This document shows, piece by piece, positions 1 to 64,000 of a stretch of DNA of 64,000 nucleotides; position 1 is the stretch's first letter; every line of letters starts with the position of its first letter. The notes below the pieces were generated by a model, which made no database searches, was not told the origin of the DNA, and saw nothing but the letters and a program-made list of their open reading frames with translations. This DNA comes from Campylobacterota bacterium (GTDB taxonomy: Bacteria; Campylobacterota; Campylobacteria; Campylobacterales; Thiovulaceae): positions 329,174 to 393,173 of the forward strand of contig JASKOM010000001.1 of assembly GCA_030152305.1 (NCBI GenBank). Reading direction: 5' to 3'. Both the position numbers and the translations under genes were made by a program.

Positions 1-769
1 TATCACTTAAGAAACCGCCACTTTTTAATTCAGAAGTCGTGATATTAAAATCTAATAATTCTTTATCTCGCAACACTTCAAAATTAAAAACAGTGCCTAT
101 TTTAGACATTAAAATATCTTTTAAAAACAATTCAATAGATTTTGGTCTTTCACCATTAAAATATAATATTTGATCATCTTGAACGAATTTATTATCAACA
201 AAAAAGGGATTTGAATATTTAACAAAAATGGAACCGTTAATTTCTTCGAATCTTGCACCAATATCTGAAAACAGTCCATCTTTACTATGTAAAAAAAATT
301 TTACAAAATCGATATCAATAAATTTATTATCACCGACAGTAATACCAGTTGTAAAACAACAGCCAGAAACAATTCTTAAATTATCATCAATACTTTCACT
401 ATATTCAGCAAATTGAAGTCCAATTTGAGGTTTTGAAATATATCCAGAGGAATAGACAGATTCATTCATGACGAATCTATTTGGCTTTTTTGGAGTTTTT
501 ATTTTAATAGGTTCTTTGCCAATAATCAAATCTTTACTTTCAAACATAGAAAGTCCAAAAATAGAATTTCTTTTAATTAAATTTACACCAGTTGGAAGAT
601 GTAAATTTAATTGATTTGGAACAAAGGCAAAAGAACGGTTTTGATCAACTATCCAAGTTTTATAGCCATCGACTAAAAATTGCTCTTTTGCTATTTTTAA
701 TCTACACAACTGATTACTAATAAGTAGTTGAGATGAAATAAAAAAGATAGTTAATTGTTTTTTAACCAT
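1..769 (-). CDS. hypothetical exported protein (3' end runs off the window)
   Basis: Uninterrupted minus-strand frame from ATG (769-767) to position 2. It is absent from the ORF track only because no stop lies inside the window. The N-terminus MVKKQLTIFFISSQLLISNQLC looks like a signal or lipoprotein peptide. The ATG overlaps the ybaB stop (ATGGTTAA), suggesting an operon. Confidence 0.5.
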   Translation of the reverse strand, partial: MVKKQLTIFFISSQLLISNQLCRLKIAKEQFLVDGYKTWIVDQNRSFAFVPNQLNLHLPTGVNLIKRNSIFGLSMFESKDLIIGKEPIKIKTPKKPNRFVMNESVYSSGYISKPQIGLQFAEYSESIDDNLRIVSGCCFTTGITVGDNKFIDIDFVKFFLHSKDGLFSDIGARFEEINGSIFVKYSNPFFVDNKFVQDDQILYFNGERPKSIELFLKDILMSKIGTVFNFEVLRDKELLDFNITTSELKSGGFLSD

Positions 770-1079
770 TGAACTTAAATGAACTCATTCCAGTTACAAT
801 ATTTGTAGCACTCTTTTTTTTGAATTCAGCAACTTTTACATTTGCATCATTAACAGCGGCGACAACAAAAACTTGAATAGCATCAAGATCACCAGAAAGA
901 GCGGAGTCAATTTTAAGATCTGTCATTTCACCTTTACCGTTCATATAAGCTGTAACGATTCCGCCACCACTTTTACCGATAAACTGTTTAATTTGACTTT
1001 CATCTTCATATTTTTTTGCTTGTTCTTGCATTGCAGCTAAAGCTTTTTCAAGCTCTTTAGGATCAAAATTTCCAAACAT
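762..1079 (-). CDS. ybaB: nucleoid-associated protein, YbaB/EbfC family
   Basis: 105 aa. MFGNFDPKELEKAL...GKSGGGIVTAYMNGKGEMTDLKID is a typical YbaB pattern. I moved the start to ATG 1079 (GAGG about 11 nt upstream) because the longer ORF-track start overlaps panD. Confidence 0.8.
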   Translation of the reverse strand: MFGNFDPKELEKALAAMQEQAKKYEDESQIKQFIGKSGGGIVTAYMNGKGEMTDLKIDSALSGDLDAIQVFVVAAVNDANVKVAEFKKKSATNIVTGMSSFKFNG

Positions 1080-1083
1080 TTTA

Positions 1084-1449
1084 TTAAACCTCGTATTTAA
1101 CATCAATTATATTATTATTTTTATCAACTAAAACAACTGTTGGCTGATAATTTATTAATTCGTGTTCAGAAAAAGAAGCATATGCGACAATGATAATTAC
1201 ATCACCGATATGAACTTTTCGGGCTGCTGCACCATTTAAACAGATATCTCGTTTGCCTCGTTCGCCACGAATAGCATAAGTCGAGAATCGTTCGCCATTA
1301 TTAACATTTAATATTTCAACTTTTTGACCAACTCTTAATTTAGCTTTTTCTAAAAGTTCATCATCAATCGTAATCGATCCAACATAATTTAAATTAGCAT
1401 CAGTAACAGTGGCTCGATGAATTTTGCTATATAACATATCAATATTCAT
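1084..1449 (-). CDS. panD: aspartate 1-decarboxylase
   Basis: 121 aa. Contains SKIHRATVT and the self-processing Gly-Ser site in NYVGSITID. Size and pattern are typical of PanD. Confidence 0.9.
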
Positions 1450-1453
1450 AAAT

Positions 1454-1831
1454 TTATAGCCTGCCCATTTGTCTCAACATATCAGCTGGTTGAATAGCTT
1501 TATCCCAAAAAGTATCTTTAATTAAAAGCTCTTCAACAGGTTTACCACCGATAATATGTTCATTAACAATTTTATCAATAGCGATTTTATCAACAGCGAC
1601 ATACATAAAATGCCCAGGTTCAACTAACATGACTGGACCAAGATTACATCGTCCAAGACAACTAGTTTGAATTGGTTGAACGGTTGCAATTATTCCTTTT
1701 TGCATTAGTGTTTGAGCCAAATATTGAAAATGATCTCTAGTGTCAGCTCTTACACAGCTAGGTTTTGGCATTCCTGGAGGGCTTGACTGTTGGCACTTAA
1801 ACATGTAAAAGGCTGGTTGTGGTTGTCCCAT
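1454..1831 (-). CDS. thioredoxin-like (2Fe-2S) ferredoxin domain protein
   Basis: 125 aa with four spaced Cys. The [17 protein letters not shown] segment is typical of the (2Fe-2S) ferredoxin / NuoE-like fold. Confidence 0.6.
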
Positions 1832-1990
1832 AAACTCTCCTCATATTTGGCTTAACTTTTTATTTAAGCTTTTAAAAGAATTCTACCAAAGTTTAATATT
1901 AAATATTTCTTTATTTTATAAAAAAGAGAAAAAAGCTTTATCAAAACACGGAATGACGAATTTGCCCGTTTTGTGTGAAGTTATGTTTTG

Positions 1991-2683
1991 TTAATCTTGA
2001 TATTCGTAGTTTACGATCATGTTTGATAATTTGATTAAATCTGTTGTTTTGAATTGAGAAATTATCATTTCAGCGAAGATTTGAAGTTTTGCAATTCGAT
2101 CTAATTCTAATTTTTCGAAATAATCTCGAGTTAATTCGTTTGCTTGAATATGTCTTTCTTCGCGAATATCTTTTGCCTTTTGTTGAGTAACTCGTAAATT
2201 TATAAAATTTGCAATTTACCCATAAATAATATCCGCTTTTGTTTTCGTATTTGCTGGAACAACATATTTTTTTATTGCACTTGTGAGAGGCAAATAATCT
2301 TTTTTTGTCTTATTTCGAATTTCATTCCAAGCAACACCGTCATTAACAAGTTCTAATATTTTTTTCGAAATCCAAATTGAGAACTTAGGATCAAGCCATT
2401 CTGTATATTTAATCGCTAAATCTCGATGAATCCAAGTTCCTGTTAAACTTTTATCATCACCACCTCGTTTTACATCAATTAAGCCAATTTCTTTTAATAA
2501 CTTTTGTAGTTTATTGTCTTCAGATTTTGTCAAGGCTTCTAAATTTATGCCCAGCGATTTGGATTTATTGTGAGATATTACTTCAGAAAATAAATTTAAA
2601 TCTAATTTATTCCCAACTGGGTCAGCAACCCATTTGGTGATTATCACCGATTTATCGATATTTTCTTCATTAGCCCATTGCAT
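1991..2683 (-). pseudogene. KilA-N domain protein gene interrupted by an in-frame TAA
   Basis: ORF 2216..2683 carries the KilA-N core (GTWIHRDLAIKYTEWLDPKFSIWISKKILEL) and ends at TAA (2218-2216). The same frame stays open for 74 more codons to TAA at 1993-1991 (IANFINLRVTQQKAKDIREERHIQANELTRDYFEKLELDRIAKLQ...). That continuation resembles the usual C-terminal region of KilA-N/antirepressor-type proteins. Confidence 0.6.
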
Positions 2684-2694
2684 AATAATTTTTT

Positions 2695-2943
2695 CTAATT
2701 TTTTTCTTTTTCGTCTAATTTGATATTAATCAAAGCAGAAATAAAAGCTTTCGTCGAAGATATTCTAAACCAGTCTCGAGAATCTTTTCCAAAATGTTTG
2801 GAAATTTCTGTTACTTTTAACATGACTTTTGGATTAGTTTTTTCGCCTGATAATAAAAAATCAGAAACAAGTTTATAACTCTCTGTCGAGTATTGGAACG
2901 ATTTCAGCACAGATTCATATTTATATGCCATAATTTCAGCCAC
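2695..2943 (-). CDS. 82-aa ORF, possibly an N-terminal fragment of the same decayed KilA-N-type gene
   Basis: Contains VTEISKHFGKDSRDWFRISSTKAFISAL, resembling the N-terminal half of KilA-N domains. It ends at TAG inside the A-rich tract GACGAAAAAGAAAAAAATTAG. The downstream ORF frame is already open about 30 nt before that stop (-1 relationship). Confidence 0.35.
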   Translation of the reverse strand: MAEIMAYKYESVLKSFQYSTESYKLVSDFLLSGEKTNPKVMLKVTEISKHFGKDSRDWFRISSTKAFISALINIKLDEKEKN

Positions 2944-3106
2944 TTTCGTTTGGATTTTTCATTTCTCATAAAGTGTCAGAATATGAGGAATGAATTTTTC
3001 GAATTATAACTCAATGCCTCCTTTTCAAATAAATTAAAATTAAATAAGTTAATAAAAAATAATAAAAATATGTTTGTGGAATTTAAAAAAAAAGAAGATT
3101 TTCGTC

Positions 3107-3143
3107 ATCCCGAAGCGGTAGCTCCTGTAATTCATTTCGGGAT
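3107..3143 (-). terminator. hairpin downstream of the 3202..3456 gene
   Basis: ATCCCGAA (3107-3114) pairs with TTCGGGAT (3136-3143) around a 21-nt loop. On the minus strand a T-run follows about 14 nt later. The large loop and distant T-run make this weak. Confidence 0.3.
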
Positions 3144-3201
3144 CTTTTGATTATTTTAGGTTTTGTATTTTGTGTAGTTTGTTAAAAAGAGGAAAACCTC
3201 A

Positions 3202-3456
3202 TCATTTCCATCTTTTATCTCTTTCTTCTTGTATTTTTATTTCTTGTTTTTCTCTTTGTTGTCTTTCTGCTTTTTCCATATAATAATCTTGCATTATGGC
3301 TTTTTTCTCGTTGCTGTCATATCCTTTACCTGTCAAATTAGGTGGACCTCCATAAGGGTCTTGCTTATATCCAAATTCTTTATACCCATACCCCCACAAG
3401 TTAGAACTTAATCCAACTGCAACAAAGCCTAAAAAGGCTAACTTTTTTATTTCCAT
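3202..3456 (-). CDS. small exported protein, hypothetical
   Basis: 84 aa. Signal-peptide-like N-terminus (MEIKKLAFLGFVAVGLSSNLWG), a Gly/Tyr-rich middle and a charged K/E/Q-rich tail. Confidence 0.5.
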   Translation of the reverse strand: MEIKKLAFLGFVAVGLSSNLWGYGYKEFGYKQDPYGGPPNLTGKGYDSNEKKAIMQDYYMEKAERQQREKQEIKIQEERDKRWK

Positions 3457-3671
3457 TTTTCAAACTCCTATTTGTTAAAAGAAATTTTTTTCACCCGTCA
3501 CAAAACGAGCTGTCAAATTGTAAAAAAAAAAACGGTTTTGTCAAATAATGTTTTAAAATAGAAATTAGGCATAATTTTTCGTGATCAGCTGTTTATAAAT
3601 TTATTTTTAAGTTTGATATTCGCGGTTTTTCTCGATGTTTGATAGAATTTTAAAAATAGAGATTTTTAGGA

Positions 3672-4610
3672 GTGTTCAGTTTGATTAAAAAGAAATATAG
3701 ACTTGTTACTCGTAGCGATATGGACGGGTTAGTCTCTGCTGTTTTATTAAAAGAGATTGGAATTATAAATAGCATTAAGTTTGTTCATCCAAAAGATATG
3801 CAAGATGGCAGAATAGAAATTACTGAAAATGACATAACTACGAATTTGCCTTATAACTCAAAGGCTTATTTAGTTTTTGATCATCACGAAAGTGAAGCTC
3901 AACGAAATAAACGAGCTGATAATTATATTATCGATGCAAAAGCACCTTCGGCGGCAAGAATTGTTTATGATTATTATGGCGGTAAATCGGCTTTTCCTCG
4001 AATTTCAAATGAAATGATGATTGCCGTTGATAAAGCTGATTCAGCTCAATTTACGATGGACGATGTTTTAAATCCAAAAGGTTGGGAACTTTTAAGTTTT
4101 TTAATGGATTCACGAACAGGTTTAGGTAGATTTCGAGAATTCAGAATTGCAAATTACGAATTAATGATGAACCTCATCGATTATTGTGTAACTCATTCGA
4201 TTGATGAAATTCTTGCTCTTCCAGATGTAAAAGAGCGAGTTGATTTATATAAAAAATATGAGAAAGATTTTAAAGATCAAATTTTAAGATGTTCAAAAGT
4301 TTATAAAAATTTAGTTGTTCTTGATTTGCGAAACGAAGAAGTTATTTTCCTAGGGAATAGATTTATGATTTATGCACTTTTTCCAAAAACGAATATTTCG
4401 ATTCATCATATTTGGGGATTTAGACAACAAAATCAGGTTTTTGCAACTGGCAAATCGATATTTAATCGAACTTCTAAAACAAATATTGGTAATTTAATGC
4501 TTAAATATGGCGGTGGTGGTCATGCGAATGCTGGAACTTGCCAAATTGATAGCGATAAAGCCGATGAGGTTTTAGGTGAATTAATTTCTCAAATTACGAT
4601 TGATGGTTGA
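3672..4610 (+). CDS. DHH-family phosphoesterase (exopolyphosphatase-related)
   Basis: Contains SDMDG, DHH (VFDHHESE) and GGGGHANAG motifs. AGGAG (3668-3672) overlaps the GTG at 3672, so the in-frame TTG at 3681 is the more likely start. Confidence 0.7.
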   Translation: MFSLIKKKYRLVTRSDMDGLVSAVLLKEIGIINSIKFVHPKDMQDGRIEITENDITTNLPYNSKAYLVFDHHESEAQRNKRADNYIIDAKAPSAARIVYDYYGGKSAFPRISNEMMIAVDKADSAQFTMDDVLNPKGWELLSFLMDSRTGLGRFREFRIANYELMMNLIDYCVTHSIDEILALPDVKERVDLYKKYEKDFKDQILRCSKVYKNLVVLDLRNEEVIFLGNRFMIYALFPKTNISIHHIWGFRQQNQVFATGKSIFNRTSKTNIGNLMLKYGGGGHANAGTCQIDSDKADEVLGELISQITIDG

Positions 4611-4646
4611 GAAAATAAAAAAATAACAAATAACTAAAAGGTTTAT

Positions 4647-5990
4647 ATGAAAAATCCACAAAGTGCTACTCCAAGCGAAATTGTTAAATATCTTGACGAA
4701 TATGTAATCGGACAAGATCAGGCAAAAAGAACGATTGCTCTTGCTTTGAGAACTCGTTATCGACGAATGAAGTTATCGCCAGAAATTCGCGACGATGTTA
4801 TGCCAAAAAATATTTTGATGATCGGTTCAACAGGTGTCGGTAAAACAGAAATCGCTCGTCGTCTTGCGAAAATTATGAATTTTCCATTTATAAAAGTTGA
4901 AGCATCGAAATATACAGAAGTCGGTTATGTTGGTCGTGATGTCGAATCGATGATTCGCGATTTAGTTAGCTTTTCGTTTAATATGGTCAAAACTCAAATT
5001 CAACAAGAAAAAAGCGAGGCAATCGAAAATTATATAGCTGAAAAAATTCTTGACAAACTTGTTCCACAACCGCCAAAAAGTAATTATTCGAACATGGATG
5101 ATAAATATGATTCAGTTCGCGAAAAAATGCGAATTCGTTTAAAAAATGGTGAATTAGATGACCGAAAAATAAATATCGAAATTGCAAAAACTCCAAGTAA
5201 TTATGGTTCTGGTGAAGATGGTGTATCTCATGTCGAAATTATTAAAATTCAAGAATCTTTGACTTCGATGTTTGATTCGATGGGAAATCGCAAAGAATCA
5301 AAAGAAGTTACTGTTAAAGAAGCTCGAGAATTATTAAGACATGAAGGTTCAGAATCTATTCTTGATAAAGAAGAAATTCGAAAAGAGGCACTTCGAAAAG
5401 CAAGTGAAGAAGGAATCGTATTTATTGACGAAATCGATAAAATCGCTGGTTCTGGAACAAATCGAAATGATCCAAGTAAAGAAGGTGTTCAACGAGATTT
5501 ATTGCCAATCGTCGAAGGTAGCACAGTTAATACGAAATTAGGTCAAATAAAAACTGATCATATTTTATTTATTTCGGCTGGAGCTTTTCATGTTAGTAAA
5601 CCAAGTGATTTAATTCCTGAACTTCAAGGTAGATTTCCTCTTAGAGTCGAACTTGAAAATTTAACTGAAGAAATTTTATATAAAATATTAACTCAACCAA
5701 AAAATTCGTTGTTAAAACAGTATGTAGCTTTGTTAGAAGTCGAAGGTGTAAATTTAACTTTTAACGATTCAGCGATTAGATCAATTGCAAAAATTGCACA
5801 AAGAGCAAATGAAAAAACTGAAGATATCGGAGCAAGACGATTACATACGATTATCGAAAAAGTTCTTGAAAAAATTAGCTTTAAAGCTAACGAATTAACA
5901 GGTCAAAATATCGAAATCAGTTCTGATCTAGTTGAAAATGAGTTAAACGACTTTTTAACTAACGAAGATGTAGCTCATTATATTTTATAA
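4647..5990 (+). CDS. hslU: ATP-dependent protease ATPase subunit HslU
   Basis: 447 aa. Has the N-terminal TPSEIVKYLDEYVIGQDQAKR, Walker A GSTGVGKTEIARRLA, IVFIDEIDKI, and the C-terminal GARRLHTIIEKVLE... Confidence 0.92.
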   Translation: MKNPQSATPSEIVKYLDEYVIGQDQAKRTIALALRTRYRRMKLSPEIRDDVMPKNILMIGSTGVGKTEIARRLAKIMNFPFIKVEASKYTEVGYVGRDVESMIRDLVSFSFNMVKTQIQQEKSEAIENYIAEKILDKLVPQPPKSNYSNMDDKYDSVREKMRIRLKNGELDDRKINIEIAKTPSNYGSGEDGVSHVEIIKIQESLTSMFDSMGNRKESKEVTVKEARELLRHEGSESILDKEEIRKEALRKASEEGIVFIDEIDKIAGSGTNRNDPSKEGVQRDLLPIVEGSTVNTKLGQIKTDHILFISAGAFHVSKPSDLIPELQGRFPLRVELENLTEEILYKILTQPKNSLLKQYVALLEVEGVNLTFNDSAIRSIAKIAQRANEKTEDIGARRLHTIIEKVLEKISFKANELTGQNIEISSDLVENELNDFLTNEDVAHYIL

Positions 5991-5995
5991 AAATA

Positions 5996-7276
5996 ATGGA
6001 ACGGATTTTAAATAATAAAAAAGTTCTTCTCGCTGTTACTGGAAGTATTGCGATTTATAAAAGTTTAGAATTAATTAGACTTTTGACAAAAAGCGGTGCT
6101 TCTGTTCGAGTTATTATGACTGAACATGCAAAAAAATTTATCACTCCGCTAACTTTCGAAACTCTTTCATCAAATTTAGTTTTGCATGAAAATAGCGAAA
6201 GTTGGGCTTCTGATATGAATCATATAAATATTTCACGATGGGCTGATATTTTTGTTATTGCTCCAGCAACGGCAAACACGATAAATAAATTAGCAAATGG
6301 CATCGCTGATAATATTTTATTACAAACGGCTCTAGCTTATAATCGAGAAATTATTATTTCGCCATCGGCAAATACGAACATGATTCATAATACGATTACT
6401 CAAACAAGCTTAAAATTATTGGCTTTGTCTAATTATAAAATTATCTCAACTCAAACGAAAGAACTTGCTTGTAAAACTGAAGGCGATGGTGCAATGGCTT
6501 CACCTGAAGAAATTTTTTTAAATATCGCTAGATCATTATTAAAAAAAGATTTTTGGACAAATCGTCGAGTCGTTATTACTGGAGGCGGAACAATCGAGAA
6601 AATCGATGAGGTTCGATATATTTCTAATTTTTCAAGCGGTAAAATGGGTTCAGCGATAGCAAAAGCTTTATATTTTCGTGGAGCTGATATCTGTTTTATT
6701 TCGAGTCGTTTTCCTGATAATTTGCCAAATGAAAGCTGTAAAATCGAGGTTCAATCAGCTGACGAAATGAACAAATATTTAATCGATTCGATTCGAATTG
6801 CAAAAAAAGGTTTAATTATTAAACCGAAATTAGGCGAAAACGGCGATACGAAATTAATTCAAAAAATGCCATATTTATTTATGAGTTCGGCTGTTGCTGA
6901 TTATAAACCTAAAATACAACATGATGGCAAATTAAAATCGCACCTCATCGGCAATAATTGGAATCTTGAATTAATCGAAAATATCGATATTTTAGAAAAT
7001 TTAGATAAAAACGGAATTCGAGCAATTGGCTTTAAAGCTGAAACAGATAAAAATCGCGGTTCGGAATATGCAAAAAATATGTTAATCAAAAAAGATTTAT
7101 ATGCAGTTTGTTTAAATATTCTCGAAAATAGCGAAAGTTTTGGAACAGATACGAATAAAATCGATATATTTATGCGAAACGGTTTTGAAGAAAGTTTTCC
7201 ATCGCTTTCTAAACTTGAACTTTCATTGCAAATTTTAGATTATTTGGAGGAGATCGAAAAAGATGATAAAAGATAA
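5996..7276 (+). CDS. coaBC: bifunctional phosphopantothenoylcysteine decarboxylase / phosphopantothenate-cysteine ligase
   Basis: 426 aa. N-terminal flavoprotein half (VLLAVTGSIAIYKS, APATANTINKLANGIADN) and a C-terminal CoaB half (ITGGGTIEKIDEVRYISNFSSGKMG). Confidence 0.88.
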   Translation: MERILNNKKVLLAVTGSIAIYKSLELIRLLTKSGASVRVIMTEHAKKFITPLTFETLSSNLVLHENSESWASDMNHINISRWADIFVIAPATANTINKLANGIADNILLQTALAYNREIIISPSANTNMIHNTITQTSLKLLALSNYKIISTQTKELACKTEGDGAMASPEEIFLNIARSLLKKDFWTNRRVVITGGGTIEKIDEVRYISNFSSGKMGSAIAKALYFRGADICFISSRFPDNLPNESCKIEVQSADEMNKYLIDSIRIAKKGLIIKPKLGENGDTKLIQKMPYLFMSSAVADYKPKIQHDGKLKSHLIGNNWNLELIENIDILENLDKNGIRAIGFKAETDKNRGSEYAKNMLIKKDLYAVCLNILENSESFGTDTNKIDIFMRNGFEESFPSLSKLELSLQILDYLEEIEKDDKR

Positions 7277-7850
7277 AAATGAGGCTTTAGATATTATAAG
7301 CGACAAAAATAGCGATTTGAATATTTTGCTTGAAATTTTGCAAAATTTTAAAAATGATAAAGAAATCGCTGGTGGAATTGCGATAAATATTTCACAAAGA
7401 ACTTCAGTTTATAATTTAGAATTAGGGCGAAGTGCAGTTTTGATAAAAATCTTAGAAGAATTATCAGAAGTTGAAGATATGAGCAGTCGATGGGCAGTTG
7501 CAAAAAATAGACATACTCCTGTAAATATTCTTGAAAAATTATCTCAAGATAATATAAATTTAGTTCGGGCATTAGTTGCAACAAATCCAAATACTCCAAA
7601 AGAGATTTTGACTAAATTATTTAGTGATGAAAAAATCGTTCGAGACGGTTTATCAGGAAATCCATCGACACCAGCTAAATTATTACGAGTTCTTGCAGAC
7701 GATAAAGACAAAATGGCTAGATTGCGAGTTGCAGAAAATCCATCGACACCAATAGATGTCTTAGAAAGATTATTAAAAGATAGTGATGTGAATGTTCAAA
7801 AAGCTTCAGAAATATCTATCAAACATCGAGATATCGAAGAAAAAAGATAA
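7263..7850 (+). CDS. leucine-rich-repeat-variant / HEAT-like repeat protein
   Basis: 195 aa with reiterated NP-x-TP-x3-L-x2-L units (NPNTPKEILTKL, NPSTPAKLLRVL, NPSTPIDVLERL). Overlaps the coaBC end by 14 nt. Confidence 0.55.
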   Translation: MIKDKNEALDIISDKNSDLNILLEILQNFKNDKEIAGGIAINISQRTSVYNLELGRSAVLIKILEELSEVEDMSSRWAVAKNRHTPVNILEKLSQDNINLVRALVATNPNTPKEILTKLFSDEKIVRDGLSGNPSTPAKLLRVLADDKDKMARLRVAENPSTPIDVLERLLKDSDVNVQKASEISIKHRDIEEKR

Positions 7851-7868
7851 TTGGAGAAATAAATAAAC

Positions 7869-8486
7869 ATGGAAAATTTACATGATTTAAATTTAATATT
7901 TTATATAACATCTTATTTATTAGGATCTATTCCTTTTGGATTGATTCTTGCAAAAACTTTTGCAGGAATAGATGTTAGAAATAGTGGCAGTGGAAATATC
8001 GGAGCTACAAATGTTCTTAGAGTTGTAAAAGAAAAAGATCCAATATTAGCAGGAAAATTGTCTTTTTTTACATTGATATTAGATGCATTAAAAGCATCGA
8101 TTCCTATTTTAATAGCAAAATATATTTTTGAAATGCCAGAAGCATCGCTTTGGGCAATCGGAGTTTTAGCAGTTATAGGACACACTTTTTCTCTGTTTTT
8201 ATGGTTCGATGGTGGCAAAGGTGTAGCAACAGGTCTCGGTGTATCAGCTGTAATGTTGCCTCTTGAAAGTTTAATAGCATTTGTTGTTTGGGTGTTTGTT
8301 AGTAAAGCATTGAAAATATCATCGTTATCTTCAATTGTTGCTTTGATAACTTTATATATTAGCAGTTTATATATTTCTCCAGAAACAACATTAGTTCCTA
8401 TTGGAATTATTGGCTTTTTTATTATATATAAACATCTTCCAAATATAAAAAGATTAATATTTGGTGAAGAAACAAGAGTAGCATAA
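7869..8486 (+). CDS. plsY: glycerol-3-phosphate acyltransferase PlsY
   Basis: 205 aa polytopic membrane protein with GSIPFGLILAK...SGSGNIGATNVLR and GGKGVATG motifs. Confidence 0.88.
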   Translation: MENLHDLNLIFYITSYLLGSIPFGLILAKTFAGIDVRNSGSGNIGATNVLRVVKEKDPILAGKLSFFTLILDALKASIPILIAKYIFEMPEASLWAIGVLAVIGHTFSLFLWFDGGKGVATGLGVSAVMLPLESLIAFVVWVFVSKALKISSLSSIVALITLYISSLYISPETTLVPIGIIGFFIIYKHLPNIKRLIFGEETRVA

Positions 8487-8488
8487 CT

Positions 8489-9307
8489 ATGAAAAAGATT
8501 TTTTTAGGTTCAGCCGTAATATTATTTATGTCTGGTTGTAATCTTGAAAATGAATTAGATATCGAAGAAGGAACTGAAACTCTTTCATGGTTTAAACCAA
8601 GCATGGAAAACAGTTGGCGAATACAAGAAAATGGTGTTTTAAATAATAAAAATAGTGATATTCAGATTATTGACTTGTTTAAATATAATCAATCTGATAT
8701 TTACGATTTAAAACAACGAGGCTCGAAAGTTATATGTAGTTTTTCAGCTGGTGAATTCAATTCTAAAATTAATTTAGATGCCAATAAATTTCCTGCAATC
8801 GCAGTCGGAAATATTAAAAGCGATAATATTAGTTGGATTGATATTAATGATCCAATTGTAAAAGAAATTATGTTAAGTCGAATTGATTATGCAAAAAGTA
8901 GTTCATGCGATGGTGTAAGAATTAAAAATGCTGATTTATATAATGATATTAATACAGGATTTAACATCTCGATTATGAATCAAATTAGTTTTAATTTGGC
9001 TTTAATAGAAAAAGCTCATAAAATAGGTTTGTCAATTGGTTTTAATAATGTAAATGAACAAATTGAAAATTTAAAAAATAGTGCTGATTTCTTGACTTCT
9101 GAAGAATGTCATATTAATGATATTTGTAATAAATATGAAACTTTTACAAAACTTCAAAAACCAGTTTATAATATAGAATATAACGAAATTTATTCAACAA
9201 GTAACGAAGAATTAAATAAATTATGTTTAACTTCAAAAGCTTTTGATGTTCAGACTGTTGTTACTTCTGTAGATTTAAACGGTTCATATAAATATATTTG
9301 TGAATAA
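8489..9307 (+). CDS. lipoprotein, endo-alpha-1,4-polygalactosaminidase-like (GH114-type TIM barrel)
   Basis: Lipobox MKKIFLGSAVILFMSGC. The pattern IQIIDLF...KQRGSKVICSFSAGEF...WIDIND...SSSCDGVRIKNADLY...TGF...AHKIGLSIGFNN matches my memory of GH114 proteins. Confidence 0.55.
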   Translation: MKKIFLGSAVILFMSGCNLENELDIEEGTETLSWFKPSMENSWRIQENGVLNNKNSDIQIIDLFKYNQSDIYDLKQRGSKVICSFSAGEFNSKINLDANKFPAIAVGNIKSDNISWIDINDPIVKEIMLSRIDYAKSSSCDGVRIKNADLYNDINTGFNISIMNQISFNLALIEKAHKIGLSIGFNNVNEQIENLKNSADFLTSEECHINDICNKYETFTKLQKPVYNIEYNEIYSTSNEELNKLCLTSKAFDVQTVVTSVDLNGSYKYICE

Positions 9308-9313
9308 AAAATA

Positions 9314-9904
9314 ATGTTTAATATAGAAAATTTTAAAACTCAACCTTTAGAAGAGCCAAAATATGCTCTTCCTCTTAGAATTACATATACTCAAAACGGT
9401 GTTGATAAAAATTGGGAAGCCGTTAAAAGTCATAATAGTGTCGCTATTTTGCTTTATCATCGAGAAAAAGATGCCTTTTTAGTTGTTAAACAGTTTCGAC
9501 CTCCAGTTTATATGAATGATAAAAATAAATTAATGACTTGGGAACTTTGTGCTGGAATTATCGATAAAGATAAATCTATTGAAGAAATCGCTCAAGATGA
9601 AATTCTCGAAGAATGCGGTTTTCATGTTGATTTAAATAAAATCGAAAAAATTAGTGCTTTTTTTACAAGTGTTGGAATCACTGGTTCAAAACAGTTTTTA
9701 TTTTATGCTGAAATTGATGAAAGTATGAAAGTTAGTAACGGTGGCGGAATTAATGACGAAATGATAATTCTTGAATATTTACCAGTAAAAAATAGTCTCG
9801 AATTTATTTATGATGATAATTTTGCAAAAACCGCTGGATTAATGTTTGCTTTTATTTGGTTTCTAGAATATAAAAATAAAAAACAACCAATAATAATTAA
9901 TTAA
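9314..9904 (+). CDS. NUDIX hydrolase (UDP-sugar/ADP-sugar diphosphatase-like)
   Basis: 196 aa. Nudix-box-like segment ELCAGIIDKDKSIEEIAQDEILEECGF. Confidence 0.6.
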   Translation: MFNIENFKTQPLEEPKYALPLRITYTQNGVDKNWEAVKSHNSVAILLYHREKDAFLVVKQFRPPVYMNDKNKLMTWELCAGIIDKDKSIEEIAQDEILEECGFHVDLNKIEKISAFFTSVGITGSKQFLFYAEIDESMKVSNGGGINDEMIILEYLPVKNSLEFIYDDNFAKTAGLMFAFIWFLEYKNKKQPIIIN

Positions 9905-9976
9905 TTAAAAATTCTAGAATATCTTTAAGTTCTGTTTTGATAGGATTATATTAAATAAATTTAGAGGAAAAATTTA

Positions 9977-10363
9977 ATGCCAAAAATTAACCGATATGTT
10001 GATATTGACACTGTTGAACGAGAAGCTAGAAAAGATTATATTGATCGACATTCACCTTTTGTTTCAGTTAATGACGAAGCAAAAAAAGGTCAAAAACTTG
10101 CTGTAAAAGTTAAAGTTGGTAATGCATATTCTCATCCTGATGATTTTGATCATTATATTTCAAATGTTGCTTTATATAATGGCGAAACACTTCTTGCACG
10201 AGCTGATTTTGTTCCTGGAACTTTAGGTAACGAAAAAAGTCAAGTAGAAGTAATTTTTTATATTATTCCTAAATCAAACAAATTAACACTTGTTGCTCAA
10301 GCATATTGCACAAAACACGGTGTTTGGGAATCAGATCCTGTTATCGTAGAAGTTACTGAATAA
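9977..10363 (+). CDS. superoxide-reductase-like (desulfoferrodoxin ferrous-iron-binding domain) protein
   Basis: 128 aa. Has His ligand-like positions (DRHSP, HPDDFDHYI) and a C-terminal CTKHGVWES resembling the SOR C-x2-H motif. Confidence 0.5.
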   Translation: MPKINRYVDIDTVEREARKDYIDRHSPFVSVNDEAKKGQKLAVKVKVGNAYSHPDDFDHYISNVALYNGETLLARADFVPGTLGNEKSQVEVIFYIIPKSNKLTLVAQAYCTKHGVWESDPVIVEVTE

Positions 10364-10519
10364 TTAAAAAACTCTTTTAATCTCAAACAAAATACCTCGC
10401 CTGAACTTCATCAGAGCGAGATCTTAATAAAAATATTTTTTTATTAATTCTTAAAAATTATCCTGTTTCCAAAAAGTAATTATAATTCGATATCAAAAAT
10501 TTTTGGAGGTTCAACTCGG

Positions 10520-12262
10520 GTGTTTTTAAGAATACTCTTTTTTGCCATTTTAGGCTATATTCTTGTCAGTTTTGACAATATTCAAACTATCGTAGCAGGT
10601 ATTGCTATTTTTATCGTCGGTATGTTTTTTATGGAAGAAGGTTTCAAAAATTTTGCTGGTGGAACTATGCAAAATATTTTACGAAACTGGACAAATTCTA
10701 CTCCAAAAGCAATTGCAACAGGTTTTATTGCAACAACGGCTGTTCAAAGTTCTTCTCTTTTAAGTTTAATTATTATCTCGTTTTTATCAGCTGGAATATT
10801 AACTTTAACTCAAAGTGTTGGTGTTATTTTTGGTTCTAATATCGGAAGCACAACAACGGCATGGATCGTTTCGTTATTAGGTGTAAAAATTGATATCGCT
10901 CATTATGCTTATATGATTGTTGTTTTTGGTGTAGCTTCTAAATTTATAAAAGGCAAAACTGCTCAAGGTGTCGGCGATGCTTTATTAGGTATCGGTTTTG
11001 TATTTTTAGGAATCGACTTAATGAAAGATGGTTTCGAAAGTATGAAAGAAGGCATTAATTTAGCTCAATATCATATCGATGGCATTCTTGGAGTTATAAC
11101 TTATGTTTTTGTCGGAATCATTATTACGATAGTTATTCAAAGTAGTGCTGCGACAATGACACTTGTAATCGTTGCTATTTCTTCTGGACAAATTCAATAT
11201 ATTGACGGTGTTGCTCTTGCAATTGGTGCAAATATCGGAACAACGATTACGGCTGTAATTGGTGCAATTGGTTCAAATGCTGATGGCAAACGATTGGCTC
11301 TTATTCACTTCTCTTTCAATGTCGTTACGGCTATTATTGTTGTAATTTTAATTAATCCTGTTATGTCAATAGTTGATATGTTAGCTCCAATGATCGGAAT
11401 TGGAAATACAGATTTAGCCATGAAAATTTCTCTTTTTCATACTGTGTTTAATATAACTGGTGTATTAATTTTATCTCCGTTTATTCCATATTTTGTAAAA
11501 ATATTAGAAAATAGTTTTAATGATCCAAAATTAAAAAATGGACAACCAAAATATTTAAATATGCAACTTATCGATACTCCTGTTACGGCAATTACTGGAA
11601 TTAAAAAAGAAAGCGAACATTTATATCACAATAGTCTTGAAATAATTATTCACGGTTTATCGCTTCATCGAAAAGATGTTTTTTCAGATAAAGCTATTCA
11701 ACAAATTATTTCTGAATCTAAAAAACCAATTGAAATTGACATCGATCGAATGTATCAAGTTACAGTTAAAAGTTTATACGGCGAAATAATTAAATATTCG
11801 TCATTGGCTCAAGAAAAAATGGCTGTTGCTGATTCGAAATATATTTATTCGTTAAAAATCGTTAATCGTGGAATGGTTCGAGCTATTAAAGACATCGAAA
11901 AAATTCAAGAAAACATGAATACATTTATTAATCACGAAAATAATTATGTCCGTCATGAATATAATTTTTTACGAGAAAAAATTATAAAAATATTGCGAGA
12001 GTTAAAACAAGTCAAAGAAAGTAAAAATTTTACTGAATCGCTTTTAGCTATCGAAATTCTTAAAGGTGAAATGGCTGATATTGACATTATTGCAAATGGT
12101 CGTCTTGATGGAATGATTCGAGCAGGTCAAGTTGATACAAAAATGGCAACTTCATTAATTAACGACAGTATTTATATTTATAATGTCGCTAATCGATTAT
12201 TAGAATTCGCTGAAACAGTTTGGGCAGACAACGAAATTCTTCGAGAATATAATAATAATTAA
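10520..12262 (+). CDS. Na/Pi cotransporter family protein with PhoU-like C-terminal region
   Basis: 580 aa with a GTG start. Duplicated TAxxQSSSA-type segments (TTAVQSSSLLSLIII; IVIQSSAATMTLVI) in a polytopic N-terminal half, followed by a soluble helical C-terminal half. Confidence 0.75.
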   Translation: MFLRILFFAILGYILVSFDNIQTIVAGIAIFIVGMFFMEEGFKNFAGGTMQNILRNWTNSTPKAIATGFIATTAVQSSSLLSLIIISFLSAGILTLTQSVGVIFGSNIGSTTTAWIVSLLGVKIDIAHYAYMIVVFGVASKFIKGKTAQGVGDALLGIGFVFLGIDLMKDGFESMKEGINLAQYHIDGILGVITYVFVGIIITIVIQSSAATMTLVIVAISSGQIQYIDGVALAIGANIGTTITAVIGAIGSNADGKRLALIHFSFNVVTAIIVVILINPVMSIVDMLAPMIGIGNTDLAMKISLFHTVFNITGVLILSPFIPYFVKILENSFNDPKLKNGQPKYLNMQLIDTPVTAITGIKKESEHLYHNSLEIIIHGLSLHRKDVFSDKAIQQIISESKKPIEIDIDRMYQVTVKSLYGEIIKYSSLAQEKMAVADSKYIYSLKIVNRGMVRAIKDIEKIQENMNTFINHENNYVRHEYNFLREKIIKILRELKQVKESKNFTESLLAIEILKGEMADIDIIANGRLDGMIRAGQVDTKMATSLINDSIYIYNVANRLLEFAETVWADNEILREYNNN

Positions 12263-12285
12263 AAAATAAATCTTCTTTTTCTTCT

Positions 12286-12316
12286 ACCTCATCGATAATA
12301 TTTTTTTCGATGAGGT
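12286..12316 (+). terminator. perfect 10-bp inverted repeat hairpin built from two copies of the over-represented motif
   Basis: ACCTCATCGA (12286-12295), an 11-nt loop, then TCGATGAGGT (12307-12316), 24 nt after the transporter stop. There is no clear T-tract after the stem, so terminator function is uncertain. Confidence 0.45.
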
Positions 12317-12411
12317 TAATAATCTCCAATACAATTCTTAATATTTATAATTTGTAAAAATATTTTTTGTTTTTATAATATGTTATATTCTCAAAAAATC
12401 TTTAGGACAAA

Positions 12412-13215
12412 ATGATAAACGAAAATTTAAAACAAATTATTTTAGAAGCTGGTGAAATTCTCAAAACTGGTTTTTATAGTGAAAAACAAATTAATTTTAA
12501 AGGCAAAGTTGATTTAATTACAGAATACGATTTGAAAATTGAACTGTTTTTAAAAGAAAAGCTAGTAAAAATATATCCAGATTTTGAAATTATTGGTGAA
12601 GAAACAGCAGTGAATTTTTCTACATCGTCGAAAAAAATTTATATCGATCCAATCGATGGAACAACGAATTTCGTTCATTCACTTCCGTTTGTAGCTATTT
12701 CAATTGGTTTTTGGGTTAATAACGAACCGATTGAAGGCATTGTTTATAATCCAATTATGAATGAGTTTTTTTATGCAAAAAAAGATTTTGGTGCTTTTTT
12801 AAACGATAAAAAATTATCGATTTCGAATCGTCGAGAACTTCAAAATAGTTTGATTTCAACAGGTTTTCCATATTCAAAAACAGAAAAAGGTGCTGATTAT
12901 TTATGGACAATTAAAATATTTGAAACTATTTTGCCTGTAACTCGTGATGTTCGTCGCTACGGTTCAGCTTCTCTTGATCTTTCGTATATTGCTTCAGGTC
13001 GATACGACGGCTATTTTGAATTAAATCTAAAACCATAGGATGTTTCAGCTGGAATTCTTATTGTTCTAGAATCAGGCGGAAAAATATCAAATCATCTTGG
13101 ACATAAATATGTTATCGAACAAGACAGAGTTATTGTTGCATCAAATGGTCATATTCATAACGAATTAATAAATATTATAAAAAAAGAAAAAGAATTATTA
13201 ATCGAATCATTTTGA
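12412..13215 (+). pseudogene. inositol monophosphatase family gene (SuhB/CysQ-like) with in-frame TAG
   Basis: ORF 12412..13038 (EETA, IDPIDGTTNF motifs) stops at TAG 13036-13038. The frame continues as DVSAGILIVLESGGK... to TGA 13213-13215. The TAG sits where the family has the conserved Trp of the W-D-x-A-A-G motif (TGG to TAG). Confidence 0.7.
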
Positions 13216-13247
13216 TAAAATGAATAAAATTTTTATAAGGAAAATGT

Positions 13248-14042
13248 TTGTCGAAAATATTAGATGAAATAATCGAAAAAACTTTAAAAGATGTTCGTGT
13301 TCGTGAAAAGAAATTTCCAGAAGAGTGGCTTGGTCGAAGTTTGGCTTTTAATCCGTATGTTCCTCGAGATGTGAAAAAGTTTTTGCAACGAACAGACGAC
13401 GAGCCAATTAGAATTATTGCTGAAATCAAAAAATCAAGTCCAAGCAAAGGCTTAATTCGAGCTGATTTTGATCCTATTAATATCGCTCAAGCTTATGAAA
13501 AAGGCGGGGCGAATATGCTTTCTGTTCTTACAGAACCTCATTATTTTGGCGGAAATATCGAATATTTAACTCAAGTTCGTCGATATTCGGCTCTTCCTAT
13601 TTTGCGAAAAGATTTCATCGTAACTAAATATCAAATCTTAGAAGCTCTTGTTTATGGTGCAGATATTATTTTATTAATCGCAAAAGCTTTGTCTCGATCA
13701 GAATTAACAGATTTATATGAATATGCTCTTCATTTGGGTTTAAATGTTCTTGTTGAAATTCATGACAAAAGCGATTTAATTAAAGCTTCGTTTGCAGGTG
13801 CTGACATAATTGGCATTAATCACAGAAATCTTGATACTTTTGAAATGGACATGAATTTATCTAAGAATTTAATTCCGTCTATACCAAATGGCAAAATTAT
13901 AGTTGCAGAAAGCGGTTTGACAAATCATGAACAATTAATCGAATTAAGTAAAATTGGTGTTGATGCTTTTTTAATTGGCGAACATTTTATGCGACAAGAT
14001 AATTTAATTGATGCTGTTAAAAAAATAAAATTTGGAGAATAA
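13248..14042 (+). CDS. trpC: indole-3-glycerol phosphate synthase
   Basis: 264 aa with a TTG start and AAGGA upstream. Contains [25 protein letters not shown] and ILRKDFI motifs. Confidence 0.88.
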
Positions 14043-14048
14043 AAATTA

Positions 14049-15032
14049 ATGAAAAATCGATTAGTTAGCGGAATGCGACCAACTGGAAAATTACATTTGG
14101 GTCATTATGTCGGAGTTCTTGAAAAATGGAAAGATTTGCAAAATTCACGAGATAGTCTGTTTTTTGTTGCTGATTGGCATGCACTTTCAACAAGTTATGA
14201 AGATCGTTTAAATTTAAAAAATTTATCGATTGATCTTGTTCGAGATTGGATTTCAAGTGGAATTGACCCAGAAAAAGCTTCGTTGTTTATTCAAAGTCAA
14301 GTAAAAGAACATGCTGAATTATATTTAATATTAAATATGATTACTCCGTTGGGTTGGCTTGAACGAAATCCGACTTATAAAGATCAGCTTCAGCAATTAT
14401 CAGGCAAAGATATTAATAGTGCTGGTTTTTTAACTTATCCTGTTTTACAATCGGCTGATGTTTTATTATACGATGCAATCGAAGTCCCAATCGGTGAAGA
14501 TCAACGACCTCATCTAGAAATTTCTCGTGAAATCGCAAGACGATTTAATTTTTTATACGGTTCAAATATTTTTATTGAGCCAAAAGAAGTTTTAAGTGAA
14601 ACTTCAAAATTAAATGGGCTTGACGGTCGAAAAATGAGCAAAAGTTACGGAAACAGTATTTATTTGTCTGATAATAAAGATGAAGTTTTAATTAAATTAA
14701 AAGCTGGAAAAACTGACCCAAATCGAATTAAAAAAACTGATTTAGGAAATCCCGAAGTTTGTATTATTTTTTCGTATCATAAAGAATTTTCAAATATCGA
14801 TGAGGTAAATGAAATTGCTGAAAGTTGCAAAACTGGAAAAATAGGTTGTGTTGATTGCAAAAAAAGATGTTCTGTTTCGATAAATAATTTGCTTGAACCA
14901 ATGCGAGAACGACAAATTAATTTAAATGATAATTATATTATTGATGTTATAGAAAATGGCAAAAATCGAGCAAGTCAAATTGCAAAAAATAAAATGAACG
15001 AAATAAATAAAATAGTTTTTGATGGAAAATAA
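14049..15032 (+). CDS. trpS: tryptophan--tRNA ligase
   Basis: 327 aa. HIGH-type GKLHLGHYVG, KMSKS (GRKMSKSYGN), and the GEDQRPHLEISREIA segment. Confidence 0.9.
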   Translation: MKNRLVSGMRPTGKLHLGHYVGVLEKWKDLQNSRDSLFFVADWHALSTSYEDRLNLKNLSIDLVRDWISSGIDPEKASLFIQSQVKEHAELYLILNMITPLGWLERNPTYKDQLQQLSGKDINSAGFLTYPVLQSADVLLYDAIEVPIGEDQRPHLEISREIARRFNFLYGSNIFIEPKEVLSETSKLNGLDGRKMSKSYGNSIYLSDNKDEVLIKLKAGKTDPNRIKKTDLGNPEVCIIFSYHKEFSNIDEVNEIAESCKTGKIGCVDCKKRCSVSINNLLEPMRERQINLNDNYIIDVIENGKNRASQIAKNKMNEINKIVFDGK

Positions 15033-15035
15033 AAT

Positions 15036-16376
15036 ATGGCTTCTCAAATAATTGATATTGAAAATATGTTTAATAAACGACTTGGCGAACTAAATGTTGT
15101 TTTTCGTCCGCTAACTATTGAAACTATTCAGCTTGGCAGACTTGTCGCTTTTGAACTTGTTAAAGATGCCGATGGCATCAGATTTTATACTTCAACTAAT
15201 ATTCAAGAAGAATTAGGCTATTCGTTAGAAGAATTTTATCTCGATGTTAAAGTTAAAGACTTTTTGGATTTTGAAACTTTCTCGTCGATTATTTCTAAAT
15301 TTGATAAACATGTTAAAAAAATGGAAACCGATTTTATTGATGAATTCAAATTTAAAGATAGTTTCGGTGAAATTCGTTGGGGACATTTATATGTAAATAT
15401 ACAATATCAACGAAGAAGTTGGTCTTCTTTATCAGGCTATGCTCTTGATATAACTAATAAAAAAGTAGAAGAAGAAAAACATAAAGAAGATAAAGCTCAT
15501 CTTGAACGATTGAATAGTTATATCGAAATGCGAATTTCTGATGAGGTCGAACGACGAATGATTCAAGAAAAAATCAGTGAAGCTTCTAAACGACATGTTG
15601 CTGTTAGTGAAACCGTTGAAAAAATTGCTCATCAATGGCGACAACCTTTAAATATAATTTCCTTGCTTTTACAAGATCTTTATTTTAAATTAAATCTCGG
15701 TAATTTATATCCAAAAGGGGAACATGATGCCGAAGTTATTAAAAGTTTATTTTTAACTAAATATAACGAAGTTTATGAAAAAACAAATAATTATATTCAG
15801 TATCTTTCTGAAACTGTTGATGATTTTCGAAAACAGATCTCTCGCAAAGACGAAGAACGAGAATATTTTAATATTAAAGAATTTTTTGATGAAATAGAAG
15901 AATTCGTTGGTCCTTCGTTGGATCGAGGCAAAATCAAATTTGTTAATAATATTCGTTTTGATTATATCGAATTGCACGGTGTTAGAAATAATTTAAAACA
16001 AAGTGTTATTAATGTTATTCATAATGCTTTTGATATTTTTCGAGAAAGAAATATTAATAATCGAGAATTAATCGTTGGTGCATATTTTAATCAACTAAAT
16101 AGAATCGTTATTACTATTGTAGATAATGCAGGTGGAATTCCAAAAGATATTGTTTCGAAAATATTTGATCCATATTTCACAACAAGACATGAAACTCAAG
16201 GCACTGGTTTAGGTTTATATATGTCTCGTGAAATGATTCAACGAGGTTTTGATGGAAATATTTTTGCTTTTAATAGATCTACTTGTTCAAGTTGTCGTGA
16301 AAATTGTTCATCTCGAGAATTAAAGCGAGATGGTGCCTGTTTTTCAATCGAAATCCCTAAATATAAAGAAATATAA
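15036..16376 (+). CDS. sensor histidine kinase (cytoplasmic, PAS-like N-terminus)
   Basis: 446 aa. H-box IAHQWRQPLN, N-box VINVIHNAFD, and G-boxes DNAGGIP and GTGLGLYMS. There is an unusual Cys-rich insertion near the C-terminus. Confidence 0.75.
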   Translation: MASQIIDIENMFNKRLGELNVVFRPLTIETIQLGRLVAFELVKDADGIRFYTSTNIQEELGYSLEEFYLDVKVKDFLDFETFSSIISKFDKHVKKMETDFIDEFKFKDSFGEIRWGHLYVNIQYQRRSWSSLSGYALDITNKKVEEEKHKEDKAHLERLNSYIEMRISDEVERRMIQEKISEASKRHVAVSETVEKIAHQWRQPLNIISLLLQDLYFKLNLGNLYPKGEHDAEVIKSLFLTKYNEVYEKTNNYIQYLSETVDDFRKQISRKDEEREYFNIKEFFDEIEEFVGPSLDRGKIKFVNNIRFDYIELHGVRNNLKQSVINVIHNAFDIFRERNINNRELIVGAYFNQLNRIVITIVDNAGGIPKDIVSKIFDPYFTTRHETQGTGLGLYMSREMIQRGFDGNIFAFNRSTCSSCRENCSSRELKRDGACFSIEIPKYKEI

Positions 16377-16381
16377 ATTAT

Positions 16382-18061
16382 ATGAACACCTCTATCATTC
16401 TGATTATTATTCTAATTATTATTCTAATTATTTTTATCGTTTCGATTTATCACAGAACTAATAAACAATTTCGAGAACAACGAGATAAGTTAAAAGAACT
16501 TGTTGATGTTTTTGATAAAAATATAATCATGTCCGAAACAGATTTGTACGGTCGAATTACTTATGTCAGTGAAGCTTTTATACAAATTAGCGGTTTTTCT
16601 CATGAAGAATTAATTGGAAAACCTCATCGAATCGTTCGACATGAACATATGCCAAAAGAAGCTTTTAAAGATTTATGGGAAACAGTTCAAAGTGGTAAAA
16701 CATGGAATGGAGAGGTAAAAAATAAACGAAAAGATGGTTCTAACTATTGGGTAAAAAGTTCCGTTTCACCAAAATTGAAAAAAGGCAAAATAATCGGATA
16801 TACATCGATTAGGTCAGATATAACTGCTCAAAAAGTTTCGGAAGAACTTACAAAAGATAATATCGAAAAACAGAAATTTCTAGGTCGATTAATCGATTCT
16901 CTTGAACAAATTGTTGTTGTTACAAACGGTTTAAAAATAAATCAAGTTAATCAAAAGTTTCTTGAATTTTTTGAAATAAAAAATTTAGAAGAATTTAGCA
17001 AACATGGTTTTAATTGTATTTGTGATGTCTTTGAAGGAGATCCGAAAAGTTATATTCAAAAAAAAATAGATGGAACTGATTGGACAGATTATATTTTAAC
17101 TCATCGAGATCAAGAAAATAGTGTTCAAATTTCTCGTCATGACATTGTTCATATTTTTGCCGTAACTGTTACAGCTGTTTTTCATGAAGGCGAAATTAAA
17201 TATGTTGCTATTTTTTCTGATATTACTGAACGAGAAAAACGAGAACGAGAACTTTTAGAAAAACAGAAAATTATTAGCGATTCGCTTACTTATGCTTCAT
17301 ATATTCAAAATGCAATTTTGCCTGATGGTAATTTAAATAATCTGTTTTTTAAAGATAGCTTTTTTTTATGGGAACCTCGAGAATCTGTCGGTGGCGACAT
17401 ATTTTTTATCGATGCATTATCAAGCGATGAGGTGTTATTAATCGTTGCTGATTGCACAGGTCATGGAGTTCCGGGGGCTTTTATTACGATGTTAATTAAA
17501 GCAATTCAGAAACAATTATTAACAGATATTCGCGACGGAATAATTAATCAATCAAAAACTGGTGAAATTCTTTCATATTTTAACCGTGAAATTAAATTAT
17601 TATTAAATCAGGTTGATGGAAAAGTTAGCACAACAAATGTAGGTTTTGATGGAGGAGTCTTTTATTATAATCGAAGTCATGATTTTATAAGCTATTCTGG
17701 AGCGGAAACTCCGCTATTTTATGTCGAATCTGGAACAGTAAAAATGATAAAAGGAGACCGCCAATCAATTGGTTATACAGTCAGCGATGCAAATTTTATT
17801 TTTAAAGAACATTCGTTTTTTACTGGAAAAGTAAATCAATTTTATATTTCGACTGACGGTTTTTATGATCAAGTTGGAGGAGCGAAAAAATTAATGTTCG
17901 GTAAGAAAAAATTACTTGCAATGATCGAAGAACACAAAGATAAACATATGCTTCAACAAAGAGAAATTTTTCATGAAATATTAGTAACTCATCAAGGCAA
18001 ACATGATCGACTTGATGATGTAACTTTTATTGGATTGAAAGTTTTTAATCCCAATATTTAA
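16382..18061 (+). CDS. membrane-anchored PAS domain / PP2C (SpoIIE-type) phosphatase
   Basis: 559 aa. N-terminal TM helix, a PAS S-box (GRITYVSEAFIQISGFSHEELIGKPHRIVRHEHMP...NGEVKNKRKDGSNYWV), and a C-terminal SpoIIE-like region (VGGDIFFID...VADCTGHGVPGAF...DDVTFIGL). Confidence 0.75.
   Translation: MNTSIILIIILIIILIIFIVSIYHRTNKQFREQRDKLKELVDVFDKNIIMSETDLYGRITYVSEAFIQISGFSHEELIGKPHRIVRHEHMPKEAFKDLWETVQSGKTWNGEVKNKRKDGSNYWVKSSVSPKLKKGKIIGYTSIRSDITAQKVSEELTKDNIEKQKFLGRLIDSLEQIVVVTNGLKINQVNQKFLEFFEIKNLEEFSKHGFNCICDVFEGDPKSYIQKKIDGTDWTDYILTHRDQENSVQISRHDIVHIFAVTVTAVFHEGEIKYVAIFSDITEREKRERELLEKQKIISDSLTYASYIQNAILPDGNLNNLFFKDSFFLWEPRESVGGDIFFIDALSSDEVLLIVADCTGHGVPGAFITMLIKAIQKQLLTDIRDGIINQSKTGEILSYFNREIKLLLNQVDGKVSTTNVGFDGGVFYYNRSHDFISYSGAETPLFYVESGTVKMIKGDRQSIGYTVSDANFIFKEHSFFTGKVNQFYISTDGFYDQVGGAKKLMFGKKKLLAMIEEHKDKHMLQQREIFHEILVTHQGKHDRLDDVTFIGLKVFNPNI
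16409..16432 (+). repeat. tandem 12-nt repeat (attctaattatt x2) inside the TM-helix codons
   Basis: Two exact adjacent copies encode the ILIIILIIILII stretch. Confidence 0.6.
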
Positions 18062-18109
18062 ATCAAAAGCATAAAATATTTTAAATATTGGTTATTGTTA
18101 AAATATATT

Positions 18110-18400
18110 TTATTTTTGTCTTTGCCAAGAAGCCAAGCTTCTAATTTTTCTTTTTCCAGATTCGATTAATTCATCTTTTCTTTCGTTGTCAATATTAAAT
18201 TTTGCAACAACATCATCGTTATTTTCTTTGCGATTGACATAAATATATAAAAGAACCTTTAATTCTTTTTTTGTCAATCGACGGCGAAGTTCTAAGCGAA
18301 GTTCTTCAGCACTTAATGGAACAGTTATAAACTGTGCATCAACTATAAATTCTATAAATTTAAGATAATCTATCTCTTTTTCTTCTGGTTCCAAATTCAT
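18110..18400 (-). CDS. hypothetical protein
   Basis: 96-aa ORF 10 nt downstream of the GNAT gene on the same strand. No motif recognised. Confidence 0.4.
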   Translation of the reverse strand: MNLEPEEKEIDYLKFIEFIVDAQFITVPLSAEELRLELRRRLTKKELKVLLYIYVNRKENNDDVVAKFNIDNERKDELIESGKRKIRSLASWQRQK

Positions 18401-18409
18401 TTTTCCTTT

Positions 18410-18868
18410 TTATTTTTTATTAAAACATTTGAACATTCGATAAGCTCCGACATTATCTGGATAATAATTATGAATTTCTTTCCAAATGATATAGCCCATA
18501 TTTTTATATCTTCGAAACAAAGCTTTATTATCTTGACGAATTTCAAGAATAACAGTATCAAAATTTCGTTCTTTTGCCGAATCTTCAATTTTTTTAAATA
18601 ACTCTTTGGCATATTCACCAGTTTGATATTCTCGTAAAACAGCCAATGAATTAAACCAAATAGCATGATTATTTACATCGATGCCGAGTGCATAACCGAC
18701 TATTTCATTATTGTCATTTAATGACAAAAAAAACTTTGTCGAATTTTTGTTCAACAATTTTTTTATATCATCTCGACTCAAACGGAAATAAATCGATTCG
18801 TCAAACATTTTATTTTCTATATTTAATATTGCTTCTAAATCATCTTTTTGAGCTAATCTAATTAACAT
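18410..18868 (-). CDS. GNAT family N-acetyltransferase
   Basis: 152 aa. The layout IRLAQKDDLEAILNIE...VGYALG...LAVLREYQTGEYAKELF is typical of RimI-like GNAT proteins. Confidence 0.7.
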   Translation of the reverse strand: MLIRLAQKDDLEAILNIENKMFDESIYFRLSRDDIKKLLNKNSTKFFLSLNDNNEIVGYALGIDVNNHAIWFNSLAVLREYQTGEYAKELFKKIEDSAKERNFDTVILEIRQDNKALFRRYKNMGYIIWKEIHNYYPDNVGAYRMFKCFNKK

Positions 18869-18877
18869 AATAATAAG

Positions 18878-19858
18878 TTACCTAACACTAATCGTATATT
18901 TTGGTGGCAAACATTGAGGACGATAAGACATTTTGACTCTTTTTAAGTTTTCAAATCCCATGTCATCACCAGCATTTATATATTCAGATCCGTAAACATC
19001 TTTTAAAATTTTCGAAAACTCTTTAAAAATATATTGAGCAGATCCAGAAATATCAAAATCTGTTTTTTCAAAAATGACAGATGCTACTTTTTTGTTAATT
19101 TTTTCACCAATCGAAAAACCGACAACATCGTCATTGACATACAAAACAATACCTATTAAATCAAGTTGATGATATTCATTTAACATAATTTTAATAGCAC
19201 TGTGTTCGAACATGATACCGTCTAAATATTTACCAACATTTTCTTCTGCAATCGTTGAAATTCTCCCTTTTGACCATTTATAAAATAATTTCAAGATTTT
19301 TTCTTTATCTCTCAATGGATCAAGCGGTTCAATTCTATGATTAGGATAAGTTTTTAAAAATTTATTTATTTCTGTTCTTTTAGTATGATAATTATTGCCT
19401 TTCAATTCAATAAGATTATCAGTTTTATAAATATAATCAATTAGAGGTTTTTCTATAAGAAATTTATCAAAACTATTAAATAATTCAAGAGAAGAACCAT
19501 AAAATTTAAGAAAAATTTCAACTATTTTTTCATCGACATAATCAATTCTAAGAGATTCTTTTGATCCGTTATTTTTTAACATGATTTCAAAAGATTTTTC
19601 TATGGCAACTGGAATTTTTTCTAATTCACCCAACGGCGGTAACATTAGACTTAATTCACCACCGTTCATGGCAAAAAGAACAAAAGTATCGTTAATAATT
19701 GCATAAAACGGACTCATGTAAGAGAACCAAATGTAATTAGCAACAAATGTGTAGTCGCTGAGATCTACATCTAGTTTTTGGAGATAATTCTCCATCAGCG
19801 GTTTAGTATTTATATCTAGTGGAAGGATATCCACACCACAAATTTTTAGATTGGTCAA
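18878..19858 (-). CDS. DUF2156-type protein (phosphatidylglycerol lysyltransferase C-terminal-like domain)
   Basis: 326 aa with a TTG start and AAGGA 9 nt upstream. The pattern YTFVANYIWF...NYHTKRTEINKF...GFENLKRVKMSYRP matches my memory of this family. Confidence 0.55.
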   Translation of the reverse strand: MTNLKICGVDILPLDINTKPLMENYLQKLDVDLSDYTFVANYIWFSYMSPFYAIINDTFVLFAMNGGELSLMLPPLGELEKIPVAIEKSFEIMLKNNGSKESLRIDYVDEKIVEIFLKFYGSSLELFNSFDKFLIEKPLIDYIYKTDNLIELKGNNYHTKRTEINKFLKTYPNHRIEPLDPLRDKEKILKLFYKWSKGRISTIAEENVGKYLDGIMFEHSAIKIMLNEYHQLDLIGIVLYVNDDVVGFSIGEKINKKVASVIFEKTDFDISGSAQYIFKEFSKILKDVYGSEYINAGDDMGFENLKRVKMSYRPQCLPPKYTISVR

Positions 19859-20007
19859 ACTCTCATTCCTTGAGAAAATTGCGAGGAATTTTACCGAAAT
19901 ATTAAACTGTATTATTTAATGATTAAAAATAAACAATAAAAAAAAGTGAAAATATTTAATAAAACTATTTAATTTAAATTGGACATTATATTAAAAAAAT
20001 TTAAATT

Positions 20008-20030
20008 TCTCTTGGTCTTTCGACCAGAGA
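20008..20030 (-). terminator. rho-independent terminator after the P-II gene
   Basis: On the minus strand, TCTCTGGTC-gaaa-GACCAAGAGA (one bulge) is followed by a T-rich run. It lies 37 nt downstream of the P-II stop. Confidence 0.55.
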
Positions 20031-20066
20031 TTTTTCAGGAGAGATAAACGAGTTTAATAAAAGATT

Positions 20067-20432
<366 letters not shown>

Positions 20433-20439
20433 TCAAATT

Positions 20440-21660
20440 CTATCGAAAGTTTTTCGAGAATTCTGGATAAGCTTCAACACCAGCTTCATGTTGATCAAGA
20501 CCGTCATATTCGACCTCATCGCTAACTCTAATACCAACAGTAATTTTTAAAATATACCAGACGATAAAAGATGTTACGAAAACGAATAAACCAACTAAAA
20601 CAATACCTTTTAATTGAGCAACAATCGTAACAGAAGGATTAAATATCGCAACTGCAATTGTTCCCCAAATGCCATTTACTAAATGAACAGATAAAGCACC
20701 AACTGGATCATCAATTTTTAATTTATCAAATAATGGAACAGCTAAATAAATTAAAATAGCGGCAACAACACCTTCGATAGTTGCAGCAATCATTCCATTT
20801 GTTGGATCGGCTGTAACAGCAACCAAACCGCCTAAAGCACCATTAAGAACCATTGTTAAATCTACTTTTGCTGTTCGAACATATGTGATTATCATCATTG
20901 CAACAGCACCAGCTGCCGCTGCCATATTTGTTGAAGCAACAACTAAACCGATTGCATCGATGTCAGCTTTTGAACCCATTGCCAATTGACTTCCACCGTT
21001 GAAACCAAACCAGCCGACCCATAAAATAAAAGTTCCAAGAGTTGCTAATGGAAGATTTGAACCTTGAATAGCTCTAATATTTCCATTTTTGCCATATTTA
21101 CCGTTTCTTGCTCCAAGTAATAAAACACCTGCAAGTGCGGCCCAGCCACCAACTGAATGAACAAGAGTTGAACCAGCGAAATCTTTAAATCCTTCGAGAA
21201 TTCCACCTGCTGAAGTTAAAGAAGTTCCCCATATCCAATGTCCTTGAATTGGATAAATAATTCCTGCAAGAATTAAAGTAAAAAACAAAAACGGAATTAA
21301 TTTCATTCGTTCAGCAACAGCTCCAGAAACAACAGAAGCAGAAGTTGCAACAAAAACAACTTGAAAAAAGAAATCAGCATAAACAGAGTGATTTGCATTT
21401 GTAATATCACTCATCATAAAACCTGAACCGATAAAAGCATTTCCTGTGCCATACATTAAGTTATAGCCTAAGAAATAATAAACAACAACAGATATAGCAT
21501 AAATTGCTATATTTTTTAATAACACAACAGAGTTATTTTTTGTTCTTGTTAAACCAGCTTCCAACATTGCAAAACCAGCCGCCATCCACATAACGAGAGC
21601 GGCCATCATGATAAGCAGAAAACTGTCTAAAATATATTTGACATCGGCGAAATTTTCCAT
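20440..21660 (-). CDS. amt: ammonium transporter
   Basis: 406 aa polytopic protein. Has FAGSTLVHSVGGWAAL and the ALSVHLVNGIWGT twin-His signature. AAGGAGG RBS. Confidence 0.9.
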   Translation of the reverse strand: MENFADVKYILDSFLLIMMAALVMWMAAGFAMLEAGLTRTKNNSVVLLKNIAIYAISVVVYYFLGYNLMYGTGNAFIGSGFMMSDITNANHSVYADFFFQVVFVATSASVVSGAVAERMKLIPFLFFTLILAGIIYPIQGHWIWGTSLTSAGGILEGFKDFAGSTLVHSVGGWAALAGVLLLGARNGKYGKNGNIRAIQGSNLPLATLGTFILWVGWFGFNGGSQLAMGSKADIDAIGLVVASTNMAAAAGAVAMMIITYVRTAKVDLTMVLNGALGGLVAVTADPTNGMIAATIEGVVAAILIYLAVPLFDKLKIDDPVGALSVHLVNGIWGTIAVAIFNPSVTIVAQLKGIVLVGLFVFVTSFIVWYILKITVGIRVSDEVEYDGLDQHEAGVEAYPEFSKNFR

Positions 21661-21791
21661 AAAGCCTCCTTGAGATTCTTAATCGAATTTTAATTTTAAA
21701 TTAATAAAAAATAGCTTAATCGATAAAATCGAGTTTGTTAATATTAAGTTAATAAGTTTTTAAGTTTAATTTAAATTAATTTTGAGAAAAC

Positions 21792-21825
21792 TTATTTGCT
21801 AATTCAAAACAGCTTTCTAATGTTT
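21792..21825. repeat. 34-bp direct repeat, copy 1 (orphan copy of the hemD 3' end)
   Basis: ttatttgctaattcaaaacagctttctaatgttt is identical to 27404-27437. On the minus strand it reads TLESCFELANK followed by FSQN-stop. Confidence 0.9.
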
Positions 21826-21838
21826 TTTAGAAATAAAA

Positions 21839-24800
21839 TTAATAATTTTTAATAAATTCAAATTTACATAAAGTTTGTAGCCAATTACCTTCTGGACTAT
21901 TTGGATATTTAGAATCTTCTTTTATAAAATAATATATTTGAGCATCAATTTCTATCTCTGAAATATAATATGCATTATTTAATAATTTGTTTATTTCTAT
22001 TTCGAATTTACCAGATAAATATGCTATTAGTTTGTTGTTATATAATAAAGAATTCCCAACAAGTTGTAATTTAGAACCTGCAAAAATCTTATTGTTTATA
22101 ATTGTAGTTTGGAATTTATGACTATGTCCTAAGTTAATACTGTTTAATCCCATATATAAAATCTTTTTCTTTGGTTCTGGACAACTTGATTGATGAGGTG
22201 AGACAAAATCATATTTCAAATTTATAAATAAAGAATCTTCAAAATTTGAAATAATTGTTAAACCTTTTTTAGCTCGAGTCATGGCTACATAATATTTTCT
22301 TCTGATTGAATCTGTATTATATTCGTTTGGTTTGATGATTGAAGCTTTGTGTTCCATTACAACTACATAATCAAATTCCCTACCTTTTGATTTATGAATT
22401 GTTGTGATAATTATTTTATGATTATTATGATTTTTATCAAAAAAATTATCATCAAGTTCATTAACAAAATTATTAAATAAGCTATAACTATATTCATTGT
22501 CAATAATAATATTTTCAAATTCTTCAATAACTTGTTTTAATTTATCAATATTTTTTGAATTTTCAAACATTTGAAAAATAGAATCTTTAGCTTTAATAAA
22601 TGTTTCTTTTGTAACTATTTGTTCATTATGTAAAATTTCCATAAATGTGTATATTTCGAGTAAATTACTCCATTCAAATCGTGGTCTATCTTGAATTAAA
22701 TGAGATTTTATTTGATGATTTGTTAAAAGAGATTGCATTGTTAAAGCTTCATCATTTGTGTTTGTTAATATAGCTATTGTTGATTCTGTATGATTTGAAA
22801 TAATTGATGAAACTTCTTGACGAACATCTGCATATAAATAAGAACATTCATCTGAAGGACTAAAAATTAATTTTGTAAAAGATTCGATTTTAGATATTTT
22901 ATCTTTTGAAACTTTTGCAGGAACTTTTAATTTTTCTGATTTTTTTCTTGTTGTAATAAAAGAAGCAAATTTATTAGCAAATTCAATTATTTTTTTAGAA
23001 CTTCTGTAATTTTCAATTAGTTCATAATTTATTTTATGTTTATTATCGTTAAGATTAAAATCTTGCCAAAAATCATCAAAAAATTTAACATTGGCTCCAG
23101 CAAAATCTAATATTAGCTGATCATCATCACCAACTGCTACAATTTTTTTAATATTTTGATATTTAACAAGATTATAAATTAAATCAAAAGCATCTTGAGA
23201 AATATCTTGAAATTCATCAAGATATAAAGCTGTGATCGGTTTTATATGTTCTTGATATTGTTGAAATTTTTGATTGAAATTTTTCAAATACAGATTTTGA
23301 ATATTTGACTCATTTTTTAATTCTTCGCCAGTTATTTTGCCAACAAAACTATGAAATGTATGAATGTCAAGATTATATGCAATTTGTCCGCCAAGCATTT
23401 TTACAAGTCGGCTTTTAAATTCATTAACTGCTGTTCTTGTGTAAGTTAACATTAAGAAATTTTCTGGTTTAACTGAAGGATCATTTTTAATAGTATGTGC
23501 TATTTTTTGAACAAGTGTATGAGTTTTTCCACTTCCAGGACCAGCTAAAACTAAAATAGAATTATCTTTACTTGTCATAATTCGTCGTTGTTCATCACTT
23601 AAATCTTTACCAAATTGACTATCTTTTGTTTGAAAATTAACAAATAATTCTTTTAAATAACTAAAATATTTATCAATAAATTCTGAAATATCCATTTTAA
23701 AATATTCAGACAATAAATTTTCTTGTTTATTAATGCTATTTTTTTCTAACATGGTTTGAAGATATTCATTCATGATATGAGTTCTTTTTCTTCGATATTC
23801 ATAATATTCATGTTTTTCTGATAAATAATCTTTTTTTAAATATTCACGATTGACTTGATTTTGTATTTCAATTTGAAATTTTTGTTTTATTGGTGAGATA
23901 ACATCAAGTAATTTAATAGCTCCAACATCTTGAAGAAGTAACAAAAAATATTCTATTGACAAATCATTAATTAAATCGAATTTGCTTTTTAAAAAAATAA
24001 TATCAATATATTTTTTATCTTTAATTTCTTCAAAAATCTCTTTGGCTATTTTGATTTTTATATGAATTCGTTCTTTAAATTCATTAAAATTTGTTGCTTC
24101 AAAAGTCCAAACAGAATATTGTTTATTTTTTCGTTTAATCGTTATAGAATTATTTTTATGAGTTTCAATCCAATCTAATAAAATAGCTTCTAAAATATTA
24201 AGAAACTTTCTTTTATCTTTAAGTTCATTAGAACTATTTACAAAATCTTTTAATCTTAATTCGCTATTTTTTTCAGCATAATTTAAAAGTTTTTCTTCTA
24301 TGTCAAAATAATATGAATGAAATTCAAGTAATTCAATTCGTGTGGTATTAAAACCAGAAATTAAATTTAACTCATATAATTTTATAAAAGCTTGATTAAT
24401 ATCATTGATTGCAAAATCAAGTGAATCATACATATTTTCTGGTTTGCCATTTTGGAGATATTTAATAACAGCAATTGCGATTTTGTCATTACCAAGAACA
24501 TCTTTTGATTCAGAGATAGTAGCCGTTGAAAAAGATTCTCCAATTGATTTAACAAGATTTGTATTTCGTTTGATTAATTTAACTCTTTCGAGTTCAGACA
24601 AAATTGTGTTAATTTTTAATTCTTGAATTTCAAATTTCTTTTGTGTTTGTATTTCCCATTTTGCCTCTTTGAGAATTTCTCTAGTTGAAGCAATAACTTG
24701 ATTATTATAAGCCAATAATTTTATAGCTTTATAAATTTGCTCAATTTCTTCAAAAGTATCAATTGATTTTTTTAATCTTGATAAATTAAAATCTAAGTCA

Positions 24801-26764
24801 TCATATTTATAAAAAGTAATTGATTGTGAAAGTTGACCGTCCCTCCCAGCTCGTCCAGATTCTTGTAAAAAATCTTCTATATTGCTTGACGGTTTATAAT
24901 GAATAACTGTTCTAATATTGGGCTTATCAATTCCCATTCCAAAAGCTGAAGTTGAAACAATCACATCAATATTATTAGCTATAAATTCACTTGAAATAGT
25001 TTCTCTGTTTTTAACTTTTGAATGAAAAGGTTTAATAATAAGATCTGTAAAATCTTTTTGAAGTTCTTTTGATATTTCGTTACATGCTGAAATACTATTT
25101 GTTATATAAATTACTGCTGGAAGATTTTTTTTATCTTTTAAAATTTCAATAGCTTTTGAATATCTTTCTTGATCGTTTTTTACATCGATAACAGAATAAT
25201 TTATATTACTTCGTTTATTTATTGCCAAATATTCATCAAAATTAGCTAAATCTTTAAAAAAATTTCTCAAATCATTTAAAATATATTTAGTTGCAGTTGC
25301 TGTAAAACAAGAAATCGGTGGTTTATAATCTAAATATTCTTTAAAGAATGTTGAGATATATCTATAATCTGGACGAAAATCTTTACCCCAAGTTGAAATA
25401 ATATGAGCTTCATCTAAAACAATTCTCGAAATATATCTTTCGTCTAATATATTTCTAATAGTTTTATATCTTAACGATTCAGGAGCTATATATAAAAGAT
25501 CGATTTTACCGTCATTAACATCTTGAATAACTTTATTTTTTTCTATTGAAGTTAAATAGCTACTTAACGATCCTGCTTTAATATTTATAAATTTTTTATT
25601 AAAACTATCGACTTGATCTTTCATTAATGCTCTAAGAGGAGAAATAATAATAGTTAAACCTTTAAAAGTTTCAGCATCATAAATTGCTGGTATTTGATAA
25701 CAAATACTTTTTCCTCCGCCAGTTGGTAAAACCGCTAAAACATCTTTTTGCTCAATACAAGCTTGAATAATATTTAATTGTGAAATATTACTTTTTCCAA
25801 TTTCTAAATTTTGAAATTCTTTAAAATTAAATTTTTGATCTGACAAATGATCTCGTGCAAAATTTAAAATATTTATTTGTTTATTAAACATAGTTTTTAT
25901 TTTTGGAAAATTCTTGAAAGTATAATTTGCTGGTCTATAATTAAAATATCTTGAAAATAAAAGTAACATTATTTCAATTGGAATTTCTTCAATTTGTGAT
26001 TCTTGAATTTCTGGAATATATTTATTAATTGTTGTTAATGCAATTTGATGATATAAATCATATTGTGTTAATCCAATATATTCTATAAAAGTTTGATAAT
26101 ATGGGCTATTATGTGCAAGATACGAAAAACTTTTTTTTATGTCTATTGGTAATTCTCTAAAAATTTCTAACTCATCTTGAAATAAATAAAAACTTTCTTC
26201 AGAATCTTTAATAGGATCGTTTTTATCGTTCTCACTATTTTTATAATATTTTTCTAACTTATGATTTTGTAAATCTCTTAAAATAATTGAAAGGTAAAGA
26301 GTATCTATATATTTTTGATTTTTAGCGAAATTACATTGTTCTTCTAATATTATTTTGTCATAATTTATAATATTATGTCCTGCTAAAATATTTGCATTTA
26401 AATAATTTTGAAATTCATTAAAAGATAATGAAATATTGCTTGGAAAAACACCTATTTTTCTTTCGTCAATATCAATAAATAATAAATTCGTTTCAAAGTA
26501 AATTAAATTTTTAATAAATTTATTAAGTTCTAATTCTGACTCTAATCCAAACATTTCACAATTTAAGCAATCAATAATTAACTCATTATTTATTAAAAAT
26601 TCTACATTCCAATCTTTTTCAAACTGAAAATATTTATTTTGTTTTAAAACCTCTAATTCAAAGAAATTTATATTTAATTTTATCTTCATCAACCACCAAA
26701 CTTTTCTCGATATTTCGATATTATAATAAAAAATAGGAAGTTTGATTATGTTTGAATCGATCAC
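21839..26764 (-). CDS. giant fusion protein: DEDD-like 3'-5' exonuclease domain + RecQ-family helicase core + UvrD/PcrA-family helicase core + unassigned C-terminal domain
   Basis: 1641 aa.
- Exonuclease-like: FIDIDE (aa 96-101), GHNIINYD (129-136).
- RecQ: LPTGGGKS (346-353), DEAH (451-454), FTATAT, SGRAGRDG (636-643).
- UvrD: AGPGSGKT (1074-1081), DEFQD (1183-1187), GDDDQ (1212-1216), NYRS (1252-1255), TIHKSKGREFD (1455-1465), YVAMTRAK (1492-1499).
The start is uncertain (Met1 at 26764 or Met26 at 26689). Confidence 0.8.
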   Translation of the reverse strand: MIDSNIIKLPIFYYNIEISRKVWWLMKIKLNINFFELEVLKQNKYFQFEKDWNVEFLINNELIIDCLNCEMFGLESELELNKFIKNLIYFETNLLFIDIDERKIGVFPSNISLSFNEFQNYLNANILAGHNIINYDKIILEEQCNFAKNQKYIDTLYLSIILRDLQNHKLEKYYKNSENDKNDPIKDSEESFYLFQDELEIFRELPIDIKKSFSYLAHNSPYYQTFIEYIGLTQYDLYHQIALTTINKYIPEIQESQIEEIPIEIMLLLFSRYFNYRPANYTFKNFPKIKTMFNKQINILNFARDHLSDQKFNFKEFQNLEIGKSNISQLNIIQACIEQKDVLAVLPTGGGKSICYQIPAIYDAETFKGLTIIISPLRALMKDQVDSFNKKFINIKAGSLSSYLTSIEKNKVIQDVNDGKIDLLYIAPESLRYKTIRNILDERYISRIVLDEAHIISTWGKDFRPDYRYISTFFKEYLDYKPPISCFTATATKYILNDLRNFFKDLANFDEYLAINKRSNINYSVIDVKNDQERYSKAIEILKDKKNLPAVIYITNSISACNEISKELQKDFTDLIIKPFHSKVKNRETISSEFIANNIDVIVSTSAFGMGIDKPNIRTVIHYKPSSNIEDFLQESGRAGRDGQLSQSITFYKYDDLDFNLSRLKKSIDTFEEIEQIYKAIKLLAYNNQVIASTREILKEAKWEIQTQKKFEIQELKINTILSELERVKLIKRNTNLVKSIGESFSTATISESKDVLGNDKIAIAVIKYLQNGKPENMYDSLDFAINDINQAFIKLYELNLISGFNTTRIELLEFHSYYFDIEEKLLNYAEKNSELRLKDFVNSSNELKDKRKFLNILEAILLDWIETHKNNSITIKRKNKQYSVWTFEATNFNEFKERIHIKIKIAKEIFEEIKDKKYIDIIFLKSKFDLINDLSIEYFLLLLQDVGAIKLLDVISPIKQKFQIEIQNQVNREYLKKDYLSEKHEYYEYRRKRTHIMNEYLQTMLEKNSINKQENLLSEYFKMDISEFIDKYFSYLKELFVNFQTKDSQFGKDLSDEQRRIMTSKDNSILVLAGPGSGKTHTLVQKIAHTIKNDPSVKPENFLMLTYTRTAVNEFKSRLVKMLGGQIAYNLDIHTFHSFVGKITGEELKNESNIQNLYLKNFNQKFQQYQEHIKPITALYLDEFQDISQDAFDLIYNLVKYQNIKKIVAVGDDDQLILDFAGANVKFFDDFWQDFNLNDNKHKINYELIENYRSSKKIIEFANKFASFITTRKKSEKLKVPAKVSKDKISKIESFTKLIFSPSDECSYLYADVRQEVSSIISNHTESTIAILTNTNDEALTMQSLLTNHQIKSHLIQDRPRFEWSNLLEIYTFMEILHNEQIVTKETFIKAKDSIFQMFENSKNIDKLKQVIEEFENIIIDNEYSYSLFNNFVNELDDNFFDKNHNNHKIIITTIHKSKGREFDYVVVMEHKASIIKPNEYNTDSIRRKYYVAMTRAKKGLTIISNFEDSLFINLKYDFVSPHQSSCPEPKKKILYMGLNSINLGHSHKFQTTIINNKIFAGSKLQLVGNSLLYNNKLIAYLSGKFEIEINKLLNNAYYISEIEIDAQIYYFIKEDSKYPNSPEGNWLQTLCKFEFIKNY

Positions 26765-27389
26765 ATTAATATTTATTATATTTTTATCTTTTACTTTATA
26801 TAAAAAAATAAAAGAGTTAAATCAAGTTAAAGAACTATCATTAAAATTACATAAGTCTTTCAATTTCAATAATGAGCTTTTAAGATTAAATGTTGATTTA
26901 AAAGAATTGGAGCAAAATTTGAAAAATAAACATGAAGAAAAAAATTATTTAATATCACAAATTGAACAAGAGCAAATTATTACTGAAAATTTACAAACAA
27001 AACTTAATGAAGAAAATTTAATTAATGCTTCTTTGCAACTTGAAATTCAAAAATTACAAGAACAAAATTCTAAGTTTTTCAATGAATTAACTCAAAATCA
27101 ACAAACATTTTTGTTAAACAGAACCGCAAATTCTCAAGTTTATCAATTACAAAAAGAGAACAATAAACTTAAACAAGAAAATTTATTTTTGATAAATAAT
27201 AGTAATCAAATATTACTTGATAAAAATAACGAATTATCTTTAAAAATCAATGAATTGAATATAAAAATAGAAGAATTAGAAAACGACTTGAAAAAATATA
27301 AAGAACAAAGAAACATAAACATATCGAATAAACTTGATATTCTTGATGTTGAGCAAGACGAAGATGAATATGAAAATTCAGAAGAATAA
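26742..27389 (+). CDS. membrane-anchored coiled-coil protein, hypothetical
   Basis: 215 aa. N-terminal TM helix (ITLIFIIFLSFTLY), a long Q/N/E/L/K heptad-like region and an acidic tail (DVEQDEDEYENSEE). The likely start is ATG 26748 (AGGAAG 26735-26740). It is divergent from the helicase gene and overlaps that gene's longest ORF. Confidence 0.6.
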   Translation: MIMFESITLIFIIFLSFTLYKKIKELNQVKELSLKLHKSFNFNNELLRLNVDLKELEQNLKNKHEEKNYLISQIEQEQIITENLQTKLNEENLINASLQLEIQKLQEQNSKFFNELTQNQQTFLLNRTANSQVYQLQKENNKLKQENLFLINNSNQILLDKNNELSLKINELNIKIEELENDLKKYKEQRNINISNKLDILDVEQDEDEYENSEE

Positions 27390-27393
27390 AAAC

Positions 27394-28062
27394 TTAATTT
27401 ATTTTATTTGCTAATTCAAAACAGCTTTCTAATGTTTGTTCTTGAGAAATATATTTATTATATTTTTCTGGAATTGCTTTAAAAGTCGTTTTGCCAATCG
27501 TTATAAAAATAAAATTATTTGAAATTTCGATTTGATTTATTTGCAAATATTTTAAAAAACAGTTAAAAATTGAAGGTGATGAAATTATAAAAATATGCTT
27601 TTGATTTATTAAAAAGTTTATTTTTGTGTGAGATAAATTGCAAACTGTTTTATATAAAATTAATTCGATGAGGTCAATATTTGCTTTTTTTAATATTTCA
27701 CCAATATTCGATTCTACTTTTTCAGGTCGAACATAAAGCATTTTGATATTTTTAAAATTTTTTAAAATTTCATTTGCAAAATTATCACCGTGAGAATCGA
27801 CGGCTTCAAATATTAATTTTCCACCTAATTTTTTTATTGTTTCTCCCGTTTTTTTGCCAATTGCAACAGAATCTATTTTTTGCCAATCCATCCAAAAATT
27901 ATTTAAATAATTAACAGCTTTTGCAGAAGTAAAAATAATTAAATTTATATTTTCGTTTTGAATTTGAGAAATTTTTTGTGATAGATTTTCGATAAGAACC
28001 GTCTGAATCATCGGAATATTAACAACTCCTTTGATTTCAGTCGGTGATAAATTATATATCAA
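27394..28062 (-). CDS. hemD: uroporphyrinogen-III synthase
   Basis: 222 aa with a TTG start. The HEM4-like layout (IIFTSAKAVNYL...AIGKKTGETIKKLGG...LILYKT...IGKTT) was recognised by pattern only. Confidence 0.55.
   Translation of the reverse strand: MIYNLSPTEIKGVVNIPMIQTVLIENLSQKISQIQNENINLIIFTSAKAVNYLNNFWMDWQKIDSVAIGKKTGETIKKLGGKLIFEAVDSHGDNFANEILKNFKNIKMLYVRPEKVESNIGEILKKANIDLIELILYKTVCNLSHTKINFLINQKHIFIISSPSIFNCFLKYLQINQIEISNNFIFITIGKTTFKAIPEKYNKYISQEQTLESCFELANKIN
27404..27437. repeat. 34-bp direct repeat, copy 2 (functional 3' end of hemD)
   Basis: Identical to 21792-21825. It encodes TLESCFELANK followed by IN-stop of the intact hemD ORF. Confidence 0.9.
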
Positions 28063-28073
28063 ATTAATAATTT

Positions 28074-28868
28074 TTATATTTTTTTTGTAAAAAACTTGTC
28101 TATTACGATAAATTTGCTACCGTCTTGAGTATTTCTGACTTTAACATATTTATCTTTATAACGATCTCGTAATTTTTTTATTGCTAATTTAACCGCAACA
28201 TCATCGAGAATTTTTGTTTCGAAAGTTCCGTTTTTTTCAACTTCTAAAAAAACTTCATTTTCAAGATATCGTTCAATTTGCTCATTCTGTTTTTTTATAA
28301 ATTCACCTATTTCAAGCTGAAGTTTCAAATTATATTTTGACGATAACCAATCAGATAAAATGTATAACATAGCTTTATATCGATAACCTTCTCTACCAAT
28401 TAATAACGGAACATCTTTACCATCTAATAAAATAAAAATCGTTTCGCTATTTAATAACGAAATCGCGATCATATCTATTTCAAAACATGTCTTTTTTAAT
28501 AAATTAGTTAAAGTTGTTCGCACCTCATCGACGATTTCATTATCATTTCGTTTAACAGGTTCAACATATTCATCATTTTTAACTAAACCTATTTTTTTAG
28601 AAAATTGTTTAATAATTCCAGATGGTTTTTCGAGGATCGAATTAACTAAACTTTCCTCTTTTTCTTTGATGATAATTTGTTGATTTTGTGCTTGAGCAAT
28701 TGAAATTTTAATAGAAGCAATAATAATTGCAGGTTTTTTACCTACTCCAAAAATGCCACTAAGTGGTTCTTGCAAAACAAAATAATCTACTTGATCATGA
28801 GAACAACCAAGTCGTTCAGAAGCTTCACGAATGGCTGTTTCTAGATCAATAGCTTCTATTTGTAACAT
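28074..28868 (-). CDS. jag: Jag-family RNA-binding protein (Jag_N + KH-like)
   Basis: 264 aa immediately downstream of yidC. N-terminal MLQIEAIDLETAIREASERLGCSHDQVDYFVLQEP is typical of Jag_N. Confidence 0.65.
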   Translation of the reverse strand: MLQIEAIDLETAIREASERLGCSHDQVDYFVLQEPLSGIFGVGKKPAIIIASIKISIAQAQNQQIIIKEKEESLVNSILEKPSGIIKQFSKKIGLVKNDEYVEPVKRNDNEIVDEVRTTLTNLLKKTCFEIDMIAISLLNSETIFILLDGKDVPLLIGREGYRYKAMLYILSDWLSSKYNLKLQLEIGEFIKKQNEQIERYLENEVFLEVEKNGTFETKILDDVAVKLAIKKLRDRYKDKYVKVRNTQDGSKFIVIDKFFTKKI

Positions 28869-28874
28869 TATTTT

Positions 28875-30461
28875 TTATCTCTTATTTTTAGCAAAATGTT
28901 TATTGACAAAATATTGTTGAGAAATCGAAAATAGATTATTAACAAACCAATAAAGAGTCAAACCTGCTGGAAATGTTATAAAGAAAAATGTAAAAATAAG
29001 TGGTAAAAACTTAAATATTTTTTCTTGCATTGGATCAGTAAAATTTGTTGGAGTTATATATTGTTGCCAAAACATCGTTCCACCCATAAGAATTGGAAGA
29101 ATAAAATATGGATCCATTTTTGCTAAATCTTCAATCCAGAATATCCAGCCTTCACCTTGAAGTTCAACGGCATTTAATAAAACTCGATAAATTGCAAAGA
29201 AAATTGGAATCTGTAATAAAATTGGCAAACAACCACCCATAGGATTCGCACCATTTTTCGAATAAAGTTCCATCATTTTTACTTGAAGTTGTTGCGGATT
29301 ATCTTTATATTTTCGTTGGATTTCTTTCATATCTGGAGCTAAATCTTTTAATTTTTGCATTGAAACCATACCTTTGTGAGTCAAAGGATATAAAACAAAT
29401 CTAATTAAAATTGTTAAAACAACGATAGCCCAACCCCAGTTTCCAAATAACGAATGAAGCCAATTTAGAACTAAAAATATAGGTTTTGCAATCATCGTAA
29501 TTAAGCCGTATTCAATTGCAGAAGTTAAATCTTCATTTAATGTTTTTAAAACTTTGTGATCTTTTGGACCAATATAACCACTAAATTTAAGATTATCTAA
29601 ACCTTCTAAATAAATAGTTGGGTTTTTATTTGAATCAGCTTCGACAATTGCATTTATATTTTTATCGATGTTATAAAACATAGAAGCATAATATCTATCA
29701 AATGATGAAACAAAAGTTAAATTTCTAAAAATTGAGCTACCTACAACATCGCCGTCTTCAAAAATTGTGCTTTCTTCGGCAACTCGAATCATTCCACCTT
29801 GAACAACAAAACCGTATTCACTTGCTTCTGGTCTCATTCCATTCGATACAAAAAATCGTTTTGGTTTAGAAACAGAAATTTCAATATCATAATTGCCAAT
29901 TGGATAAAAAGTTAATTTTTTTGTTACGACGATTCCGTCAGATAAATTTTGAGTTAAAATTAATTCTTCTTTTGATGAGTTTGAGATATTTATCTCATTT
30001 CGATTTGTGTTATACGAAGTTGAAAAAGCCTCTGAATTAAGTTTTGCATCTTCGAATCTAATTTCTAACGGTTTTGGTGAACCAGCGGAAACAGAAACTA
30101 ATTGAGCTTGAATTCCTGAACTATTTTTATGTTTTTCATCTAATAATATTTTTGATGAGATTCGACCAAACTTATCGATTGTCATCGAAGCATCAGATCC
30201 ATATTTAATCGAAACAAGAGCTTCTTCTTGTTTAGTTTGAGTTGTTGGTGATGAGGTCATTGCTGACGAAACAGTCGGAGCAGAATTAATATTCTCTTGT
30301 GTTTTATTTTCAGAACTATTTTGAATATTTAAATTGGAGCTATTTTGTTCTAAAGTTTTAATATTTTTAGGTGGAAAAACAGCTGAATAGCCAATAAAAA
30401 ATAAAATAGATATAGCAGTCGCAAGGAGTAATCGCTGTTGAGCAGACATTTTTTCTAACAT
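28875..30461 (-). CDS. yidC: membrane protein insertase YidC
   Basis: 528 aa. N-terminal TM, a large periplasmic domain, and the conserved C-terminal core (GWAIVVLTILIRFVLYPL...GGCLPILLQIPIFFAIY...LYWFVNNLFSI). Confidence 0.92.
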   Translation of the reverse strand: MLEKMSAQQRLLLATAISILFFIGYSAVFPPKNIKTLEQNSSNLNIQNSSENKTQENINSAPTVSSAMTSSPTTQTKQEEALVSIKYGSDASMTIDKFGRISSKILLDEKHKNSSGIQAQLVSVSAGSPKPLEIRFEDAKLNSEAFSTSYNTNRNEINISNSSKEELILTQNLSDGIVVTKKLTFYPIGNYDIEISVSKPKRFFVSNGMRPEASEYGFVVQGGMIRVAEESTIFEDGDVVGSSIFRNLTFVSSFDRYYASMFYNIDKNINAIVEADSNKNPTIYLEGLDNLKFSGYIGPKDHKVLKTLNEDLTSAIEYGLITMIAKPIFLVLNWLHSLFGNWGWAIVVLTILIRFVLYPLTHKGMVSMQKLKDLAPDMKEIQRKYKDNPQQLQVKMMELYSKNGANPMGGCLPILLQIPIFFAIYRVLLNAVELQGEGWIFWIEDLAKMDPYFILPILMGGTMFWQQYITPTNFTDPMQEKIFKFLPLIFTFFFITFPAGLTLYWFVNNLFSISQQYFVNKHFAKNKR

Positions 30462-30471
30462 TGCTGTTACC

Positions 30472-30822
30472 TTATAAATTTTGAAGATATATATTTTTTG
30501 AAAAATTTTTTATAATAAAGTATTTATTTTTTTCTCCTATTAATGGAACAAGCCAAAATATTATTTTTTTAGGCTTTTGAGAAAAATTTAAATTAACTTT
30601 ATAAATAATAGGGTGATCGATTCCACCCTGAAAAAGTTGATTACAACTTAAGATTCGTTTAAAAGAATAAAAAGAAGCTTTAAAAAAGCTGTTTCCACGA
30701 TATTGAAGTTTTGCATATTCGGAACAAGTCGGATAATAACGACAACTTCCATAGCTAAAATGAGTTAAAAATTTTTGATAAAAAGATATCAAGTTAGATA
30801 AAAGAGTATTGCCAAACATCAC
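30472..30822 (-). CDS. yidD: membrane protein insertion efficiency factor YidD
   Basis: Contains YQKFLTHFSYGSCRYYPTCSEYA, the YidD signature. Positioned between rnpA and yidC. Confidence 0.8.
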   Translation of the reverse strand: MMFGNTLLSNLISFYQKFLTHFSYGSCRYYPTCSEYAKLQYRGNSFFKASFYSFKRILSCNQLFQGGIDHPIIYKVNLNFSQKPKKIIFWLVPLIGEKNKYFIIKNFSKNIYLQNL

Positions 30823-30919
30823 TTTTTATATGCCAATATTATTAATAATTATTATATTGTTTTTGAGCTGACATACATTTTTTCCTTTTATTATTTATTA
30901 ATCAAGTAGAGCATATCAG

Positions 30920-31258
30920 CTACTTTTGGAAAGCCTTTAAATATTTTATTCCAAATTTAAAATCAGTGATAAGCTGATCAAATTCGATATCGTGAATAGC
31001 TTCTTTTGCAACAAGAATATAAGCACCGCTTTCAAGTTTATTACAAAATTGTAATAAAACAGCTTTCAGAAGTCTTTTACTACGATTACGATGAACAGCA
31101 TTGCCGACTTTTTTACTAGCGACAAAGCCGAAACTTGTTACTTCGTTTTGGAGATAAAAAAGTGCAAAGGCTTGTTTATGAAACTGCCTACCACTTTTAT
31201 AGATATGCTGAAAAATTGAGTTTTCTTTTATTCTGTTTGTATGTTTTAAACAGTTAAT
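30920..31258 (-). CDS. rnpA: ribonuclease P protein component (no canonical start codon)
   Basis: Not in the ORF track. The frame is open from 31258 to TAG 30922-30920 and encodes ...[21 protein letters not shown]...[24 protein letters not shown]..., an RnpA signature, directly after rpmH. It has no in-frame ATG/GTG/TTG. The candidate start is ATT 31258-31256, with AAGGAAG 6 nt upstream. Confidence 0.75.
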
Positions 31259-31380
31259 TTAGCTCTTCCTTTTCGTCGTCTTGCACTTAAAATAGCTCTA
31301 CCGCTTTTAGTAGCCATTCTTAATCTAAAACCATGTGTTCTCTTTCGAGGAGTGTTATGTGGTTGATATGTTCGTTTCAT
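31246..31380 (-). CDS. rpmH: 50S ribosomal protein L34
   Basis: The 44-aa [47 protein letters not shown] falls below the ORF-track length cutoff. Textbook L34 sequence. Confidence 0.92.
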
Positions 31381-31657
31381 ATAAATGTCCTTTAATATTT
31401 TACTTGCTTAAAATTTAGTTATTTATTAATTTATATAACTACTTATTTAACTATATTTTAATAAGTATTAGCCTTTTGGCTATTTTGATAATAGCCGAAA
31501 TTATATCACAAGAAATTTTTTATTAAATAATATAAATACTAGCCATATTAACAATTCTTAAATTTAGCAAATTAATTAAAATTAATAATTTATATAATAA
31601 AATAATTTTATCGTGATAAACTATCAAGAAATTTTTTAGAAAGAAGGAACTTTTCTT

Positions 31658-33016
31658 ATGCCATATGCCTATAAAAGATATGTCATGTATATTTTTGCAA
31701 CTTTAATTGCATTAACTATGCCGTTTATTACGATAGACGGTAATCACTTTTTTTTATTAAACTTTGATCAAAAGCAGTTACATTTGCTATTTACAAAGTT
31801 TGATATGCAAGAACTTTATCTTATGCCATTTTTATTAATTATGCTGTTTTTAGGCATTTTTTTAACAACGGTTATGGGTGGTCGAGTTTTTTGTGGTTGG
31901 GCTTGTCCGCAAACTATTTTTCGAGTTGTTTTTCGTGACCTCATCGAAACAAAGATTTTACGACTTCGACGATCAATAAAAAATAAACAAAAAGAACCAG
32001 ATTATTCGCTAACAATAAATAAAATTAAAAAAGCTGTTGCAATATTAATTTGGACTGTTTTAGCATTAATTGCGGCTTCAGATTTTGCTTGGTATTTTGT
32101 TCCGCCAGAAACATTTTTTGAATATTTGAAAGATCCAATGGAACATACAATATTATTTGGTTTCGTCGGAATTTTGACTCTGTTTTTAGTTTATGATGTT
32201 ATTTGGCTAAAAGAAAATTTCTGTGTTTATATTTGTCCTTATTCAAGAGTTCAATCTGTTTTATATGACAACGAAACTATTATGGCAATTTATGATAAAA
32301 CTCGAGGCGGTGAAATTTATAATAGCTCAAAAGAAAAAATAGCTAATAAACAAAAAGAGCTTCCAGCTGGTTCAGAATGCACAACCTGTGAAAGCTGTGT
32401 TACAGTTTGTCCAACTCATATTGATATTCGAAAAGGGTTACAACTTGAATGTATAAATTGTCTCGAATGTGTTGATGCTTGTACGACAGTTATGGGAAAA
32501 TTAAATAAACCGACTCTTGTTAATTGGTCAAGTGTAAAAGAAATCGATGATAAAACAGGCAAAACTCAATATTTTAGACCTAAAACAATTGGCTATATTG
32601 CAATCATGATTTTAATGCTCTTTATTTTAATCAAAATGGGTTCAGAAAAAGAACATATGCTTTTAAATATAAATAAAGAAACTCGCTTATATTCGATTGA
32701 AGAAAATAACAGAGTAACAAATAGCTATATTTTCTTGTTCCAAAATACTGACCATGTCGATCACGAATATTATTTCAAGGTTGATAACGAAAGTATAAAA
32801 ATTAAAACTCCGACTCAACCTTTTACAATTAAAGCTGGACATAGCCTGAAAAAAATTGTTGTTTTATATACTGATGAGGTTCTCGGAATTGACGATCGAA
32901 AAGATATTACGATACCAATTCACATAAATGCCTATGCAACAGATTCAGAAGAAAAAATAAAAGTTCAACGAGAAGCTATTTTCGTTTATCCTAAAACTAC
33001 TTCTACTATAAAATAA
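31658..33016 (+). CDS. ccoG: cytochrome c oxidase accessory protein CcoG (FixG-type 4Fe-4S protein)
   Basis: 452 aa. Contains CGWACPQT, a ferredoxin-type CTTCESCVTVCP and CINCLECVDAC, and TM segments. Confidence 0.8.
   Translation: MPYAYKRYVMYIFATLIALTMPFITIDGNHFFLLNFDQKQLHLLFTKFDMQELYLMPFLLIMLFLGIFLTTVMGGRVFCGWACPQTIFRVVFRDLIETKILRLRRSIKNKQKEPDYSLTINKIKKAVAILIWTVLALIAASDFAWYFVPPETFFEYLKDPMEHTILFGFVGILTLFLVYDVIWLKENFCVYICPYSRVQSVLYDNETIMAIYDKTRGGEIYNSSKEKIANKQKELPAGSECTTCESCVTVCPTHIDIRKGLQLECINCLECVDACTTVMGKLNKPTLVNWSSVKEIDDKTGKTQYFRPKTIGYIAIMILMLFILIKMGSEKEHMLLNINKETRLYSIEENNRVTNSYIFLFQNTDHVDHEYYFKVDNESIKIKTPTQPFTIKAGHSLKKIVVLYTDEVLGIDDRKDITIPIHINAYATDSEEKIKVQREAIFVYPKTTSTIK
32938..32998. 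repeat. 61-bp direct repeat, copy A (functional 3' end of ccoG)
   Basis: aacagattcagaagaaaaaataaaagttcaacgagaagctattttcgtttatcctaaaact matches 36169-36229 at 60/61 positions. Confidence 0.9.
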
Positions 33017-33025
33017 TTTTTTATA

Positions 33026-33054
33026 CTCTCCAAATTTAATTGTAATTTGGAGAG
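33026..33054. terminator. bidirectional rho-independent terminator between convergent genes
   Basis: A perfect 11-bp stem, CTCTCCAAATT (33026-33036) with AATTTGGAGAG (33044-33054), around a 7-nt loop. T-run downstream on the plus strand and A-run upstream. Confidence 0.75.
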
Positions 33055-33071
33055 TTGTAATTTTTTTGAGA

Positions 33072-35306
33072 TTAATTTGTAGGTGTATTGATTGTTTTGC
33101 TAACAAATGAATAAGTTATTTCTAATTTATCACCGCTTGTTAATTTTCTGCCAACTATAATAATTGAATTACTACTTTCTTCATATTTCCAGCCATTTGT
33201 TTCACTCATATTTATAATAGAACCGTTTAGTTTAACTGAAATAGTTGATACAACAACAGAATCTTTATCTAATTTTATGCCGATTGTGTCTCCAGAAATA
33301 CCAGAAGCGATTTTTGACATAATATCTTTAAAGTCTAAGTGACCTTTAGGATCTCTATTATTTATATTGCCAACAAAACCGCCAGTTGCATCTGCTAAAT
33401 CATCATATTGACCTGGATTGAACCAAATGTTACCATTATCATCAGTAGAAACAACAACATGAACTTTCCAATTATTTTTAACAAAAATATTATTTTTTGG
33501 ATCAAATTCAATGCCTCCAGATCGATCAGTATATTGACTTGGTTCATCACTAATTATAATAATACTCATTTGAGATTTATCATCGATGCCAAATGTTTCT
33601 CTAGCCAAACCACCAACAGACAGCGAATATTCGGAGTTATAAATTCCTGTTTCTATTCCGCTACCGCAAATACCAACAATACTTTTTTCTTTTAACAATT
33701 CAAGATCGTTAATAATACCTGAATTAATTAAAACATTATTAGCTGTATCATTAGAATAATAATAACCATAAGAACTATACCCGTTATTTGATGACAAAGA
33801 ATTATTTTTTATTCCATCACCAGTTGTGATAATTCCAGCTCTAAAACCTAGATTTGCTTTTTCGAATTCTGTTCCAAAATCAGAAATTGCTTGTTTAACA
33901 GCATCTTGATCATCACTCATACTTCCAGAATCATCAATAACAAAAAGAACATTTGCATTGAGTTTAGTTCCATTTGATTCAAAATATTGTGAATGATTTA
34001 AAATATTATATTCTTTCTGTTGGAAGTTATTACATGATGTAATCGTTTTCATTTTTCCAGCAAATTCGCTGTAAAGCGAGTTATCGACAACAGAAACAGA
34101 GGCAAATATTTTACCATTTACTTCAGTGACAACTATTCTAGCTTTAAAAAAATCAGCAAGAGTTGTTGTATTAGAATTAATCGTAATATTTGATGTTCCT
34201 AGAATAATTTTTAATATGTCATTTAAAACGATTTTTGCATCTGTTTTTTCTTGATTTAAAATAGTTATTTCCGTAGCAATCGAACTATCGCAATTATTTG
34301 ACTTTTGAGTGGAAACTTCAGAAACTTTACCATTAGAAGCATTTTTAATATCTTTACTGATACTATCAGCAATATTTTCAACTGAATCATTAGATTCTAA
34401 TTTAATAACTGCCGAAGGTAAATTTGGAGTTTCGATTACAACAAGATTGTCGTTAATTTGTTTAACAGGAATTTCTGGAGCAACAATAAAAGATACCTCA
34501 TCAGAAATAGATGTTTTAGCAATAGGTTTTTTATTAAATCCAGAATTACAAGATAATTGATACCATGACTCATTAATATCATCTCCATTTTTAGTTGACC
34601 CTATTTTTTGGGAAAATATAGTTTTATTACCTCCATTTGGACAACTTGTATTACCTACAGGTAAAGAAATATTATATTCAACAATATTTCCTAAATCACT
34701 ATTTTTTGAATAAGTTACATATGAATTACATTCTTTATTAGTCCAACGATCTATTTCAATATTATCAATTGTTTTAATATATTCTATTGATTTACCACCG
34801 TAAAAACATTGTGAATCACCTTTAGCAAGTGTTGAAACAGTTGATGAAATTACAGGAGTTAAACCTTTGTTAATTGCAATAGATTCAGCTGTGTTGCAAA
34901 TATGATTTCTATCAACAGATAAATTATGTTCTCCTGCAAATAAGCCAACACTTTTTACAGTAATTACTTTTGTTCCACCTAATTTACAAACAGGATCACC
35001 TACCGCAATAGTTTCATTAAATTCATTTGAGAATTCTTGATAATTATTTATTGTTAAATATTCAATATAACTTAAGCATTTTGTATTTTTTATTAAAGAA
35101 CCATCGACTAATGAGATATTATATTCTCCTCCGTATGAACAAATCGATGAATTAGAATCACTAATTATATAATTACCTGTTGAACAATCGACACAAGGAC
35201 AAGAATTACTTGTATAGCTATATGCTAAATCTCCATCAGCATAAGAAACAACATTATTGTAAGTTTTACAAATTGAGCCATTGGAATCTGTATATGTGCC
35301 TACCAA
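33072..35306 (-). CDS. Cys-rich repeat / von Willebrand factor A domain surface protein
   Basis: 744 aa from the first TTG. The MIDAS-like VLFVIDDSGSMSDD lies in the C-terminal half and the N-terminal half has Cys-containing repeats. There is no signal peptide or SD at the TTG. The frame is actually open up to 35495, overlapping the end of the upstream ORF. Confidence 0.6.
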   Translation of the reverse strand: MVGTYTDSNGSICKTYNNVVSYADGDLAYSYTSNSCPCVDCSTGNYIISDSNSSICSYGGEYNISLVDGSLIKNTKCLSYIEYLTINNYQEFSNEFNETIAVGDPVCKLGGTKVITVKSVGLFAGEHNLSVDRNHICNTAESIAINKGLTPVISSTVSTLAKGDSQCFYGGKSIEYIKTIDNIEIDRWTNKECNSYVTYSKNSDLGNIVEYNISLPVGNTSCPNGGNKTIFSQKIGSTKNGDDINESWYQLSCNSGFNKKPIAKTSISDEVSFIVAPEIPVKQINDNLVVIETPNLPSAVIKLESNDSVENIADSISKDIKNASNGKVSEVSTQKSNNCDSSIATEITILNQEKTDAKIVLNDILKIILGTSNITINSNTTTLADFFKARIVVTEVNGKIFASVSVVDNSLYSEFAGKMKTITSCNNFQQKEYNILNHSQYFESNGTKLNANVLFVIDDSGSMSDDQDAVKQAISDFGTEFEKANLGFRAGIITTGDGIKNNSLSSNNGYSSYGYYYSNDTANNVLINSGIINDLELLKEKSIVGICGSGIETGIYNSEYSLSVGGLARETFGIDDKSQMSIIIISDEPSQYTDRSGGIEFDPKNNIFVKNNWKVHVVVSTDDNGNIWFNPGQYDDLADATGGFVGNINNRDPKGHLDFKDIMSKIASGISGDTIGIKLDKDSVVVSTISVKLNGSIINMSETNGWKYEESSNSIIIVGRKLTSGDKLEITYSFVSKTINTPTN

Positions 35307-35470
35307 AATATTTTGTTCATTTAAACCACATAAAGTCGTATTTGTTTCACTGTCAAAAATAGAATCAATAAATTTTTTAGTTGAAGTAATTTTTCCACCA
35401 TTAATACAAACTGGGTTATTTACTAAAAGTAATTTTGTTGAATTATATTCTTCGATTGGTTCATAAATGT

Positions 35471-36073
35471 CTATTTTATAGTTGATTCGGATCCATTATT
35501 GAGCAACCAATATGCTGAACCTCGTTCAATATATGAAACAGATCTTTGATAACTTGTTTTCATTAAATTATTTAGTGAGCTTTTATTACTGTAAGCTCCC
35601 CAACTTTGTGTAGCATTATCAAAAGTCCAAATAATTTCAATATTATTTTTTGAACCAAAAGTTTTTATTAAATCAATCTTTGAGTTTCCAGCAGACAATA
35701 AATTCCAATTTTTTGCAATTTGAATTTGATTGTTTGAAGCAGATGAGTTTGATAAGTTAATTTCGATATTTGAATTTCCATTATTGTTAATCCAAAAACC
35801 ACTATTACTTTGAACATGTGAAACAGATGTTAGATTACTATCTATGATTTTTTGTTTTGAAGATGAGTTATTGCCATAAGCATTCCACTTGCCATTATAA
35901 TATGTCCAAACATATGAAATATCTTGATATTGAGAAAATGTGCTTGAAAGATCAATTGAAGAATCGCCAGAACCTAAAAGATTCCAACCTTTATAAACAG
36001 TTACCGAGCCTTGCATAACTGTAGCTATCAATAAAGGAGAAGAAACTAACAGAGCTAATTTGTTTTTGCTCAT
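35471..36073 (-). CDS. exported protein with two ~80-aa internal repeats
   Basis: Start at ATG 36073 (AGGAA 8 nt upstream) gives MSKNKLALLVSSPLLIATVMQG, a signal peptide. Repeats: YKGWNLLGSGDSSIDLSSTF...GFWINNNG and AKNWNLLSAGNSKIDLIKTF...AYWLLNNG. Confidence 0.6.
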   Translation of the reverse strand: MSKNKLALLVSSPLLIATVMQGSVTVYKGWNLLGSGDSSIDLSSTFSQYQDISYVWTYYNGKWNAYGNNSSSKQKIIDSNLTSVSHVQSNSGFWINNNGNSNIEINLSNSSASNNQIQIAKNWNLLSAGNSKIDLIKTFGSKNNIEIIWTFDNATQSWGAYSNKSSLNNLMKTSYQRSVSYIERGSAYWLLNNGSESTIK

Positions 36074-36168
36074 ATAATAATTCCTATAAAATAAATTAAA
36101 GTATAAAAACTTTGCTAAAAATCTTAACATAATTATTACTATTTATCAAGATAATATTAAAAATATTT

Positions 36169-36229
36169 AACAGATTCAGAAGAAAAAATAAAAGTTCAAC
36201 GAGAAGCTATTTTCGTTTATCCAAAAACT
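36169..36229. repeat. 61-bp direct repeat, copy B (orphan copy of the ccoG 3' end)
   Basis: 60/61 identical to 32938-32998 (mismatch 36223 a versus 32992 t). It would read ...TDSEEKIKVQREAIFVYPKT followed by GNK-stop. Confidence 0.9.
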
Positions 36230-36350
36230 GGGAATAAATAATTAATTTATCTTGAATTTTTTAAAAAAAGATGTAATAATCACAAGACAATCACTCTTTA
36301 ATAAATAAGCAATTAAAGAGTTTTAAAATATATTTTTAGGAACAAATCAC

Positions 36351-36887
36351 ATGCTAGAAGCAATTATTAGAGAAAGTATTGGTAAAAAAGCTACAAAAGC
36401 TTTAAGACAAGATGGTTATCTAATTGGAAACATTTACGGTAAAGGTCTACAAAATTTATATGTAGCATTCAAAATGAATGATTATATTAGAGCAGTTAAA
36501 TCAAAAGAAACAATCGCTTTTGATATTAAAGTTGGTAACGAAGTTTTAAAAGTTGTTGTTCAAGATTATCAAAGCGAACCTGTAACAGGAAAACTTCTTC
36601 ATGTTGATTTAATGGTCGCTCAAGCTGATGTAGTCGCTGTTTATCATGTTCCTGTTAAAACAGTTGGAACACCTGTTGGTTTAAAAAATAAAGGTGTTAT
36701 GATTGTTTCTACAAACAGAGTTCCAGTAAAAACTAGCATCGAAAAACTTCCAAATAATATTACTATTGATGTTTCAAATGTTGATGTAGGCAGTGCTATT
36801 CTTGTTCGAGATCTTCCAGAAAGACAAACTTTAGATATTCGACTTTCTGATAGAGTTGCAATCTTAAGTATGATTAAAGCAAACTAA
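36351..36887 (+). CDS. rplY: 50S ribosomal protein L25/general stress protein Ctc
   Basis: 178 aa. RESIGKKATKALRQDGYLIGNIYGKG...LLHVDL pattern. Located upstream of pth as in many bacteria. Confidence 0.85.
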   Translation: MLEAIIRESIGKKATKALRQDGYLIGNIYGKGLQNLYVAFKMNDYIRAVKSKETIAFDIKVGNEVLKVVVQDYQSEPVTGKLLHVDLMVAQADVVAVYHVPVKTVGTPVGLKNKGVMIVSTNRVPVKTSIEKLPNNITIDVSNVDVGSAILVRDLPERQTLDIRLSDRVAILSMIKAN

Positions 36888-36892
36888 TATTA

Positions 36893-37462
36893 ATGACTCT
36901 TATTGTTGGACTTGGAAATATAGGTAATAAATATCTCGAAACTCGACATAATATTGGTTTTTTAGTTATTGATAAACTATTAAAAGAGTTCAACACAAAG
37001 AAAATCTCAAATCCCTCTTTTAAGGGGGATTTATATAAAGACGGTGATCTTTTATTTCTTAAACCTTCAACTTATATGAATCTTTCTGGTGAAAGCATAA
37101 TCGCAGTTAAAAATTTTTATAAACCTGATAACTTAATAATTATTCATGATGATTTAGATCTTCCATTTGGTGCTATTCGTTTTAAAATTGGCGGTGGCAC
37201 TGGCGGACATAATGGATTAAAATCTCTTGATGAGGTTTCAAAAAATAGTGGATTGCGAGTCAGAATGGGAATTGGCAAACCAATTAATAATAATATTGAA
37301 ATTGCTGATTTTGTGCTTTCCAACTTTTCAGAATCTGAACAAAAATGTTTAAATAATTGGATTGATCTTTGCAAAGATGCAATATTATCGATCATTCAAA
37401 ACGGTTGGGAACGAACGGCTTCATTACATTCTAAAAAACATGTAGCTGATTTTTGTAAATAA
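36893..37462 (+). CDS. pth: aminoacyl-tRNA (peptidyl-tRNA) hydrolase
   Basis: 189 aa. Contains LIVGLGNIGNKYLETRHNIGF, YMNLSGES and GGHNGLKS motifs. Confidence 0.92.
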   Translation: MTLIVGLGNIGNKYLETRHNIGFLVIDKLLKEFNTKKISNPSFKGDLYKDGDLLFLKPSTYMNLSGESIIAVKNFYKPDNLIIIHDDLDLPFGAIRFKIGGGTGGHNGLKSLDEVSKNSGLRVRMGIGKPINNNIEIADFVLSNFSESEQKCLNNWIDLCKDAILSIIQNGWERTASLHSKKHVADFCK

Positions 37463-37471
37463 AAATATTTC

Positions 37472-38542
37472 ATGAAAAATTTATATATTTTAAAATTTTT
37501 TATTAAATATTTTTTAATGACCCTTGGTGGATTAAGTTTATTTTTCGTGATTCTTGATTTCTCAAATGTTTCTAAAGAATTGCCTCAATCTGTAAATTTA
37601 AAAATTTTATATTTTTATTATCAATTTTTATATGCTTCTTCGATTATGTATCCAATTTCATTGGTTTTTGGAGCAATAATTACATTTGGTAAATTAGTCA
37701 AAGATAACATGTTAATAGCATTATATTCTGTTGGTTATTCAAATCGAGATATTTTAACACCTATTTTTTTATCATCAATTGCAATTGTTTTATTATTTAT
37801 TTCTATGCACACAACAGAATATGCTTATGCAAAAAGTAGTGCTGATGATATTTTAAATCGTGGCTCATTGCGAAATACTAATAATTTATTTTTTAAATAT
37901 GATCATAAAAATAAACAAGGTGTTAATTTAGCAAATTATTATGTCTTTTTTTCAAGACTTTATCCATTTCAAAAAGTCTCAAAAGGTGTTCGAATATTTA
38001 GAATAGAAGATGGCAAAATCGCAGAAATTATTCGAGCTGGAAATGCTTATTATAATAATAATAATTGGGTTGTTTCATCTGCTAGAGTTTTAAAAAATGT
38101 TAAAACTTTACAATTGCAACAAGAAGCTATAAAAATGGAAGACAAAAATGAATTTGTCATATTAAAAGGATTTAAACCTGCAATTTTAGAAAGACTTTTT
38201 GAAAGTGAAATCGAATTTAATTTAATTGACCTCATCGAAGCGATGAAACTTTTAAGTCTTCAAGGTTTTTCAACTGATAAAACAAAGGTTTCTTTATATA
38301 ATATTGTTTCTTATCCATTTTTTGCTCCAATATTAATTTTAATAATTTTTAAATTTTTTCCAGTCAGTGGTAGATTTGCAAATCTTAGCTTAGTAATTTT
38401 TTCAGCAATAATAGTTTCATTGTTAATTTGGGGCTTGTTATTTGCAATGGTGAAATTATCTTTTTCTGGAACTTTGATCGGCGAATTTGCAATTAATTTA
38501 CCCGTTATTTTAATGTCAATAATTGCTTTATTTACTGTTTAA
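37472..38542 (+). CDS. LptF/LptG family permease (YjgP/YjgQ)
   Basis: 356 aa. Three N-terminal TMs, a periplasmic beta-jellyroll-sized middle and three C-terminal TMs. The N-terminal pattern is typical of the family. Confidence 0.7.
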   Translation: MKNLYILKFFIKYFLMTLGGLSLFFVILDFSNVSKELPQSVNLKILYFYYQFLYASSIMYPISLVFGAIITFGKLVKDNMLIALYSVGYSNRDILTPIFLSSIAIVLLFISMHTTEYAYAKSSADDILNRGSLRNTNNLFFKYDHKNKQGVNLANYYVFFSRLYPFQKVSKGVRIFRIEDGKIAEIIRAGNAYYNNNNWVVSSARVLKNVKTLQLQQEAIKMEDKNEFVILKGFKPAILERLFESEIEFNLIDLIEAMKLLSLQGFSTDKTKVSLYNIVSYPFFAPILILIIFKFFPVSGRFANLSLVIFSAIIVSLLIWGLLFAMVKLSFSGTLIGEFAINLPVILMSIIALFTV

Positions 38543-38548
38543 TTTTTA

Positions 38549-40900
38549 ATGAAAGTTTTTTCAAATCAACGAAGCAAACGAGAACATATAAAAACTTTGC
38601 ATTCTGGCTCAATTCTTGAAAAAATAATTACAATTGAAGAATTTAAAAAGAGAATTTTAATTGTTGAAGATTATAAAAATATAAGTGAACTTGAACGAGA
38701 AATATTATTTAATATAACTTTTAGAGAAATTCAAGGTGATAAAGTTTTACATATCGATAAAAATTTATTAAACTTTTTAGCTTATAGCCAGAACTTTTTT
38801 TCCTTTTTTAAAGAATTAGCTCTTGAAGAAATTAATATAAAAGATCTTGAATCTGCGGATTATTATTTAGATTTTAAAAAGCATATTCGTTTTTTATCAG
38901 ATCTACGAGAAAAATATAATAAAAAAATAACCGAATTAAAATTAGTCGATGAGATTTTTATTCCTGAATTATATAAAATTAATTTTAATTATTTAAAAAC
39001 AATTGATAAAATCGAAGTTTTTATAGACGGACAAATAAGTAAATTTGATATAAAAATATTCTTAGAAATTGCAAAAATAGTAGATTTTCAGTTGATTTTT
39101 TCGCGAAGTAATTTTTATAATAGAATCGATTCGTTTTTAAATAATAAACTTGAACCAGATATTCGATACAGTGTAAATATTTCAACAGGCGAAATTAAAG
39201 AACTAAGAAAATTGCAATTTTCTAAAAATATACAAATATTTGGTTTTAAACATAGATTTTCACAAATTGGTTTTGTAAAAGAACGAATATATTATTTTAA
39301 TAAAAGACATAATATTTCACTTGAACGAATTGCTGTTGTTTTACTTGATGAAAATTTCTCAATTTCGCTGTATAACTTTTTACAAAAAAATAATAAAGCT
39401 CTTTTAAATTTTGCAATGGGTTTGCCAATTAATGATACGATTTTTTGGCATAAAATTCATACGATATATAATTTTTTAAATAAACCAGAACTTGAAGAAA
39501 ATAAAATACGAATAAATAAATTTATTGCTCAATATGGCGAATATTTTAGTAATGTTCTTGAATTATTTAAAAATAATTGGAATCGTCAAAATATGATATC
39601 TGTTTTAAGAGATGGCATTCAGATTTTACTACAAAATTCAAAATTAAATGATAAAACTTCTATGCGAATTATTGAATTATTATCAGAATTTTATAATAGT
39701 CAATATATTTCAGATCTTGAATTTAAAATTTTATTTACGATGTTTTATCGTCGTCTTGAAAAAATTAGAATTATTGATATTCAAGGTGGTTCTGTAACTG
39801 CTCTCGGTCTTCTTGAAACTCGTGGAATATCTTTTGATGCTGTAATTGTTCTTGATTTTAATGATGAGGTGTTTCCAAAACAAGAAGAAAAAGATTTATT
39901 TATAAATAGCGAATTACGACGAGATGTTGGATTGCCATTAAAAACAGATCGAGAAGGACTTCAAAAGTTGTATTTGCAACAACTTTTACAAACATCTGAA
40001 CATGTTTCGATTTCGTATATTAATAACGATAATACGAAAATATCAAGATTTTTTCACGATTTTAATTTAACAATCGAAAATTATAATGAAAATTATGAAA
40101 ATAATTTAATTGAAATAAATATAAATAAAAAATTAGACAATCAAGTTTATGTGCCATGGCAAAATGAAATATCAAGAAAATTTAAATTTAGCGATTCGTC
40201 AATATCAAATCATAAATTTACTCATTTTTTTGATTGTCGTCGAAGATTTTTTTATAAATATATTTTAAAAATAACAGAACACGATTTATTCAAATCAGAA
40301 CATTTAACTATGGGAATTAATTTTCATGAAATTATGAAAATATTATTTGGTCATAAAAAATATTCATCACAAGATGAACTAAAAAAACAAATCGATCTTA
40401 TTCTTGAATCAAAAGATCTTTTTTCGTTCAACGATTTTGATAGAAAATCAAATCAAAATATTTTATATAAAATAATTGACTTAGAAATGAATAATTTTCA
40501 GCTCGATAATCTTGAAACTGTTGCAACAGAACTTTCGCTTTCTGTTGAAAATTATAGAGGTTTTAAACTTGAAGGAAAAATTGATAGATTAATTCGTAGA
40601 AAAAATGATGGTTCTCATATCGTAATTGATTATAAAACAGGCAATTCAAATATAAATAATGATAATTATCAGTTGATTTTTTATTATATTTTATTACGAG
40701 AAAATGGATATAAAATATATATAGAAGATTTATATTTTTATTTAATTATCGAACAAAAATTACATAAAAATTCTGCTTTAATTAATGACTTGAATGATAA
40801 ACTTGATTTATTATATAAATATAACGACGAAGAAATCTCTTTTTTTAAAAAAGAAAAATGCGATAAAGAATTTTGTAATTATCGTTTGCTTTGCCAATGA
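38549..40900 (+). CDS. addB: PD-(D/E)XK nuclease family protein, AddB-like
   Basis: 783 aa with no Walker A. The C-terminal nuclease module (GKIDRLI...IVIDYKTG) is flanked by one upstream Cys (FFDCRRRFFYKYIL) and three terminal Cys (CDKEFCNYRLLC), as in the Fe-S AddB nuclease domain. Confidence 0.6.
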   Translation: MKVFSNQRSKREHIKTLHSGSILEKIITIEEFKKRILIVEDYKNISELEREILFNITFREIQGDKVLHIDKNLLNFLAYSQNFFSFFKELALEEINIKDLESADYYLDFKKHIRFLSDLREKYNKKITELKLVDEIFIPELYKINFNYLKTIDKIEVFIDGQISKFDIKIFLEIAKIVDFQLIFSRSNFYNRIDSFLNNKLEPDIRYSVNISTGEIKELRKLQFSKNIQIFGFKHRFSQIGFVKERIYYFNKRHNISLERIAVVLLDENFSISLYNFLQKNNKALLNFAMGLPINDTIFWHKIHTIYNFLNKPELEENKIRINKFIAQYGEYFSNVLELFKNNWNRQNMISVLRDGIQILLQNSKLNDKTSMRIIELLSEFYNSQYISDLEFKILFTMFYRRLEKIRIIDIQGGSVTALGLLETRGISFDAVIVLDFNDEVFPKQEEKDLFINSELRRDVGLPLKTDREGLQKLYLQQLLQTSEHVSISYINNDNTKISRFFHDFNLTIENYNENYENNLIEININKKLDNQVYVPWQNEISRKFKFSDSSISNHKFTHFFDCRRRFFYKYILKITEHDLFKSEHLTMGINFHEIMKILFGHKKYSSQDELKKQIDLILESKDLFSFNDFDRKSNQNILYKIIDLEMNNFQLDNLETVATELSLSVENYRGFKLEGKIDRLIRRKNDGSHIVIDYKTGNSNINNDNYQLIFYYILLRENGYKIYIEDLYFYLIIEQKLHKNSALINDLNDKLDLLYKYNDEEISFFKKEKCDKEFCNYRLLCQ

Positions 40901-41018
40901 AATATTTAAGAATTTATTAATTTATTTCACAAATTATTTAATTTAATGTTAAATTAACAAAGACATCATATTTTAGATAAAATAGTCTTGAAAATTTCAT
41001 AGTTAAAGGAAAAACTAT

Positions 41019-42524
41019 ATGAAAACTTTAGGATTATCTCTCGTTGCATCAACTTTATTACTTTCACAAGTTGTTGTTGCTGGTGATACAAAAAATACAC
41101 AAAAACGAACTCTTGACAACAGTATGAATGTTGAATATAAAATTCTTCCAAGTGATGTTGAACAAATTGGCGATCTTTTCACCAAAGGTATGGTTTATGG
41201 TCGTTTAAGAATTCATGCTTTTCAATGGGATTGGAAAGATGAAAATTTCGAAACTGGTGGCGAACAAAAAAACAACTATGCTTTAGGCATTGGCGGAAGT
41301 TTAATTTTCAAAACAGCTAGATTTCACGGTTGGAGCGGAACAATTGGATTATATACTTCACAAAACCCTTTCTCAACAATGGAACCTGAAAATATGAAAT
41401 ATATCAAAGCAGGTAAAGATACTTTATCGAGATATGCTGTTAAAAATAGCACTGATAACGAAATTGGTATGACTGTTATTGGTGAAAGCTATTTACAATA
41501 TGACGGTGTAACAACAAAATATCGATTAGGTCGCCAACTTTTCGAATCGCCTTTTACAGCTTCAAACGATACAAAAATGATTCCAAACTCATTTGATGGT
41601 TTAACTGTTGAATCAAAAATTATTAAAGATTCTGAAATTCAACTTGCATATTTTCAACGACAGAAATTACGAGATCATACCTCATCACATGATGTCTTAA
41701 CTTTTGGAGATGAAAAAGCTAATAACTGGGGAAATCAAGATGATTCAGCTGTTCATAAAGGTTTATCATATGCAAATTTCGTAAAAGCTGGTGAAGATCC
41801 AGATAACGAATTAGTTATTGCAACTGTTAAAAATAAATCTTTAAAAAATCTCGAATTATCAGCTGGTTATTTAGCAGTTCCTGAAGTTTTAAATCAAACA
41901 GTTGTTGAAGCTAATGCAAAAATAGATCTTGGTTCTGTTAAACTTGGAGCAGGTGCAAGATATATGATTCAAGGCGATGACGGTGCTGGTGATATCGGCG
42001 GTGCAAGTATCAGCGGAAAACTTGCTGGTTGGACAACAGGCGATAAAAGAGGCTATGTAGACCCAAAAAATTTAGAATCTTCGTTATTTGCCGTTAAATT
42101 AACAGCTGGTTTATTAAATAATGCTTTAAATTTACATTATGGTTATTCACAAGTTAGCGACGATGCTGACTTTGTTTCACCTTGGAGAGGTTTTCCAACT
42201 GCTGGTTATACTCGACCAATGGCTCTTCTTAACTGGTATGCAAATACAAAAACAAGTATGCTTCAAGCAAATTTTGATTTAGGCAAATTGAATATTATCG
42301 ATGGAACACAAATCTTAATGAGATATGCAATGGTTGATAATGATGAAGAAAAACCTGATGTTGAATCAGATCGAAATGTCATCGAAGTTACAACAACTAA
42401 AAACTGGAAATCTTTCCCAAATTTCCAAAGCAAAATTCGATTAGGTTTTGTTGATGCTGACGAAAAAAATAGTATCGATAGCTCTTATAACGAATATCGC
42501 TTAGAATTAAATTATTTATTTTAA
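41019..42524 (+). CDS. outer membrane porin, OprD family-like
   Basis: 501 aa. Signal peptide, beta-strand periodicity, and a terminal ...YRLELNYLF with C-terminal Phe. Confidence 0.65.
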   Translation: MKTLGLSLVASTLLLSQVVVAGDTKNTQKRTLDNSMNVEYKILPSDVEQIGDLFTKGMVYGRLRIHAFQWDWKDENFETGGEQKNNYALGIGGSLIFKTARFHGWSGTIGLYTSQNPFSTMEPENMKYIKAGKDTLSRYAVKNSTDNEIGMTVIGESYLQYDGVTTKYRLGRQLFESPFTASNDTKMIPNSFDGLTVESKIIKDSEIQLAYFQRQKLRDHTSSHDVLTFGDEKANNWGNQDDSAVHKGLSYANFVKAGEDPDNELVIATVKNKSLKNLELSAGYLAVPEVLNQTVVEANAKIDLGSVKLGAGARYMIQGDDGAGDIGGASISGKLAGWTTGDKRGYVDPKNLESSLFAVKLTAGLLNNALNLHYGYSQVSDDADFVSPWRGFPTAGYTRPMALLNWYANTKTSMLQANFDLGKLNIIDGTQILMRYAMVDNDEEKPDVESDRNVIEVTTTKNWKSFPNFQSKIRLGFVDADEKNSIDSSYNEYRLELNYLF

Positions 42525-42547
42525 AAATTATTTAGGAAAAAATTAAT

Positions 42548-43063
42548 ATGGCTAAATTAGAAGGCAAAGTCTGGACTTTTGGCGATAATATCGATACAGA
42601 TTTAATTATTGCCGCAAGATATTTAAATACTTCTGATCCTGTGAAACTTGCTCAAAGTGTCATGGAAGATTCACGACCTGAATTTGCAAAATTAGTTCAA
42701 AAAGGTGATATTATTGTTGCTGGTTCTAATTTTGGTTCAGGTAGTTCAAGAGAACATGCACCAATCGCTCTTAAATATGCTGGTGTTTCGGCAGTTGTTG
42801 CAAAAAGTTTTGCACGAATTTTTTATCGAAACTCGTTTAATATGGGTTTGCCAATTTTTGAAATTGATGAAGCCGATGAGGTCGCTGAAAATTCAAGATT
42901 AGCTATCGATATGGATAATGGCGAAATAATTAATTTAGAAAATGGCAAAGTTTATAAATTTAAACCGATTCCTGAATTTATGCAAAAATTAGTCAAATCA
43001 GGTGGCTTAATGAATTATGCTCGTGAAAAAATAGGAGGAAGCTTTGGGAAACAAGCAATATAA
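42548..43063 (+). CDS. leuD: 3-isopropylmalate dehydratase small subunit
   Basis: 171 aa, short archaeal-like type. Contains [15 protein letters not shown] and [14 protein letters not shown]. Confidence 0.88.
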
Positions 43064-44126
43064 AATTACGGTTATTCGTGGTGATGGAATTGGTCCAGAA
43101 ATAGTTGATGAAGCTATAAAAGTTCTTGATGCAGTTAGTCATTTAAAAGGTTTTGAATTAAAATATACTGATGCTCTTCTTGGTGGAATCGCTTATGATA
43201 TCACAGGTGTTCCACTTCCAATTGATACGATTACAAGTGCAAAAAATTCTGATGCTGTTTTGTTTGGTGCAATTGGTGGCTATCAATGGGATAATTTACC
43301 TCGAGAATTAAGACCAGAAACTGGATTATTAGGACTTAGAAAAGCAATGGGAGTTTATGCAAATATTCGACCTGTGCGAGTTTATAACGAATTAATTCGA
43401 GCTTCGACTTTAAAAGAAGATACGATTAGAGGTGTTGATTTAGTTGTTGTTCGAGAATTAATCGGTGGAATTTATTTCGGCGAACCAAAAGGTCGAGATG
43501 GCGATCGAGCTTTTAATACGATGGTCTATTCAGTTCCTGAAATTGAACGAATTGCTCATGTTGCTTTTAAAATGGCTATGAAACGACATAAAAAAGTATG
43601 TTCAGTTGATAAAGCAAATGTTCTCGATTCTTCTCAATTATGGCGAGATACAGTGATTAGAGTTAGCAAAAGTTATCCTGAAGTTGCTTTGACTCACATG
43701 TATGTCGATAATGCCGCAATGCAATTAATTCGTGATCCAAAACAGTTTGATGTTATCGTAACATGTAATATTTTTGGTGATATTTTAAGCGATGAGGCAA
43801 GTATGCTTTCTGGTTCAATCGGAATGTTGCCGTCGGCTTCAATTGGTGATAAAGTCGGACTTTATGAACCAATTCATGGATCAGCTCCTGATATTGCTGG
43901 TAAAGGAATTGCGAATCCGTTGGCTACGATTTTAAGTGCTTCGATGATGCTTAAATATGCTTTTAATGAAATTGAAGCAAGTGAATGTATCGAATGGGCA
44001 ATTGCTCAAGCTTTAAAAGATGGCTATCGAACAAAAGATATGAGTCAATATGATGCAAAAGAAATATGTTCGACAAGTGTTATCGGTTCAGTTGTTGCTA
44101 ATTATGTCGGAAAATGCAAAAAGTAA
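43044..44126 (+). CDS. leuB: 3-isopropylmalate dehydrogenase
   Basis: 360 aa. TTG start with AGGAGGA 4-5 nt upstream. Contains [23 protein letters not shown] and [14 protein letters not shown] motifs. Confidence 0.92.
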
Positions 44127-44207
44127 ATATTAATTTGCCAATGTTAGAAATTTTTATCGAAATGGAAACAGAAGAAGAATTTTTTGAATTTGAACGGTGG
44201 CTTTTAA

Positions 44208-44699
44208 GTGAATGATAAATTTTTAAAAGATACAATTCTTTCGACAATTGCTGAAATCGAAGGTGATATAGACAATAATATTTCTTCGTCCGATGATAAT
44301 AATAAAAGTTTTGAGTCAAAACGAGAAATTCGACCAATTATTAACAACGATAAAAATTTCACAACTCAAAATTTTAATTCTAATTCAGTTGCACCGTTAA
44401 ATTTAGTTATTAATGAAGTTGAAAATGATAGTGAAATTGAAATAAAATCAATAACAATTGATACAACGAATGTTTCGTTAAATAATCAAAAAACAGCTTC
44501 GTCATATAATTATAAAAATAATAGTATTGTCGCTGAAGAGGAAGAGTTTCTTTCTAGTATATTACAAAAAATAAATGTTTTATTTGAAGGCTTAAAGTCA
44601 GATAAATTAAAAAAACGAGAAGAAAAAACTGATCTCGTTATAAAATATCTTCAAGTTCTTCAATTATCAATCGAAGATCGATTAAAAAAAATAAAATAA
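44208..44699 (+). CDS. hypothetical protein
   Basis: 163 aa with a GTG start, low-complexity N/S-rich middle and a helical C-terminus. It is preceded by a 33-codon ORF (44114..44215) whose stop overlaps this start. Confidence 0.45.
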   Translation: MNDKFLKDTILSTIAEIEGDIDNNISSSDDNNKSFESKREIRPIINNDKNFTTQNFNSNSVAPLNLVINEVENDSEIEIKSITIDTTNVSLNNQKTASSYNYKNNSIVAEEEEFLSSILQKINVLFEGLKSDKLKKREEKTDLVIKYLQVLQLSIEDRLKKIK

Positions 44700-44745
44700 A
44701 ACTCACAAGCAAAGTCTTTATAAAAGACTTTGCTCAAATAATTAA

Positions 44746-45078
44746 TTATTCACCTTTGATTACTGTTGTAAATTTGCCATAAAATGGATAAATAATTGTT
44801 TCATATTCGACTGATCTGATTTTTGTAATTCCACTATCTCTTTGAGCTTCTTCAATTGTGCAATCACCAAGAGCTACAAGTCCAGCATATGATTGACAAA
44901 TCGAATAACCTTCTTTTGTAGGTTGCACACCATCGTTTATAATTCCACCTGTTCCTAAACCAGAATGTTTTATATCCGAATAAATCATCCCCGCTACTGG
45001 AGTATTTTGAACACATCCTGTATAAAAAAATGTTAGTGAAACAACACTTGTTATTTTTACTAATTTTAAGAATCGCAT
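44746..45078 (-). CDS. TRL-like lipoprotein
   Basis: 110 aa. Lipobox LTFFYTGC. The C-terminal pattern ...GITKIRSVEYETIIYPFYGKFTTVIKGE matches my memory of the TRL-like family. Confidence 0.5.
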   Translation of the reverse strand: MRFLKLVKITSVVSLTFFYTGCVQNTPVAGMIYSDIKHSGLGTGGIINDGVQPTKEGYSICQSYAGLVALGDCTIEEAQRDSGITKIRSVEYETIIYPFYGKFTTVIKGE

Positions 45079-45129
45079 TTATTTTTCCTTTAATAATTTA
45101 GCTTATAAAATATTTTATCGAAATAATTT

Positions 45130-45822
45130 TTATTTTTTACTTCCAAATGAAGCAATTAATGCTTCTAAGTCGTCTTCATCTACAAGATCTTCATTTTTAT
45201 CTCCTGCAATATGTTTCGCCGATGAAACTCGTTTTGAATCATCAACAGAACTACTAAATAAATGATTCATATAAGAAGCTAATGATCTCATTACATTTAT
45301 GACTCGTTCTATTTTTTGACGATGAATATCTTGATATTGCATTTTGTCCATAATTGCCATTATTTCATCTTGAATAGTTAATATCGAATCTAAATCACTT
45401 TCTGCTATTTCAAGTAATTCTTTATTTTTATCTAATCCTTTTTGAAATACTTCTATTCGTGGAAAATTCGAAGATAATTGTTCAAAAGTTTTTATATTAA
45501 ATTTAACTGCTTTTTTTAAATTTTTTAAATTGCTTTCTAGGTCGCTTATTGTTGAATTAATGCCTTCGATTGCATCAAAAATTTCGGATGCTTTTTTTTC
45601 AGAATCTCTAGTAACATCATCTAATTGATCAACCATTCTGCTGTCATCATTTGGAGGAGGTGGATTTGGAAGAGTTTTATCATTTTTTTTATTTGCATTA
45701 TGTTTTTTATCATCATCATTATTTGATGATTTTGACGACGAAGCCTTTGGACTTTCTTCTATTTCAATCGAATCTAAATCTAGACCACCACTCATAAGAG
45801 CTTCTAATTCTTCATTTGTCAT
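45130..45822 (-). CDS. CheZ-like chemotaxis phosphatase (epsilonproteobacterial type)
   Basis: 230 aa. Acidic/proline-rich N-terminal half. The C-terminal MDKMQYQDIHRQKIERVINVM resembles the CheZ catalytic D-x3-Q helix (QD..RQ). Confidence 0.5.
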   Translation of the reverse strand: MTNEELEALMSGGLDLDSIEIEESPKASSSKSSNNDDDKKHNANKKNDKTLPNPPPPNDDSRMVDQLDDVTRDSEKKASEIFDAIEGINSTISDLESNLKNLKKAVKFNIKTFEQLSSNFPRIEVFQKGLDKNKELLEIAESDLDSILTIQDEIMAIMDKMQYQDIHRQKIERVINVMRSLASYMNHLFSSSVDDSKRVSSAKHIAGDKNEDLVDEDDLEALIASFGSKK

Positions 45823-45840
45823 TATTTGCCTCCAAAATTT

Positions 45841-47994
45841 CTATTTTTCTATAATTGAATTTTTAATTTTTTCTGGTGTCCATTCTGATATTTTGCCAAT
45901 TTCCATTTTTGTCAAATCGATATTATCTAAACCTTTTGCTCTAACATCATCTATCAAGTCTTCTATTTCTTGATCTAAGCCAAAAAGTTTTAAATAATTC
46001 TGAATTCCTCTTTGTAAAAGCACGGCTACTATTATTAATCCGTCTATATTATCAGCTACCGTATTATGTAAATCTGATAAATAAGCTATTTTAAAAATAT
46101 TCGCCATTTTATTATATCTACTTGTTATTTTATAAAATTCAGATAATAAATTATCTATTTTATCTATTTCACCATGAGAGGCTAATTCTTGTGTTTCAAA
46201 GACAACTTCGTTCCAATGTTTTTCAAGATTTTGAACAATCGGATAATTATTTAAATATGGATATTTATCAACCATTGCAAAAATCTGACTTAAATCATTT
46301 TTTTTAGCAATAATTAAAAATTGTTTATGTATTTCTATTTCTGCAAAACTTTCAGAAACATCTTCTATATAAACTCCAACTGTTCTTAAAAAATCTGCTT
46401 TTTCTTTTGCAACATCAAGAGTTCCTTTTTTTATTCCAAGTTTCATATCTATATAAACTTTATCAATCGTATTTATTACTTCTTGATATTCTGGATTTGT
46501 TTCTAGAAATCTATTTTTTGCTACGAGATCTAATAACATTCCATATTTTTTAGTTTTTAAGAAATTTTGAAAAGCCAAATAGCTATTTTTTTGAAGAAAC
46601 AAGTTTTTTATCGTATAAGCTTTATCGTTAATACCGCTAAATTTCGAAAGCATTTCTCTGGCTTCATTTTCACCATTTTTTTCAAATAGTTTTATTTTTG
46701 CTCGTCTAAAATAATCTTGCCAAATTGTATCTAATTTTTTATATGCTTTTGTTTTTTCAAGCGATGGATATTTCGAAACAATGTCATATGCCAAATAATA
46801 ATTTTCTTTTTCGATAAATTTATTTAACATTTCATACTGTTTAAAATCGTTAATTATTACATTTATGATCTCTTTTTTTTCTGGAACTATTTTAAACGGT
46901 TCTAAAAGTAATTCTATTTTTAAAATATCTCCACTGTCGGTATCTAACATTTCTTTACTTGTTTGAAGAGCTTTTTTCCAAACTAGTTCTAGAACTTCAG
47001 CTTCTTTTGTAAATTTCAACATATCATTTTGCATAATCATTCGATAAGCTTCTTGATATTTTTTTGCTTTTATATATTTACTTAAAGCCTGTTGTTCTTC
47101 ACTTGATGAATAAAAATAGATATGTCCTTTTATATCGGAAACGATGAGGTCGCCACTATTTTTTATCGTGATTACATTTGTTATCGATAAAGCATTATTA
47201 ACCGTTATATAACTAAAATTAACTATTTTATGATCTGTTAAATTATATAAAATAACTGTTCCTTTGACGGTTGATAAAAACAAAAACTTTTCATCAGCTG
47301 ATAGGCTCATTTTTGTAATAGTTATATTATTTTCAATCATTATTTTTACTTGTTTGCCATCAGCAGTTCGCCATAAAATAACTCGATCTTCTTTATCAAG
47401 TGAAACAATATATTTATTTCCGATAAATAACATTGCTCTAATTGGTTTTTCATTTTTTATAGTTTGAGCTAATTTCATAGTTAATATATTATAAAGTTGA
47501 ATTATTCCATCTTCACCACCAAAAGCGACAACTATACCTTCTGAATCGAAACGGGCAATATTTATAGATTGGTCTCGTTTTGGAAACGAAAAAACATGAT
47601 TACCTGTTTGTAAATTCCATAAAAAAGCTCGACCGTCTTTACTTGTTGAAACAAAATATTTATTAAAATCATCTGTAACAGTTGAAATAACATGTCCTTG
47701 ATGATAGCCTTTGCTAATTTTATATTTTAGTTCTTTTGATATTGTCGAATATACATCTATGTCTGTCGTATCTGGAACACCATAAACGATAAATTCTCCA
47801 TTTGTAGAAAAAGACACTCTTCGATTCCAAATAGAATTTTCAACAGTTGTCTTTAAGCTATTTAATAATTTATAATCAGCAAGGGAATATTCACGATAAT
47901 TACCACTTTCGTCAATCGTTAGCAATGTTCCATTACTGCTAAGATCCATCGATACAATTCCTTTACTTAATTCAATTTTATTTGTTAAAGTCAT
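45841..47994 (-). CDS. WD40 beta-propeller (N-terminal) plus helical-repeat (C-terminal) protein
   Basis: 717 aa. The first ~300 aa show WD-like blades (e.g. STSKDGRAFLWNLQTG, GGEDGIIQLYNI, DKEDRVILWRT). The remainder is alpha-helical and TPR-like. It lies 18 nt upstream of the CheZ-like gene. Confidence 0.55.
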   Translation of the reverse strand: MTLTNKIELSKGIVSMDLSSNGTLLTIDESGNYREYSLADYKLLNSLKTTVENSIWNRRVSFSTNGEFIVYGVPDTTDIDVYSTISKELKYKISKGYHQGHVISTVTDDFNKYFVSTSKDGRAFLWNLQTGNHVFSFPKRDQSINIARFDSEGIVVAFGGEDGIIQLYNILTMKLAQTIKNEKPIRAMLFIGNKYIVSLDKEDRVILWRTADGKQVKIMIENNITITKMSLSADEKFLFLSTVKGTVILYNLTDHKIVNFSYITVNNALSITNVITIKNSGDLIVSDIKGHIYFYSSSEEQQALSKYIKAKKYQEAYRMIMQNDMLKFTKEAEVLELVWKKALQTSKEMLDTDSGDILKIELLLEPFKIVPEKKEIINVIINDFKQYEMLNKFIEKENYYLAYDIVSKYPSLEKTKAYKKLDTIWQDYFRRAKIKLFEKNGENEAREMLSKFSGINDKAYTIKNLFLQKNSYLAFQNFLKTKKYGMLLDLVAKNRFLETNPEYQEVINTIDKVYIDMKLGIKKGTLDVAKEKADFLRTVGVYIEDVSESFAEIEIHKQFLIIAKKNDLSQIFAMVDKYPYLNNYPIVQNLEKHWNEVVFETQELASHGEIDKIDNLLSEFYKITSRYNKMANIFKIAYLSDLHNTVADNIDGLIIVAVLLQRGIQNYLKLFGLDQEIEDLIDDVRAKGLDNIDLTKMEIGKISEWTPEKIKNSIIEK

Positions 47995-48098
47995 TTATTT
48001 AATCCTAAATAGTTATATATACATATTTAATAATATATATAACTTTTATTTAATATCTATTTCAGTGTTATTTTGACACAAGTTAAAAAAATTTTATA

Positions 48099-49304
48099 TT
48101 ATAAAACTTTAAATTTGTATCCATTGATAGCTAAATTATCTTCAATTTCTTTACGATGTTCAAGACCTTTTATTTCTAAATCAACAGAAACATTAGCATC
48201 GCCATAAGAAATCGATGTAGCTGTGCGATCATAACCTATTTGAACGATATTGGCTCTTAAATCACTAAATATTTTTGTCAAACCCATTAAAGCTCCATGT
48301 TTATCAATCAAAGTTACGATTAATTTTAATTTTCTATTACTTTTAATCAAACCTTTTTCGATAATAATCGATAACATCGTAACATCGATATTTCCACCAC
48401 TAACAACGATTGCAATATTTTTATATTTCGAAATATCAATTTTTCCATATAAAATAGATGCTACACCAACGGCTCCAGCACCTTCAACTACGATTTTGCT
48501 ATTTTCTAATAAATATAATATTGCACCAGCTATTTCTTCGTCATCAACAGAAATTACCTCATCAACATATTTTTTTAAATATTCGAGAGTTATTTTTGAT
48601 CCATTTTTTACAGCAATGCCATCAGCAATAGTTTTTACAGGTCGAGAAACTGGTTCACCAAGTTCAAAACTTTCTTTTAAAGCAGTTGCTCCAGCTGAAA
48701 CGACACCGATAATTTTTACATGAGGTTTAAGATTTTTAATAGCTGAAGCGACACCACTAATTAAACCGCCACCACCAACGGGAACGATAACAGCATCAAA
48801 ATTAACACCACTATTAATAATTTCAATACCGATTGAACCTTGACCAGCGATAACATCGTGATCTTCAAAAGGATGAACAAAAATGGAACTTTGTTCTTCG
48901 GCAAGTTTTAAAGCAAATTTATAAGCATCATCATAAATAGATCCATGTAAAATAACATCAGCACCGTAACTTTTAACACCGTTAATTTTGGTCAAAGGAG
49001 TATTTTCAGGCATAACAATAGTTGTCGGAATAGAATAATATTGACCAGCGAAAGCAACACCTTGAGCATGATTTCCTGCACTTGCTGCAACGATACCTTT
49101 ATTTTTATCGATTTGACTTAAATTAGTAATTCGATTAAAAGCACCTCGTAATTTAAACGAACCTGTATTTTGAAGATTTTCTTTTTTTAAATAAACTCCG
49201 ACACCTGTTCGACTTGAAAGTTTGCTATCGAGCGATAACGGAGTTTCGGCAATAACTTTTGATAAATTTTCTCTAGCTAAGCAAATATCTTGAATAGTTA
49301 TCAA
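48099..49304 (-). CDS. ilvA: threonine ammonia-lyase
   Basis: 401 aa. PLP site NTGSFKLRGA, a GGGGLISG loop and a single C-terminal ACT-like domain. Confidence 0.88.
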   Translation of the reverse strand: MITIQDICLARENLSKVIAETPLSLDSKLSSRTGVGVYLKKENLQNTGSFKLRGAFNRITNLSQIDKNKGIVAASAGNHAQGVAFAGQYYSIPTTIVMPENTPLTKINGVKSYGADVILHGSIYDDAYKFALKLAEEQSSIFVHPFEDHDVIAGQGSIGIEIINSGVNFDAVIVPVGGGGLISGVASAIKNLKPHVKIIGVVSAGATALKESFELGEPVSRPVKTIADGIAVKNGSKITLEYLKKYVDEVISVDDEEIAGAILYLLENSKIVVEGAGAVGVASILYGKIDISKYKNIAIVVSGGNIDVTMLSIIIEKGLIKSNRKLKLIVTLIDKHGALMGLTKIFSDLRANIVQIGYDRTATSISYGDANVSVDLEIKGLEHRKEIEDNLAINGYKFKVL

Positions 49305-49738
49305 TTTGATATATTCCGATGTTCAACCATAGTGCAAAGATTTTGAACAAATTTAATATTATTTGCAACGGCTTTTTCACCAGCTTCGTTATTAACGATA
49401 CCTTTTTGAGCCCAAACAGTTTGAACATCACCTCGTTTAATCGATTGATCAACAACATCCATAACCATAGAAGCTTTTCTAAACACATCAACTAAATCAA
49501 CTTTATGCGGAATATCAAGAAGAGATCTATAAACTTTTTCACCTAATATTAAATCTTCTTTTGGATAAACTGGATATATTTTATAGCCTACATTTTGTAA
49601 ATATTTAGCTACTCGATGACTATCTTTTGTTTCATCTGGAGAAAGACCAATAATCGCGATACTTTTTGTGTTTAATAATATCTCTTTGATTTCTTCTTTT
49701 GTGCTGTTAATCGTTGGAAATTCACATTCGATATCCAT
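49301..49738 (-). CDS. CoA-binding domain protein
   Basis: 145 aa. KSIAIIGLSPDETKDSHRVAKYLQNVGYKIYPVYP is typical of the YccU/YneT family. 4-nt overlap with ilvA. Confidence 0.7.
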   Translation of the reverse strand: MDIECEFPTINSTKEEIKEILLNTKSIAIIGLSPDETKDSHRVAKYLQNVGYKIYPVYPKEDLILGEKVYRSLLDIPHKVDLVDVFRKASMVMDVVDQSIKRGDVQTVWAQKGIVNNEAGEKAVANNIKFVQNLCTMVEHRNISN

Positions 49739-49935
49739 AATTTACCTTTAATATTTAATTTACAAAATTTTACCAAGATTAAACGATTGCTTCTTAGATA
49801 ACTATATATTTTATTTTTAATTGTAATTTAGTTTATTATGTATCGATGAGGTAATTTTTTCACTTCAAAATAAATTAGATTTTATAATTCCGTTATAATA
49901 AATAAAAATATTATTTATTAAATATAGGAATAATT

Positions 49936-50325
49936 TTGAATCAAAAAATGCTTTTATTATTTAGTCATAAATTAACAAATAATCAAAAAATAGATGTTGA
50001 AAAGAATTTAAATATTTACAATTTTTTATATTTACCTGAAGATTTACAAAAAATATGGTCTCAAGTTCCAGCAGAATTAACAAAAGAAGAATTACAAGAA
50101 TTTTTAAAACCTATAAAAAATTGGATTAAAGAACATTATATTAAAAATGATGTTGTTTTAGCTCAAGGTGATTTTGGTGCAACTTATATAATTGTTGAAT
50201 TTTGTAAAAGTGTTAATATTAAAACTTATTATTCAACAAATCGAAGAGTTGCACAAGAAAATCATGAAGGAAATAAAGTTCATGTGTCGCATATATTTGA
50301 ACATGTTATGTTTCGCGAGTTTTGA
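49936..50325 (+). CDS. small conserved hypothetical protein (possibly the family annotated as Csx20; low-confidence recollection)
   Basis: 129 aa. LLLFSHKLTNNQ...VLAQGDFGATYIIVEF...STNRR...HIFEHVMFREF. No cas genes or CRISPR array are nearby. Confidence 0.45.
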   Translation: MNQKMLLLFSHKLTNNQKIDVEKNLNIYNFLYLPEDLQKIWSQVPAELTKEELQEFLKPIKNWIKEHYIKNDVVLAQGDFGATYIIVEFCKSVNIKTYYSTNRRVAQENHEGNKVHVSHIFEHVMFREF

Positions 50326-50344
50326 TTAAAAAACCACGAAACAT
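50308..50344. terminator. hairpin between convergent genes
   Basis: ATGTTTCG (50308-50315) pairs with CGAAACAT (50337-50344) around a 21-nt loop. It overlaps the last codons of the plus-strand gene and sits just before the mogA stop. Confidence 0.3.
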
Positions 50345-50359
50345 AAACAAAACCAATAG

Positions 50360-50902
50360 TTAATTTTTCGGACGAAATGCTTTAATTACGGATTCATTTG
50401 TTTCTAATTTATATCCACCTATTAAATCGATACAATAAGGCACTGCTGGAAATACTGCATCTAAACATTCTCGTATTGCTTTTGGTTTACCTGGTAAATT
50501 AATAATTAACGAAGAATTTGAACTTTCTCGAATACAAGCAATTTGACGAGATAAAATTGCTGTTGGAACAAATTTCAAACTAGCTCTTCTCATTTCTTCT
50601 CCAAAACCGTGCATAATTTTATGGCAAACTTTTTCAGTTGCTTCTGGAGTAATATCTCTTTTTGCTGGACCTGTTCCACCTGTTGTTACGATTAAATTGC
50701 AATTTTGTTGATCACAAAGTTCAATAATTGCATTAGAAATTTCGTCTATTTCATCTGGAACAAGACGATATTCGGCTGTCCAATCGTTCGTTAAATATTC
50801 TCGAAGAGTATTAATAATCGATTGTCCAGAAATATCTTCATATATTCCTGCACTTGCTCTATCTGAAACTGTTATGACACCTATTTTTATATTTGACATC
50901 AA
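50360..50902 (-). CDS. mogA: molybdopterin adenylyltransferase MogA
   Basis: 180 aa. Contains IGVITVSDRASAGIYEDISG and TTGGTGPAKRDITPEAT. Confidence 0.82.
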   Translation of the reverse strand: MMSNIKIGVITVSDRASAGIYEDISGQSIINTLREYLTNDWTAEYRLVPDEIDEISNAIIELCDQQNCNLIVTTGGTGPAKRDITPEATEKVCHKIMHGFGEEMRRASLKFVPTAILSRQIACIRESSNSSLIINLPGKPKAIRECLDAVFPAVPYCIDLIGGYKLETNESVIKAFRPKN

Positions 50903-50917
50903 AATCCTTTTATTAAA

Positions 50918-51658
50918 TTAATCTTTTATTGATTCGCCTTTTGAACTTACAGATCTTTTTTGTTCCATATTCATTTCTATAAGAGATGGTATTTCCCGAA
51001 TTGATGCTATCGTTCCTTCTCGAACCTTTTCATGTTTATAACTATATATTTTAAATCCGTTTTCATGTAATGCAAGTCTTACAGGTGTTGATGTTGAATA
51101 TGTTGTTAATATGCCGTCGCAACTCATTGATTTTTTTATTAATGCAAAATATTCAACACTCCATAATCGCGGTGATTTATTCGGTGAAAAAGCATCTTGA
51201 TACACGATGTCAAACTTTATATTTTCTAATTTTTCTAGAAATTCTCTTGTGTCGCCAATATATAAATTAACTTTAAATTTTCCATTATCATAATTTTCTC
51301 CATTCGAAATCTTTTCGATTATATCTTTGAGTTCGTTAAATATTTTTGGATATGGAAAATTTTTTAATTTACTAATTAACTCTTTATCAATTTCGGTTGA
51401 ATAAATTTCTACTTTTCTATCGCTATTAAATAACGAATATATCGTTGTCAAAGTGTTGAATCCAAGTCCAAAATTAGAATCAAAAATAATTAATTTTGAT
51501 TTATTATTAATAGACAATGCTGGAATAACATGTTTATACAACGATTCACTTAAAGCTCCATCTTTTACAGAATGATAATGTTCGCTGAATTCTTCTGAAT
51601 ACAAAGTAAAAGAACCATCTTTACTTTCAATTGGTTTTAGATCATCTATTTTATTCAT
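50918..51658 (-). CDS. mnmD: tRNA (mnm5s2U34)-methyltransferase MnmD-like SAM-dependent methyltransferase
   Basis: 246 aa. SKDGSFTLYSEEFSEHYHS at the N-terminus and YQDAFSPNKSPRLWSVEYF (the DAF-P-x-N-P-x-LW motif of the MnmC methyltransferase domain). Confidence 0.6.
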   Translation of the reverse strand: MNKIDDLKPIESKDGSFTLYSEEFSEHYHSVKDGALSESLYKHVIPALSINNKSKLIIFDSNFGLGFNTLTTIYSLFNSDRKVEIYSTEIDKELISKLKNFPYPKIFNELKDIIEKISNGENYDNGKFKVNLYIGDTREFLEKLENIKFDIVYQDAFSPNKSPRLWSVEYFALIKKSMSCDGILTTYSTSTPVRLALHENGFKIYSYKHEKVREGTIASIREIPSLIEMNMEQKRSVSSKGESIKD

Positions 51659-52085
51659 TGTTTCTTACACATTTTACATTATATTTAAATGTTAAATCTA
51701 GCCCAATATGACGACTTCCGTAAAATTTCTTCAACCAACCCTGAAATGAATTACTATGAAATTTCGTAATGCTCCAATACCAATCTTGACTAACATATTT
51801 AAAAGCTGGATTTATTGATGGATTGTATCTATTCCAATCGTGAATATTTTCTAATTCTTCTATAAACGGTAATCTCCAATTATCGAAACCTGCAAATTTT
51901 AAATTACGACAATATTCAACTGCCTCATTGCGATCTTTTATAATTATATTTTCTTGATCTTCCCACATTAGATTTTCTTCATAATCAATAACAATATTTT
52001 GTTCATCAATTCTATTAAATCGTTCATCCGAATTCAACGAACTAATTATCATTAAACTTAATATATATATTTTTTTATTTCTCAT
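51651..52085 (-). CDS. DUF1566 (Lcl C-terminal-like) domain exported protein
   Basis: 144 aa. Signal peptide, LMWEDQ and WRLPFIEELENI motifs. Confidence 0.55.
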   Translation of the reverse strand: MRNKKIYILSLMIISSLNSDERFNRIDEQNIVIDYEENLMWEDQENIIIKDRNEAVEYCRNLKFAGFDNWRLPFIEELENIHDWNRYNPSINPAFKYVSQDWYWSITKFHSNSFQGWLKKFYGSRHIGLDLTFKYNVKCVRNNE

Positions 52086-52467
52086 GATTATTTATCAAAC
52101 TTTTTGGAACTGCAATTAAAATAAAAAGTTCGCCATCATCATTTGTCCAACTATTTTCAACAAAACTTTCTTTGATGAGGTTGGCTGATTTTTGAGTAAC
52201 AACATAATCACCAAAAGTGCGACCATTTAAATTTGTATATTTTTCAAATTCACTTTTAATGTCAACAGAGATATTTTCACTTAATGAAGCTCGTGCGATC
52301 ATTTTTGCTATTTTTTCTTGTTGTTGAAAATTAATATTTTGGGAAGCTGAACCAATGCCATAAATATGATCCATTCGTTCGCCTTTACCTGTTTTTATCC
52401 AATTTGGAACAGTTTCACTAATTAAAAAATTCGATAAAAATAATGTTGAAAAAAATATATTTTTCAT
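52075..52467 (-). CDS. exported protein, LPP20-like (tentative)
   Basis: 130 aa. Signal peptide. The GIGSA...AKMIARASLSENISVDIKSE pattern is reminiscent of LPP20-family proteins. Confidence 0.35.
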   Translation of the reverse strand: MKNIFFSTLFLSNFLISETVPNWIKTGKGERMDHIYGIGSASQNINFQQQEKIAKMIARASLSENISVDIKSEFEKYTNLNGRTFGDYVVTQKSANLIKESFVENSWTNDDGELFILIAVPKSLINNHEK

Positions 52468-52471
52468 TTAT

Positions 52472-53311
52472 TTAGTTTAAAATTCCCAAAAGTTCGTCAG
52501 TATAAATAGAAAAACCGACTGAATTTAAGTTATCGATCGAATAAGATCCGCCTCTTGCATAAACTTTATTTTTGCTAATAAATTTAAAAATTAAGTCTCG
52601 ATAATATTCCATTTGTGTGTAATAAAGCGAGGCAACTTTGATATTTTTATAATCTAAACTTTCACCTAATAAAACAAGATCTTGAAGATCTTTTTTTAAA
52701 AAAACAGGAACAGTTTCAATAAGTTTTTTGACCTCATCAATAGTTTCGAGATATAAAAGAGAATTCAACCAAGAAATATTAAGCGATAAAATTTTGCGAA
52801 TTTCTATATTTTTAAACATAGAAATAGGTAAATTTAATTCAGATGCGATTTTGCGAGGAATTGCAATATTTGACAACTGTAAAAAAGGCTGAAAATCAAC
52901 TTGATTAAATATCGAAATAGAAAGATCTAAAATTTCTTTTAAATCAGAACTACCAATATGTTCAGCACCGATTTGATGTTGTTCAATAGACGGATATCGA
53001 TAAATAGGTTGAATATAAAACCAACGATTATTTTTAGAATTTTTATCAATTCGTTTTAAGGCTAATTTAACAACATCAATAGTCGAATCAGCTCTTAAAT
53101 TCATAGGATAATTATCTCGATTAGTTAAATGAATTAACTTGGTTGATTCGATAGATGCAATTTGATGATATGAAAAAATCGGTGTAACCATTTCTTCGAA
53201 CTTATATTTATAAAATATTTCAGATGCGATTTGTTCAAGTTTTCTTTTTTGTCTTGCCATAGAACCAAAATAAATTTTACTACCTTCAGGAATTTCGTGT
53301 TCAAAAATCAT
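52472..53311 (-). CDS. hisZ: ATP phosphoribosyltransferase regulatory subunit
   Basis: 279 aa, class-II aaRS-like. The N-terminal FEHEIPEGSKIYFGSMARQKRKLEQIASEIF...FEEMVTPIFSY is typical of short HisZ proteins. Confidence 0.55.
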   Translation of the reverse strand: MIFEHEIPEGSKIYFGSMARQKRKLEQIASEIFYKYKFEEMVTPIFSYHQIASIESTKLIHLTNRDNYPMNLRADSTIDVVKLALKRIDKNSKNNRWFYIQPIYRYPSIEQHQIGAEHIGSSDLKEILDLSISIFNQVDFQPFLQLSNIAIPRKIASELNLPISMFKNIEIRKILSLNISWLNSLLYLETIDEVKKLIETVPVFLKKDLQDLVLLGESLDYKNIKVASLYYTQMEYYRDLIFKFISKNKVYARGGSYSIDNLNSVGFSIYTDELLGILN

Positions 53312-53457
53312 AACAGATCCTCTTTTTTGTGAATTTATAAAATTTTACCAGTAAATATACTGTTCTATTTATTATAAACAAAAAAAATAAGTTCATAACT
53401 AAATGTATAATTCCGAAAAAATTAATATAGCTGATAAGCTGTAAATTTTAGGGATAA

Positions 53458-54036
53458 ATGTTGTTCAAAAAAACTATTTCTAAATTGGCTTTGCCAATAA
53501 TATTATTATCTGGGCAAACACTTTTTGCTGAACCAGCAAAACAAATTACAACAGAAGAAATAAAACAAGCACAAAAAGAATGGGCAAATGCAATTGTAAC
53601 AATCGGTAAAGTTTATGATTCAAAAGGTGATTATAAAGCCGAAGCGAGTAAAGCCATAGACAAATTATATGGCTATTCTGAAGGTTCTGTTTTGTTTAAA
53701 CCTACAAAAGCATCAGTTGATCAATTTAGAGAAACAAAAGAAGAAGCACTTTCCTATTTTGTTGCAACAGGTATAGAAAAAGAAGATCATGGTTTTGCGA
53801 TAAAACCTTGGACAAAAGTAAGATTTGATGAACAAGAAAAAATTGTTATCGATTCTGATTCGGCAATAGCAATGGGTAATTATTATTTTACAGATAAAGC
53901 TGGACAAGAAACAAAAGTTGAGTTTTCATTTGGTTACAAAAGAGCTGAAGATTCAAGATTAGTAATTTTCTTACATCATTCATCAATGCCTTTTAATCCA
54001 GAACCTGTAAAAACAAAAAATAAACATCACGATTAA
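53458..54036 (+). CDS. periplasmic hypothetical protein
   Basis: 192 aa with a signal peptide (LPIILLSGQTLFA). No catalytic motif recognised. Confidence 0.45.
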   Translation: MLFKKTISKLALPIILLSGQTLFAEPAKQITTEEIKQAQKEWANAIVTIGKVYDSKGDYKAEASKAIDKLYGYSEGSVLFKPTKASVDQFRETKEEALSYFVATGIEKEDHGFAIKPWTKVRFDEQEKIVIDSDSAIAMGNYYFTDKAGQETKVEFSFGYKRAEDSRLVIFLHHSSMPFNPEPVKTKNKHHD

Positions 54037-54168
54037 AACTTAAAAAATAAGCATGATATAATTAAAATAAAATTGACGACTAGTTTTATTAAATAATAAA
54101 TAGATTATTAAAACTATGTTATCAAGCAATCTATTTTTCAATCTAAAATAGAAAGTGGGTAATGTTAA

Positions 54169-54381
54169 GTGCCAGGTATTATGCTTCGACCAGATGATAA
54201 TTTTGATATTGCTTATAGAAGATTTAAAAAGCAAGTTGATCGAAATCTCGTTGTTACTGAATCAAGAGCTAGACGGTTTCATGAAACAGCAACAGAAAAA
54301 CGAAAAAAAGATAAAATCAATGCTAGAAAAAAAATTCTCAAACGACTATATATGATGAAACGATACGAGTCAAAACTCTAA
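54169..54381 (+). CDS. rpsU: 30S ribosomal protein S21
   Basis: 70 aa with a GTG start. Contains [25 protein letters not shown]... Confidence 0.9.
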
Positions 54382-54417
54382 TCTTCAGCTCATCAAAAAC
54401 TAAAAAATTAAATTTTT

Positions 54418-54439
54418 CACTCGAGATTAAAATCGAGTG
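54418..54439 (+). terminator. hairpin after rpsU
   Basis: CACTCGA (54418-54424) pairs with TCGAGTG (54433-54439) around an 8-nt loop, followed by ttcccttttaaaa. Confidence 0.5.
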
Positions 54440-54452
54440 TTCCCTTTTAAAA

Positions 54453-54492
54453 CAAATCTCAAATTAATTTAAATCTCTTAAATTGAGATTTG
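54453..54492 (+). terminator. second hairpin with T-run, in the rho leader
   Basis: CAAATCTCAA (54453-54462) pairs with TTGAGATTTG (54483-54492) around a 20-nt loop, followed by ttaatattttttt. Confidence 0.45.
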
Positions 54493-54586
54493 TTAATATT
54501 TTTTTAATAATTATTTTATTAAACTGCTTTTCTACAAACTAAAAAAACTTCAAAATAACTTCTAAACACCAAAGGTTTTATTATTA

Positions 54587-55951
54587 ATGAACAATGACGA
54601 ACTAATCGAAATAGATGATTCTAGCGAACAATATCGAGGGAGTCGTGAAAAACGAACAAAACATCGAACACACATACCAGCTAGTGGCTATACACTAGAT
54701 GATCTTCGGGCTTTTCCAATAAATGAATTAATTGCAATTGGAATTAATTTTGATGTTGAAAATCCAAATGAACTAAAACGAAATGAATTAATATTTGAAA
54801 TTTTAAAAGCCCAAGTTAAAAAAGGTGGCTTTATTTTATTTACAGGTATTCTTGAAACAATGCAAGAAGGTTACGGTTTTATCAGATCAATTGATAAAAA
54901 TTTTTCTGATAGTAATAACGATGCCTATGTTTCAAATACACAGATTAAAAAATTTGCTCTTCGAAATGGTGATATCGTAACTGGTCAAGTTCGAGCTCCA
55001 AAAGATCAAGAAAAATATTATGCTCTTTTGAAAATTGAGGCAATTAATTATCGTTCAATTGCTGAAAATAAAAATAGACCTCTGTTTGAAAATTTAATAC
55101 CGATTTTTCCAACTGAACAACTTAAATTAGAATATAATCCTTTGAAAATTACTGGTCGAATGCTTGATTTATTTTCTCCAATCGGAAAAGGACAACGAGC
55201 TTTAATTGTCGCTTCACCAAAAAATGGTAAAACTGAATTAATGAAAGAACTTGCAAATGGTTTAAAAAGAAACCATCCTGAAATCGAATTAATCGTTTTA
55301 TTAATTGATGAACGACCTGAAGAAGTTACTGATATGGAACGATCCGTTAATGGCGATGTTTATAGTTCGACTTTTGACCAACCTGCAAAAAATCATGTCA
55401 AAGTTGCTGAATTAGTTATTGAACTTGCAAAACGAAAAGTCGAAATGGGCGAAGATGTCGTTATTTTATTAGATTCGATTACAAGATTAGCACGAGCTTA
55501 TAATACGATAACTCCAGCAAGTGGCAAAGTTTTATCTGGTGGTGTTGATGCAAATGCTCTTCATAAACCAAAACGATTTTTTGGTGCTGCACGAAATATC
55601 GAAAATGGTGGAAGTTTAACGATTATTGCAACTGCTCTTATCGACACAGGAAGCCGAATGGATGATGTAATTTTTGAAGAATTCAAAGGCACAGGAAACT
55701 CTGAAATTGTTCTTTCTCGAGCTGTTGCTGAACGACGAATTTTTCCAGCGATCGATCTTCTCAAATCTGGCACACGAAAAGATGAGTTACTTCTTGGCAA
55801 AGATGCACTTCAAAAAGTTTGGGCTTTACGAAATGCTCTTAGCGATATTAATGACGAAATCGAAGCTCTTCGATTTTTATATAACAAAATGTTTCAAACT
55901 AAAAATAACGAAGAATTTTTAAATCTTATGAACAAAGAACGGAATAGTTAA
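54587..55951 (+). CDS. rho: transcription termination factor Rho
   Basis: 454 aa. N-terminal RNA-binding domain (GYGFIRS...), Walker [13 protein letters not shown], and the [13 protein letters not shown] and [15 protein letters not shown] motifs. Confidence 0.93.
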
Positions 55952-55954
55952 TTT

Positions 55955-56434
55955 TTGTTCCACCTCATCACAGATAAAATTAAATTATTAAATTTTTTTT
56001 TATATTTAATAATATTTATTGGTTGTTCAACTCGAGATTATTCAGTTAAAAGTTTATATCTTGTTACGATAAAATCTCCAGAATTAAAATATTCTGATTT
56101 AGGAACTATCTCAAAAAGTGGTGAGGATGTTGCCATAGAATTATTTGCATTTGGCAATAAAATATTAGATTTAAAATTAGAAAAATTAATAACGATCAAC
56201 GGTAATATTTTGCCACCGTCGATATTTTATTCGAAATATTTAAAAACAGATTATCCAGATGAAACGATAAAACAGATATTTTTAGGAAAACCTATATTTG
56301 ACGAAAAAAATATTCAAACAGGTGAAGGTTGGTTTAGTCAAAATATAGAATCTATTTCTTATCGAGTCTCAAATAAAGAGACCCTTTTTAAAGATAGTTC
56401 AAAAAATATAATTATTCGTTTTGTGAAACAGTAA
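55955..56434 (+). CDS. lipoprotein, hypothetical
   Basis: 159 aa with a TTG start. Lipobox LIIFIGCS. Confidence 0.45.
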   Translation: MFHLITDKIKLLNFFLYLIIFIGCSTRDYSVKSLYLVTIKSPELKYSDLGTISKSGEDVAIELFAFGNKILDLKLEKLITINGNILPPSIFYSKYLKTDYPDETIKQIFLGKPIFDEKNIQTGEGWFSQNIESISYRVSNKETLFKDSSKNIIIRFVKQ

Positions 56435-56951
56435 TTAAATCAGTTCTGAAATTATTAACATTGTAATTTGTTCCATATTGTTTATTAAATTCAGAGATAC
56501 AATTTTTACAAGCTAATAAATGTTGATTTTGATTTTTATAAACAATAGATCCAGAATTATTCACGAACGAATATTTAAAAAATCCATTAAAATTTGCAGT
56601 AGCTGATAATTCAGCCCCTTTTTGAATAAGATTACTTAAATTTTGACATTGATAAAAATGATATCTATTTAAATTTTCAATTAAAATTTCTTGAGGTGAA
56701 AAAAATCTCGGAACAATCTGTTTTTCAACATAAATAATCGATCTAAAAATTTCACCGTTTGATAATTTAACAAAAGTTGCACCTATATTATTAATCATAA
56801 TAGGGTTTATATTAAAATCTAGTTTTAATGACTTTTCTAATAATATTAATCTATCAAATGATATTTTGCTATTTGTGAAAATTTCAACTTCTGTTAAAAA
56901 TTCATTAAATGTTGATAACTTTAAAATATTACCAAAACCAAAAATAGTCAT
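56412..56951 (-). CDS. hypothetical protein
   Basis: 179 aa. The start ATG overlaps the upstream stop (TAATG). Cys pairs at YQCQ and ACKNC. No family recognised. Confidence 0.45.
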   Translation of the reverse strand: MTIFGFGNILKLSTFNEFLTEVEIFTNSKISFDRLILLEKSLKLDFNINPIMINNIGATFVKLSNGEIFRSIIYVEKQIVPRFFSPQEILIENLNRYHFYQCQNLSNLIQKGAELSATANFNGFFKYSFVNNSGSIVYKNQNQHLLACKNCISEFNKQYGTNYNVNNFRTDLITVSQNE

Positions 56952-57199
56952 TAAAAATCAAAATCTCCATCTTCGTTATTTGACATTTTTTTATAAACCA
57001 AATTAACATAACTAGTTCTAATCATGCATTTTTCCCAAGTATTACACTTAAAACAGCTGTTTAAATTTAGCTCTTTTTGACAATTTTGTAAGTTTGCTAA
57101 AGCTAATTCTGAATCAGATTTCATTTTAGTTGATTCATCAAAATTTTCACCTTCGCCGTCAAAAAAATTATCGTTACTGAAATTTTTATTTAATTCCAT
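56951..57199 (-). CDS. small Cys-containing hypothetical protein
   Basis: 82 aa with an acidic N-terminus and the cluster CQKELNLNSCFKCNTWEKC. Overlaps the fbp end by 14 nt. Confidence 0.4.
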   Translation of the reverse strand: MELNKNFSNDNFFDGEGENFDESTKMKSDSELALANLQNCQKELNLNSCFKCNTWEKCMIRTSYVNLVYKKMSNNEDGDFDF

Positions 57200-58034
57200 A
57201 ATATTCTTTTACAAGACTTATTTCGTTATTTGAACCAAAAAATACAGACGATGTGTCATGAAGATGTTCTGTTTTTAAGTCTAAAATAAATTTGCCGTTT
57301 TTATCAATTGCTCCACCGTTTGCTACTTTAAAAACTAAAGCAAATGGCATTATTTCGAATAAAAGTCTTAATTTACCTTTTGGTTGTTCATGTGTTGCTG
57401 GATACGAAAAAAGACCGCCACCTTTTAATAAAATATGATGTAAATCTGGAACCATTCCGCCTGAATATCTTAATCTATAACCATTTTGAAATAATTTATT
57501 TATCAAATTTTTATGATTCTCTGACCAATCTTTTTGAGTTCCACCAGTTGCATTTATTTTGCCTTGTTTATTAAGTTTTAATTCTCTAACAAATTTAAAT
57601 TCTCCCTGAATTAGTCTATATAATCTTGCAGTTGAATCAGCGACGACCATTTCAACACGAGGACCATAAACAGCATAAACAGAAGCCATTAAATTTCTTC
57701 CACTAAAACTATATTTATAAATGCCAAAAATAGAACCTACACTTAGATTTACATCAATTAAACTTGAGCCATCAAGAGGATCATAAGCTACTAAATATTC
57801 GGCTTTATCATTTTCGAAATATATAATATCTTCTCGTTCTTCGGATGCAATTCCTTGAACAATCGTAAGTTTTCTTAAATTTTGTTCAATGATTTTGTCG
57901 CTTTCAAGATCAAGTTTAAGTTGTTGATCTCCAGAACTATTTTTATTGTCTGAATAACTAAAATCACCAGATGACGAGATTAATTTTGATATTTCAAGTA
58001 TAGAATTTTCTATTGCTTTCAAAACAGCTAACAT
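57186..58034 (-). CDS. fbp: class 1 fructose-1,6-bisphosphatase
   Basis: 282 aa. Contains ASEERED, VAYDPLDGSS and LRYSGGMVPDLHHILLKGGG motifs. Confidence 0.85.
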   Translation of the reverse strand: MLAVLKAIENSILEISKLISSSGDFSYSDNKNSSGDQQLKLDLESDKIIEQNLRKLTIVQGIASEEREDIIYFENDKAEYLVAYDPLDGSSLIDVNLSVGSIFGIYKYSFSGRNLMASVYAVYGPRVEMVVADSTARLYRLIQGEFKFVRELKLNKQGKINATGGTQKDWSENHKNLINKLFQNGYRLRYSGGMVPDLHHILLKGGGLFSYPATHEQPKGKLRLLFEIMPFALVFKVANGGAIDKNGKFILDLKTEHLHDTSSVFFGSNNEISLVKEYYGIK

Positions 58035-58528
58035 TATTTGTTTATTCCATTTCTATTAATCCAATCAATAATTTCAATTGGATCATTTAAATTTAAGACT
58101 TTCATCTCATTTGATATTTTATATTTTTTTAAATCAATCGAATCATCAATTGCAATACAATTAATAAAATCCAAATAATCTAAATCTATTTCGTTTCTGA
58201 ATATGCCTATTCTTGGCAACTGAAGATATTTCAATCCTTCGACTAATAAATAATCATATTTATTTTTTTCAAGTTCAATAATATTCATTGTATCTGTTGG
58301 CGAGTGTTTAAAACTTGTTGTTCGTATTGAAGACAATACATAAACATCTGAACCTGTTTTAAAAAATTTATCACTATCTTTTCCAGAAACATCAAAGACG
58401 GCTTTATCTTTTGGATCGTTTTTTATAATTAAAACTTTATATTTATTTTTTATTAAAATATTTGCTATTTTTTCTATTAATGTTGTTTTTCCGCTATTTG
58501 AGCGACCTGTAAAAGCAACAGCTATCAA
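58034..58528 (-). CDS. mobB: molybdopterin-guanine dinucleotide biosynthesis protein B
   Basis: 164 aa. The P-loop FTGRSNSGKTTLIEKI is typical of MobB. Confidence 0.75.
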   Translation of the reverse strand: MIAVAFTGRSNSGKTTLIEKIANILIKNKYKVLIIKNDPKDKAVFDVSGKDSDKFFKTGSDVYVLSSIRTTSFKHSPTDTMNIIELEKNKYDYLLVEGLKYLQLPRIGIFRNEIDLDYLDFINCIAIDDSIDLKKYKISNEMKVLNLNDPIEIIDWINRNGINK

Positions 58529-58611
58529 AATTTCAACCTTTTTTTTGAGTTGTTTAATTTTAACAGAAAAATTAAAATAGTTTTTGTGTGTTGAATAAGT
58601 TTTTTATACCT

Positions 58612-58641
58612 ACTTCAAAAGTTTAAATATACTTTTGAAGT
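58612..58641 (-). terminator. perfect 11-bp hairpin downstream of the MCP gene
   Basis: ACTTCAAAAGT (58612-58622) pairs with ACTTTTGAAGT (58631-58641) around an 8-nt loop. The flanking T-tract is poor on the minus strand. Confidence 0.45.
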
Positions 58642-58691
58642 GTTCGGTATTTGTATTTAATTGTTAGTTAAATTAAATGTGAGATTAAATA

Positions 58692-60305
58692 TTAATGTTT
58701 ATGATTATGTTCATCGTTTTGCGATGAGGTTTCATTTGATTGTGTAGCATTGGCTTGTTCTTTTGCTCTTTCTTCAGCTCGTTTTAGTTTTTCTCGCTCA
58801 AGTCTCGAACTTGCCATTACCATTTTTTCGTTAGCTATTCTTTGGGCATCTTCTGCTCGGCTTTCTTCAAGCATTTTGTCCATAAGTTGGAATAACTGTT
58901 CACTTGCTTCTTCAACTTCTGTAAATAAACTAATTAATTTTTTTCGTTGAGGAATTTCAACAGTTCCACCAGCAAGTTCTATTGCTTTCAATATATGAAT
59001 AACTTCATGAACATGATCATGAATTGTTTTATGCGGATTAATAATTAATTTATATGATTCAGTATTTCCTAATCTAATTAAACCCTCACTTGAATACCAT
59101 CTACCAAAACGACAATTCATATGATCTGTAAAATGAGCATGATTATTTTTTTCAACAATTACATCAAATGCGGCTCGTTTAAATAATAAATGGTCAATTT
59201 TTGCAAGAATCAAGAATACTTTATTTTCCATTTTATTTGTTTCGTGAAGAATATAAGCTGTTTTAGTATCAAAAATATTTAATTGATTTTTAAATTTAGA
59301 AATTTCACCAGATGAGAATTCAGCAATTTCAGTCATTTTTTCTGAAGCCTGTTGAATTCGACCTGTTTCTTGTTGAAGTGTTTGAATAGAAATAGAAATT
59401 TCAGCTGTTGCTTTTTGAGTTTTTTCAGCAAGTTTTCGAACCTCATCAGCAACAACGGCAAAACCTCTACCATGTTCGCCAGCTCGTGCGGCTTCAACAG
59501 CAGCATTTAAAGCTAATAAGTTAGTTTGTTCAGCAACATCTTTAATTAATTTAACAACGGCATCAATATCAACAGCTTTTTGAACAAGACTATCAACAGT
59601 ATTATCATTTTCTTGAATATAACCAATTAATACACCTAAATCAGAAGCTATTTTTTCGATAATAAGCATATTTTTAGCTGAATCTTCGACCATGCTTTTT
59701 GATTCAAAGCCCAAAATAGATATTTCGCTTGTTGTTTCAGCTAATTGAGTTTGAATAGTTGTAAAGTTTTGAATAAATTTTTGTCCGCCACTTGAAACAT
59801 CACTTAAATGAGAAATAAATTTTGAATTAATTTCATCAGAAAATTCTCGTTCCATGACATTAATAGATCGATTAATAAACATACCTGATCGAGCAAGAGC
59901 AGTATTTAAACCAGTGATTTGAACTTTTCTAAAGAAGAGTTGTCGCCCAGCATAATCAACGGCAGTATTGATTTCTCGCATAAAGCTTTCGATTTGGTCA
60001 AGAAGATTATTAACATTCCATGATAAATCACCAAGATGACCAGTAAGTTTTTCACCTGTGTCTCTAACTTCGAAATTACCACGAACGGCATTAGCGAGAA
60101 CACGAGATGTATTAGCAACTGTTTTTTGTTCTTTACTAATAAAATAAAAACCTAAAACAGCAACTAAAATATTTAAAAGATTAAAACTAAGGGATAATAT
60201 ATTAAATCCCTGAAGAGTATAAACAGAAATAGCTCCTGTAACAACAATTAAAATATGAGCTAAATTAACTTTAGCTGTATTGGAGATCGAAGATAAATTT
60301 GTCAT
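58692..60305 (-). CDS. methyl-accepting chemotaxis protein with C-terminal CZB (zinc-binding) domain
   Basis: 537 aa. Two N-terminal TMs, a HAMP-like region, the signalling hairpin ([38 protein letters not shown]), then H-x-containing helices with [10 protein letters not shown] (the CZB H..C..G.W motif). E/K-rich tail. GAAGGAG RBS. Confidence 0.82.
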
Positions 60306-60834
60306 AAGTAACTCCTTCTTTTTCTAAAAATGATTTTAAGACTGATTCGCTTTCTTTAATTCCACCAATAATTTCATGTTGTCTCAACTTATCATATATT
60401 GATTGAATCGCATTAAGTCCTCGTCTGTTAGGTCGTCGTCGAGTCGAGTGATAACCTGTAATATTATTATTAGCATCGAACGATGGTGTAACATTGGCAA
60501 AAACCCAATAATATTCACCACCTTTTGCTAAATTAACAACAAAAGCATTAACTTCTTTTCCACTTTTTATACCTTCCCATAATACTTTGAATATTATTTT
60601 TGGCATTTTTGGATGGCGAGTTATCGAATGTGGATGATCTAACAGATCTTCTTGGCTATATCCACTAATATCAACAAATTGAGCATTTGCATAAGTTATA
60701 ACACCTTTTAGATCTGTTTTTGAAACCAAAATTTCACCTTGTGAAAAAGTTTTTTCAACATCATTTGGTCGTGGTTTTCTAATCATAGATTTTAAACCGA
60801 ATTTTTTTAGAACATTTGAAAATACAAGTTTCAT
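60271..60834 (-). CDS. PAS domain protein (CetB/Aer-like sensor without output domain)
   Basis: 187 aa. Contains [45 protein letters not shown]...[20 protein letters not shown]. Overlaps the MCP start by 35 nt. Confidence 0.75.
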
Positions 60835-60852
60835 AGTTTCGTCCTTATATTG

Positions 60853-61500
60853 TTAAAGGTTATATTGAATATGATAAATAAGTTGTTCATAACTCATTTT
60901 ATGTTTTTCAAGAACTGAACCAAGAAGTTTGCCACTTTCATGCATTCCACCAATAACTTCGGCTTTACGAAGATCTTGATACAACGGTTTAATAATTTCT
61001 AATGCTTTAGAACTTGGTTGTCGTCTAACAGAATAATAACCGATTATATTATTATTTTTATCAAATGACGGAGTAACATTGGCAAAAACCCAATAATATT
61101 CACCGCCTTTTGCTAAATTAATAACAAAAGCATTAATTTCTTTACCTTGTGAAACAGTATCCCAAAGAGCTTTAAAAACGATTTTAGGCATTTCTGGATG
61201 ACGAATAATACTGTGAGGTTGTCCTAACATTTCGTCTTGAGAGTAACCTGCAAGTTTAACAAAGAGTGAATTACCATAAATTATATTACCTCTAACATCT
61301 GTTTTCGAAACGATAATTTCATCTCGTCCAAAAATTTTTTCAATATTAATAGGTTTTGGTCTCCAAATTTTAGCAAGTTCTTTTTTTTCAACTTCTTTTT
61401 GTTTTGGTTGCTGTGCTGAAGTATTATTTTGAGTTGTTGAAAATTTCACTGCCGAAACTTCACTCTTTTCACCTCGTTTAAAGAACTTTAAAAAATCCAT
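60853..61500 (-). CDS. PAS domain protein, paralog of 60271..60834
   Basis: Start moved to ATG 61500 (GAGGAG upstream). The core IIVSKTDVRGNIIYGNSLFVKLAGYSQDEMLGQPHSIIRHPEMPK...[20 protein letters not shown] is nearly collinear with the neighbour. Confidence 0.75.
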   Translation of the reverse strand: MDFLKFFKRGEKSEVSAVKFSTTQNNTSAQQPKQKEVEKKELAKIWRPKPINIEKIFGRDEIIVSKTDVRGNIIYGNSLFVKLAGYSQDEMLGQPHSIIRHPEMPKIVFKALWDTVSQGKEINAFVINLAKGGEYYWVFANVTPSFDKNNNIIGYYSVRRQPSSKALEIIKPLYQDLRKAEVIGGMHESGKLLGSVLEKHKMSYEQLIYHIQYNL

Positions 61501-61820
61501 AAAAATCTCCTCTAATCCTCTATTTGGCAAAAGCCATGTATTGACATACTTCTCATAGCTAAAGCTAGAGATTCTGTTTCAACGAAAGTTGCCTATAAAT
61601 TAGGTCTTATACTCTCTCAACAAGAGTTGATGCCCCAACTCGAAATTTATACCCAAGATTTTACCCTTCACGATATAAGTAATTGTAGCAAACTCTGATA
61701 GATATTTTTATTTAACTTAATATTTAAAATTTCATTTTCATTTAAAATTTTAAATAGTATAATTCCAAAAGTAATATATAAGTTATATTGCTAATAATTA
61801 TAAAAAAACAGGAAACGATC

Positions 61821-62210
61821 ATGTCAGAAATTACAATTACTGAAATCGAACAATTAAAAACAGAAGTAGAAAAAGCAGAAGTTGCTTATAAAGAAGCTAA
61901 AAAAAGACTTGCAGAACAAAAAGCAAACGAAATTAATATAATTGAAGAACAATTTGATGGATCAACAGATGCGATCTTAAATGCATTAAATACTCTTAAC
62001 GAACAGTTAGAAGTTGCATCAACAAAAGGTTCTATCAAAGCAAAACAAATAGTCGAAGGTTTTGGCGGTGAAAGTAAATTCAATGAATTTATCGTTAATC
62101 TAGCAGGATATATCGGTTCTACTGTTGCAACAGGTGGAACAATCGGTGCTATGCCAATGATTATTATGGCTGGTGCTGCTAGAGGTGTTTATCGAAAAAT
62201 CGTAGAATAA
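61821..62210 (+). CDS. hypothetical protein (coiled-coil N-terminus, Gly-rich hydrophobic C-terminus)
   Basis: Start at ATG 61821 (AGGAAA upstream) gives 129 aa. The C-terminal LAGYIGSTVATGGTIGAMPMIIMAGAARG looks membrane-embedded. Confidence 0.45.
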   Translation: MSEITITEIEQLKTEVEKAEVAYKEAKKRLAEQKANEINIIEEQFDGSTDAILNALNTLNEQLEVASTKGSIKAKQIVEGFGGESKFNEFIVNLAGYIGSTVATGGTIGAMPMIIMAGAARGVYRKIVE

Positions 62211-62599
62211 ACCTTAGATAAAAATCTAACAAAATTTTGCCTTGAGTGATTATGCTCAAAGGTTTTAGATAGCTATATAAATTAATAATTACAAATTAAT
62301 TAAATTTCATAAACAATAAGTAGAAAACTTTAAACTTACATTCTTCATAAAAAAATATAAATTGCACCGCCTTAATACAAGGCGGTAACGACAAAATCCA
62401 CAAAATAATCCTCATTATATAAATTATAAAAAAGCAATTTTTTAACAACGAATACTAATTTTAAATAACAATATGAACTAATTCACTATAATTTTTAGTA
62501 AAATTTATATTACAAATATATATATTTTAGTAGTTATGTATTCATGACGATTTGTTTAATAGCAAAGGCTATTTTGCATGGTTCGAATATAATTTATGA

Positions 62600-62628
62600 T
62601 TGACACATAAGTCTTTTTACTATACAAT
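62600..62628 (+). promoter_or_regulatory. sigma70-type promoter candidate for the surface-protein gene
   Basis: TTGACA (62600-62605), a 17-nt spacer, then TACAAT (62623-62628). It lies about 40 nt upstream of ATG 62667. AAGGA RBS at 62652-62656. Confidence 0.5.
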
Positions 62629-62666
62629 TCGAGCGAATATCTTTTAAAAAAAAGGACAAACATAAT

Positions 62667-64000
62667 ATGGGAAATAGAGTTTTAAATACGGCTCTCCTTA
62701 GTTTGGCGACAGCAAGTGTTCTTTCTACAAGTGCAATGGCAGAAGTTACAGTAACCTCTGAAGATCTATTGGATACTTTTACAGCAAAAGCTGGTAGATT
62801 AGATGTAACAAAATTAAGTTTAGCTGTTAATACAGTATCTAAACTTAACTCAATTGTTGTTAAAGTGTCTGACACAAATACATCTCATTTTACAGGTGAG
62901 TTAAACACAAATATTATCACAAGCTTGAAACTTTTCCAAAGAGGACTTGACTCTACTGATGTTGTTGGTAGTGTAAATGTTAGTGATGTAAATACAAGTG
63001 GCAAAGAATTTACAATTACTTTGTCAAAAGATGTTTTCTTTAAAACTCTTGACGATGTTAATCCAAATCAATTTTATGTATCAGCAATGTATGGAGATTT
63101 TCCAGCAAAAGAAGTTGTTCCGTACGATTCAAAAGTAAATTTTAAAATTACTCAAATCAATGTTACAGAGGAATATTATTCAGATGTAACAACTAAAACA
63201 GTTAATCAATCTGCTTTTACACACAATGTAACAAGTCTACCAATCGATCAAAACTTTACAATCGATAGAGCAGAACCTATATTAAAAAATATGACTGACT
63301 TGAATGATTCAAGAAAAGTTTATGACAATTTGTTTAACACAAACTATTATTACAATAATAACACTGTTATATTAGAATTTAACGAAGCAATGAACACAGG
63401 TCTTGTATCATTGAATTCAGCAAATAGTTCTTTTAAATTCAAAGATTCTCTTGATAAACAAATTCCAGTTACAGAAGCTACTTGGTTAGGAAATGCTTTA
63501 ACTTTAAAACTTAATAGTTTTGATTTGAATTCTAGTAGTGGTGGAATTACTATGACATATGCTGGTGGTATTATTCAAGATAAATTCGGTAATGAATTAG
63601 TTGTTGATAACACAAATGATGGTGTTGATGGCAACATTTCATCAAAAGTATTAGTTAAAGATACAGATCATCCACAACTTGCAAAATTTGTTCTTGATTT
63701 TGACAATAAATCAAAAGGAACACTTACTTTTTCTGAAGTAGTTTCGCCAAAAGTTTGGTCAGCAATTGAAGTAAAAAATGCTCTTGCAGAAGACAATGTT
63801 TCCATAGTTGGTAGTTCAATTGTTGCAACGAATAAACAGGATGATGCAAATAATAGTTCGTTAAGAACTGTTATTAGTTTTGATTTAAACAAAATTGTTT
63901 CTACTCCAAACTTAAAAGTAACATATACACAAAAAGCTGATGGAAACATTACTGATAAAGCAGGTAATGCTATTTCAAATAATTTATCAATTGATCATAA
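62667..64000 (+). CDS. large exported surface / S-layer-like repeat protein (5' part; runs off the window)
   Basis: Frame open from ATG 62667 to the window end. It is absent from the ORF track because no stop lies in the window. Signal peptide MGNRVLNTALLSLATASVLSTSAMA. T/S/N/V-rich beta-type sequence with no Cys. Confidence 0.65.
   Translation, partial: MGNRVLNTALLSLATASVLSTSAMAEVTVTSEDLLDTFTAKAGRLDVTKLSLAVNTVSKLNSIVVKVSDTNTSHFTGELNTNIITSLKLFQRGLDSTDVVGSVNVSDVNTSGKEFTITLSKDVFFKTLDDVNPNQFYVSAMYGDFPAKEVVPYDSKVNFKITQINVTEEYYSDVTTKTVNQSAFTHNVTSLPIDQNFTIDRAEPILKNMTDLNDSRKVYDNLFNTNYYYNNNTVILEFNEAMNTGLVSLNSANSSFKFKDSLDKQIPVTEATWLGNALTLKLNSFDLNSSSGGITMTYAGGIIQDKFGNELVVDNTNDGVDGNISSKVLVKDTDHPQLAKFVLDFDNKSKGTLTFSEVVSPKVWSAIEVKNALAEDNVSIVGSSIVATNKQDDANNSSLRTVISFDLNKIVSTPNLKVTYTQKADGNITDKAGNAISNNLSIDH

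Follow-up and report, generated by a model that had tools for sequence, protein, structure and literature searches.

Genomic islands and prophages that are inserted by an integrase at the 3' ends of tRNA or protein-coding genes are bounded by direct repeats, attL and attR, that keep the target intact. The minimal mobile elements of Neisseria are cassettes that replace one another, via transformation and a homologous double crossover in the conserved genes on either side, and leave no duplication of the target. The cag island of Helicobacter pylori reportedly lies at the 3' end of glr/murI between 31-bp direct repeats (work credited to Censini 1996 and Akopyants 1998), and the insertion with long target duplication of restriction-modification (R-M) gene units is said to have been described by Nobusato et al. 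2000 (Gene 259:99). In the survey of Furuta, Abe and Kobayashi (2010, NAR 38:2428), insertions of the latter type were less than 20 kb, lay between unique direct repeats above 30 bp in length, themselves copies of the target, and were devoid of integrase and transposase (PMC2853133). The repeats often overlap the 3' end of a gene, and the mode is known from H. pylori, Campylobacter, Neisseria and Haemophilus, mostly competent species and above all epsilon-proteobacteria (PMC2853133). The search set of this survey required R and M homologues in the insert, and DNA breakage encoded by the cargo was proposed as the common cause of the R-M insertions (PMC2853133).

The locus described here lies in the window, that is, the whole stretch of 64,000 nucleotides that was analyzed, from a sulfur bacterium of the Thiovulum type, and was compared to each of these systems. 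With regard to the survey of R-M insertions, its repeat is longer than 30 bp (61 bp with 60 of 61 identical, or 66 bp with 63 of 66), its insert of 3,170 bp is below 20 kb, no mobility gene was detected within the insert or next to it, and the repeat does not belong to a multi-copy element. By contrast, the cargo is not an R and M pair, a criterion that defined the search set and not the mechanism. Since the cargo is a resident surface-protein gene and not an R-M system, breakage encoded by the cargo cannot be the driver. The density is also unusual for this mode, with at least 7 cases in 2 Mb of a genome that has lost nearly all synteny and yielded no tyrosine recombinase. The cag island appears to be a fair analogue in that both are integrase-less, both are associated with a short direct duplication of the end of an intact housekeeping gene, and both occur in the same class of bacteria; however, the likeness would not extend to content, as cag comprises some 40 kb of foreign DNA with the genes of a secretion system compared to 3.2 kb and one native gene at ccoG. 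Like the integrase-mediated islands, the segment has a direct repeat that duplicates the 3' end of its target and leaves the gene intact, but it differs from them: the cargo lacks an integrase and is not foreign in composition, the genome yielded no tyrosine recombinase, and the repeat has no core in common with those of similar loci. An integrase-borne genomic island was rejected on these grounds: no recombinase in the segment, no match to PF00589 in this genome (G000), its sister species (G001) or the relatives G002 to G004, and cargo that is not foreign. Minimal mobile elements resemble the segment in that small cassettes between housekeeping genes turn over without a recombinase in a host that is probably competent, whereas the flanks at ccoG show no conservation among relatives and there is a duplication.

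The direct repeat and its surroundings

The features of the locus are given by position in the window, strand and description.

31658 to 33016, + strand: ccoG, FixG-type cytochrome oxidase accessory protein, 452 aa, intact (Pfam)
32938 to 32998, + strand: left repeat copy, inside ccoG; reaches 32933 with two mismatches
32999 to 33016, + strand: present ccoG tail TSTIK and TAA, the first 18 nt past the repeat
33025 to 33055, no strand assigned: 12-bp hairpin terminator that separates ccoG from the convergent cargo gene, the sole terminator-like site in the region
33072 to 35495, - strand: C-terminal part of the cargo, 800 codons, with Cys-rich repeats, a possible vWA/MIDAS domain and a C-terminal domain
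35471 to 36073, - strand: N-terminal part of the cargo, 200 codons, with a signal peptide and a W/Y-rich module
35474 to 35477, - strand: frameshift site, an A4 run (T-run on the + strand) where the two frames overlap
36074 to 36168, - strand: upstream (promoter) region of the cargo and end of the segment, with promoter-like sites at 36160-36100
36169 to 36229, + strand: right repeat copy, orphan, 60 of 61; reaches 36164 with two mismatches
36230 to 36241, + strand: orphan tail GNK and TAA, directly after the right copy
36293 to 36321, + strand: weak 10-bp hairpin rich in A/U, with a U-run after it, located past the orphan and ahead of rplY (predicted by folding only)
36351 to 36887, + strand: rplY (L25/Ctc), first gene of rplY-pth-lptF (L25 domains)

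Alignment of the two copies revealed identity at 60 of 61 bases, as the earlier note had reported, and the lone mismatch (CCT vs CCA, a synonymous Pro codon) was found 7 nt from the right edge, linked to the two tails. The match lengthens to 66 nt from 32933 and 36164 with two further mismatches (63 of 66), and at the repeat edge identity falls sharply from 98% to noise. No comparable match was obtained in 100 dinucleotide shuffles of the window. Exactly two copies were detected in the whole 2.01-Mb genome; therefore, the repeat is not dispersed, and membership of the orphan in a dispersed family, which the earlier note had raised against its own reading, was ruled out. The coding context of both copies was also as claimed: the left copy ends in the codons ..TDSEEKIKVQREAIFVYPKT of ccoG followed by TSTIK-stop, and the right copy, which reads ..PKT-GNK-stop, is an orphan because a stop lies three codons upstream and there is no start codon. 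Other fragments of ccoG were not found in the genome, nor was a known RNA family within or near the repeat or an inverted repeat that pairs the two ends of the segment.

The ccoG product matched Fer4_18 (3.7e-47) and FixG_C (6e-16) in Pfam and was 88% identical to CcoG of the sister species. Both tails at the locus are ccoG-like, with 3-5 codons ending in Lys-stop. The ccoG tail of G001 is TTHK*, which is equal in length to the GNK orphan tail and has the last 8 nt in common with it (ATAAATAA). Comparison of TSTIK, GNK and TTHK* favored neither tail as ancestral, and TSTIK may be either insert-derived or native. Downstream sequences at seven loci of similar design (see below), when aligned to those of orthologues, scored no higher than shuffles with the exception of the coding tail of proA. 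The hairpin at 36293-36321, which was not called by a scan for consensus terminators, may be the former ccoG terminator.

The genes that neighbor the segment are rpmH, ccoG, rplY and pth. An arrangement of ccoG beside rplY was found in 0 of 30 relatives, and the genus-level context is GAF/SpoIIE-ccoG-DUF3972-acnB; therefore, ccoG has changed neighbors on both sides. In this genome ccoG, DUF3972, acnB and the GAF/SpoIIE block are spread over four contigs. Universal presence of the arrangement, which had been named as a finding that would speak against an insertion, was not observed, as relatives do not share it. With 54 nt of the repeat as the query, an exact search of 185,579 species genomes returned 0 matches, and a cluster look-up for a conspecific genome returned none (CcoG, L25 and both cargo ORFs were singletons at 90% identity among 15 billion proteins). 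The closest CcoG homologues among 5.8 billion proteins were at most 87-88% identical and resided on contigs with the G001-type context. An empty-site allele of the ccoG-rplY locus was not found in public genomes and relatives.

The gene between the copies

The two copies are separated by 3,170 bp (32999-36168) and one gene. The earlier note had described two genes here, for a Cys-rich/vWA protein of at least 744 aa and for a signal-peptide repeat protein, and this is where its account had to be corrected. The two ORFs are parts of one gene split by a frameshift of 1 nt at the A4 run, directly ahead of the TAG at which the N-terminal ORF stops, and the C-terminal frame is open to about 35495 with no start codon before TTG at 35306. 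In the sister species a single ORF for a secreted protein of 1,015 aa spans both, with the N-terminal ORF aligned to residues 2-205 (55% identity) and the C-terminal ORF to residues 201-1011 (67% identity). The W/Y-rich module is common to at least 9 other large proteins of the genome, and the sequence at 36106-36157 aligned weakly to the region upstream of the G001 orthologue.

Two labels of the earlier note have to be qualified. The cargo carries a DDSGS motif that resembles the DxSxS of MIDAS sites; the Pfam match to VWA_2 was sub-threshold (18.8-19.3 bits vs a cut-off of 27) and covered the first 50 profile positions only. The 'strong bidirectional terminator' is a hairpin with folds of -17.3 and -15.4 kcal/mol (z of -4.5 and -6.4) and is followed by a T-run on the + strand, whereas the tail on the - strand is A-rich with a short U-run, so that 'bidirectional' is supported in part only.

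The cargo has a GC content of 27.7% compared to 28-29% for the window and the genome, holds one copy of the over-represented 8-mer of the genome, and at 67% identity to its orthologue falls within the interquartile range (62-85%) of 1,332 orthologue pairs. The orthologue resides in a different genomic context in G001. By its native composition and divergence, therefore, the segment is a relocated resident transcription unit and not a foreign islet. The reading as foreign accessory DNA carrying surface-protein genes was rejected accordingly; the segment is one resident gene of the genus with its promoter and a terminator, found elsewhere in the sister genome. A Pfam search of all ORFs detected no recombinase, transposase or other mobility gene within the segment, in agreement with what had been noticed before. 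A transposon or insertion sequence was likewise rejected, as the segment is without terminal inverted repeats and transposase and the duplication is 61 bp.

Recurrence of the design and the gatA polymorphism

The local low-copy repeats of this genome were examined for the design of a gene 3' end with a direct intergenic orphan. By this approach, 7 of 24 were found to have it compared to 2.4% expected (P about 1e-6). Two of the cases counted concern the ends of type IIG restriction genes, for which an exchange of domains or cassettes may be the explanation instead. Among the other repeats one was at a 5' end and none was inverted. The search for further duplicated gene 3' ends that the earlier note had advised was thus productive: besides ccoG, the cases are at era, proA, hemD, a gene for a 193-aa lipoprotein-like protein, a type IIG restriction gene and one more gene, and the sister genome has two further cases, at kpsF and gatA. 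The islet at the hemD end is located in the window (21792/27404) and shares its architecture with ccoG, as had been stated. The design is regular in that repeats are always direct, the cargo is 1-6 kb, and the orphan is always downstream of the intact gene.

Cargoes of the islets include KilA-N, TerB, M78 peptidase, C5 methylase, Bro-N, MBOAT, helicase, lipoproteins and an ApaLI-like R and M pair, and an integrase, transposase or recombinase was detected in none of ten islets. The repeats are 41 to 317 bp long at positions of -18 to +82 relative to the stop codon, and a shared end motif or common core was not found among the ten islets. Thus, the proposal of a recurrent integration route holds for the recurrence, with 7 of 24 repeats here and 2 cases in the sister, and not for a site-specific system, as no tyrosine recombinase was found and the repeats vary in length and position. 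In the proA islet it is the intact copy that has the native tail, and unrelated sequence comes after the orphan, which would not be expected from a simple duplication of the target without later trimming of the orphan. A dispersed REP-like element was observed near a few islets and is absent at the ccoG islet.

At gatA, three strains with 99% identical GatA, obtained from a protein collection, have gatA adjoining an MqnA-like gene with a single 144-bp copy (empty site), and G001 and one further strain have a 1,790-bp R-M insert between two 144-bp copies. This insert, an ApaLI-like R and M pair, begins 13 nt ahead of the R gene, has its other end within the M gene, and shows no sign of a former gatA context. 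The empty-site polymorphism proves insertion of this design at gatA, and all features used by Furuta et al. 2010 are present, the empty site included. A metagenome scan with GatA of G001 gave a best match of 76% identity only, and the sole contig examined for an empty site at kpsF ends inside the repeat.

The search for recombinase families took in this genome and five relatives from its family, and tyrosine recombinase was not found here or in four of the five: PF00589 had 0 matches in G000 (98% complete), the complete G001, and G002-G004. The same profile gave 1-8 matches in each of the 14 other families of the order, except one represented by an 83%-complete genome. Use of Xer-like proteins of relatives in tblastn gave no match. 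The look for recombinases elsewhere in the genome, suggested by the earlier note, thus returned none of the tyrosine type and one borderline resolvase (PF00239), an ORF at G000:C5:14708-14953 outside the segment, together with one rve domain, one TnpB-like gene and no DDE_Tnp_1. The 1,252 orthologues of G000 and G001 fall into 553 synteny blocks with a mean of 2.3 genes, and the genome holds about 1,200 copies of an uptake-signal-like 8-mer, an abundance that may hint at natural competence.

Origin of the segment

We consider it probable that a resident surface-protein unit was relocated by insertion with long target duplication and without a site-specific recombinase. A promoter, a secreted surface-protein gene of about 1,000 codons and a terminator would have been inserted 15 nt upstream of the ccoG stop codon, presumably at a former ccoG-rplY junction, and 61 bp (up to 66) of the target would have been copied onto both sides. 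The left copy would have stayed joined to the body of ccoG and kept its function with a tail altered by a few codons, and the right copy would be a non-coding relic before rplY. As to the route, the likeliest may be that the recombination or repair systems of the host used a fragment derived from a further copy of the genome or from a transformed relative, possibly by template switching or by end joining in which the target is re-entered before the point of exit, or possibly by a RecA crossover of a looped fragment carrying the ccoG end. The bias for 3' ends appears to be best explained by selection, because only such insertions leave the target gene intact.

A smaller but appreciable share of the probability goes to Campbell-type homologous integration, in which a fragment of a related strain with the surface gene downstream of ccoG was circularized or looped and entered by RecA via the 61 bp, so that the two repeat copies and two tails are the donor and recipient alleles. 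The resemblance of both tails to ccoG tails (including TTHK* of G001), the sole mismatch with its linkage to the tails, and the drop of identity at the repeat edge are all consistent with this scenario, and the 8-mers hint at competence. It requires, however, two non-ancestral orders, ccoG-surface gene and ccoG-rplY, in two conspecific strains of a species with no second genome known; 61 bp is short as a RecA substrate, and the proven gatA insert has no trace of a former gatA context. It is unlikely, and somewhat more so than the Campbell-type event, that nothing came from outside and that the repeat is a rearrangement scar, in which, as the genome was shuffled gene by gene, local transposition or duplication-deletion displaced ccoG or the gene next to it and left 61 or more nt of ccoG, or a short piece of ccoG served as templated filler in a repair junction. 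A scar agrees with the native cargo gene, the 553 synteny blocks, the spread of the former ccoG neighborhood over four contigs and the novel sequence on either side of the proA orphan; the regular design (direct, 1-6 kb, orphan downstream), the clean insertion at gatA and the finding of no other ccoG fragment in the genome argue against it.

Integrase islands classically leave a duplicated 3' end by which the target gene is regenerated, and the 61 bp could be read as attL/attR of a decayed island with its tyrosine or serine integrase lost or acting in trans; the genome does have the one borderline resolvase-like ORF. This is very improbable and already largely refuted: no tyrosine recombinase was found in G000-G004, 0 of 10 islets carry a recombinase, the cargo is exactly one gene of native composition, and repeats differ in length (41-317 bp) and position (-18 to +82) with cargo ends that have no sequence in common. 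Least credible is an assembly artefact, that is, a true ccoG-rplY junction with one copy and a separate 3.2-kb circle or the path of a second strain. The assembly graph admits such a resolution and the homopolymer frameshift could be a sequencing error, but the repeat is shorter than ordinary reads and its two copies can be told apart by a mismatch, the locus lies in the interior of a contig of 424 kb, and the design recurs with other repeat lengths both here and in the single-contig sister genome, where independent assemblies from other samples confirm it.

For the preferred reading, relocation of a resident unit with long target duplication, the cargo is of particular interest. The footprint has so far been documented almost only for R-M genes, whereas the gene that it encloses here is a resident one for a surface protein, and at other sites of this genome the enclosed genes include those of the lipoprotein, acyltransferase, helicase and antirepressor kinds. 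Cargoes other than R-M and the finding of no tyrosine recombinase in the lineage argue that host recombination or repair makes these insertions, and that they can relocate ordinary genes. A bolder extension, which we regard as rather doubtful, is that such insertion, rather than being an occasional feat of R-M genes, is the general host-driven movement of any transcription unit, native or foreign, and hence the engine of synteny loss in Thiovulum and its kin, with fresh 3'-end orphans as the youngest footprints. Movement of this kind may run on DNA taken up via the 8-mer or on recombination among the many genome copies of a giant cell. The gatA polymorphism is a clean and datable example in an uncultured genus, and together with the extreme loss of synteny it provides a good natural data set for the mechanism. 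For annotation, short orphan gene ends are to be read as marks of recent gene movement.

Direct repeat at ccoG and the enclosed segment

Self-comparison of the window revealed that positions 32938-32998, at the 3' end of ccoG, and 36169-36229, upstream of rplY, are the same at 60 of 61 positions, which bears out the earlier note's claim of a 61-bp direct repeat duplicating the end of this gene. The sole mismatch exchanges one proline codon for another (CCT vs CCA), and the repeat reaches 66 nt, from 32933 and 36164, if two more mismatches are allowed. When the window was shuffled 100 times with dinucleotide content preserved, no such match arose. The left copy encodes ccoG residues ..TDSEEKIKVQREAIFVYPKT, after which ccoG closes with the five codons TSTIK and TAA. 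Beyond the right (orphan) copy, which is separated from rplY by 121 nt, come GNK and TAA. This copy is non-coding, as it lacks a start codon and an in-frame stop precedes it by three codons. Exactly two copies were detected in the whole assembly (2,010,811 bp, 13 contigs) of the genome carrying the window (G000; window at G000:C5:329174-393173, where C-numbers denote contigs). Thus, the orphan does not belong to a dispersed repeat family unrelated to ccoG, a possibility that the note itself had raised.

Features of the ccoG-rplY interval (window positions)
31658-33016, + strand: ccoG, with Fer4_18 and FixG_C domain matches
33025-33055, T-run on + strand: 12-bp hairpin, 8 nt past the ccoG stop
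33072-35306, - strand: second cargo ORF; its frame continues to about 35495, with no start codon in the extension
35471-36073, - strand: N-terminal cargo ORF, 200 aa, signal peptide
36074-36168, about 95 nt: upstream region of the cargo gene, with promoter-like sites
36351-36887: rplY, Pfam match

The segment between the copies (the cargo, 32999-36168) had been described as two genes, for a Cys-rich/vWA protein and a signal-peptide repeat protein, a description that was not upheld. In the sister species G001, a single 1,015-aa ORF spans both cargo ORFs, with residues 2-205 matching the first frame at 55% identity and residues 201-1011 matching the second at 67%, and the frame switch was located at an A4 run immediately before TAG (35471-35495). 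Thus, the cargo is a single gene that is interrupted, in reality or through mis-sequencing, by one base in this homopolymer; the frameshift may reflect a true pseudogene, a slippery site or an error in sequencing. In the downstream frame, about 60 codons pass before any ATG, GTG or TTG. The 'vWA' label is weak: VWA_2 reaches 18.8-19.3 bits where 27 is the cut-off, and the match covers 50 profile positions, a DDSGS motif among them. At least nine further large proteins encoded by the genome share the N-terminal module of the cargo protein. The region upstream of the gene (36074-36168) aligns weakly with that of the G001 orthologue. Based on the promoter-like sites, the one gene and the hairpin, the segment amounts to one complete transcription unit.

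Recurrence of 3'-end duplications and polymorphism at gatA

When G000 was compared to itself for local (0.6-20 kb apart), low-copy repeat pairs of 35-450 nt, 24 pairs were detected, all 24 direct. Seven pairs join an intact gene 3' end to an intergenic orphan, an arrangement expected at about 2.4% from the genome share of such positions; the binomial P is about 1e-6. A gene 5' end is involved in one pair. The search for duplicated gene 3' ends advised in the earlier note thus returned seven cases, ccoG included, and these, with two islets (repeat-flanked inserts) in G001, support its suggestion of a recurrent route in the lineage.

Islets and look-alikes, by target gene and repeat length
G000: era, 188 nt
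G000: proA, 41 nt
G000: hemD-like gene (first islet of the window, 21792/27404), 59-64 nt
G000: ccoG, 61 nt
G000: 193-aa lipoprotein-like gene, 101 nt
G000: type IIG restriction gene, 317 nt
G000: 258-aa gene on contig C8, 74 nt
G000, look-alike outside the filter: gltB, 95 nt
G000, look-alike outside the filter: second type IIG gene, 70 nt
G001: kpsF, 151 nt
G001: gatA, 144 nt

The right repeat edge falls from 18 nt before to 82 nt after the stop codon, and cargo sizes are 1-6 kb. Cargo includes two tandem lipoprotein genes; KilA-N, TerB and CxxCxxCC proteins; an M78 peptidase; a 1,641-aa helicase with a coiled-coil protein; a C5 methylase with a KilA-N protein; Bro-N and AntA antirepressors; an MBOAT acyltransferase; a DnaJ-Lcl protein; and an ApaLI-like endonuclease with an N4/N6 methylase. 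Neither an integrase or transposase in any cargo examined nor a motif common to the cargo ends was found. The helicase gene (21839-26764) terminates within its own orphan repeat. Contig C5 (21% of the genome) holds five of the seven islets. A dispersed, roughly 40-nt element whose end is palindromic (GTCATCCCGAAGCGATAGCTCCTGTAATCCATTTCGGGATCT and variants) and which resembles REP or miniature mobile elements is present at G000:C10:120764-120805, C7:67987-68027, C10:133184-133224 and other sites; it adjoins several islets (193-aa gene, type IIG genes) but not that of ccoG.

Proof of the insertion mode within the genus was provided by gatA of G001, behind which a strain-polymorphic ApaLI-like restriction-modification pair is found (G001:C1:214648-216726). 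Relatives of G001 GatA with 99% identity were detected on contigs of three other samples (NCBI assembly, JGI metagenome, Logan run), in which a convergent MqnA-like gene lies 88 nt past gatA; in a fourth sample, an ApaLI-like gene follows gatA as in G001. The empty allele matches both G001 repeat copies over its positions 547-690 (97.5-97.9% identity) and lacks the 1,790 bp between these copies. The 144-bp duplication comprises the last 92 nt of gatA and 52 nt with its terminator. The gatA islet displays every feature that Furuta, Abe and Kobayashi (2010) set out for 'insertion with long target duplication' (PMC2853133). The last seven codons and stop of the islet methylase lie inside the duplicated target.

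Origin of the cargo and gene order around ccoG

The GC content of the cargo (27.7%) was compared to that of the window (28.2%) and genome (29.3%). The 8-mer GATGAGGT / ACCTCATC, over-represented in the genome (1,205 copies, 0.6 per kb), occurs in the window at 30250, 31938, 32873, 34495, 37229 and 38229, with one copy of GATGAGGT in the cargo; another lies within ccoG, 58 nt before the left copy of the repeat. The 67% identity between the cargo and its G001 orthologue is inside the interquartile range (62-85%, median 75%) of 1,332 orthologue pairs, and the cargo gene and the G001 1,015-aa gene are reciprocal best matches. Based on native GC, typical divergence and reciprocal best match, foreign DNA was rejected as the origin of the cargo. 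The G001 orthologue has unrelated neighbours on both sides.

Among about 15 billion proteins clustered at 90% identity, CcoG, L25 and both cargo ORFs were singletons. Exact matching against prokaryotic genomes, with one per species, gave no hit for the ccoG locus, and ccoG was within 1.5 kb of rplY in 0 of 30 relatives; no empty-site allele at ccoG-rplY was found among relatives, species genomes or protein clusters. In G001, the closest available genome (same genus, one 1.72-Mb contig, complete), as well as on a metagenome contig from a G001-like strain, the gene order is mnmA-motA-GAF/SpoIIE-(127 aa)-ccoG-DUF3972-acnB, and these neighbours sit on contigs C7, C1 and C10 in G000. The two genomes (median protein identity 75%) are shuffled almost gene by gene, with 1,252 orthologues in 553 collinear blocks (mean 2.3 genes, median 1) and 56% of gene adjacencies kept. 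Other genera of the family have no ccoG or rplY neighbours in common with G000.

Interpretation of the ccoG islet and mobility genes

Based on its likeness to the gatA islet in anatomy and repeat identity, the shared genus and the at least seven cases in the genome, we favour, somewhat cautiously, the ccoG islet as another insertion with long target duplication. This mode has been documented for restriction-modification genes of H. pylori, Campylobacter, Neisseria, Haemophilus and others, mostly competent species, and was tentatively attributed to DNA breakage by cargo enzymes (PMC2853133). By contrast, the ccoG cargo is a resident, non-restriction gene. A pure rearrangement scar would fit the heavily scrambled genome, yet we regard it as improbable. 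Assembly artefact is unlikely, as the 61-bp repeat is below ordinary read length and carries a copy-specific mismatch, the locus is internal to a 424-kb contig and the islet design recurs in independent sister-species assemblies. An integrase island at the ccoG 3' end is very unlikely, since the cargo is native, the repeats vary among islets and no tyrosine recombinase was detected in G000 or four of the five family relatives searched.

Under long target duplication, insertion would have occurred in the last codons of ccoG, which would now carry a different tail. The 3'-end preference is most simply a survivorship effect, because a long duplication spanning a gene end keeps one intact copy and one confined to the gene interior destroys the gene. 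The duplication could arise by template switching or end joining with re-entry into the target at a point upstream of where it was left, by RecA crossover with a looped fragment bearing the ccoG end, or as a longer duplication trimmed later. The proA islet, where the native tail (IRN*; G001 has IRI*) stands after the intact copy and unrelated sequence adjoins the orphan downstream, warns against the simplest duplication model; comparison of the ccoG tails, TSTIK vs GNK, gives no polarity.

Of the recombinases that the earlier note proposed to seek elsewhere in the genome, none of the tyrosine type was detected; one borderline resolvase-like ORF was present. The Pfam model PF00589 gave no match in G000 (98% complete), complete G001 or G002-G004, and thus no Xer-type dimer resolvase was found there; the fifth relative (G005) gave only a 30-bit fragment. 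Control genomes matched in 14 of 14 cases, and 14 other families of the order had 1-8 matches each, except one 83%-complete genome. Three Xer-like proteins from related families, used as tblastn queries, returned nothing in G000 or G001. DDE_Tnp_1 was not detected in G000, where the remaining mobility genes are one rve-domain ORF and one TnpB-like gene (479 aa). The 3' end of the latter, the only such gene of the genome, has a 176-nt, 91% identical intergenic copy on another contig (G000:C3:32842-33017 and C9:161573-161748), possibly another right end of an IS605-type element or its guide-RNA region. Two copies of a 92-nt repeat that ends in GTCCCTTATAGGGATTGAAAT and looks like a CRISPR leader with the first repeat flank three or four unannotated genes at a spacing of 5.5 kb (G000:C13:657-748 and 6128-6219).
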